Below, piece after piece: positions 1 to 24,259 of a stretch of DNA of 24,259 nucleotides. Positions within the stretch are counted from its first letter, which is position 1; every line of letters begins with the position of its first letter. Source of the stretch: a virus (taxonomy: Duplodnaviria; Heunggongvirae; Uroviricota; Caudoviricetes); the IMG/VR virus record IMGVR_UViG_3300042204_000022; one strand, 5' to 3'. The notes under the pieces are model-generated. The model was not told the DNA's origin. It saw nothing but the letters and a program-made list of their open reading frames with translations, and searched no databases. The translations under genes and the position numbers were made by a program.

Positions 1-127
1 GAGAGCGGCAAATAGAATTGCTTGTCGTTTGCTAAATTTGAAATCAATCTTTTTCATATCATCATTCTAAATTGAAACATAAAAAAAGTCAAGCATAAGC
101 TTGATTTTTCTTTTACACTCTTGCAGA
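1..127 (-). repeat. Exact inverted copy of 4576-4702 (promoter and first codons of the 4646 gene, ending at the TTGCAGA core)
   Basis: Base-by-base reverse complement; position n pairs with 4703-n; identity stops at base 128. Confidence 0.95.
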
Positions 128-139
128 GAGTGCAGTAAG
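116..139 (+). repeat. Recombination site S1: CACTC-TTGCAGA-GAGTGCAGTAAG (symmetric arms)
   Basis: Core 121-127 flanked by the inverted pentamers CACTC/GAGTG. Confidence 0.85.
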
Positions 140-491
140 CTCTTCGAAACTAGACCGCAGCACGTTTCCTGCGTCTCTAAACGACTCTAATTCAGCCTCG
201 TCAGGAAGCGTAAGCCGCTCCGTTACTATACCTGCAAAGGGTCTTGTTATTGCGTTTGGAGTTGTTAGAAAGGGGCCCTCAGGGGCACTGTCTGGGGTCA
301 TCAGTGCGTCAGGAACCGCATTCGTTAGTGGGGTAGGAACGTCATCGGCAAACGACCTTGGGTATGCAACAATTCCAGCAATTAGATTCATCAACGTGCA
401 GCCCGGTACGCTTACTGTATCCATGAACGGAACCGACAACCTCGCCATAGCGTTGACATTTATACCTGTTATTTCATCTACGTTCGCCTAG
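120..491 (+). CDS. Silent variable cassette A (no start codon): LAESAVSSSKLDRSTFPAS...LTFIPVISSTFA*
   Basis: Open frame from S1 to TAG 489-491. It is missing from the ORF track because it has no upstream start. Confidence 0.8.
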   Translation, partial: LAESAVSSSKLDRSTFPASLNDSNSASSGSVSRSVTIPAKGLVIAFGVVRKGPSGALSGVISASGTAFVSGVGTSSANDLGYATIPAIRFINVQPGTLTVSMNGTDNLAIALTFIPVISSTFA

Positions 492-518
492 TGTTGCACC
501 ACCTGCAAGAGCGTTGAA

Positions 519-833
519 CTAATCTACGTAAATAAACGACCCGTCGTCGAGCACTTGGTCGATCTTTTCGTCGCCAATATTCTTTAAGAGGGACTTAAAT
601 GTTTTTTCTACTTCAGTGCTATCGCTATTAGTTGTCCACACGAACATGGCAAACTTTTTATCGTTTTTTTCGTAGTTCTTTCCGTAAGAGTATATTGGTG
701 CTACGCTGCTCGATCTGACCAATATCCCGTTCTTAAGATATGGGTATCCGCCAGAGAAGGTTCTGACATACATTTCGTCTTTTCTTAGTGCGTGGCAAAG
801 ACCAACTTTATCGTGTTCTGCGTATTGTTTCAT
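519..833 (-). CDS. Hypothetical 104-aa passenger protein inside the inversion array
   Basis: ORF with a dedicated promoter directly upstream; no recognisable motif. Confidence 0.7.
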   Translation of the reverse strand: MKQYAEHDKVGLCHALRKDEMYVRTFSGGYPYLKNGILVRSSSVAPIYSYGKNYEKNDKKFAMFVWTTNSDSTEVEKTFKSLLKNIGDEKIDQVLDDGSFIYVD

Positions 834-839
834 ATACTA

Positions 840-868
840 ATTATACCAAAGCATTACCGTTTTGGCAA
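840..868 (-). promoter_or_regulatory. Sigma70 promoter TTGCCA-17-(TGG)TATAAT, 6 nt before ATG 833 (leaderless)
   Basis: -35 at 863-868, -10 at 840-845. Confidence 0.75.
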
Positions 869-873
869 ATCAA

Positions 874-897
874 CACTCTTGCAGATAATGGTGTAAC
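874..897 (+). repeat. Recombination site S2: CACTC-TTGCAGA-TAATGGTGTAAC
   Basis: Core 879-885; 872-897 is identical (26 bp) to 2736-2761. Confidence 0.85.
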
Positions 898-1210
898 AGC
901 CAATAAGATAGATTTTTCTACTATACAAAGTGGGTGGAATTTCGTGGTTGGAAGCGGGACCGCTAATTCAACAAAAACAATAACATTTAGCGACTCGTTT
1001 TCTGCTCCCCCACTGGTATTTATGTCAATGATTGGATATAAAACTGGATCTAACCCAACATCGCCAACCGATATAAACGCACCAGCGTCTTGGACGGTAG
1101 GAACGAACAATGTGACCTCAAACGATTTTCTAGCGTTCTATTCTCAAGCTAGTGGTACGCTCGCAACTAATGTGCGGATACTATTCTACTGGATAGCGAT
1201 TGGGAATTAA
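878..1210 (+). CDS. Silent variable cassette B, gp53-like/H-type-lectin-like tail-fibre C-terminal domain: LADNGVTANKIDFSTIQSGW...FYWIAIGN*
   Basis: In frame from S2. Motifs QSGW, TITFSDSF..PP.V and YWIAIG are typical of tail-fibre C-termini. The track start at 788 overlaps the opposite-strand gene and is unlikely. Confidence 0.8.
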   Translation, partial: LADNGVTANKIDFSTIQSGWNFVVGSGTANSTKTITFSDSFSAPPLVFMSMIGYKTGSNPTSPTDINAPASWTVGTNNVTSNDFLAFYSQASGTLATNVRILFYWIAIGN

Positions 1211-1215
1211 CCCCT

Positions 1216-1662
1216 TTTGCAGAGAGTGCAGTAACAAGATCAAAAATAGGTTCTTCGACATTTCCGAAGGTGCACGCCTACAGAGCTGCTGCTGTTAATT
1301 CAACTAATGGTTCTGGTAGTAAAATAGTATTTGATACAGAGACAATTGACACCCATAACGCTTACAGCACGTCTACTGGAGTTTTTACCGCGCCATACAC
1401 GGGAGACTACTTCATTAGCATCGGTGGTGGCAACACGGCTGCGACAAGTACTGTGATGTATTGGTACATAAAAAGAAACAGCACCACTATCAGACAAGGT
1501 ACTGTCTGGAATCCTTCGAACACTAACAATCGTCAAACATTAACGACCACAGTTTCATTAACTGCGTCAGACACTATTGAGTGTTGGTATGTAGGTGGTG
1601 GAGGTTCGGTTATCGCCGTAGGTCAAGAGAATCTATTTCTTGATATTAACTACTTACCTTAG
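1216..1662 (+). CDS. Silent variable cassette C, C1q/TNF-like domain: FAESAVTRSKIGSSTFPKVHAY...LDINYLP*
   Basis: In frame from S3; FDTETIDTHNAYSTSTGVFTAPYTGDYFI matches the C1q-like F..N...Y...TG.FTAP..G.Y.F pattern. Confidence 0.8.
   Translation, partial: FAESAVTRSKIGSSTFPKVHAYRAAAVNSTNGSGSKIVFDTETIDTHNAYSTSTGVFTAPYTGDYFISIGGGNTAATSTVMYWYIKRNSTTIRQGTVWNPSNTNNRQTLTTTVSLTASDTIECWYVGGGGSVIAVGQENLFLDINYLP
1217..1235 (+). repeat. Recombination site S3: TTGCAGA-GAGTGCAGTAAC
   Basis: Core begins 6 nt after the stop of cassette B. Confidence 0.85.
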
Positions 1663-2103
1663 TTAAATCAACTCAACCATAATAAATGGTTTAGTATTTG
1701 AAGCACTGATTGTTCCTGCATTACAGGCGATTGTTCCTGAACCAGATTGACGATATGCTGTAAGTTTATAGGTGTGTGAACCCGCAGACGGAGCGTCTAC
1801 GATTACCGACCAATATGCGTTATAGCCAAAAACATTAGGGTGAGCTAAGGTGTGAAAACCTAGATAGGTAGAACCTTCTTTGATGAATACACGAGATGTA
1901 TCACCAGAGCTTGTACTTGATAGCCATGTCTGAGCGGTGATACGTATCGAGCGTCCACCTGTCGGAATGCTCACCGTAATGCTTAGACCTGTTAGGTCTA
2001 CCTCTGTTGATGTGATACCGCCTTGGGTCGTCGAGGTTGTTGCGTAGCCTAAAAGTATTGCTCCTGGAGCGACCTTCGTGGCTGTCACTGCACTCTCTGC
2101 AAA
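1663..2103 (-). CDS. Silent variable cassette D: FAESAVTATKVAPGAILLGY...PFIMVELI*
   Basis: In frame from S4; its stop abuts the stop of cassette C; beta-rich, with a GSHTYKL motif. Confidence 0.8.
   Translation of the reverse strand, partial: FAESAVTATKVAPGAILLGYATTSTTQGGITSTEVDLTGLSITVSIPTGGRSIRITAQTWLSSTSSGDTSRVFIKEGSTYLGFHTLAHPNVFGYNAYWSVIVDAPSAGSHTYKLTAYRQSGSGTIACNAGTISASNTKPFIMVELI
2084..2102 (-). repeat. Recombination site S4: TTGCAGA-GAGTGCAGTGAC
   Basis: Core 2096-2102 on the minus strand. Confidence 0.85.
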
Positions 2104-2115
2104 AATGATTGCTTA

Positions 2116-2508
2116 TCAAGTACCAAATGCGACCCAAGTATAGAATAGCGTGTGACCAGCCGTGAAGTTAGCCCCCTGTCTTGTGATAACGACCTGAAAA
2201 CCTGTTGTTGACTCGTTATTCGCCGCAGCCTGCATGTTATCAATATAAGATGTTGACGTTCCTGGATATGCACCAGAACCACTTCCTGTCATTATGCCAC
2301 CCCCCGCTGTTACTAGTACGACGGGGAGACTCGTATACGGAGTCGGAAATGTCACAGACTCTGAAAGATTTGTTGCTGCCGCCCCGGCGATTCTCCCCCA
2401 GCCATACTGAATCTTGACGCTATTGGGGTTGGAGTTGGTGGTATCATATTGTCTCGCTATGAAAGTACCGAAATCGACTTTACTACCCGTTACAGCATTG
2501 TCTGCAAG
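2116..2508 (-). CDS. Silent variable cassette E, gp53-like tail-fibre C-terminal domain: LADNAVTGSKVDFGTF...IQYGWG...VTFPTPY...YTWVAFGT*
   Basis: In frame from S5 to TGA; shares motifs with cassette B. Confidence 0.8.
   Translation of the reverse strand, partial: LADNAVTGSKVDFGTFIARQYDTTNSNPNSVKIQYGWGRIAGAAATNLSESVTFPTPYTSLPVVLVTAGGGIMTGSGSGAYPGTSTSYIDNMQAAANNESTTGFQVVITRQGANFTAGHTLFYTWVAFGT
2489..2507 (-). repeat. Recombination site S5: TTGCAGA-CAATGCTGTAAC
   Basis: Core 2501-2507 on the minus strand; upstream arm is CTTTC. Confidence 0.8.
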
Positions 2509-2521
2509 AAAGTCAACCCCT

Positions 2522-2537
2522 ATTATGGTATAATAAA
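2522..2537 (+). promoter_or_regulatory. Extended -10 promoter ATTATGGTATAATAAA for the constant exon
   Basis: TGnTATAAT with no good -35; the 16-mer is identical to the one upstream of the portal gene (23121-23136, minus). Confidence 0.7.
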
Positions 2538-2603
2538 GTTAATGAATGTCCTCTTTTTGGACTAGAAAATAAAAGAAAAACACCCTCGGAGAATACAAAA
2601 AGC

Positions 2604-3191
2604 ATGGCATTACCAAACCCCGGAATGGACGCAGTACCGTTCACGCCACTTACAGCTGAATTTTTAGACGACATGATCGAGAATATCGAGTCTCTATCAG
2701 ATGGTACAGGGTTCGAAAATGGTGCAATTACCACGAACACTCTTGCAGATAATGGTGTAACGATAGATAAGATCGATAGTTCCGGCTATCCTAGGTTTAT
2801 TGCCAGCAAGAACGTAAGTCAGGGCGGAGCGACCACCGGGACAGTAATAGCATATCCCGCCAAAGAGCTTGACACACATAACGCGTACAGTACCGCTAAC
2901 TCAAGATTCACGGCGCCAATATCGGGTACGTACATGTTCATGGCCGGAGCATTCGCAAACGGTGCGGCCAATACTGGACTCATTATCAATATATCTAAAA
3001 ACGGAGTGGCACAATATCGCGGAGGAGACGGTGCTGGATCGGCATTCGAGAGAGGTTCAAATGTTGTGGCACTTGTTCAACTGTCCGCGGGCGACTATGT
3101 TGATGTTCGCATTCAGTATATAGCCGGAACCAGTAATATAGAGGGGTTCGCATCCCACAAATTCAGTGGGTTTATGGTATTCGGGTCGTAG
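2604..3191 (+). CDS. Expressed receptor-binding/tail-fibre protein: constant N-terminus (2604-2741) fused at S6 to cassette F (C1q-like)
   Basis: The only ORF in the array with an ATG and promoter ahead of a site; C-terminal DTHNAYSTANSRFTAPISGTYMF is a C1q-like motif shared with cassette C. Confidence 0.85.
   Translation: MALPNPGMDAVPFTPLTAEFLDDMIENIESLSDGTGFENGAITTNTLADNGVTIDKIDSSGYPRFIASKNVSQGGATTGTVIAYPAKELDTHNAYSTANSRFTAPISGTYMFMAGAFANGAANTGLIINISKNGVAQYRGGDGAGSAFERGSNVVALVQLSAGDYVDVRIQYIAGTSNIEGFASHKFSGFMVFGS
2738..2761 (+). repeat. Recombination site S6 (expression site): CACTC-TTGCAGA-TAATGGTGTAAC
   Basis: Core 2743-2749 inside codons T-L-A-D. Confidence 0.88.
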
Positions 3192-3194
3192 TCT

Positions 3195-3617
3195 TTTGCA
3201 GAGAGTGCAGTAACACGTTCTAAAATAGATTTTACTACCTTTGTTGGCTACTATACAAACATCAGTACAATCACTACAATTACAGCAGGGAACTTCAGTG
3301 GTACGTCAACTCGTTCAAGTCAATCCGCTACCATCCCAGCCAACTGTACTAGGGCGTTAATCGTTGCTACCGTTCGTCTACAGTCTCAGGGGGCGTCAGC
3401 GAATGACATGTCTTCTAGAATACAAGTAGGAGGAAGTGGAAATAGCACTGGTACTGGTGTTGTTACTGGAGTAGGGACATTTAACGGTAGTATGTCTACT
3501 ATGCTTGGAATACTCACTGTTTCTCCGGGTTCTAACACCTTTGATTTGGTTTGTACTGCTGTGTCAAGCGCCTCAGCTTCAAACTACACTTGTCTTGTTA
3601 TACCGTTACCAAGTTAA
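3195..3617 (+). CDS. Silent variable cassette G: FAESAVTRSKIDFTTFVGYY...CLVIPLPS*
   Basis: In frame from S7; includes the track ORF 3408-3617. Confidence 0.8.
   Translation, partial: FAESAVTRSKIDFTTFVGYYTNISTITTITAGNFSGTSTRSSQSATIPANCTRALIVATVRLQSQGASANDMSSRIQVGGSGNSTGTGVVTGVGTFNGSMSTMLGILTVSPGSNTFDLVCTAVSSASASNYTCLVIPLPS
3196..3214 (+). repeat. Recombination site S7: TTGCAGA-GAGTGCAGTAAC
   Basis: Core begins 4 nt after the stop of cassette F. Confidence 0.85.
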
Positions 3618-4144
3618 TCGTGTCCTAGAACGATAACACTTGAGTTTGCAGCAAAGTTGCCTGTTCCGCCAACGTTTACTATCTCAATACTACTAATCTG
3701 ATTTGATGAGTTCGCCCATTTGACAAGCAATTCGGCACGATCCGGAGCAGAGGCCGCACTAGACGGCGTACCAGTGAAGTTACCAAACCTCTGTACTGTT
3801 ATATTCTTTTCGTTCGTGGCAATATTCACGACATCTAATATTCCTCCCGCGAATGTATACGCAAACGCACCCGCTAAAGATGCTCTGTTTTGGCTAACCG
3901 ATGTACTATCGGCACCACCGTTTGTTGATATACGCACAGCATAGTTGTTGCCACTATCACCGTTGAGTCTAAATGCGTTTTCTACTGTTCCCCCTGTCGC
4001 GTGTATAGAGACATAAATACGTAGATATTTTTTCGGCGTGAATGACAATGCGATGCTTCCGCTGGTAGTGCCCAGAACTGTTCTACCAAGTTCCTCCCAC
4101 CATATTCCAGAGGTCTTACTAAAGGTTACTGCACTCTCTGCAAA
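3614..4144 (-). CDS. Silent variable cassette H: FAESAVTFSKTSGIWWEELGRTVL...VIVLGHD*
   Basis: In frame from S8; its stop shares the palindrome TTAA (3614-3617) with cassette G. Confidence 0.8.
   Translation of the reverse strand, partial: FAESAVTFSKTSGIWWEELGRTVLGTTSGSIALSFTPKKYLRIYVSIHATGGTVENAFRLNGDSGNNYAVRISTNGGADSTSVSQNRASLAGAFAYTFAGGILDVVNIATNEKNITVQRFGNFTGTPSSAASAPDRAELLVKWANSSNQISSIEIVNVGGTGNFAANSSVIVLGHD
4125..4143 (-). repeat. Recombination site S8: TTGCAGA-GAGTGCAGTAAC
   Basis: Core 4137-4143 on the minus strand. Confidence 0.85.
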
Positions 4145-4148
4145 AATG

Positions 4149-4583
4149 TTACAGCGGGATGACCGTTATTCTTCTGTCTAAGAAGTGACCAACACCAGCA
4201 TTGATTTTATATTGCATCTTGAAAGTTGTAGAACCTTGGTTAAGACCAGTCAAAAGAAATGTTGCCCCTATTCTACATCCAGCATTTGTTGTTACATTGT
4301 CTACTAAACGAGTCTGAACAGACAGGTTCTCTGCTGGAGCAATTGTATTCGCGCCACTAGCGACAAACCCTATAAAGTTGTTGGCAGTAGCTGTGTCACT
4401 CATTGTGCTTCCATAGAGGCAGACAAGTGCTAGCCCGTTAAGACCAATTGTCACAGTAACAGATGGACCTGTAGTTGCTAAGTCAACAAAAGAACCGACC
4501 GTAGAGGTGCTTTGCTGTGTGGCTACAAAAGCTGTAGTCGCGCCAGTATTGAGTTTTCTTGGCGTTATAACATTATCTGCAAG
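4149..4583 (-). CDS. Silent variable cassette I: LADNVITPRKLNTGATTAFV...RRITVIPL*
   Basis: In frame from S9; resembles cassette D (VDL.....VTV, GSTTFK). Confidence 0.8.
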   Translation of the reverse strand, partial: LADNVITPRKLNTGATTAFVATQQSTSTVGSFVDLATTGPSVTVTIGLNGLALVCLYGSTMSDTATANNFIGFVASGANTIAPAENLSVQTRLVDNVTTNAGCRIGATFLLTGLNQGSTTFKMQYKINAGVGHFLDRRITVIPL

Positions 4584-4587
4584 AGTG
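4564..4587 (-). repeat. Recombination site S9 (right boundary): CACTC-TTGCAGA-TAATGTTATAAC
   Basis: Core 4576-4582 on the minus strand. Confidence 0.85.
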
Positions 4588-4592
4588 TAAAA

Positions 4593-4622
4593 GAAAAATC
4601 AAGCTTATGCTTGACTTTTTTT
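4593..4622. terminator. Possible bidirectional intrinsic terminator or operator: A-tract TCAAGC-TTAT-GCTTGA T-tract
   Basis: 6-bp stem at 4599-4614 followed by T-runs on both strands; overlaps the -35 of the 4646 promoter. Confidence 0.45.
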
Positions 4623-4639
4623 ATGTTTCAATTTAGAAT
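4611..4639 (+). promoter_or_regulatory. Sigma70 promoter TTGACT-17-TAGAAT, 6 nt before ATG 4646 (leaderless)
   Basis: -35 at 4611-4616, -10 at 4634-4639. Confidence 0.75.
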
Positions 4640-4645
4640 GATGAT

Positions 4646-5185
4646 ATGAAAAAGATTGATTTCAAATTTAGCAAACGACAAGCAATTCTATTTGCCGCTC
4701 TCATAGCTCTCACAGGCTTCGGAGCATGGTCAGCGAACACTTTATCGTCTTCTGGGCCACAAGCGTCTGTAGATAGCTTAAAACACGTCACAGAGCATGT
4801 TTCTGACGTGCCGTCTAGTGTAGAACCAGAAATTGCTGATAATACGGTCGTAAACGTCGCTCCCGCTACGCAAGAAGTCGCACCTGAACCAAAACCCGCT
4901 GAAGCACCAGCACCAACCGTCTATGAAAAGTACGGGGTGAGCGAATCTATCGTTCAGAAATTTGAATCATACTATCCTACCTACGCAAGTCAGAACAAAG
5001 ACTTGTTCGTATCAGATGTCAGTAAGGTTGTATCTGCTGTCGGCGAAGATAATGCTGTGCGTGTTATAGAGACTCATGCGAATAAGACTGGGGTGAACGG
5101 CACTACTACCGCCGAGAAGAACTCATTCATGAGGCTTCATCTCACCTACGGAATCTCTTTTGAGCCTTGGTCTACTGTGTTGTAG
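4646..5185 (+). CDS. Moron-like membrane-anchored or exported protein
   Basis: Basic N-terminus plus hydrophobic segment (AILFAALIALTGFGAW), Pro/Ala-rich linker, own promoter, antisense to the tail operon. Confidence 0.7.
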   Translation: MKKIDFKFSKRQAILFAALIALTGFGAWSANTLSSSGPQASVDSLKHVTEHVSDVPSSVEPEIADNTVVNVAPATQEVAPEPKPAEAPAPTVYEKYGVSESIVQKFESYYPTYASQNKDLFVSDVSKVVSAVGEDNAVRVIETHANKTGVNGTTTAEKNSFMRLHLTYGISFEPWSTVL

Positions 5186-5624
5186 ACGAATAAGGAATAA
5201 TTCTGTAGCTGATCGTAGCGTTGGTCAACGTAGCCCCACTTGCCAAGAACTGGTTCTGGCTCACCGCTGTGATTGTCAGGGTTCTACCAGATAGGCTGGT
5301 GAATATCTCGAAACCAATATTTTCGTTCGTATAGCCAGAGGCGTTCAGTAGAATGCGATACACGCCTCTTCCCGGTGCAGCCCAACGGTTCGTATCAACA
5401 GCCCAGTTCGGGTAAGTGAACGCAGTTGTGTACGGTCCATTAAACATAATGTCGCAGTAGTCTGCGGTAACAGCAAGCGTCACGGTGAAAGTACGAGTAA
5501 TCATACCCGTAGAAGCCATTTCTGGTGCTGAACCGCCTAATACGAAGCTGCCCGTCTGAACGTCGTTGTCGGCTTTGAAGGTGTTAACTGATGTTAATAG
5601 AATAAGTTTAGATAAATCAACCAT
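5172..5624 (-). CDS. Putative tail-tip/baseplate protein
   Basis: Last gene of the translationally coupled tail operon; beta-rich. Confidence 0.6.
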   Translation of the reverse strand: MVDLSKLILLTSVNTFKADNDVQTGSFVLGGSAPEMASTGMITRTFTVTLAVTADYCDIMFNGPYTTAFTYPNWAVDTNRWAAPGRGVYRILLNASGYTNENIGFEIFTSLSGRTLTITAVSQNQFLASGATLTNATISYRIIPYSSTTQ

Positions 5625-5986
5625 TATGAGTCCAAGTAAATTCCATATTTAACGGGTCTTGTCGCTGTGAAGATGCTACCATCGTAGCTAGCACTGGCGA
5701 TCACGAAGAAGCTGGTGCTATCAATAGAGGGACTAATCATAATCACACCATTAGTAACACCTCCTGGTCCACGAACATCGTTGCAGAACTCATTTGCCCA
5801 CCAGATACCGTTGTTTTGATAGTCTGCTGCGACGACAAACTGGGGAATATACCCAAGATTGTGAGTAATTGATGTCTGGTTGGGGTCATAACCCGTAGAA
5901 ACTGCGTTCATCTGACCAAAGAAAGATGATCTTTTTAGATAGTTGTTGCCTGAGTAGAATTGTAGTTTTGTTAAATCAACAGCCAT
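5624..5986 (-). CDS. Putative tail-tip/baseplate protein (start revised to ATG 5986, MAVDLTKLQF)
   Basis: ATG 1 nt after the upstream stop; THNLGYIPQFVV motif is common in phage tail proteins. Confidence 0.6.
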   Translation of the reverse strand: MAVDLTKLQFYSGNNYLKRSSFFGQMNAVSTGYDPNQTSITHNLGYIPQFVVAADYQNNGIWWANEFCNDVRGPGGVTNGVIMISPSIDSTSFFVIASASYDGSIFTATRPVKYGIYLDS

Positions 5987-5987
5987 G

Positions 5988-6422
5988 TTAGTCCATTTCG
6001 TATAGTACGTATTGAATTTCAAATGAGTGAGCAAAAGTAGTGTAGGAGAACGGTCCCGAACCCGATGCGTCTGAGTGGTGACCGTTAGCGGTTCTGAAGT
6101 ACACGTTATTAGCGTCACAGCCAATCGATATTTGACCGATTCTGTTACTTAAAACCGCACCGAACGCTGTTACTACGAAAGTGTAAAAGAGAATCGTGTT
6201 CATATCTTGCCATTCACCGCCGTCAATTCTGAACCTTGCTCTAATAAAACAGGGTCTACCAACTGAATGTGCCTTTGTCGCAGTCACAACTCTAGCCCTC
6301 TGAAGGTCTTCGTTTGCGTAAGTTGGTCCGGGGTTGTTGATCGTTATCGAATCAACCAGTGCAATCTTGTCGATAGGAAACTGGCTAACAAACGATAGTA
6401 TGTCTACATCAGTAACAGCCAT
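5988..6422 (-). CDS. Putative tail-tip/baseplate protein
   Basis: TAATG-coupled within the tail operon. Confidence 0.6.
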   Translation of the reverse strand: MAVTDVDILSFVSQFPIDKIALVDSITINNPGPTYANEDLQRARVVTATKAHSVGRPCFIRARFRIDGGEWQDMNTILFYTFVVTAFGAVLSNRIGQISIGCDANNVYFRTANGHHSDASGSGPFSYTTFAHSFEIQYVLYEMD

Positions 6423-6622
6423 TAGAATGCGTCAAATACGTCCTGACCCACCTTAGAAATAGCAATACCGATAGTGCCGTCAGGTAAAACACCAATAACC
6501 ATACGATAATTCGTACCGTCGTGCAGTACCATACGGTTGTTACCTTCTTCAAAACGCAGCTGACCGCTAAGACCAGATGTGCTCTGTTGACCTGTATATT
6601 TTTTCTTTGTTGTTATTGCCAT
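6422..6622 (-). CDS. Small tail-associated protein (66 aa)
   Basis: TAATG coupling on both sides. Confidence 0.6.
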   Translation of the reverse strand: MAITTKKKYTGQQSTSGLSGQLRFEEGNNRMVLHDGTNYRMVIGVLPDGTIGIAISKVGQDVFDAF

Positions 6623-8187
6623 TACGGTGCCAGTACGTCCCCGTCATTAAGTACAGATACGTCTAGGATGAACCAGTGTCTTGGGTTATAACGCTTAGCT
6701 TTGATAACCTGTCTAACGCCACCCATACTTATTGAGTTTGAAATTTTTATTATTTGAAATTGACCAGCAATTTTTCTAGTGTCTACCCATATTATATCAC
6801 CTAGCTGTAGTGCTGGGTCTCCCTTAACCGACATTTCAACGATACTGTCGAACTGAGAGTATGCGTCAATTACAGTGTAGGCGAACGATTCACAGTTAGA
6901 CTCTGAACCGAATAGGTCGTTCTCTATCGCAAGAAGGTGCTCTCCATATTCGTCGATGCTGTCTTGGTCATATGCTTCGTAGTTTAGGGTGTCAACAATT
7001 CTCGCTGGCTCACCATACACTTCGATAGCGTTAATATACACATCGAAACTATTTGTGTTTGTGAACGTAAGCGTTAAAGTATTGACAGCTAGTAGAGAAT
7101 CTGTTACAGATACGTTTGTAGCAACATCAGAGCCACCCTTCGTCTGAACGGTGAACCATGAGTCGCCTGAAGTGAAGCCGATTGTAGGTTCGCTATATCC
7201 AGCTAGGGGGTCTGCAAGCTTGATGCTGTACTCACCAGAGCTACTTGCGGGAATAACAACTGGTTCAGATAGCGTAGGGCTAGAAAGCTCACCAGAACCT
7301 GCGTGAATAGGCTGTGCGTCTTGTACCGAACGAATGTTAGAGATGATACTAACCCTGTTAATGATTTCAGTGTCTTCAGTTGTAGAGATTGCTGAGATGT
7401 TTGACTCGTTAAAAGTGAAGACGGGTCCGTCAGCCGTGACGAGACGCTGGTCAAACCTAATCAAACCTTGTTCGTCAATCCATAGTTGACCACCTTCTGC
7501 CTGCATGATCTTTCTAAACGCATCAGCAGCACTTAAACCTTCTTGCAAGAACAAGAAAGGAATTGTGTTTCTTCCACGAGCAAGCTGATACTGGTATGCT
7601 TCGATACCGAACTGCTCAAATAGGGCAGCAAGAGCCTCGTCCGTTCTGACGTTTGACATCGCAACTGATTCAGATAGCTGAAGTTTGAAGATTTCACTTA
7701 AGTAATCCAACGCCTCAAATTTAGCAGTGCGAGCCTGCTGATCGAGTTCTGGTTTATCTTGAGTAAGACCTACAAACTGCTGAAGTAGGGGCTCGTTTTC
7801 ATATCCGGCGAATAACTTGGTTGGTCTACCGGGAATGAGGTACTGGTTAATAGGGCTATTCGTATGAGAAGAGAAGTAGTTATCGAAGTTATTAAGAACA
7901 GATGTAGCCATAGACGACTGAACCGAGAAGGGAAAATCAATTTGTCTGCTCCACTCAAGCGAAATAACCCTATTTGTGTAGGGCAAGTATGAGTAGAAGT
8001 CCCAGAACTGAATCGGGTTGTCGCCAACTGGTGCGAGTACGTCAGAACCGTCTAGTGACGAGGCGTCGAGGGTGAAGAAGGTTCTAGAGTCATCAAAATC
8101 TTTGTCGAACGACATCAGTAGCGACCATCTGTGTTTACGGATGCCCGCCTGTGACTTGTCGTGAAATGAGGTTGGTACTATCTGCAT
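6622..8187 (-). CDS. Tail hub/Tal-like baseplate protein
   Basis: Second gene after the TMP; C-terminal GDPALQLGDIIWV hub-type motif. Confidence 0.65.
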   Translation of the reverse strand: MQIVPTSFHDKSQAGIRKHRWSLLMSFDKDFDDSRTFFTLDASSLDGSDVLAPVGDNPIQFWDFYSYLPYTNRVISLEWSRQIDFPFSVQSSMATSVLNNFDNYFSSHTNSPINQYLIPGRPTKLFAGYENEPLLQQFVGLTQDKPELDQQARTAKFEALDYLSEIFKLQLSESVAMSNVRTDEALAALFEQFGIEAYQYQLARGRNTIPFLFLQEGLSAADAFRKIMQAEGGQLWIDEQGLIRFDQRLVTADGPVFTFNESNISAISTTEDTEIINRVSIISNIRSVQDAQPIHAGSGELSSPTLSEPVVIPASSSGEYSIKLADPLAGYSEPTIGFTSGDSWFTVQTKGGSDVATNVSVTDSLLAVNTLTLTFTNTNSFDVYINAIEVYGEPARIVDTLNYEAYDQDSIDEYGEHLLAIENDLFGSESNCESFAYTVIDAYSQFDSIVEMSVKGDPALQLGDIIWVDTRKIAGQFQIIKISNSISMGGVRQVIKAKRYNPRHWFILDVSVLNDGDVLAP

Positions 8188-8582
8188 TATGATACAAAGT
8201 AATTATCTGTTGACTGAATTGTCTCTCTTAATACTAATTCTACATTTTCTACTAATCCTGATTCGTCAGTGATGTTCTGCTCGCTCAGTGTTGCTCTCAC
8301 AACAACAGAGGTCACACCCATGTCAGGAATCGTAACTTCAGGGAACTTAAGTGCGGTAAACTGACGGTCGTAGAATCCCTTCAGTGCTGCGTAACCTGCT
8401 GCGTCCATGTAGCCCCATCTAATTGTCCAGACACGCTTTGTCTCGAATAGATCAACGTAGATGTTGAGGTCGAGCGTTGTTACTTCAGAGGTGGCTTCAA
8501 TGACCTGTTCAGTAAGCGGTGTATTCGGTGCTGGTGACACCCATGTAGTTGAATCGTCTTCAAGTGTAATTTCGTATGCCAT
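8187..8582 (-). CDS. Distal tail (Dit)-like protein
   Basis: Directly after the TMP; size and a W.I.W..M...Y..L pattern fit; synteny. Confidence 0.55.
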   Translation of the reverse strand: MAYEITLEDDSTTWVSPAPNTPLTEQVIEATSEVTTLDLNIYVDLFETKRVWTIRWGYMDAAGYAALKGFYDRQFTALKFPEVTIPDMGVTSVVVRATLSEQNITDESGLVENVELVLRETIQSTDNYFVS

Positions 8583-11473
8583 TAGAATGCTCCCTTAAGT
8601 CCCTTTGCACGTAGCTGACTCTGAAGCTGTTTAGCAATCATTTCAGCAAGCTTTGCTTTATCTTGTTCGCTCGTGGCGAGTACACCCGATACGTTAATGT
8701 TGATTTGTGTTGTTGGCTGTTCTTTTGCGTTCGTAACAGGTATAATGTCAGGCGTTGCTTGACCGTTACCACCGTTACCGTTGATTCTTGATGCAAGTCT
8801 GTCAATCCACTCTAGGTTGTTTTCTAGAGGCACAACTGCTTCTGCACCATTTTCACCAATCTCTGCGATTGTTGGCTGGTTTACAACACCACCAGTCGCA
8901 AGACGAGGAATCTTAAGCTCTGTCAAAGTCTTAATGCTAACGCCCGGAATCTTATTGATAAGACCGATAGCACCGTTGATCGCTTTAATGAACATGTTGA
9001 TTGTTCCTTCTGCGAACCCAATGATCGAGTTAACTACCGTCTTGAACGCCTCACCGATAGCGTTACCGATAGAAGAACCAATTTTACCGAAAATACCAGC
9101 GATAGTGTCCCAGATGCCTCTAAAGAAGCTTCCTACCTCTGAGAATGCACATTTGATACTCTCCCATGCACCTGAGAAGATGTCGCCGAACCATTTACCT
9201 ACTACAGAAAATATCTTAACGATTGAATCCCATAGTCCTGTGAAGAAGTTTACGACTGGCTTGATTACGTTGTCGTAAATCCACGTACCAACGACCGAGA
9301 ACACTTTTTTGATGAACTCCCATGCGTTTGCGAATGCTTGCTTTACAAGCTCCCAGTTTTGAACAATCCACAAGATAGCTAGACCGATCGGTCCAGTAAT
9401 GATAGCGAGTAGTAGTGGCCAGTTATTTACAACCCAATCTACAACCCCCTTGATGAAGCCGACGATAGCGTCCCAGACTCCCTTAAAGAAGTTAACGATT
9501 GAGTCCCAGTTTGCGATGATAAGAGCTACCGCACCAATGATAGCTGCGATGATAAGACCCCAGATACCAAGCATAGCTGCGTTTGCGATTACCCAAGCGG
9601 CTGCTGTAGCGACTGCTGCTGCAACCCATGCACCTGCAACGATGACAGCTTGTACAACTGCTCTTGCTGCGGTTACGATGAACTGTGCAACCATAACTGC
9701 TGTCTGCTTCAACCAAGCGGCCGCTGAAGTAACGGCTGCCTTTGTCCATGCTGCTGCTGCGATTGCTGCGTTCTTAACTGCTGAGGCGGCGGTTGTCGCC
9801 ATGTTGACAGCAACATCTTTAACCTTCTTACCAGCGTCAACTGCTGCGTCACGAATCTTTTCGAGACCAGACTTAACGTTGTCCCATGCAACCCTGCCGA
9901 GTTCTTTGGCTTTTTCAACCACATCAGAGATAGCTGTTTTGGTTTGCTCCCATTTAACAGCTACAAAGTCTTTTGCACGTAGCCAAGCGTCTTTTAGATA
10001 TGCACCAAGAAGGTTTGCACCATCTACGGCTGCGTTCCACGCCCATTTAGCTACGGTGCTGATTGCACTTCCCACCTTCTTTGCGAAGTCCCACGCTGTT
10101 GCTAGGTTCTTACCGAAGTTTACAGCCCAGTTAAGCAGTGTTGATAGTGCAGCGAGGGTAGCGATACCTGCGATAATGCCCGCAAGAATCTTAGCCCACT
10201 TAGAGATGTCTTGAACCTTAGTGTCAAGATCACCGAAGATTTTACCTAGTTCACCAGCCTGTGCAGCCGAGAACGGTCCCGCAGTACCGCTTCCCTTGTC
10301 TTTGTCGTCGTCTTTAGGTTCAGTGAGCACGTTCATCTTATCGAATGAAGCGAGTTGGTTACGTAGTTTCTTGGCGGATTTGCTTGCGTCATCTAGGTTA
10401 TTGCCTAGGTCTGAAGCTGATGTAGCACCCGCTGCGAGGCTTTCTGCTGTATCACCAGCAATATCACCCATTGGTTGACCAGTTAGAAGACCGAACAACC
10501 ATCTAAACACGTTGATGAGCTGTACGACCCACTGGAAAAGAACCGTAATAACCTGAGTCAAGAAGCTGAAGAAGTTAACGATGTTCTGACGACCCACAGT
10601 CATGTAGATTTGTGTCAAACCGTTAACTAGGGCGTTCTTCATAGCAGTACCCGCGAACTCGATACCCGTCATCTTTAATGCAACTTGGTCTGAGATTGGC
10701 CCCGCTTCAGTTGAAAGCTTAGTAAGTTCGGTGATGAATTCGTTCATCGAAACCTTACCTTCACTCAATGCGTCCTGTAGGCTTGATGTGCTTACATAAC
10801 CCAACGCCTTCGCCGTTTCGCTAATAGCTAGGGTCATAGCGGTGTTGACTGACTTCCATTCTTCACCTTCGAATCTACCACGAGAGTAAGCCTGGATAAG
10901 CTGTTCTAGGGCACCTGCTTGAGCGTCAGCTGAAGCACCACCCGCAATAAGGGCGTTGTTAACACCTGCGAACACTGCCGTAGAAGCTTTAACATCCTTA
11001 TTAACTGCAACGAAACGAGCCACAGCGTTTGTAGCTAGACCAATGTCACCACCAACACCCTGAACGTACTGACGAAGCTTCACAAGAGCATCTGAAGCGT
11101 CTTTTGAAGAAGCCCCAAGTGCAACCATAGAAGCTGGGAATGTAGCAATCAGGTCAGCTTGCTTAACGGCTGCACCCATAGCGTCAACAATAGACAAAAA
11201 GGCCTTATTAACTAAGGCCGATTGAACGGTTGTCTTCGCAATGTGAACAAAGTAGTTACTCTGAGCCTTAGCAGCTCGATTAGTAGCGTTTGCGTTCTCA
11301 TTGGTTGTGTTGTTCAAGTCCTTGATAGACTTGCTGGCACCTTGGGCGTTAGTCCCCGTACCACTTACAGCAGTTGCTGCCTGCTTTGCAGCATCACCGA
11401 CAAGCTTAAAGGCAGCTGCGCCCTCTTTAGCGCCTTCTACTAGAATGTAATATTTTAGGTTGCTGTCTTGCAT
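8582..11473 (-). CDS. Tail tape measure protein
   Basis: 963 aa, Ala-rich; N-terminal ALEQLIQAYSRGRFEGEEW tape-measure motif; Trp-periodic repeats; C-terminal PRLATGG...GENGAEAVVPL. Confidence 0.92.
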   Translation of the reverse strand: MQDSNLKYYILVEGAKEGAAAFKLVGDAAKQAATAVSGTGTNAQGASKSIKDLNNTTNENANATNRAAKAQSNYFVHIAKTTVQSALVNKAFLSIVDAMGAAVKQADLIATFPASMVALGASSKDASDALVKLRQYVQGVGGDIGLATNAVARFVAVNKDVKASTAVFAGVNNALIAGGASADAQAGALEQLIQAYSRGRFEGEEWKSVNTAMTLAISETAKALGYVSTSSLQDALSEGKVSMNEFITELTKLSTEAGPISDQVALKMTGIEFAGTAMKNALVNGLTQIYMTVGRQNIVNFFSFLTQVITVLFQWVVQLINVFRWLFGLLTGQPMGDIAGDTAESLAAGATSASDLGNNLDDASKSAKKLRNQLASFDKMNVLTEPKDDDKDKGSGTAGPFSAAQAGELGKIFGDLDTKVQDISKWAKILAGIIAGIATLAALSTLLNWAVNFGKNLATAWDFAKKVGSAISTVAKWAWNAAVDGANLLGAYLKDAWLRAKDFVAVKWEQTKTAISDVVEKAKELGRVAWDNVKSGLEKIRDAAVDAGKKVKDVAVNMATTAASAVKNAAIAAAAWTKAAVTSAAAWLKQTAVMVAQFIVTAARAVVQAVIVAGAWVAAAVATAAAWVIANAAMLGIWGLIIAAIIGAVALIIANWDSIVNFFKGVWDAIVGFIKGVVDWVVNNWPLLLAIITGPIGLAILWIVQNWELVKQAFANAWEFIKKVFSVVGTWIYDNVIKPVVNFFTGLWDSIVKIFSVVGKWFGDIFSGAWESIKCAFSEVGSFFRGIWDTIAGIFGKIGSSIGNAIGEAFKTVVNSIIGFAEGTINMFIKAINGAIGLINKIPGVSIKTLTELKIPRLATGGVVNQPTIAEIGENGAEAVVPLENNLEWIDRLASRINGNGGNGQATPDIIPVTNAKEQPTTQININVSGVLATSEQDKAKLAEMIAKQLQSQLRAKGLKGAF

Positions 11474-11808
11474 TATAGTTCGGCGATCTTCCTGTACTGT
11501 TTAATGAGTTTGTCTACGAGCTTACCTTTCTTAGAGTGTGGAGCAGCAGCGATAAGCGTGTAGTTGTAAAGGTCTATTGCTCTTTGCCTCTCGGCTTGCA
11601 CGAGCAGTGCTGTCACCTGAGAATCTGTTAGCTTTTCAGCTTCATCTAGGGTGTACTGAGGGTAGAAGTAACAAACCCTTGTGAGAAGGTCTACTACTTC
11701 TGCGTCCGAATCTTCGCTCACCGGAGCGTGGATAGGCTTAGCGTCTACCACATCCCCGAATATTGCCCTTACTCTCGCAGCTGCGTCTTCAGGGCTACGG
11801 TCGGCCAT
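11473..11808 (-). CDS. Tail assembly chaperone-like protein 2
   Basis: Lies between TAC1 and the TMP. Confidence 0.55.
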   Translation of the reverse strand: MADRSPEDAAARVRAIFGDVVDAKPIHAPVSEDSDAEVVDLLTRVCYFYPQYTLDEAEKLTDSQVTALLVQAERQRAIDLYNYTLIAAAPHSKKGKLVDKLIKQYRKIAEL

Positions 11809-12119
11809 TATTTCTTAGCGCCGAGCTCTTTCTGAATCATATCGTTGAATGCAATCTGCACATCAACTGGCTGATCGTTTAGAACGTCTGCAATATTAAG
11901 ATCGTGATTTACTGATGAGATAAACGCATAAAGGTCTTTTTGTGCCTCGTCGTTCTGTCTCAACTGTTCGTCAGTGTCGGTAATCTTTTCGATACCTGAG
12001 AACTTGTTTGCAATAGCACGCATTTCACGTACCGTAGGCTTGCGGAATAAGAACTCCTTGCCGTCGATTGCGAATACGAAGTCCTTCTCCAAGCTATTAG
12101 TTAAATCATACTTTGCCAT
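11808..12119 (-). CDS. Tail assembly chaperone 1
   Basis: Follows the major tail protein; F.IDGKEF..R.PT..E pattern. Confidence 0.65.
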   Translation of the reverse strand: MAKYDLTNSLEKDFVFAIDGKEFLFRKPTVREMRAIANKFSGIEKITDTDEQLRQNDEAQKDLYAFISSVNHDLNIADVLNDQPVDVQIAFNDMIQKELGAKK

Positions 12120-12161
12120 AAATAAACTCCTTTGGTCTTGTTATGCGATTTTTTTGTTTGA

Positions 12162-12671
12162 CTAGCTTACGAATGTTTCGCTGCTGTTCAAGAATTGAAC
12201 AACTGCGTCACCGCCTTGTGGTTCACCTACGAACATGATAGCTACAGTACGTAGACCATCTGCAACGTCGATAGAATCGATTTGTGTGCGAGCGTTAACC
12301 AAGCGTAGAACCTGGCTGTCACCTGCTGGACCACATGCCCAGATGTCGAGTGGGTTGTAAATATCTGTGCTGCTGCAAGAAGCGGCAACAATGTCGATAG
12401 CACCCGCTGTGTTTGTAACAGTTTCTCCTGTTGAAAGAGTGCCTCCGTTTGGTACGTGGTACTGGGGTAGTACTGTAGCCAAAGAAGCGATGTCATTCTC
12501 AAGAAGTGTGAAAGTTACGGTTGCGCTCATACCTGTTTGTACAGTGAACTTGTTACCATCAAGTGTAGTTGTGTCGCTGGTATCAACAGTGTAGTCAACT
12601 GAGATTTCAGAAACGTTGTTGAGAGTGTTTGCTCCCCACTTGAACTTGAATGGACCTTTTACTAAACTCAT
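12162..12671 (-). CDS. Major tail (tube) protein
   Basis: Synteny, 169 aa, beta-rich siphovirus tube-like sequence. Confidence 0.7.
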   Translation of the reverse strand: MSLVKGPFKFKWGANTLNNVSEISVDYTVDTSDTTTLDGNKFTVQTGMSATVTFTLLENDIASLATVLPQYHVPNGGTLSTGETVTNTAGAIDIVAASCSSTDIYNPLDIWACGPAGDSQVLRLVNARTQIDSIDVADGLRTVAIMFVGEPQGGDAVVQFLNSSETFVS

Positions 12672-12685
12672 TTTTTCTTGTCCTT

Positions 12686-13102
12686 TTAACTTATTTGTGT
12701 GTTTTGTCTAAACAGACGAACCTGTGCTTGTATTAGACCGATGCGTCTGTTTTCGTTTTCGAGATCGATGTCCTGTGCGAATTGTGTTGCTCTAGAGTAG
12801 ATTGTTTCGAATCCCTGAAGATTTACACAGGTTGCACAGTTCAGCATCTCTTCTAGACTGAATAGTTTACGTTCTATTTCCTTCCCTGCCACCGAGCGAC
12901 GATAAACGTTGAAGGTGTATAGCTTAAGCATTGCACCATCAAGTGTTACCACCTCTGGGTTACCACCACCAACTACTACGAGCCACGCATCATCTGGGGC
13001 TTCGATAGGTAGTTCGCCTAAGAACAGGTCTGTACCAAACGTGCCATATCCTTTGTCTTGTAGAAACTTTATGAAAGCTTCTCCTACTGTGTATATGTCC
13101 AT
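12686..13102 (-). CDS. Tail terminator/neck protein
   Basis: Precedes the major tail protein; FL...G.G..G..LF.G..P...D motif. Confidence 0.6.
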   Translation of the reverse strand: MDIYTVGEAFIKFLQDKGYGTFGTDLFLGELPIEAPDDAWLVVVGGGNPEVVTLDGAMLKLYTFNVYRRSVAGKEIERKLFSLEEMLNCATCVNLQGFETIYSRATQFAQDIDLENENRRIGLIQAQVRLFRQNTQIS

Positions 13103-13521
13103 TATTTAGTTAGTCCTAATTCTCTCATTACTGCTGGCATTTCGCTCTGGGTCTTCTGATAAGCAATACTTGCGAATCTTGGTCCCGTTCCCGGCGTTGT
13201 GTACTTACGGTAGTTATAAACTCCCGGCATAAGTGTCACGTAACGACCGTCGATGTTGACCACCCTCTTACGAGCTACAGTGTGGTGTCCCACGTTCTGA
13301 GCCCCTGCGTATGGTAGTCTCCAGCTTATTTCAGCTTTATTACCAATTGCTTGTGTAATAATGCTTCTGCGAAGAGCTCCTGATTTCTTAGGAGTGATCG
13401 CAACTACATTCTTTCTGTACCTCTTCGTAAATTCTTGTGGAATTTGTGTTTCAGCACGGATTAGAACACGTGTGTTGTTGGCGGTACCATCTGCGAAGAA
13501 CGCTTTAGCTGACAGAAACAT
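13102..13521 (-). CDS. HK97 gp10-like/minor capsid-type neck protein
   Basis: TPKKSGALRRSI and YTTPGTGPRF motifs; synteny. Confidence 0.6.
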   Translation of the reverse strand: MFLSAKAFFADGTANNTRVLIRAETQIPQEFTKRYRKNVVAITPKKSGALRRSIITQAIGNKAEISWRLPYAGAQNVGHHTVARKRVVNIDGRYVTLMPGVYNYRKYTTPGTGPRFASIAYQKTQSEMPAVMRELGLTK

Positions 13522-13861
13522 ATGCTAGTCCTGCTACTTTCTCAAGACGACAATATACATTGTCAATCTTATTGTTGAGTAGTTTACGCTGAGCTACGTT
13601 TGCACTTTTGATTCTGTACCAATTGTTAGTACCGAACATTATGTACATTGACTCTAGGCTGTCCTTGCTTGCAAGAACGTAAGAGTTAGTAGGCAGTAGG
13701 TAAACAGCAGCGTCGGATGTTTCACCTTCGCTATTGCTGCCGTGTTCGTAACCTGCTCTTTTAATGAAGCAAGCCTCGACATCGACAACTGCTGTAACAG
13801 TTCTGTCTCCGTAACCGTCTGCGTTTACTGTGGCTAGTTTTACAACGTCTGGATATTTCAT
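13505..13861 (-). CDS. Head closure/head-tail adaptor
   Basis: Second gene after the capsid gene; 118 aa. Confidence 0.55.
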   Translation of the reverse strand: MKYPDVVKLATVNADGYGDRTVTAVVDVEACFIKRAGYEHGSNSEGETSDAAVYLLPTNSYVLASKDSLESMYIMFGTNNWYRIKSANVAQRKLLNNKIDNVYCRLEKVAGLAYVSVS

Positions 13862-13862
13862 C

Positions 13863-14627
13863 TTATCTCACAAGCTTTCTGAACGCACCTGCTCCAGCGT
13901 ACTTTTCAATAATCGCTTTCGCTGATTTTTGACCTTCAGGGGCGGCACCATCGGCACCATCTGAAGCAACGCCGACTTGGGCACGAGAGTAGCTGTGAGA
14001 GTCGATTGATTCTGAACGTATGTTTCCCATCAGTGAGTAGTTCTCGTCAGAGTAATATGTAATCATATCGGCTAGAAGGTACTTAAGTTCATCTGGCAAA
14101 TCATCGTCAGAGAACCAGTTCCCCTCAACTGCGAATGATAGGTTCGAGCGGTCTGTCCATAGTAGAGAATTCCACCATGTCCATGTGAACCATGCGTAGT
14201 AACGAGTAACTGCTGTCACAAGTCCCGCACTGTTAAGGTATGGCAAACCATTTTCTAGACGGTAGATCGTAATGAACTCGTCGTCGTTGATAGGTAGCAC
14301 AACCTTAGCACGGTATACTTGCTTGGCTGGGTTGATCTTAATGTGCTTGTCTAACTCGTCAAAGTTAAACAATTGGTATGTACCAGTAACGGGGTCTGGT
14401 GGTAATAGTTTGTCTATTACATCCTCACTTACTGGCAAGGTAGGAAATGGGACAAGCCCATCGTATTGAACTTTACCTTTTTCAGTCCAGGTTTTTGGCG
14501 CAGATAGGGAGTAACCAAGAAGAGATTCAAGCCTCGACACACAACGTGCTATGATAGCCGTCATTCTCGCTTCGTCAGTTGCTGGAACTGAGATGCCAGT
14601 CAACGCTTCATATTCTTCAATGGTCAT
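13863..14627 (-). CDS. Head-tail connector (adaptor) protein
   Basis: First gene after the capsid gene; C-terminal IRSESIDSHSYS motif. Confidence 0.6.
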   Translation of the reverse strand: MTIEEYEALTGISVPATDEARMTAIIARCVSRLESLLGYSLSAPKTWTEKGKVQYDGLVPFPTLPVSEDVIDKLLPPDPVTGTYQLFNFDELDKHIKINPAKQVYRAKVVLPINDDEFITIYRLENGLPYLNSAGLVTAVTRYYAWFTWTWWNSLLWTDRSNLSFAVEGNWFSDDDLPDELKYLLADMITYYSDENYSLMGNIRSESIDSHSYSRAQVGVASDGADGAAPEGQKSAKAIIEKYAGAGAFRKLVR

Positions 14628-14670
14628 TGTCCCTACCTACTTATTGTTTTTGTTTTTTTACTTAGTTAGA

Positions 14671-16974
14671 CTAAGATACAGCTACAGCTGGGATCGATGC
14701 GATCACAGATGGGTCTTTTACAACACCACCACGGAAGAACGAACCACGGAGAACAACTTCGTTACGCTGGTAAGCAGAGTATGTTGTACCATCGATTTCG
14801 TAAGATGCAGAACCGTCAACGTCGTACTTCAATCCACCACTTGTACGACCTGTGAAGGTACGTAGGTCACCGTAGAATACAGCTGTGTCGATAGTTACTG
14901 GAGAACCATGTACTTCGAAGCTCTTAGTTTCTGTAGTGTTAAGTGTTGGAAGCAGGTCGTTAGGTACAAGCACGAATGGAGTACCAAGGATAGAGCCTGA
15001 TGCGATTTCTGTAAGGATAGCAGCGTTCTGTGACTTGATTGCTTGGCTCTTAAGAGCGGCAAGAGTCTTGCTGTTGAATACAAGTGTACCGATAGATGTA
15101 GCGTCGCTGATCTTAGCAACAACTAGAGCCCATCCGTCTAGACCTTCGCTGATGTCAAATGCTTGCTTGTTTCCAGTGGCGTTAACAGCCTGTTGTAGAC
15201 GAGCGATAACAAGTTGAGCACGCTTACGGTCGTAGTCGTTACGGTAGCCTTCTGCGATGTCCGAAAGGATGTCAACAGCGGCAAACTTGATTACGTTAAT
15301 TGAGATAGGTGTAACAGCAGCCAATTCTTCTAGCTTGTCTGTGTGTGCACCGTAACCTGGAGTGCTTACTGGCTTCAGACGGTTGTCTGTAGTGTCAGGG
15401 CTAGGTACGTCACCAAGGGCACCGATTGCGACATTGCTCATGTCAATGTCATTACCACGTGTCAACCAACCGAACTCTAGTGAGTTAGTTTCTTTCCATG
15501 TAGTAGCGTCAAGGATTGCTGTGTAGTCTGTGCGTACACCAACGATTTCCTTGTAAAGTTCTGGACCAACAACGAAGTTGCCTAGGTCTTCAAGTGTAAG
15601 AGCGCGGTTAACGATCTTTTCTGCCTTTAGAGCTTCAAGGTTACGTGCGTTAATTTCACGAAGTGTTGCAGCACCTTCTACACTCTGGAAGCGTTCTACA
15701 GCAACAGCGGCGTTAAGCTGCTTAGCGAATAGTTCGTCTGAGCTTAGGTCGTCATAGCTGTTCTTTGCTTCTTCAGCCTTTTCGAATTCAGGTTCTTTAG
15801 CCTGTGCATCGAATGTGTTCTGAGCAAGCTCTTTAGTAGCTGCTAGTTCCTCAGTAAGAGGCTTGATAGCGTTTGCTACGATTTCTGCGATTTGTTCAGC
15901 AGTCATTTCTAATGTTTCCTCATTTTTATTTGTGTTATTTTCGGCAGTTTCAACTTCTTCAGTTTCAACCTCAGCTTCAGCTTCTGCTGGTACTTCGTTT
16001 TCTACCTTGTCTTCAGCCTCATTGTCTGTATCAATCTTAACTGTTACAGTAATGTCTTCCTCGTCACCTGATACTTCTTTTGCTTTAACAGCTGCGAGTT
16101 CGGCTTCCAAGTAAGCGATACGCTCTGCTTGGCGGCTAGCCTTTTCTTCTTCAGTCTCTACGTACTCTGATGTGCGGGTTGTTGCCACAACTTCTGTGTC
16201 TACCCACTTACCATTGTCCACTTCGACTTCAGACTCAACCTGTTCGGCTTCTTCGACAGTTTCCTGTACTTCAGTAGCCTCTGTTTCTACGACTTCTGCC
16301 TCATTTTCGACAGTTTCGACAGTTGAGGTTTCCTCAATTTCAGGAGCCTTTGCAAGCTCTTCTGAGGCGTTAACGTCTTTGTCTTTCATACTTTCTTCCT
16401 CGACGGATTCGCTAGACTTGAGTTCTACTGAACTAAAAATCTTCTCCTCAACACCGGTAATGTCAAGTCCGTCTTGTTGAGAGCGCTCAAGGGAATTATG
16501 AACTATCTCGTTAAATTGATTTATCTTAGCATTGTAGTTATTTGGTACAACTACCTGTGACAAACCAACGAGTTCGTGGTTACGGTATACTGGGTCTGCA
16601 CTACTTGCGGGAGCCCCAATTGTTTCAATACTGAAAGAGTTTGAGAAACCGCCAACCAATAGGTCGTATGCTAGACGTGCGTATGGGTTTTCCTTCACCG
16701 CGTACTTGATCGCTGATACAAAAACACGATTTCCTTCTTTTGCAACTCCGATTGTTTTACCAATCAATGTGCCAAGTGAGTCTTGGTGGTCAGCTGTCAA
16801 CTGTCCTGCGTAGGTAGAAATACCTAGCGAGTTGATGTCATAGCTTGTGCCACTACGCATTGTTGTGTCGTCAGTAATTGTAAGGCCGTTAGGGAAAGAT
16901 ACTACACCTTCACCTTCGTCTACAAAGCCGTCATTAGAAACCGAGACTTGTAATTGGTTTTTTATTTTATCCAT
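14671..16974 (-). CDS. Prohead protease-scaffold-major capsid polyprotein (HK97-fold capsid)
   Basis: N-terminal protease-like region (ADH..., FSIET, LSQVVVPNN..A); acidic linker; C-terminal capsid-like region (GNFVVGPELYKEI, ILGTPFVLV, YQRNEVVLRG). Confidence 0.8.
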   Translation of the reverse strand: MDKIKNQLQVSVSNDGFVDEGEGVVSFPNGLTITDDTTMRSGTSYDINSLGISTYAGQLTADHQDSLGTLIGKTIGVAKEGNRVFVSAIKYAVKENPYARLAYDLLVGGFSNSFSIETIGAPASSADPVYRNHELVGLSQVVVPNNYNAKINQFNEIVHNSLERSQQDGLDITGVEEKIFSSVELKSSESVEEESMKDKDVNASEELAKAPEIEETSTVETVENEAEVVETEATEVQETVEEAEQVESEVEVDNGKWVDTEVVATTRTSEYVETEEEKASRQAERIAYLEAELAAVKAKEVSGDEEDITVTVKIDTDNEAEDKVENEVPAEAEAEVETEEVETAENNTNKNEETLEMTAEQIAEIVANAIKPLTEELAATKELAQNTFDAQAKEPEFEKAEEAKNSYDDLSSDELFAKQLNAAVAVERFQSVEGAATLREINARNLEALKAEKIVNRALTLEDLGNFVVGPELYKEIVGVRTDYTAILDATTWKETNSLEFGWLTRGNDIDMSNVAIGALGDVPSPDTTDNRLKPVSTPGYGAHTDKLEELAAVTPISINVIKFAAVDILSDIAEGYRNDYDRKRAQLVIARLQQAVNATGNKQAFDISEGLDGWALVVAKISDATSIGTLVFNSKTLAALKSQAIKSQNAAILTEIASGSILGTPFVLVPNDLLPTLNTTETKSFEVHGSPVTIDTAVFYGDLRTFTGRTSGGLKYDVDGSASYEIDGTTYSAYQRNEVVLRGSFFRGGVVKDPSVIASIPAVAVS

Positions 16975-17088
16975 TTACGCTTCTCTTTTTAATGTTTCTT
17001 TGTTTTTTAATGTGTGTTTTGTTTTTTGTTTGTTTTGAAGAGTAATCTTATATCTCGGAGCTTTTATCTAGCCTCTGGATACGCTTCA

Positions 17089-17106
17089 TTTATTATTATA
17101 TCATAA
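17089..17106 (-). promoter_or_regulatory. Extended -10 promoter TTATGATATAATAATAAA for the capsid/tail operon
   Basis: TGnTATAAT (-10 at 17095-17100) followed by an A-rich leader; resembles the portal and constant-exon promoters. Confidence 0.6.
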
Positions 17107-17112
17107 AAGCAC

Positions 17113-17141
17113 TTGCATTATGGACGGTGGTAGTGTATAGT
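17113..17141 (+). promoter_or_regulatory. Sigma70 promoter TTGCAT-17-TATAGT, 6 nt before ATG 17148 (leaderless)
   Basis: -35 at 17113-17118, -10 at 17136-17141. Confidence 0.7.
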
Positions 17142-17147
17142 GATGTC

Positions 17148-17438
17148 ATGATACAAGGTAATCTCGCTACAAGAACAGTGACGATAGACGGTAGACCGCT
17201 GTCGCCTAAAGAAAGTCTCAAGATTGTTAACCACTCACCAGATGGTTTTGCGTGGGGGTACGGGGGAAGTGGTCCGTCACAACTCGCACTCGCAATTCTA
17301 CTGTGTTATACGGGTAAAGACACGGCTCAAAGACTCTATCAGTCGTTCAAGTGGGACGTAGTTGCGAACCTAGAGGGTAACTTTAACCTGTCTGAAGCGG
17401 AGGTGGTGAAATGGATTCAAAGCAAATCAGAAAGCTAA
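17148..17438 (+). CDS. DUF6166-like protein (start revised)
   Basis: HSPDGFAWGYGGSGPSQLALAIL signature recognised from memory. Confidence 0.7.
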   Translation: MIQGNLATRTVTIDGRPLSPKESLKIVNHSPDGFAWGYGGSGPSQLALAILLCYTGKDTAQRLYQSFKWDVVANLEGNFNLSEAEVVKWIQSKSES

Positions 17439-17536
17439 AAGACCACTTATCTAAGTACTTCCCACTTTATATACTCTTTTTCGGGTACGTAATCGCTTCA
17501 ATATTCTTCTTTATAGAGATGTCTAAATATGTCTAG
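17411..17536 (+). CDS. 41-aa single-TM peptide MDSKQIRKLKDHLSKYFPLYILFFGYVIASIFFFIEMSKYV
   Basis: Manual translation; GGAGGT upstream; below the track size cut-off. Confidence 0.5.
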   Translation: MDSKQIRKLKDHLSKYFPLYILFFGYVIASIFFFIEMSKYV

Positions 17537-17735
17537 AATGCTTAAAGACGGTATCGACGACCCAGACCTGCTTGAGATCGAGCGTCAGATGCAAGAGTTT
17601 CTTCGTGAAGACATTGCTAAGTATGAAGCGATGAAGCCGGGTGTGAAGAAATTCTTTACGTGGATGTTTTTATACCCAGACGAGAATAACTTCGTGTGGG
17701 CTCTGCATAGGCTAAAAGACACCACGTTAAAATAA
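17529..17735 (+). CDS. Hypothetical protein
   Basis: ORF coupled to the upstream peptide; start may be ATG 17538. Confidence 0.55.
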   Translation: MSRMLKDGIDDPDLLEIERQMQEFLREDIAKYEAMKPGVKKFFTWMFLYPDENNFVWALHRLKDTTLK

Positions 17736-17749
17736 GCACCTTTCGGTGC

Positions 17750-17977
17750 CTATTTATCGACTGCTTTGGCGTTTACGAATGTCGTAATCACGCCCTTTTC
17801 GTCGCATTCGAAGTTGAACGATAGCCTACACTTGCGACAGCGAGCTTCACCTGCTGAATCTGGCTTAACCCTTACGCATAGCGAGTTACATCTGTACAGC
17901 TTACCATCAGAGCGAGAAAGACGCTCAAACGGACATCTGACAGGGAATAAATTGTTCTTCTTGTCTTCTAAGTCCAT
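17750..17977 (-). CDS. Com-like zinc-ribbon protein
   Basis: VRCP...RCNSL...RCRKC Cys pattern; AGGAGA upstream. Confidence 0.55.
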   Translation of the reverse strand: MDLEDKKNNLFPVRCPFERLSRSDGKLYRCNSLCVRVKPDSAGEARCRKCRLSFNFECDEKGVITTFVNAKAVDK

Positions 17978-18035
17978 AAATCTCTCCTGGATTTTATTTT
18001 AATGTTTTTTGTGTTAATGGTACCAAGTACCGTTT

Positions 18036-18281
18036 TTAGTCTTCCGACTCGTCCTGCACGCTCTCAGCAGCTTCAGGGGGGTATGTATTGACCTTCGGTA
18101 CTATGTTACGTACAGTTACAGGAGTGCTCTTTGATGATTTCTTCGAGCTCTTCTTCTGAGATTTCTGAGAGTCCTCTTCCTGTTTCTTCAATAAAAAATT
18201 GTCAAGCACCTCCTGCTCAGCTGGTAACAGCGTGTAATAGGGGTTTTTTGATAATGCTAGCAATTGTTCGATTGTTTTCAT
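18036..18281 (-). CDS. Hypothetical protein
   Basis: ATGA overlap with the upstream gene. Confidence 0.6.
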   Translation of the reverse strand: MKTIEQLLALSKNPYYTLLPAEQEVLDNFLLKKQEEDSQKSQKKSSKKSSKSTPVTVRNIVPKVNTYPPEAAESVQDESED

Positions 18282-18514
18282 CCTATCTCCTTTACTAAGT
18301 TATCGACCATTAAAAATATGTCTTCTGACGGCTTCTGAAAGTACTCTTGTACGTTATTCGCTGCAAGGTGCTTTATCTTATAGATGGTCTCTTCGTCTAT
18401 GCCGCCGTGATTCTCGATGAACGTAAGCATAACGAGCATACCCACCATCTGACCCGCACTAAACGGGTCGGTGAAGTCGTTAGTCTTCGACCCTTGGGGT
18501 TGCTTCCCACTCAT
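18278..18514 (-). CDS. Hypothetical protein
   Basis: ORF within a minus-strand run. Confidence 0.55.
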   Translation of the reverse strand: MSGKQPQGSKTNDFTDPFSAGQMVGMLVMLTFIENHGGIDEETIYKIKHLAANNVQEYFQKPSEDIFLMVDNLVKEIG

Positions 18515-19118
18515 CGATCGCTCCTAACACCGCCTCTTTAAGTTCTTCTGCTGTATCGAACGTGCCGATGTCGTGTGCTTTACGTTTTTGAGTCGTTTTT
18601 GCACGGTATTGTCCGTCTAGGTAGCGAACTTCGAACCTAATCGAAATATCTTCTACATCTGGTTCAATTTCAAGCTCAGGCTCCTCTTCCTGCTCTGGCT
18701 CGATTGAGAAGTTGAAAATACCGTCGAAGTTAGTGTGATTGAGTACGTCAACCTCTGGCAGCTCAAAGCTCGCAATGAACTCGTCGATACCCTCTTGGGT
18801 GATCGTACCGAACTGAGACGTAATCTCTAGTAGACGTTCAGCTGCGTCTGAGATGTCGTCAGCAGGAATGATAAGGTACGGAATCGGGTTATTCCAGCCC
18901 TCTGTCTCTAGCACGTGCTTACGCTGGTGTCCGTCGAGAAGCCATTTCTGACCCTTCTTATCAATCCATGCGTAGATCGGGATATAGAACCCACGACGCT
19001 CGATGTTAGTTTTTAGTTTCTTGTAGTTCTCTTCTGAGAGAAACTTCAGGTCTCCTTGTGTCGCTGAAAATTCAGAGATAGGAGCTGTAGGTAAGTTGTT
19101 TTTGTTAATTACTTTCAT
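18480..19118 (-). CDS. ParB/Srx N-terminal-like domain protein with a C-terminal AP2-like segment
   Basis: LKTNIERRGFYIPI...LLDGHQR motif; C-terminal YRAK....K...IGTFDTAEE. Confidence 0.7.
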   Translation of the reverse strand: MKVINKNNLPTAPISEFSATQGDLKFLSEENYKKLKTNIERRGFYIPIYAWIDKKGQKWLLDGHQRKHVLETEGWNNPIPYLIIPADDISDAAERLLEITSQFGTITQEGIDEFIASFELPEVDVLNHTNFDGIFNFSIEPEQEEEPELEIEPDVEDISIRFEVRYLDGQYRAKTTQKRKAHDIGTFDTAEELKEAVLGAIDEWEATPRVED

Positions 19119-19161
19119 AAACTCTTTTGGTTTTAATTGATTCTATTACCATTATAACCTA

Positions 19162-19190
19162 TTGACTTTGTGAGACATAAGCAGTATCAT
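19162..19190 (+). promoter_or_regulatory. Sigma70 promoter TTGACT-17-TATCAT, 6 nt before ATG 19197 (leaderless)
   Basis: -35 at 19162-19167, -10 at 19185-19190. Confidence 0.7.
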
Positions 19191-19196
19191 TGACTT

Positions 19197-19541
19197 ATGA
19201 ACGAAGAAGAATCTTATTACTGTGAAAAGTGTCACGGGTGCGGGTACATCGGCTGTGACGGTGTTGAGTCATTTCTGAAGAATCATGTATCGGGTAAGAC
19301 CGACTGCAAACACGAAGAGCAGTTTATTGATGAAATTATTGAGCACTTTGAGACACTCGATATGTATTACGAGCCAAGTCCCCACGAAGCTGAAGAAGCA
19401 CTTCTAGAATTGGTCGAAAAGGCATACTGGGCTGGTAGAGAGGGCAGGGACTTCGATGTTGACGACAGCAAGAAAGACCACTTCATTAGGTTCGTAACTG
19501 GTCAGTACATGAGACCTACGGATGGGAGTTCGCCGTGGTAG
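19197..19541 (+). CDS. Hypothetical protein with N-terminal Cys cluster (CEKCHGCGYIGC)
   Basis: ORF with its own promoter. Confidence 0.65.
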   Translation: MNEEESYYCEKCHGCGYIGCDGVESFLKNHVSGKTDCKHEEQFIDEIIEHFETLDMYYEPSPHEAEEALLELVEKAYWAGREGRDFDVDDSKKDHFIRFVTGQYMRPTDGSSPW

Positions 19542-19672
19542 ACGATGTTATTTTGCTCGGTGCAATGTTTCTATTCGCAGTATTTATTGTCGGCTCTATT
19601 GTCCACTACATAAGCGAAGAGATAGACTACTACAAATGGCAGAAAGAAGAAAAACGTAAAAAGGTAAAATAG
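19535..19672 (+). CDS. 45-aa single-TM peptide MVDDVILLGAMFLFAVFIVGSIVHYISEEIDYYKWQKEEKRKKVK
   Basis: Manual translation; GTG start with GGGAG upstream; fills the gap between ORFs. Confidence 0.5.
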   Translation: MVDDVILLGAMFLFAVFIVGSIVHYISEEIDYYKWQKEEKRKKVK

Positions 19673-19676
19673 GTAC

Positions 19677-19904
19677 ATGAAGAGAACATCAGGCCCACGA
19701 AGACACACTAACCACAAAAAGGTGTGGCAGAAACTTCAGTGGGGTAAGGCGACCGGGAGTATCACGGTGGGCAATGACAAGATCATGAGCTATTCTGCCG
19801 ATGTCGATCTTTGCTATTGCCATGACTGTAAGTGCTTTTCTTACTACGACTGGAACGCAAGACAATACGTTGACCTACCAAAAGAATTTAAGTATGAAAC
19901 TTAA
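19677..19904 (+). CDS. Hypothetical protein (C.CHDC motif)
   Basis: ORF in a tight plus-strand run. Confidence 0.55.
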   Translation: MKRTSGPRRHTNHKKVWQKLQWGKATGSITVGNDKIMSYSADVDLCYCHDCKCFSYYDWNARQYVDLPKEFKYET

Positions 19905-19967
19905 GAAAGGAGGGGTAGTCGATAAACCTATCAACTTTATATCTGATTCGATTGACTGCATATTCCC

Positions 19968-20606
19968 ATGGACAAACAAATTATCTACTACTACAAAAGA
20001 GGCGTGGCTTCGTACCTCATCGCCAAAAAATTCAAGGTCAGTAACAGTTACGTTAGAAATACCCTTGAAAAACATGGCGTTAAGCTCAGAGGACATAGCG
20101 TCACAAATAAAATCTCAGCTTCAAGACGCACTCCTGAAGAAAACAAGCTCATAACAGCAAAAGCTGCTGAATCTAACCTCGGTTCTATACATTCTGGTGC
20201 TCACAGAGCTAAATTAGCGCTGTCTAGACAGAAGAACCCTGCAATTGACCCCGTATATGAAAAACCGCTTGTCGAACTGTGCAATAAGCTCAAAATTGAG
20301 GTCGTCCCGCAAAAGGCATTCAGTAAGTTCAACGTTGACTTGTATTTACCACAAAAAGGTGTTGTAATAGAGATTTTTGGGGGTGGGTTTCACAATAAGC
20401 AAGATGCTATTGACTTATTCAACAATAAAATGAAACACCTGTCAAGAAAACAGGTGCCTGTGGTCATTGTTTGGGCTGATAAGCTAACCTATAGCCCTAT
20501 GAGCGTGCTTGAAGTCGCTCTAAACGTCAAAGATAAGCTCACAGTCATCAATGGTGACGGCAAGCCGACCACTCGTGGTCTAAACGACATCCTCATCGAC
20601 AATTAG
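19968..20606 (+). CDS. Free-standing endonuclease-like protein: N-terminal HTH plus DUF559/Vsr-like PD-(D/E)xK domain
   Basis: IAKKFKVSNSYVRNTLEKHGVKLR HTH; FNVDLYLPQKGVVIEIFGGGFH nuclease motif. Confidence 0.7.
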   Translation: MDKQIIYYYKRGVASYLIAKKFKVSNSYVRNTLEKHGVKLRGHSVTNKISASRRTPEENKLITAKAAESNLGSIHSGAHRAKLALSRQKNPAIDPVYEKPLVELCNKLKIEVVPQKAFSKFNVDLYLPQKGVVIEIFGGGFHNKQDAIDLFNNKMKHLSRKQVPVVIVWADKLTYSPMSVLEVALNVKDKLTVINGDGKPTTRGLNDILIDN

Positions 20607-23051
20607 ACGATACGCACAGTGGCAGTTAGGGTGAACATTGCCCGCTGTGATTGCTTCGTAGTTGAACGTCATTTTTCTATCAGGAGTCTCGATAGTTTTA
20701 CCCATATCAACGAATGCTTGGGTGAAAGGAATCGGGGCTTTATTTGTTTGCGTGATTATATATTCACAAATACTGCATGGGTCGCCAGTGAGAGAGAAGA
20801 GTTGCTTGTATGCTTTGTCAACAAGCCCCGCACGAGTCAAGAACTGAAGGTCTGCTTCGTACTGAGAGATGTTGAAGATTCTGGCAGCTGCGTTGTTTGC
20901 GATAGTTGTCGCACGACGTTTTTGAATGTCTGCGAACGCCTGTTCGAATAACGCCTTGAACTCTGATGGGTTTGAGGTCTTGGTACGAATAATCGCAAGA
21001 GCGTTCTCAATGTCGGTCTTAATCGTATTCATGTGAGAGGTTGCTTCTCTGCGAGCAAAGTCCTTAATAACTTCTTTCACCTCTTCAGTCATAGCAACAA
21101 TAGGCACTTCGTCAGTAATGTCTAGACTATTAGCTGTCTGCTGAACCCTGTAAGATGCGTAGATAGGGAACATCACCGTAAAGTACACAGCGAATGGTAG
21201 TGTCATACCGTTAATGAAATCATCTAGGTCTGCGTGAGGGTTTAGGTCGCCGTTATTGATCTCATTAACGTACCAGTTATAAAGACCCTCTTCAGCTGAT
21301 TCTGCTGAAGTTAAAAGGTCGTTGGTGTTTGAGTCGATAAGAGCCTGCTGGTCAAAAGCAGCGTTTTTGATGACTTCGTAGATGTCGTGATGACAATCGT
21401 GGTTTAGATCAATTTTTTTTTTAATCGCTACTGGTTGGTTCTTGTAGCGTTTGTTGAGTTTAGCGATAATCGCTGGTCTATCTGCGTTCTGATTGAACTC
21501 ACCTAGCTTGATGTAGGTGGTGCCGTCAACTACGGCGATAAGCGAGTTTTGCATTTCGTCGATTCTAGTAATACGTACCGTCTTAGACGCTGCGTTTAGC
21601 TGAAGAAGTGGTTCGTTCGAGTAAATGAATGAGCCCTGCTCTGAAATAGAGTTAATCTGGTCGGCTTGGTCGGTCAAGTACTGAAGTACGGGGATTGGGT
21701 AGCCCTCGTAAACGTCGAACGCCTTATCTGTATAAGATGAAGTCTCTACGACCTCTTCAACAGGTTCGGTCTCTTCTTCGACCGCAACTTTTTCTTCTGG
21801 CTCTTCGGGTTCTTCAGGTTCACCGATGTCGGTAATACTTAGGTCTCCGTTAGCGTACTTGGCTGCGATGTCGTATGTGTACCCAGCCTTGATAAGTGAC
21901 TGCTGTAGGTTGAAGCGTGAGTCACGAATGTCAACTTCAGCTTGAATAGCGTCATAGTTTGCTTCGAGTGGGTTGTCGAGTGATAGAGAGTAGCCGTTGC
22001 TCTTATATTGGTCATTGTAGTATCTACGGTAATCGAGGTTCAATGCGTCGATAATGTTTTCAATCTGAGGCATGATGGCGTTTTCGGTGAAGTCGTCCTT
22101 TTGCGAACGAGATACTTCACGTCCAGTACCAGTTTGCTCCATACCTAGACCTGTTACTGATAGACCAGAGACAGCGATGAGGGTGTCACGGTTAATCGAG
22201 TTAATCTTATCAAGAGCCGCTTTGTCGAGGTCTTGCTGCATGTCTGTCCATGTAACTGTACCTGCACCGTTACCAAATAGAGGTTCACCACGCCCGTGGT
22301 GCTTAATTCTCTCTACGAAGTTGTCGAATTGGTCGTCCGGTAGCTCAATAGCTGAAGATAGGATTCCCGGTGCGTTCAAGTTGCCATCAATGGCTTCACG
22401 AGCAAAGTCGTTAGCTTGCTTCATGGTGAACTGTGAGTCGCGGGCTGCATCAGCTAGCGAGTATGCTTTTTCTGGATCGAACGGGTTAAGAAGACGAATA
22501 GGAATAATCATCTCTTTAGGGATTTCACGACGTAGGTCATTACGCTGCTCTATATATCCGCCGAGATTTCCTCTTGTGTCTACGACTGCACGAATGTTAT
22601 ATGGGTTAAGAAGGGTGAACTTCTGAATGTTACCTACTTTACCTGAAGCAGTGACTGCACGAACAGCCATCAAGTAGTAAACACCTTCTAGGTCAAGGTA
22701 TGTAGAGATGTCGTACCAAAAGTCTCTTTCTGAGAAATCAGTCGATTCACGAATCAGGTTCAAGTAAGGGTGAACAATCTTTTCTCCCTTTTCATTCGCC
22801 CTTGCGATCACCGACTCTTTAGCGTTGGTGTACAAGAACTTCTTACCGATAACAACCGAGCGGTTAGCACGCTTGTTAACTACAGCAAAGCCAAGTCCTG
22901 TGTAGAAATCTTCATCTGAGATTTCAGGAGTTGACCAAGTAGATGGCATACGGCGACTTCCATACTTTAAGAAAGAGTTCGGATCAGGTCCGCCGTTAGT
23001 AGTTTTATTAAATGCCGCTAGAGCGTTTTTGAATCTTTTAGTTATTTCCAC
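20580..23051 (-). CDS. Portal protein fused to a MuF-like head morphogenesis domain
   Basis: N-terminal portal-like region (YLDLEGVYYL, IIPIRLLNP.....AYS, GNLNAPGIL); acidic linker; C-terminal CSIC...HPNCHC MuF-type motif. Confidence 0.8.
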   Translation of the reverse strand: MEITKRFKNALAAFNKTTNGGPDPNSFLKYGSRRMPSTWSTPEISDEDFYTGLGFAVVNKRANRSVVIGKKFLYTNAKESVIARANEKGEKIVHPYLNLIRESTDFSERDFWYDISTYLDLEGVYYLMAVRAVTASGKVGNIQKFTLLNPYNIRAVVDTRGNLGGYIEQRNDLRREIPKEMIIPIRLLNPFDPEKAYSLADAARDSQFTMKQANDFAREAIDGNLNAPGILSSAIELPDDQFDNFVERIKHHGRGEPLFGNGAGTVTWTDMQQDLDKAALDKINSINRDTLIAVSGLSVTGLGMEQTGTGREVSRSQKDDFTENAIMPQIENIIDALNLDYRRYYNDQYKSNGYSLSLDNPLEANYDAIQAEVDIRDSRFNLQQSLIKAGYTYDIAAKYANGDLSITDIGEPEEPEEPEEKVAVEEETEPVEEVVETSSYTDKAFDVYEGYPIPVLQYLTDQADQINSISEQGSFIYSNEPLLQLNAASKTVRITRIDEMQNSLIAVVDGTTYIKLGEFNQNADRPAIIAKLNKRYKNQPVAIKKKIDLNHDCHHDIYEVIKNAAFDQQALIDSNTNDLLTSAESAEEGLYNWYVNEINNGDLNPHADLDDFINGMTLPFAVYFTVMFPIYASYRVQQTANSLDITDEVPIVAMTEEVKEVIKDFARREATSHMNTIKTDIENALAIIRTKTSNPSEFKALFEQAFADIQKRRATTIANNAAARIFNISQYEADLQFLTRAGLVDKAYKQLFSLTGDPCSICEYIITQTNKAPIPFTQAFVDMGKTIETPDRKMTFNYEAITAGNVHPNCHCAYRLIVDEDVV

Positions 23052-23120
23052 GTTTTATCAAGAGTATTTATGTTTTGCAGTACGTGCTCACGCAAGTATA
23101 CGCTCTTAGCGTTGTCTGTT

Positions 23121-23136
23121 TTTATTATACCATAAT
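23121..23136 (-). promoter_or_regulatory. Extended -10 promoter ATTATGGTATAATAAA for the portal gene
   Basis: Identical 16-mer to 2522-2537. Confidence 0.7.
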
Positions 23137-23285
23137 TAGGCTGTTGTTCTTGCAACTATACCAAAGATGAACGTAGCAGTCATAGCAACGCCCATATAGA
23201 TCGATACCATATATGCTGCAACAAAGAGAGGCGCTATAAAGATAGCGAATAGAATCCACCCTGCCATTTGGTCTCTTTTTCTCAT
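23136..23285 (-). CDS. 49-aa two-TM membrane peptide (start revised to the ATGA overlap)
   Basis: MRKRDQMAGWILFAIFIAPLFVAAYMVSIYMGVAMTATFIFGIVARTTA. Confidence 0.55.
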   Translation of the reverse strand: MRKRDQMAGWILFAIFIAPLFVAAYMVSIYMGVAMTATFIFGIVARTTA

Positions 23286-23410
23286 ACGAAAATCCATATC
23301 AAAATTAACCATACAACAACCCACATCAGTTTACTAAACGCCGAAGAACGGTTCGCTTCACGTCGTCTGATGTCGTCGTTATCTCTGTGCCAAGGTAGAT
23401 AGTAATCCAT
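23282..23410 (-). CDS. 42-aa single-TM peptide MDYYLPWHRDNDDIRRREANRSSAFSKLMWVVVWLILIWIFV
   Basis: Manual translation; near-consensus promoter 6 nt upstream. Confidence 0.6.
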   Translation of the reverse strand: MDYYLPWHRDNDDIRRREANRSSAFSKLMWVVVWLILIWIFV

Positions 23411-23416
23411 AACAGC

Positions 23417-23445
23417 ATTGTACCAAAGATTTTAATTCTTGTCAA
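23417..23445 (-). promoter_or_regulatory. Sigma70 promoter TTGACA-17-(TGG)TACAAT, 6 nt before ATG 23410 (leaderless)
   Basis: -35 at 23440-23445, -10 at 23417-23422. Confidence 0.78.
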
Positions 23446-23493
23446 CTGAATTTGGGGAGGAAAAAATTTTTAGACATAAGCATTATTAAGCAC

Positions 23494-23522
23494 TAGCATT
23501 TTCGCGGACACACTGTTATACT
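23494..23522 (+). promoter_or_regulatory. Probable sigma70 promoter TAGCAT-17-(TGT)TATACT
   Basis: Ends 9 nt before ATG 23532. Confidence 0.5.
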
Positions 23523-23531
23523 AAATACAGT

Positions 23532-23819
23532 ATGAGAAAGTATACAGACGATCAATTCTTACTTAACTGCTTTGACATTATTATCCATAAGCAGAACAAC
23601 CTACAAGCACAACTAACAGGTGATCTGTCCTACTTGTTTCGTGACGGGTTCGAAGAGAAGATTGACGAAGGTATGTTATCTCCCTTTCTACTTGACCTTG
23701 CTGATCGCTGCGGGTATGTACTCGTAGACGGTATGTGGGGCGATAAGAAAGCTATAGAAGAACAAAAACGTAAAGAAGCTAATATAAGCTTGTTAGACAT
23801 GCTAGATGGTCAGTCATAA
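23532..23819 (+). CDS. Hypothetical protein
   Basis: ORF with an upstream promoter. Confidence 0.65.
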   Translation: MRKYTDDQFLLNCFDIIIHKQNNLQAQLTGDLSYLFRDGFEEKIDEGMLSPFLLDLADRCGYVLVDGMWGDKKAIEEQKRKEANISLLDMLDGQS

Positions 23820-24027
23820 AGAATCCCGCAGGTGGTCGAGAATAGGTGTTCTCGGCAGAATCAAAGCTCTCATTCAGTCCGATACAGGAGACACTAGACA
23901 AGAGCTTATTAAACGTGAGCACGATAAAGACATAGAAGATGCTATACGCTCAATCACAGTCGAAGCTAGACCGCTCACACCCGAAGAGAAGAAGATACTC
24001 AGTGATAACCTGTTCGAGCTGTTGTAA
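23806..24027 (+). CDS. Hypothetical protein
   Basis: Overlaps the end of the upstream ORF. Confidence 0.6.
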   Translation: MVSHKESRRWSRIGVLGRIKALIQSDTGDTRQELIKREHDKDIEDAIRSITVEARPLTPEEKKILSDNLFELL

Positions 24028-24182
24028 GCCTTACATAGTTACTTGAGGAAAAAATTTGTGGAGGGTTGCTAGAGCCCACCCAGCCACCAAAGATGAACAC
24101 GTTTCACACTTTTTGTCAAATGTCAATAGCAATATTAGGACATCAATCATATTTAATTGCAAATGTCAAGGGGGTTATGCCT

Positions 24183-24253
24183 ACGCTATATATAGGGGGT
24201 CGGGGGGTATATATAAGGTATGAGCACGCTATATATAGTGTCACGCTATATAT
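24183..24253 (+). repeat. Three direct copies of ACGCTATATAT around G-tracts
   Basis: Copies at 24183-24193, 24226-24236 and 24243-24253. Confidence 0.8.
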
Positions 24254-24259
24254 GGTGTA

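What the first reader, a model, noticed from the sequence alone, without database searches (positions are those of the whole stretch)
121..4582. Nine-cassette shufflon for a phage receptor-binding protein
Seen: nine TTGCAGA cores in 4.5 kb (121, 879, 1217, 2743, 3196 on plus; 2096, 2501, 4137, 4576 on minus). Each is followed by a conserved 12-bp arm and opens a start-less 110-176 codon ORF in the same frame ((L/F)A(D/E)(N/S)x(V/I)(T/S)xxK). Four cassettes start 4-13 nt after the previous stop, and convergent stops abut or overlap. Only one site follows an ATG-bearing constant exon. Known: the R64 shufflon (Rci) and Gin/Cin/Min systems swap C-termini of adhesins or tail fibres by inversion. 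Inferred: inversions fuse any of nine binding domains onto one 46-aa N-terminus to switch host receptor. Nine variants is large for a phage, and standard gene callers would fragment or miss the cassettes.
Basis: partly seen in the sequence, partly recalled or inferred. Interest (0 to 1): 0.95.

Follow-up and report, generated by a model that had tools for sequence, protein, structure and literature searches.

The report
Nine-cassette phage tail-tip shufflon
An uncultured ~88-kb phage carries a DNA-flipping switch, run by its own small tyrosine recombinase, that can join one short fixed gene start to any of nine stored alternative tips of a likely host-attachment protein; switches of this kind are already known in a few phages, and this is a large, differently arranged example.

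Summary
There are nine TTGCAGA cores, each in frame at the head of a start-less 110-176-codon cassette. A single 46-aa ATG-bearing exon (2604-2741) carries its own promoter. It sits mid-array on a 236-bp segment between inverted sites.

The window holds no recombinase. Other assemblies of the same phage (100 % identical) place an intact 283-aa Xer-like tyrosine recombinase 70 nt from the array's missing left flank.

Those assemblies hold the whole 4.46-kb array in both orientations, with breakpoints exactly at the outer cores. One sample holds both. The window's first 127 bases are the alternative junction. So recombination at these cores occurs in nature.

Internal switching was not seen: every assembly shows exon|F. 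In related phages, however, the same exon is fused at the same site to cassettes 92-93 % identical to silent cassettes E and G.

The tips are lectin-, C1q- and tail-protein-like domains.

This is a Rin-type phage shufflon (PMC6109161) in a new arrangement. This scan has already noted many such shufflons on other DNA, two of them with 16 cassettes.

The parts
1..127 (.). Contig-end copy of the right flank (exact reverse complement of 4576-4702) joined to cassette A. This is the alternative junction flank|A.
   Evidence: identity is 127/127 and ends at the last base of the core. L108, L109, L111, L118 and L119 carry this junction mid-contig.
120..491 (+). Cassette A (123 codons; core 121-127; ES-class arm). 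No family match.
502..508 (-). Decayed tenth site (TTGCAGG) after the small gene. Only 11 codons stay open behind it.
   Evidence: In relative L122 the same position holds an intact TTGCAGA site and a 142-codon cassette.
519..836 (-). Small conserved gene (104 aa from ATG 833) inside the array. Its promoter-like site (868-840) forms the left half of site B.
   Evidence: It lies next to the anchor gene in L001-L004 and L122. No Pfam or PHROG match.
878..1210 (+). Cassette B (110 codons; core 879-885; DN-class arm). H-type lectin domain.
   Evidence: PF09458, 26.4 bits against a cut-off of 24; phrog_1910 lectin.
1216..1662 (+). Cassette C (148 codons; core 1217-1223; ES class). C1q-like domain.
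   Evidence: PF00386, E = 3.8e-6; 30 % identical to F.
1663..2103 (-). Cassette D (146 codons; core 2096-2102; ES class).
   Evidence: 38 % identical to the C-terminal part of the fixed full-length gene in L002/L003.
2116..2508 (-). Cassette E (130 codons; core 2501-2507; DN class). Weak H-type lectin match.
   Evidence: P0152 is the constant exon fused to a cassette 92 % identical to E.
2508..2742 (+). Invertible promoter-plus-exon segment between sites E (-) and F (+). It holds an extended -10-like TGGTATAAT (2527-2535) and the constant exon, ATG 2604 to codon 46 at 2741.
   Evidence: (I5). The exon is 100 % conserved in L001, P0152 and P0162.
2742..3191 (+). Cassette F (149 codons; core 2743-2749; DN class), currently fused to the exon to give a 195-aa protein with a gC1q-type head.
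   Evidence: PF00386, E = 1.6e-8; model pLDDT 86.6. TM 0.83-0.87 to C1q globular domains.
3195..3617 (+). Cassette G (140 codons; core 3196-3202; ES class).
   Evidence: P0162 / L122 is the constant exon fused to a cassette 93 % (aa) or 88 % (nt) identical to G.
3614..4144 (-). Cassette H (176 codons; core 4137-4143; ES class).
   Evidence: Several family members carry H-like tips at 31-44 % identity on the same N-terminus.
4149..4583 (-). Cassette I (144 codons; core 4576-4582; DN class). Resembles the C-terminus of a 'minor tail protein' family.
   Evidence: phrog_7565, E = 2.4e-20, profile positions 757-880 of 882; 34 % identical to the tip of the L005 protein.
4583..4645 (.). Right flank: left arm ACACTC, a terminator-like hairpin (4599-4614) and a promoter-like site (4611-4639) for the next gene.
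4646..5185 (+). Flanking gene (179 aa, hydrophobic N-terminus). It served as the anchor to find other assemblies.

Best explanation
This is a multiple-inversion shufflon run by a phage-encoded, arm-less, Xer-like tyrosine recombinase. The 283-aa recombinase lies just left of the array, outside the window. Each site is an imperfect dyad, roughly CAYTN-TTGCAGA-NARTG. The asymmetric 7-bp core gives the site its polarity, and the core plus right arm encode (L/F)A(D/E)(N/S)xV(T) in frame. Recombination between two oppositely oriented cores inverts the DNA between them. This joins the single promoter-bearing 46-aa exon in frame to a different start-less cassette. The exon models as an N-terminal helix plus linker and is the probable anchor to the tail tip. 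It sits mid-array on a 236-bp invertible segment, so it can read left or right. One inversion reaches tips D, E, H and I; two inversions reach A, B, C and G. The tips have unrelated binding-type folds, so switching should change which host surface structure the virion binds. Shown: the sites, frames and single start; the recombinase next to the array; inversion of the array at its outer cores in natural populations; the same exon fused to E-like and G-like cassettes in relatives. Inferred: that this recombinase is the catalyst; that the internal sites are used in this phage; that the protein binds the receptor.
For: Sites, frames and the single start. DNA-level conservation of core and arm. 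Recombinase: L108 4548-5399 (-), 70 nt from the left site. It scores PF00589 at E = 5.5e-32 over the full profile and is closest to XerA/XerD/XerC models and structures. R146, K169, H230, R233, H256 and Y265 sit in invariant columns. Inversion: L108, L109, L111, L118, L119 and L124 hold the flank|A and Lx|I junctions, while L110 and the window hold I|flank, all at 100 % identity. Sample 3300042207 has both states, and L114 is the segment as a stand-alone contig. Window 1-127 is the second junction. Co-occurrence: three complete shufflon-less relatives have no PF00589 gene. Relatives with four cassettes keep only recombinase stumps. Cassettes are real tips: B and E are H-lectin, C and F are C1q, I matches a minor-tail C-terminus, and D resembles the tip of a fixed gene. 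P0152 is exon+E-like (92 %) and P0162 is exon+G-like (93 %). Position between the tail module and the lysis module. Reachability of all nine fusions.
Against: No assembly shows any internal junction other than the window's; exon|F is seen in all 5 contigs that cover it. From the present state 20 single inversions are possible, and only the outermost pair is seen, so the site pairs cannot all be equally active. Five sites (C, D, E, G, H) have poorly matching left arms. No reads, no expression data and no binding data are available. The rest of the ~88-kb genome could not be searched for other recombinases.
Confidence: 0.8

Rival explanations
1. Only a two-state flip is active. The recombinase efficiently recombines only the two outer sites, which have good ACACTC left arms. 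The internal cassettes are a near-frozen library that changes partner only on evolutionary time-scales.
For: More than ten assemblies from several samples differ only at the outer junctions. The left arms of C, D, E, G and H match the dyad poorly.
Against: Internal cores and arms are kept identical at synonymous positions while the cassette bodies have drifted to about 30 % identity. Sites B and F have the same good left arm as the outer sites. Relatives use E-like and G-like cassettes at exactly this junction. Consensus contigs hide minority isomers, and variants that change the tip may be removed by host selection.
Confidence: 0.14
2. There is no ongoing inversion. The two orientations are two co-circulating strains that differ by one old rearrangement or by homologous recombination.
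For: Only two states are seen.
Against: The array and flanks are 100 % identical over more than 4.6 kb in both states and across samples. Both states occur in one sample. The breakpoints fall exactly at a 7-bp core with only 13 nt of shared sequence. The F/I pair shares more sequence and is not recombined. An intact recombinase sits alongside.
Confidence: 0.04
3. A serine (Gin/Cin/Min-type) invertase encoded elsewhere drives the inversions, and the neighbouring tyrosine recombinase is a lysogeny integrase.
For: The classical phage tail-fibre inversion systems use serine invertases (PMC6109161). About 58 kb of the genome could not be searched.
Against: Pfam and PHROG scans of the larger ORFs of the window and of the genes left of the array in L108, about 30 kb in all, gave no resolvase-family match. 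The sites are a 7-bp asymmetric core with short inverted arms, not 26-bp dyads with a 2-bp core. The recombinase is short and arm-less. It is absent from shufflon-less relatives and truncated together with the array in L001 and L122.
Confidence: 0.015
4. The cassettes are independent small genes translated from their own starts.
For: Gene callers do call fragments of 58-144 aa inside them.
Against: No in-frame start lies near any cassette head. The first starts lie 19-93 codons in, except GTG at codon 6 of D. All nine begin at the same core in the same frame. Homologues in other phages are always fused to the N-terminal exon.
Confidence: 0.005

Closest known systems
Rin shufflon of Bifidobacterium breve/longum prophages (Mavrich et al. 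2018, PMC6109161); also reported in Eggerthella lenta prophages (PMC8778435)
   Same: Phage-encoded, arm-less, Xer-like tyrosine recombinase. One constant N-terminal coding segment of a tail receptor-binding protein. Several dissimilar, start-less C-terminal cassettes separated by short asymmetric repeats. Isomers seen in natural or induced genomes.
   Different: Rin has five cassettes, and its constant gene and recombinase lie at opposite ends of the array. Here there are nine cassettes plus one decayed. The constant part is only 46 aa and sits with its promoter on a 236-bp invertible segment in the middle of two four-cassette blocks. The site differs (7-bp TTGCAGA with two arm classes, against the 11-bp TTCCCTAACCC). 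The host phage is an ~88-kb uncultured phage in which no other integrase was seen in the parts examined. Sequence relatedness to Rin itself was not tested.
R64 / IncI plasmid shufflon (Rci recombinase, pilV); my own knowledge plus PMC9881135
   Same: Tyrosine recombinase. A 7-bp core with a conserved 12-bp arm on one side and a poorly conserved arm on the other. Multiple inversions swap the C-terminus of an adhesin.
   Different: That system is on a plasmid and acts on a pilus adhesin, not a phage protein. Its constant segment lies outside the invertible DNA. It has four segments and seven sites. There is no sequence similarity of sites. The recombinase here scores nearest to Xer models; Rci was not compared.
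Tail-fibre shufflon of BV01-like Phocaeicola vulgatus phages (preprint, PMC13596623)
   Same: A recombinase-flanked multi-cassette inversion region overlapping the distal end of a tail-fibre gene, with configurations varying between samples.
   Different: That system has three cassettes, six isoforms and 10-bp TGGGAGAACT motifs, and all configurations were confirmed by reads. Here there are nine cassettes and only one inversion is documented.
Gin (Mu), Cin (P1) and Min (p15B) tail-fibre inversion systems (as summarised in PMC6109161)
   Same: DNA inversion swaps C-terminal parts of phage tail fibres to change host range. Min is a multi-site system.
   Different: Those use serine invertases with different site architecture. 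No such enzyme was found near this array.

Membership tests
Shufflon (multiple-inversion system) | Three or more crossover sites in both orientations sharing one core | tested here: met
   Nine TTGCAGA cores, five on the plus strand and four on the minus, plus one decayed.
Shufflon (multiple-inversion system) | One constant 5' coding segment and several alternative, start-less 3' segments, all in frame at the site | tested here: met
   Only site F follows an ATG-led frame. All nine cassettes share the frame and lack starts.
Shufflon (multiple-inversion system) | Dedicated site-specific recombinase encoded at the locus | tested here: met
   Not in the window. In 100 %-identical assemblies L108 and L124 a 283/275-aa PF00589 gene lies 70 nt from the left site.
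Shufflon (multiple-inversion system) | Several isomers produced by inversions at different site pairs | tested here: inconclusive
   Two isomers were found, both from the outer A/I pair. No internal isomer appeared in the assemblies sampled. Reads could not be examined.
Tyrosine recombinase (PF00589) | Complete catalytic domain with the R-K-H-R-H/W-Y residues | tested here: met
   PF00589 profile positions 2-168 of 172, E = 5.5e-32. R146, K169, H230, R233, H256 and Y265 are invariant in alignment A3.
Rin shufflon (Bifidobacterium prophages) | Arm-less Xer-like tyrosine invertase acting on a receptor-binding-protein gene | tested here: met
   283 aa, with only a core-binding and a catalytic domain. 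Best matches are XerA/XerD/XerC, below their cut-offs.
Rin shufflon (Bifidobacterium prophages) | Constant gene at one end of the array, recombinase at the other, and 11-bp rix site TTCCCTAACCC (PMC6109161) | tested here: not met
   The constant exon is central and itself invertible. The site is TTGCAGA plus an arm.
Rin shufflon (Bifidobacterium prophages) | Recombinase orthologous to Rin | not tested
   No Rin sequence was available from a tool. The nearest deposited phage proteins are under 30 % identical.
Gin/Cin/Min serine-invertase systems | Serine (resolvase-family) invertase at the locus | tested here: not met
   Pfam and PHROG scans of the larger ORFs of the window and of the genes left of the array in L108 gave no resolvase-family match. 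A direct PF00239 search of the whole record was not possible, so the remainder of the genome is unsearched.
Phage receptor-binding / tail-tip protein | [quoted passage not shown] | tested here: met
   The gene follows the tape-measure, a 521-aa tail protein and small tail genes, and precedes the lysis genes. Tips are C1q, H-lectin and minor-tail C-terminus types. 69 proteins share the anchor with variable tips. Presence in virions and binding were not tested.

The most novel reading that the evidence does not exclude
The promoter-plus-exon module is a mobile, bidirectional expression unit that toggles between two four-cassette banks. This would let a large, possibly strictly lytic phage release progeny with up to nine tips of at least five unrelated folds from one genome. 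The same recombinase would occasionally delete part of its own gene together with cassettes, locking a lineage onto one tip. That would explain the two relatives with four cassettes and recombinase stumps.
Probability: 0.3. Interest if true: 0.6.

Novelty: new variant of a known kind. Interest (0 to 1): 0.45.

Why it matters
Phage host range is usually treated as fixed by the genome sequence. A nine-way tip switch in an abundant uncultured phage seen in several samples means one genome can target several receptors, and standard gene callers hide this by breaking the cassettes into small 'hypothetical' ORFs. The locus offers three things: a compact natural toolkit (a 46-aa anchor, a 19-bp in-frame junction and interchangeable lectin, C1q and other heads); a clear case of assembly breaks caused by inversion; and a comparative series (intact, reduced and fixed versions) showing how such switches grow and decay. 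It also corrects the reading of this phage's only noted 'integrase' as evidence for lysogeny.

Tried and rejected

Whole-genome searches: no genome is held for the window or for the record behind L108. A genome-wide count of recombinases was therefore impossible.

Site-pattern scans: in IMG/VR only L001 had more than one site. In the metagenome collection all 93 loci had a single match, about the chance level I estimated for the pattern, and none resembled the shufflon parts.

Recombinase relatives: none in IMG/VR. The contexts of P0003 and P0009 were too short or unrelated. Deposited phages match at under 30 % identity.

Anchor protein against deposited phages: no match. Tail region against deposited phages: only a 160-nt tape-measure match.

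Repeats at the junction of L002-L006: none, so these are fixed genes.

Internal isomers: look-ups through the exon|F protein, the small gene and ORFs inside cassettes H and D all returned the standard order. Two short contigs had no DNA available and are uninformative.

Second N-terminal exon upstream of the Lx, flank or B left halves: rejected, because of in-frame stops or the absence of a start.

Pseudo-site at the L001 deletion breakpoint inside the recombinase gene: no convincing core homology.


Full report
OBSERVATION. The window holds 13 against 4.2 expected, and none of 100 shuffles reached that number. In register, every core is followed by a 12-nt arm of one of two classes. The GAGTGCAGTAAC-like class encodes AESAVT (A, C, D, G, H). 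The TAATGGTGTAAC-like class encodes ADNGVT (B, E, F, I). Every core opens an ORF in the same frame, of 110-176 codons. No cassette has a usable start at its head. Only site F is preceded by an ATG-led frame: ATG at 2604, 46 codons. Stops and next cassettes are packed as described. Identity is 1.00 at the core and 0.85-0.93 within a class over the arm, but about 0.30 in the cassette bodies. The sites are therefore held constant at the DNA level.

ANATOMY.
- Left arms. Four left arms end in ACACTC: the true left flank Lx, the right flank, the arm upstream of B, and the constant exon. ACACTC is the inverted repeat of the GAGTG arm across the 7-bp core. The other five match less well. The sites thus look like imperfect dyads around an asymmetric 7-bp spacer, the usual build of a tyrosine-recombinase core site.
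- Constant exon. It lies with an extended -10-like TGGTATAAT (2527-2535) on a 236-bp segment between inverted sites E and F. Cassettes lie on both sides.
- Order. The array reads A, then a decayed site and a small gene, then B C D E, the exon segment, and F G H I. The two four-cassette blocks have the same class and strand pattern (DN+ ES+ ES- DN-).
- Tenth site. TTGCAGG at 502-508 (minus strand) is a decayed tenth site. Relative L122 has an intact site and a 142-codon cassette at that place.

RECOMBINASE AND GENOME CONTEXT. The window has no recombinase and no whole genome is held for it. I tested that lead indirectly. A look-up of the flanking 179-aa protein by exact identity returned other assemblies of the same phage. 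In L108, an 88,145-nt JGI contig, the locus lies mid-contig. The order is r1t-type holin, amidase, a collagen-like protein, a 101-aa protein, a DUF6711-like protein, a 283-aa PF00589 gene, 70 nt of spacer ending in the ACACTC|TTGCAGA site, the array, the flank gene, and the tail module. The protein has a complete catalytic domain (E = 5.5e-32). It is closest to XerA/XerD/XerC models and structures but far below their cut-offs. It has no arm-binding domain. R146, K169, H230, R233, H256 and Y265 fall in invariant columns. The window's contig (88,259 nt) evidently broke inside the array, so the recombinase ended up at its other end.

INVERSION IN NATURE.
- Window 1-127 is the exact reverse complement of 4576-4702, and identity stops at the last base of the core. 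One flank is therefore joined both to cassette I and to cassette A.
- 127 is the largest k-mer in common metaSPAdes settings (my own knowledge). That fits a branching node of the assembly graph.
- L108, L109, L111, L118, L119 and L124 hold flank|A and Lx|I. L110 and the window hold I|flank. All are 100 % identical over the array.
- Sample 3300042207 yields both states (L110 and L118). In three runs the segment 98-4588 assembled as a separate contig (L114).
- The two sites share only 13 nt, less than other site pairs that are not recombined. Site-specific recombination explains this better than homologous recombination.

WHAT THE CASSETTES ENCODE.
- B and E are H-type lectin domains.
- C and F are C1q domains.
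- I matches the C-terminus of a PHROG 'minor tail protein' family at E = 2.4e-20.
- D resembles the tip of the fixed full-length gene of L002/L003, and I resembles that of L005.
- A, G and H have no family match.
- The expressed exon|F protein models with pLDDT 86.6 as a helix (18-33), a linker carrying the site peptide, and a jelly-roll head. The head superposes on C1q globular domains at TM 0.83-0.87. Those domains are trimeric in the solved entries.
- The gene lies after the tape-measure gene, a 521-aa tail protein and small tail genes, and before the lysis genes.
- A search with the N-terminal 53 residues found 69 proteins with this anchor and very different tips. P0152 is the identical exon fused to a cassette 92 % identical to silent cassette E. 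P0162 is the exon fused to a cassette 93 % identical to silent cassette G. Others carry H-, I-, D- and C-like tips.
- No deposited phage has this protein.

RELATIVES.
- L001 (IMG/VR) has the same exon and right flank (98 %) and four different cassettes. Only the last ~60 residues of its recombinase remain, fused to a shufflon half-site.
- L122 has exon|G-like, three further cassettes, and a recombinase lacking about its first 100 residues.
- L002-L006 have a single fixed gene with no repeats. The three complete genomes among them have no PF00589 gene.
- The recombinase therefore travels with the array and decays with it. This argues against a lysogeny integrase.

MECHANISM AND LIMITS. A model of the array shows 20 possible single inversions from the present state. 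Exon|D, E, H and I are each one inversion away, and A, B, C and G are two away. Only the outermost inversion is documented, and it does not change the expressed fusion. Every assembly that covers the exon shows exon|F. Possible reasons are rare internal events, removal of tip-changing variants by the available host, consensus assembly hiding minority forms, or truly inefficient internal sites.

COMPARISON AND NOVELTY. The kind is known. The Rin shufflon of Bifidobacterium prophages has a tyrosine invertase, a constant Rc, five Rv cassettes and 11-bp rix sites (PMC6109161), and is also reported in Eggerthella prophages (PMC8778435). A shufflon in BV01-like phages is described in PMC13596623. 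The older serine-invertase systems Gin, Cin and Min, and the R64 plasmid shufflon, are also known. This scan has already noted many tyrosine-recombinase tail-fibre shufflons on other DNA, two with 16 cassettes. The new features here are the central, self-invertible promoter-plus-exon module between two cassette banks, the very short anchor, the two arm classes, the mix of unrelated tip folds, the uncultured ~88-kb phage lineage, and the series of decayed relatives. I rate it a new variant of a known kind, of moderate interest.

Noticed in passing
window 519-836 (-): A 104-aa protein with no family match lies inside the array. It is found next to the anchor gene in every relative examined (L001-L004, L122), 59-75 % identical where measured (L001-L004), on either side and on either strand. 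It may be an assembly partner or chaperone of the tip protein.
   Followed up: partly
L001 3565-3774 (-); L122 1687-2218 (-): Two independent relatives keep only C-terminal stumps of the shufflon recombinase. The deletion end-points lie at or beside a shufflon half-site or cassette, and each relative has only four cassettes. These look like switches frozen by deletions.
   Followed up: partly
The case for a temperate lifestyle of this phage should be re-examined.
   Followed up: partly
window 4646-5185 (+): A 179-aa protein with a hydrophobic N-terminus and no family match is encoded on the opposite strand between the tail genes and the array. It is conserved in all assemblies and in L122.
   Followed up: no
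window 19968-20606 (+): A 212-aa protein has an N-terminal DNA-binding-like region (weak PHROG matches). By eye, its C-terminal half resembles small endonuclease folds. It lies beside the portal gene and could be a homing-endonuclease-like insert.
   Followed up: no
window 20580-23051 (-): The portal protein is unusually long at 823 aa. The Phage_portal match covers only residues 86-351, so a large C-terminal extension is unexplained.
   Followed up: no
L006 10001-11464: A ~104-kb relative carries the same N-terminal anchor on a 487-aa protein with a much larger middle part. The anchor therefore also serves long fibres.
   Followed up: no

Follow-up and report, generated by a model that had tools for sequence, protein, structure and literature searches.

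An array of short repeats and cassettes at positions 116-4587 of a 24,259-nt stretch of phage DNA (hereafter the window) raises the question of whether the sequence classes of its recombination sites dictate which segments can invert. A sequence-only reading had sorted the right arms of these sites into two classes that follow a twice-repeated order and had proposed that arm pairing restricts inversion. We conclude that the region is probably a multiple-inversion shufflon of a small phage receptor-binding protein, likely rearranged by a 275-aa tyrosine recombinase, and that the order of the classes is a two-layer grammar with no prohibition behind it.

Sites and cassettes of the array

The window contains 13 copies of the heptamer TTGCAGA compared to 4.2 expected, and nine of them lie within 121-4582. 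The full pattern YTY-TTGCAGR-NARTG-NN-RTRA[CG] is confined to these nine (116-4587), of which the plus strand carries five and the minus strand four; the remaining four copies in the window have no arms. All nine sites have the same 7-bp core, TTGCAGA, followed by a 12-bp right arm (NARTGNNRTRAC) that lies inside coding sequence, and identity between sites stops at +12/+13. The right arms form two sequence families, and the two classes described earlier are real. The ES arm (GAGTGCAGT) opens cassettes A, C, D, G, and H at S1 (116-139, plus strand; CACTC / TTGCAGA / GAGTGCAGTAAG), S3 (1212-1235, plus; CCCTT / TTGCAGA / GAGTGCAGTAAC), S4 (2084-2107, minus; CATTT / TTGCAGA / GAGTGCAGTGAC), S7 (3191-3214, plus; GTCTT / TTGCAGA / GAGTGCAGTAAC), and S8 (4125-4148, minus; CATTT / TTGCAGA / GAGTGCAGTAAC). 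The DN arm, YAATG (TAATG or CAATG), opens cassettes B, E, F, and I at S2 (874-897, plus; CACTC / TTGCAGA / TAATGGTGTAAC), S5 (2489-2512, minus; CTTTC / TTGCAGA / CAATGCTGTAAC), S6 (2738-2761, plus; CACTC / TTGCAGA / TAATGGTGTAAC), which is the expression junction of the assembled isomer, and S9 (4564-4587, minus; CACTC / TTGCAGA / TAATGTTATAAC), which is the right boundary of the array. Two sites of the same class are identical over 19-21 bp and two sites of different class over 7 bp. Even at synonymous positions the ES right arms do not differ between cassettes whose proteins are less than 35% identical, and therefore the DNA itself is under constraint.

The 5-bp left arms are looser and have only CAYTY as common ground. 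DN cassettes stand behind CACTC (S2, S6, S9) or CTTTC (S5), as had been noticed. The T-rich sequences before C, D, G, and H (CCCTT, CATTT, GTCTT, and CATTT) are also present, but the view that they are not arms was wrong. They are degenerate arms: seven non-coding left arms, five from the window and two from a relative (L001), match CAYTY at 27 of 35 positions versus approximately 12 expected (P < 1e-5).

The constant N-terminal part of the receptor-binding protein (2604-2741, plus strand) comprises 46 codons and terminates in the left arm of S6. It is common to 22 close homologues with differing C-termini. Upstream of it is an extended -10 promoter element, TGGTATAAT (2526-2534, plus), that is conserved in L001 and L004. 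The reading frame that the site imposes is uninterrupted for 110-176 codons in each of the nine cassettes, and C1q and H_lectin domains are found among them. On the plus strand are A (120-491, ES, 123 codons), B (878-1210, DN, 110 codons, H-type lectin), C (1216-1662, ES, 148 codons, C1q-like), F (2742-3191, DN, 149 codons, C1q domain), and G (3195-3617, ES, 140 codons); F is the one expressed in the assembled isomer. On the minus strand are D (1663-2103, ES, 146 codons), E (2116-2508, DN, 130 codons, weak H-type lectin match), H (3614-4144, ES, 176 codons), and I (4149-4583, DN, 144 codons). The array thus reads B> C> <D <E, promoter and constant part, F> G> <H <I, and the order DN> ES> <ES <DN, constant, DN> ES> <ES <DN given by the sequence-only reading is correct.

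Cassette A and a 104-aa gene within the array (519-833, minus strand), with its own TGGTATAAT promoter at 840-848, lie outside both DN-ES-ES-DN blocks. This gene adjoins the fibre gene, an arrangement conserved in every relative examined. A 15-bp inverted repeat around it is formed by the left arm of S2 and a degenerate tenth site (495-517, minus; AACGCTC / TTGCAGG / TGGTGCAAC) that is followed by just 11 open codons.

A candidate tyrosine recombinase

No recombinase gene was found in the window, and a Pfam scan of the window found no resolvase domain in the 27 non-cassette ORFs among its 37 listed ORFs of at least 90 aa. In L001, where a single block reads constant / DN> ES> <ES <DN / the same right flank as in the window, a C-terminal fragment of a tyrosine recombinase (PF00589, 48 bits) lies approximately 500 bp upstream of the constant part. 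The full-length family is 275 aa long, keeps R, K, HxxR, H, and Y invariant, and has its catalytic Tyr 18 residues from the end of the protein; among curated families it comes closest to XerA and XerD, with scores under their cut-offs. By sequence index, one recombinase entry (P0001) has 71 of 73 words in common with a stretch at the far end of the window's own contig, which puts a near-identical protein there, and the window's own protein is found on an 88,259-bp contig. The likely candidate for the enzyme is a XerA/XerD-like tyrosine recombinase of 275 aa, probably encoded next to the array. A complete relative of approximately 99 kb with a fixed fibre gene and no shufflon gave no PF00589 match. 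The recombinase copy is truncated in L001 and damaged in two other relatives (P0004 and P0006), and the protein could be an integrase instead of an invertase.

The idea of a tyrosine recombinase acting on asymmetric sites like R64 sfx agrees with the 7-bp core, 12-bp right arm, and variable left arm seen here, and with the fragment in L001. We infer that the 275-aa enzyme performs the inversions. In this model, the 46-codon N-terminus, with its own promoter, closes with the left half of a recombination site, and nine C-terminal heads (C1q-like, H-type-lectin, and other folds) each open with a right half-site. Strand exchange would occur inside the TTGCAGA core as the recombinase acts on the sites and inverts segments.

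Min (p15B), Gin (Mu), and Cin (P1) also produce alternative tail-fibre C-termini by site-specific inversion, and Min is likewise multi-site, but these are serine invertases with another site architecture. Although classical phage tail-fibre inversion systems use such enzymes (PMC6109161; bioRxiv 10.1101/2025.07.22.666180), it is highly improbable that a serine invertase or general homologous recombination acts on the sites studied here. The scanned ORFs of the window include none with a serine recombinase domain, a 7-bp core with a one-sided 12-bp arm suits tyrosine enzymes, and the array of L001 is adjoined by a fragment of one. Repeats of 19-21 bp are also very short for RecA-type exchange.

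Exchange between arm classes

S1 had been singled out as the only symmetric site. It turned out not to be native. Positions 1-127 (minus strand) are a second copy of the right flank, identical at 127 of 127 bases to the reverse complement of 4576-4702, and the match stops at the last base of the core. The right flank therefore has two junctions, one with I (DN) and one with A (ES). This flank (4588-4702, plus strand) contains a terminator-like hairpin (4599-4614) followed by a promoter and the start of an ORF (4646-5185), and it also follows the shufflon in L001. The copy at 1-127 is what a second isomer has left in the assembly graph, and S1 is a DN x ES product in which the left arm of the right flank is joined to the ES right arm of cassette A. 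The evidence that inversion takes place within the source population is this one branch point in an assembly.

Public assemblies gave a similar picture. Of the constant part's 22 close homologues, 12 run on into ES arms and 10 into DN-type arms. They include fusions of the constant part to cassettes G and E, which are silent in the window, in P0047 (93% identity) and P0039 (92% identity), respectively. In L033, the constant end is fused to an ES arm. The proposal that arm pairing restricts inversion is not supported by these junctions, and a strict pairing rule is refuted.

Enumeration of isomers leads to the same point. Free pairing gives 107,520 isomers, 7.1% of which keep the grammar. Pairing only within classes gives 1,536, in none of which an ES cassette, A included, is joined to the constant part or the right flank; the constant part is then limited to B, E, F, and I. 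The ES cassettes have no usable start codon of their own and therefore would never be expressed under within-class exchange alone. Cross-class exchange does occur and is needed for expression of ES cassettes. Thus, the grammar is not a prohibition.

Instead, the grammar comes from how the segments are built and from which isomer was assembled. At the level of segments, the convergent pairs C/D, G/H, and 2/3 of L001 have ES arms at both ends. The single-cassette segments (B, E, F, I, and 1 and 4 of L001) start with a DN arm and have, past the stop codon at their other end, a T-rich left arm, and the fixed boundaries (the constant part, the right flank, and the region upstream of the 104-aa gene) carry ACACTC. 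This layer is independent of arrangement. The second layer is the arrangement itself: all T-rich left arms in the isomer that was assembled face ES arms, which has a chance probability of 0.07. One cassette body occurs with arms of both classes, DN in L001 and ES in P0059, a switch that exchange inside the core does not explain.

The grammatical arrangement of two independent assemblies, the window and L001, allows for a real within-class bias, with rates that may differ between site pairs. In its fuller form, both classes would recombine but within-class pairs much faster, so that the layout slows the loss of single cassettes and the array stays near a ground state. We regard this as unlikely, although several observations fit it. 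The closest pairs of direct sites always combine the two classes (S2/S3, S6/S7, S5/S4, S9/S8), the closest inverted pairs are of one class (S3/S4, S7/S8, S5/S6), and both the window and L001 are in an arrangement that within-class exchange keeps (chance probabilities of 0.07 and 0.33). The contig is unbroken across eight sites, suggesting one dominant isomer, and inversion rates in R64 vary with site variants and left arms (PMC11852207). However, the combined probability of approximately 0.02 is weak and was calculated after the pattern had been seen, constant/ES fusions in relatives are as common as constant/DN fusions, and the sole branch in the window's assembly is a cross-class junction. 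A dominant isomer equally fits a slow or damaged recombinase or host selection.

It is improbable that the pattern reflects ancestry only, with a frozen or nearly frozen array whose classes and order, now without a role in recombination, go back to a DN-ES-ES-DN module that was duplicated or transferred. Such a history would fit the single DN-ES-ES-DN module and truncated recombinase of L001, the damaged recombinase genes of other relatives, and the weak paralogy of cassettes in mirrored positions (B and E, 1e-12; G and H, 5e-4). It is at odds with the synonymous identity of the ES arms, the conservation of the non-coding left arms, and the two right-flank junctions within one assembly. G and E, silent in the window, are also predicted from their constant-part fusions to be expressed in close relatives. 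A shufflon whose grammar forbids no exchange accounts best for these observations.

Relation to known shufflons and implications

The array resembles the R64/IncI shufflon (Rci, sfx, PilV tips) in having many sites, in both orientations, between C-terminal cassettes of one adhesin-like protein. In R64, too, a tyrosine recombinase makes the exchanges, the 7-bp core of sfx stands between a poorly conserved left arm and a conserved right arm of 12 bp, and right arms lie inside coding sequence in sequence variants (PMC11852207). By contrast, the protein here is a phage receptor-binding protein and not a pilus tip, and the array encloses the promoter and constant part and has nine cassettes. Rci is a tyrosine recombinase with an additional C-terminal domain, which the XerA/XerD-like 275-aa enzyme lacks; this contrast rests on the description in PMC11852207. 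Because that domain, invoked for Rci, is missing here, the explanation of deletion suppression in R64 cannot simply be transferred to this array.

The Rin shufflon of Bifidobacterium prophages has an armless XerD-like tyrosine recombinase, one with no arm-binding domain (Mavrich et al. 2018, PMC6109161), and our comparison of the enzymes is by description only. It is also a shufflon of a phage receptor-binding protein with a constant N-terminal part, variable C-terminal genes, and a short asymmetric repeat before each variable part (PMC6109161). However, its rix repeat is 11 bp long (TTCCCTAACCC; PMC6109161) and unrelated in sequence to the TTGCAGA site, the Rin recombinase and constant gene flank their array whereas the constant part is within this one, and the present array belongs to an uncultured phage of approximately 88 kb. 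A BV01-like Phocaeicola phage likewise has a multi-cassette shufflon over the distal end of a tail-fibre gene with a recombinase alongside, and reads showed all configurations; it differs in having three cassettes, six isoforms, and a 10-bp motif (TGGGAGAACT), and the consulted passages of that report make no mention of two arm classes (PMC13596623).

The analysis of the site grammar has chiefly negative, clarifying value, as much of the pattern follows from segment topology and a single assembled isomer. A speculative and rather doubtful extension is that the two arm classes, strictly alternating along each strand, amount to a two-speed switch built into the array, one that also shields single cassettes from excision. 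If so, the four DN heads would be exchanged quickly at the expression site through within-class inversions, and the five ES heads would arrive through rare cross-class events that yield one doubly strong site (CACTC/GAGTG) and one doubly weak site. Nearest direct sites would be poor partners, so that single cassettes would be protected with an enzyme that has no equivalent of the extra domain of Rci.

To our knowledge, tyrosine recombinases have been described as the drivers of only a few phage shufflons. This one would combine nine receptor-binding heads, about 10^5 possible arrangements, and a promoter within invertible DNA. A compact 275-aa enzyme paired with sfx-like geometry and no Rci-specific domain would make deletion avoidance by armless tyrosine invertases directly testable, and it may provide a candidate enzyme and site pair for synthetic shuffling systems.

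Cassettes of a receptor-binding-protein shufflon

The window contains 13 copies of the heptamer TTGCAGA (4.2 expected), nine of them between 121 and 4582. A strict site pattern comprising three left bases, the core and a 12-bp right arm (YTY-TTGCAGR-NARTG-NN-RTRA[CG]) matches exactly nine places in the 24 kb, all at the nine array cores (sites S1-S9), and the remaining four heptamer copies in the window are without arms. Frames read starting one base upstream of each core yielded nine open frames of 110-176 codons each, the cassettes A-I. On the plus strand these are A (120-491), B (878-1210), C (1216-1662), F (2742-3191) and G (3195-3617); on the minus strand they are D (1663-2103), E (2116-2508), H (3614-4144) and I (4149-4583). 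B and E match an H-type lectin domain, C is C1q-like, F has a C1q domain, and pairwise identity among cassettes is below 35%. A start codon reaches F alone among the nine, via a 46-codon constant part (2604-2741), and together they encode a 195-aa protein with a C1q domain. Outside the array the window is a phage structural module encoding a portal, a tape-measure protein and tail proteins. From the open cassettes, the constant-part fusion and this module we conclude that the locus is a shufflon for a small receptor-binding protein.

The right arms fall into an ES class (A, C, D, G, H) and a DN class (B, E, F, I), as a sequence-only reading had it; its order B> C> <D <E, constant, F> G> <H <I and its list of left arms were also correct. 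Class does not track cassette fold: C (ES) and F (DN) are both C1q-like, B and E are H-type lectins, and one cassette body is found with either arm. It is also unlikely that the assembly created the second block by merging two strains, given that the S2 and S5 junctions are unique sequences and that cassettes of the two blocks are less than 33% identical.

An exact-pattern search of IMG/VR with a 21-mer ES site gave no match. A 16-mer site matched 29 loci, with two matches only in a 5.9-kb contig, L001; the single matches are probably chance. At 5769-5787 (+), a 19-mer is identical at 16 of 19 positions to the constant-part end plus core (CCACGAACA..TTGCAGA, with TTGCAGA at 5781). It has no right arm, lies antisense within a small tail gene and is probably a chance occurrence, with about 0.005 expected per window.

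Relatives and exchange of arms and bodies

Using the constant part as a query, we found that L001 has a constant part 95% identical to that of the window and carries exactly one block, constant|DN> ES> <ES <DN, then the same right flank. The fibre gene is fixed in L002 and in L004, a complete 99-kb phage, and neither has recombination sites. Neither the fibre protein nor the portal had a relative among GenBank phages. A metagenome scan returned locus L033, in which the constant end ACCACGAACACTC is followed by TTGCAGA and an ES arm; another match (L034) was unrelated and due to chance. Among 22 close constant-part homologues, defined as those ending in TNTLA, TSTLA or NALA, 12 continue with ES and 10 with DN, DG or DK. 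All but one of the 22 begin at the start of the constant part, and the other has an N-terminal extension. Two fusions correspond to cassettes of the window: P0047 joins the constant part to cassette G (93% identity, 140 aa) and P0039 joins it to cassette E (92% identity).

In P0039 an F-type arm is found on the E body. Similarly, the body of L001 cassette 4 (5430-5757, -) has a DN arm in L001 and an ES arm in P0059 (90% identity). The same body with different arms in different assemblies puts the exchange point to the right of the arm. These comparisons indicate that arms and bodies have been reshuffled during evolution, with a breakpoint 3' of the 12-bp arm, and exchange at the core does not account for this.

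A gene for a 104-aa protein with no match in Pfam, PHROG or NCBIfam accompanies the fibre gene as a conserved neighbour in all relatives. It is located at 519-833 (-) in the window, 3804-4116 in L001, 8142-8459 in L002 and about 8348-8680 (-) in L004, and its position and orientation differ each time, being upstream, downstream or convergent. In the window it is part of the invertible array and has a TGGTATAAT promoter of its own. The protein may act as a chaperone or partner of the fibre. The extended -10 element TGGTATAAT has three copies in the window, at 840-848 (-), 2526-2534 (+) and 23124-23132 (-), and two of these serve as promoter elements for the fibre gene and the 104-aa gene. It precedes the fibre gene in L001 too, and in L004 one base is changed (TGGTATAAtT). 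Just upstream of the fibre locus in the window and L002 are small paralogous tail proteins starting M-x-V-D-x-[ST]-K-L, which have no family match (window 5172-5624 (-) and about 5624-5987 (-); L002 6446-7472).

Arm pairing and inversion

The T-rich left arms had been regarded as non-arms. This does not hold. Seven non-coding left arms (S3, S4, S5, S7, S8 and two from L001) match CAYTY at 27 of 35 positions, where about 12 are expected, and none of 200,000 resamplings scored that high. CAYTY is the reverse complement of the first bases of the right arms, ES and DN alike, and CATTT at S4 and S8 mirrors the DN arm.

S1 had been taken for the only symmetric site, and this too needs correction. 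Bases 1-127 are the reverse complement of 4576-4702 with zero mismatches, and identity stops at the last base of the core. Thus, one right flank has two junctions, to I at S9 and to A at S1, and S1 is the left arm of the right flank joined to cassette A rather than a native symmetric site. A doubly joined flank is what an assembly graph would show with two coexisting isomers. A palindromic hairpin with T-runs on either side, resembling a two-way terminator, lies immediately outside S9 at 4599-4614 (+), with its copy at 89-104 (-); the left arm of the right flank takes its outer part from the T-run of this hairpin. There is also a degenerate tenth site at 495-517 (-) with the core TTGCAGG and only 11 open codons. 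This site and the S2 left arm make up a 15-bp inverted repeat that encloses the 104-aa gene. The two-block layout leaves out both this gene and cassette A.

The sequence-only reading proposed that arm pairing may restrict which inversions occur. We divided the array into segments between cores and scored each end as a left arm (L) or right arm (R), giving x, RL(A + gene), RL(B), RR(C,D), LR(E), LL(promoter, constant), RL(F), RR(G,H), LR(I) and right flank, with x standing for the ninth left arm. Isomers were enumerated by breadth-first search over all inversions. Free pairing gave 107,520 isomers and let each of the cassettes reach the constant part; each of the four T-rich left arms faces an ES arm in 7.1% of these isomers. 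Within-class pairing alone gave 1,536 isomers, which join the constant part to B, E, F or I and to no other cassette and never bring the right flank together with A. This strict form is refuted by the junction of the right flank to A at S1, by the five intact ES cassettes, which have no start codon and therefore need the constant part, and by L033 and the 12 ES versus 10 DN, DG or DK continuations of constant-part homologues. Joined to either class at similar frequency, the constant left arm shows the outcome that the sequence-only reading had itself named as refuting the restriction. A weaker form, a bias in rate, may still apply.

Some of the pattern is independent of arrangement. The ends of convergent-pair (RR) segments are ES in six of six cases (C/D and G/H in the window, 2/3 in L001). 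Single-cassette (RL) segments have a DN arm together with a T-rich left arm past the stop codon in six of seven, and ACACTC occurs at all three fixed boundaries, two of them non-coding. Topology accounts for part of the repeated block: one RR segment is required when left arms bound the array on both sides, and two when an LL segment lies in its middle. Which left arm faces which right arm depends on the arrangement; the chance probability is 0.07 for the window and 1/3 for L001, so that the facing pattern is suggestive but weak. Nearest direct neighbours differ in class and nearest inverted neighbours share it. Such alternation could reduce cassette loss, provided that within-class exchange is faster. 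Overall, the site grammar is confirmed with these corrections.

A candidate recombinase and comparison with known shufflons

Pfam scans of the 27 window ORFs of at least 90 aa other than cassette frames revealed no recombinase, and tblastn of tyrosine recombinases against the window gave no E below 1.8. L001 contains a tyrosine recombinase reduced to its last 61 codons (3568-3769, -; PF00589, 48 bits); the 104-aa gene promoter is about 50 bp away from it, and the constant part about 500 bp. A search for PF00589 in the complete relative lacking a shufflon gave no match. The family of this fragment consists of 275-aa proteins with invariant R138, K161, H222-x-x-R225, H248 and Y257, nearest to XerA and XerD but under their curated cut-offs. 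One protein, P0001, has 71 of 73 index words in common with a stretch 62,952 bases past the end of the window in the same genome. Records assign the fibre protein of the window to a contig of 88,259 bp, which places this stretch at the contig's far right end. In L001, lysis genes are contiguous with the shufflon. From adjacency and co-occurrence we infer that the 275-aa enzyme is the invertase of the array. Scans of IMG/VR and GTDB with the recombinase returned only L001 and distant integrases (<50% identity), and GenBank phages only distant integrases.

In L001 the recombinase gene breaks off exactly at a site-like, shufflon-type left arm (ACACTCTTG), where intact homologues read ILAGY. A deletion with direct sites or pseudo-sites at its ends may have produced the cut, but the junction is not a clean one. 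The P0004 and P0006 recombinases are likewise truncated or internally deleted. In this lineage the recombinase may often be lost, which would leave shufflons locked.

The sfx sites of R64 have a 7-bp core between a left and a right arm of 12 bp each; their asymmetry is held to confine the recombinase Rci to inversions, and artificial symmetric sites are reported to yield excisions too (PMC11852207). The window sites have the same geometry. GAGTGCAGT is found in eight of eight ES arms seen, identical at synonymous positions in highly diverged cassettes, and right-arm identity ends at +12/+13, supporting the R64-like reading of the sites. Unlike Rci, the recombinase described here stops 18 residues past the catalytic tyrosine, leaving no room for an extra C-terminal domain of the Rci type. 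It resembles in this respect Rin of bifidobacterial prophages, for which the puzzle of directionality has likewise been raised (PMC6109161). Among tyrosine-recombinase phage shufflons the system is a variant of its own; it is closest in kind to Rin and the BV01-like shufflon and closest to R64 in site logic.

Follow-up and report, generated by a model that had tools for sequence, protein, structure and literature searches.

Layout of the array and its flanks

The window (i.e., the whole stretch of DNA analyzed, 24,259 nucleotides) represents the structural half of a tailed phage, with the portal, tape measure, and tail genes on the minus strand. A look-up of three of its proteins retrieved the same phage, 100% identical, from other assemblies; no relative was found among the GTDB genomes scanned. 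One match (L013) was rejected as due to chance. The order of the array and its flanks was taken from an 88-kb contig of the identical phage (L049), where the tail operon is followed by a gene of 179 aa, cassette A, a passenger gene, cassettes B, C, D, and E, an expression module, cassettes F, G, H, and I, a tyrosine recombinase gene, and lysis genes. The recombinase gene at the true other flank is missing from the window. Positions 1–127 are an exact reverse copy of 4576–4702 and are best read as an assembly-graph overlap (k = 127) that records two junctions, rather than as the true left flank; the second of these junctions joins the flank to cassette A. The alternative of a genuine inverted repeat of 127 bp around the array was rejected, since the other flank is the recombinase gene. 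The fixed flank (4583–5185, plus strand) contains a hairpin (4599–4614), a promoter motif (4611–4639), and the 179-aa gene, which converges on the tail operon. The last gene of this operon stops at 5172, which bears out the original prediction that the operon ends 2.4 kb away, as measured from site S6. The hairpin region beside the terminal site (4590–4614) has T-runs on both strands and could insulate the array against flanking transcription.

The expression module (2508–2742, plus strand) measures 235 bp from core to core and comprises the left half of site S5, a promoter, a leader, and a constant exon. The original prediction had placed a promoter at 2522–2537 in a segment of about 235 bp; the length was borne out, and an extended −10 motif (TGn-TATAAT), the predicted promoter, lies inside that interval at 2526–2534 on the plus strand. 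No −35 box matched for this motif, which is thus absent from the sigma-70 scan. The constant exon (2604–2744, plus strand) spans 47 codons from the ATG at 2604, preceded by GGAG at 2588–2591, and its reading frame runs through S6 into cassette F to give a protein of 195 aa. As had been proposed, promoter and exon lie between S5 (2489–2507, minus strand) and S6 (2743–2761, plus strand, inside the expressed gene), two perfect matches to the site pattern that stand back to back, with five cassettes upstream of the module and four downstream. On the minus strand of the module, a further constant exon was considered and rejected, given only 11 open codons and no start.

Upstream of the module lie cassettes A (123–491, plus strand), B (881–1210, plus strand, H-type lectin match), C (1219–1662, plus strand, C1q/BclA-type), D (1663–2100, minus strand), and E (2116–2505, minus strand, 129 codons, weak H-type lectin match). 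Downstream lie the expressed cassette F (2745–3191, plus strand), with a C1q-type domain (Pfam PF00386, E 7e-9), G (3198–3617, plus strand), H (3614–4141, minus strand), and I (4149–4580, minus strand, weak PB4 spike match). Among the nine sites and their cassettes, a nearby exon started by ATG occurs only at S6; for the site at 879, a single GTG lies in frame 31 codons upstream, antisense to the passenger gene. No in-frame start was found upstream of cassette E, and this silent cassette is expressible only via recombination at S5. The cassettes upstream of the module are all open for 109–147 codons, and comparison suggests that their intactness fits their use.

The N-terminus encoded by the constant exon is common to 68 homologous proteins, the C-termini of which are many and different. 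In the predicted structure of the constant|F protein (pTM 0.64), a helix leads into a C1q-type head, and the model aligns with C1q domains at TM 0.85–0.88 depending on the target; the protein had no match in the annotated phage collection. Given the matches to C1q, BclA, H-lectin, and PB4-spike-like domains, and the tail-module position in relatives, the product is likely a small receptor-binding tail protein.

The passenger gene lies inside the array on the minus strand (519–868), encoding 104 aa at 519–833 with a promoter motif at 840–868. With this motif, it sits between two half-sites (490–897) as a second internal module. The gene accompanies the constant-exon gene even in array-less phages, and in two relatives (L063 3970–4329, L066 7420–7780) it abuts the fixed flank, with a site core overlapping its −35 box.

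Recombination sites and the adjacent recombinase

Nine matches to a 19-bp pattern, TTGCAGAnAnTGnnGTAAC, occur in the window, all within 121–4582, compared with 0.04 expected from a shuffling control, a generous comparison in that the pattern was derived from the same sites. Each consists of the core TTGCAGA and a 12-bp arm, and each opens a reading frame of 109–175 codons in the same phase. The terminal sites are S1 (121–139, cassette A) and S9 (4564–4582, cassette I); between them lie the sites of cassettes B (879–897), C (1217–1235), and D (2084–2102), S5, which opens cassette E (core at 2501–2507), S6, and the sites of cassettes G (3196–3214) and H (4125–4143). A degenerate site near the passenger gene (490–508) is perfect and cassette-bearing in L063 and L073. 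When 32 sites from 10 loci were tallied column by column, the core was invariant, positions were fixed also where changes would be synonymous, and the sites had a 7-bp core flanked by a variable left arm and a conserved right arm of 12 bp. The left arm ends in CACTC at the terminal, S6, and passenger-gene sites, making these partly symmetric; S5 and the cassette-end sites lack this ending.

These observations bear on whether the repeats are merely a conserved protein motif serving homologous module exchange, or the internal position of the module an assembly chimera. Related proteins (L012, P0025, P0027) do contain tandem copies of the motif in which the site lies. However, synonymous positions are fixed, the cassettes lack starts, the switch at the junctions falls precisely on the core, the array has a recombinase beside it, and independent assemblies of the phage agree on the layout. 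Such explanations are largely refuted and we regard them as highly improbable; a chimera of two strains was also considered and rejected.

The same right-right-left-left layout is found in all three four-cassette blocks (window 879–2507 and 2743–4582; L001 4396–5757), where segments holding a single cassette carry one arm type and segments holding two carry another. The layout and arm types may point to block-wise gain or to preferred states.

The recombinase gene (L049 12056–12907) encodes 274–283 aa and begins 77–104 nt from the terminal site. Its product matches the tyrosine recombinase domain (PF00589, E 5e-32), with XerC/D-like matches falling below curated cut-offs, and retains the catalytic residues R137, K158, H221, and R224 together with the GH...Y motif. 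The recombinase is intact and, going by its length and family matches, armless. The closest matches in the phage collection were 24–29% identical, and a scan of viral contigs with the recombinase returned nothing.

In some relatives, the 5′ part of the recombinase gene has been lost at a join with array sequence (L001 3565–3760; L063 1687–2220, also L064 and L073). The truncation in L001 falls exactly at a site core, and the join in L063 also involves site-like sequence. In these two independent lineages, the array would be frozen unless the enzyme comes in trans.

We consider it probable that the locus is a nine-cassette shufflon with an adjacent recombinase, a 235-bp module bounded by two sites, and an ancestral promoter that permitted the internal position of the module. 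The armless tyrosine recombinase would act on the asymmetric 19-bp sites, the promoter in the module would be active, and the product would bind a receptor. Inversions with one end on each side of the module would turn the module over, while those using S6 would fuse a new tip onto the constant exon. When inversions were modeled starting from F, tips E, D, H, and I were reachable in one step and A, B, C, and G in two; only F, G, H, and I were reachable when module-spanning inversions were disallowed, and E was unreachable without S5.

Rearrangement in this strain and in sister phages

Junctions in contigs of the same strain were compared at both ends of the array. The flank bearing the 179-aa gene was joined to cassette A in most contigs and to cassette I in the window and L054, and one sample (3300042207) contained both arrangements (L054, L059). 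The terminal junctions present in this strain were thus three (flank|A, flank|I, and recombinase|I), and a single sample contained two of them. Strand exchange at the two outermost sites is thereby demonstrated for this strain, and its simplest explanation is an inversion that takes in all 4.46 kb of the array, promoter and constant exon included. Recombinase|A, the reciprocal junction, was absent from the same-strain contigs, a set that includes no recombinase-flank contig in the second orientation.

This missing junction gives some weight to a different account, in which flank|I arose by exchange between sister genomes (flank-array-flank molecules) or marks two long-lived lineages, with the shufflon nearly frozen here. 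The ends of one contig (L051, window 98–4588) point to edges for flank|A, flank|I, and recombinase|I and to none for recombinase|A: it carries 30 nt of the flank plus a core at the A end, but no more than the 6 nt that are shared at the I end. This asymmetry suggests that the recombinase|A edge is missing from those graphs. However, a minor edge can be removed by graph pruning, the recombinase is intact, and the module occurs in both orientations relative to the flanks across strains. We regard this account as rather unlikely.

Inside the array, no rearrangement was detected. Every same-strain contig covering them carried constant|F and S5|E, and neither constant|E nor S5|F was found in the same-strain assemblies, which drop rare variants. 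Internal junctions were invariant in all same-strain assemblies fetched, and a 4491-nt contig common to three samples crossed all the internal sites without a break. The original prediction held that flipping the S5–S6 segment would switch expression from cassette F to E. This is feasible on paper, given that an in silico flip yields an open constant|E protein of 176 aa, and a sister phage has the arrangement; however, constant|E was in no same-strain contig. Flips of the module alone would still occur in this strain on our reading, though, if so, rarely.

Comparison with sister phages extends this picture. The module, cores included, is identical at 248 of 249 positions in L062, L063, and L073, and beyond the sites on both sides the homology gives way to unrelated cassettes. 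The left half of S5 is joined to other cassettes in L062 and in L063/L073, and the cassettes at both S5 and S6 differ between lineages. Such different partners at the two sites across strains indicate that both are exchange points. In L062, the constant exon is fused to an E-like cassette, followed by the far site of E; from the constant exon to this site, the sequence matches the in silico flip product at 397 of 430 nt. Among the proteins of sister phages, P0002 and P0070 are E-like fusions to the constant exon and P0010 and P0071 are G-like ones (92–93% identity in each case); L063 and L073 express a G-like cassette. The contig carrying constant|E belongs to another strain (its E is 92% identical), so E could have moved there by another route.

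The quiet interior could alternatively mean that S5 is a scar or weak site, such that the upstream cassettes came in through a rare recombination event, intermolecular or off-target, at a cryptic half-site ahead of the promoter; there would be no self-flipping module today, and only the stronger CACTC sites, mainly the terminal pair, would be used. We judge this unlikely. It would account for the lack of internal rearrangement in same-strain assemblies, the lack of CACTC in the left arm of S5, and the off-target joins into the recombinase gene in L001 and L063, and it accords with the condition of S5 in relatives (four lineages lack it, L001 has it in degenerate form, and L069 retains a head-to-head remnant). 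However, three lineages carry three different perfect cassette arms at S5, and cassette E is intact. Moreover, S6 has CACTC yet is equally invariant in this strain, and the cassette-end sites lack it yet G-like cassettes are expressed in sister phages.

The relatives also inform how the module came to lie inside the array. Among the eight site-bearing lineages fetched, the left half of S5 was present in four (with an intact cassette in two, as a remnant in L069, and degenerate in L001) and absent in L065, L066/67, L074, and L075; this absence indicates that the internal position is dispensable. Half of these relatives have their constant part outside the array. Compared by sequence, the relatives form a series from no array (L002, L004, L005, L010) through arrays of two cassettes that leave the constant part outside (L065, L066) and three or four cassettes (L075, also with the constant part outside, and L001) to two-sided arrays with the constant part inside (L062, L063, this phage). 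In a comparison of the kind originally suggested, the gene with the same N-terminus proved to be, in L002, L005, and L010, a single gene without sites that follows the tail genes.

The promoter motif is kept upstream of the gene in nine relatives (L001, L004, L010, L062, L063, L065, L066, L069, L074), 80–120 nt from it in array-bearing and array-less (L004, L010) relatives alike, and it is present too where the constant part lies outside the array. Several other genes of the phage are preceded by the same extended −10 motif. The supposed tie between the promoter and the internal layout was therefore not upheld; rather, the conservation supports an ancestral promoter, apparently older than the array, that permitted the internal layout and did not evolve for it. 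In the window, L001, L062, L063, L065, L069, L074, and L075, the gene faces the tail operon, and in L049 and L066 it faces away; a convergent 179-aa gene or its homologue always separates the two. With both orientations found across strains and the motif conserved, comparison supports the idea that expression from the predicted promoter would be independent of orientation and of the tail operon. We propose that a promoter inherited from array-less ancestors rendered orientation neutral; the module could thus come to lie internally, and the array could expand to either side of it.

We lean slightly towards a reading in which the promoter and constant exon form an actively invertible unit in a two-sided array, derived from a Rin-like one-sided layout by recent gain of a second half-site upstream of the promoter, with living intermediates among the sister phages (no array, two cassettes, four cassettes, two-sided) and trading of cassettes between them at the same sites, and as a first for phage tail-tip shufflons. 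Near-identical cassettes occur at differing array positions, i.e., in L062 (775–1151), L063 (3155–3531), and P0009; in L001 (5435–5757), L069 (8140–8462), and P0021; and in window cassette D and L069 (8476). Their sequences suggest trading of cassettes between phages. In L069 (7870–7910), two cores and a 6-nt remnant separate the passenger-gene half-site from the S5 half-site that faces it, as though the entire B–E block were absent or had been removed.

Relationship to known inversion systems

The Rin shufflon of Bifidobacterium prophages holds variable cassettes between a constant gene and the invertase (PMC6109161). Like Rin, this array is a phage system near tail genes, with an adjacent armless tyrosine recombinase, short asymmetric sites with rearrangement seen at them, and a constant N-terminus joined to one of several dissimilar C-terminal tips encoded by start-less cassettes. 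Unlike Rin, it has its constant part and promoter inside the invertible DNA, as do L062 and L063, with nine cassettes distributed on both sides and a passenger gene; its 19-bp sites also differ in sequence from the 11-bp rix (PMC6109161).

The internal position is known from mollicutes. In the mba locus of Ureaplasma parvum and U. urealyticum, a promoter and conserved N-terminal domain lie amid inverted sites and are proposed to flip between variable domains (PMC3511179); this locus shares with the array an adjacent Xer-like recombinase and silent domains on both sides (PMC3511179). Tyrosine-recombinase inversions likewise bring a single promoter to silent 3′ ends in Mycoplasma pulmonis vsa and M. 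agalactiae vpma (PMC2268961, PMC4534519), and in vsa the promoter moves with the first 714 nt of coding sequence (PMC2268961). The array has the layout of mba and vsa, i.e., a single promoter and constant exon, inverted sites, and silent domains on both sides. In contrast, mba encodes a chromosomal surface lipoprotein involved in immune evasion, with tandem-repeat variable domains and a 25-bp site, and no homology is implied; crossover in vpma falls upstream of the start codon, and vsa and vpma are bacterial antigens rather than phage proteins. Our verdict is that the array is a Rin-type phage shufflon with an internal expression unit like those of Ureaplasma mba and Mycoplasma vsa, the likeness being one of layout.

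Other systems share some of these features. In plasmid R64, the constant part of pilV lies outside the invertible DNA, and Rci is longer than the recombinase of this phage. The constant part also lies outside in the Gin, Cin, and Min systems, where it is transcribed from the tail operon. R64 Rci/sfx nonetheless resembles the array in its tyrosine recombinase, many-site inversion, and C-terminal swapping (PMC4176322; PMC11852207), and the anatomy of its sfx site matches (7-bp core, conserved 12-bp right arm, variable left arm; PMC4176322). In contrast, its core sequence differs and its target is a pilus adhesin, pilV, on an IncI-type plasmid, whereas this array lies in a phage structural module with portal and tape measure genes. 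p15B Min, Mu Gin, and P1 Cin similarly switch phage tail tips by inversion; however, their recombinases are serine enzymes (PMC6109161), whereas that of this phage is a tyrosine recombinase.

The original prediction that the layout departs from systems with an outside constant part therefore stands for phage shufflons and fails in general, given Ureaplasma mba (PMC3511179). A literature search of limited coverage, and hence weak as evidence, found no phage shufflon with this layout; the internal position is apparently undescribed for phage tail-tip shufflons, and the principle already known from mollicutes. With the principle known, what is gained is a variant together with a test system: a phage that converges on the layout mollicutes use for antigenic variation, and sister phages ranging, in a series of a kind seldom available, from an ordinary tail gene up to a two-sided switch with nine tips. 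The locus also adds a new pairing of recombinase and site in which site use is strongly uneven, the terminal pair being active and the internal pairs quiet. This bears on a question raised by Rin, namely how armless tyrosine recombinases choose partners and avoid deletions.

The far end of the window (24060–24259), with its repeated TATATATAG tracts and a run of G, resembles a genome terminus or a packaging region.
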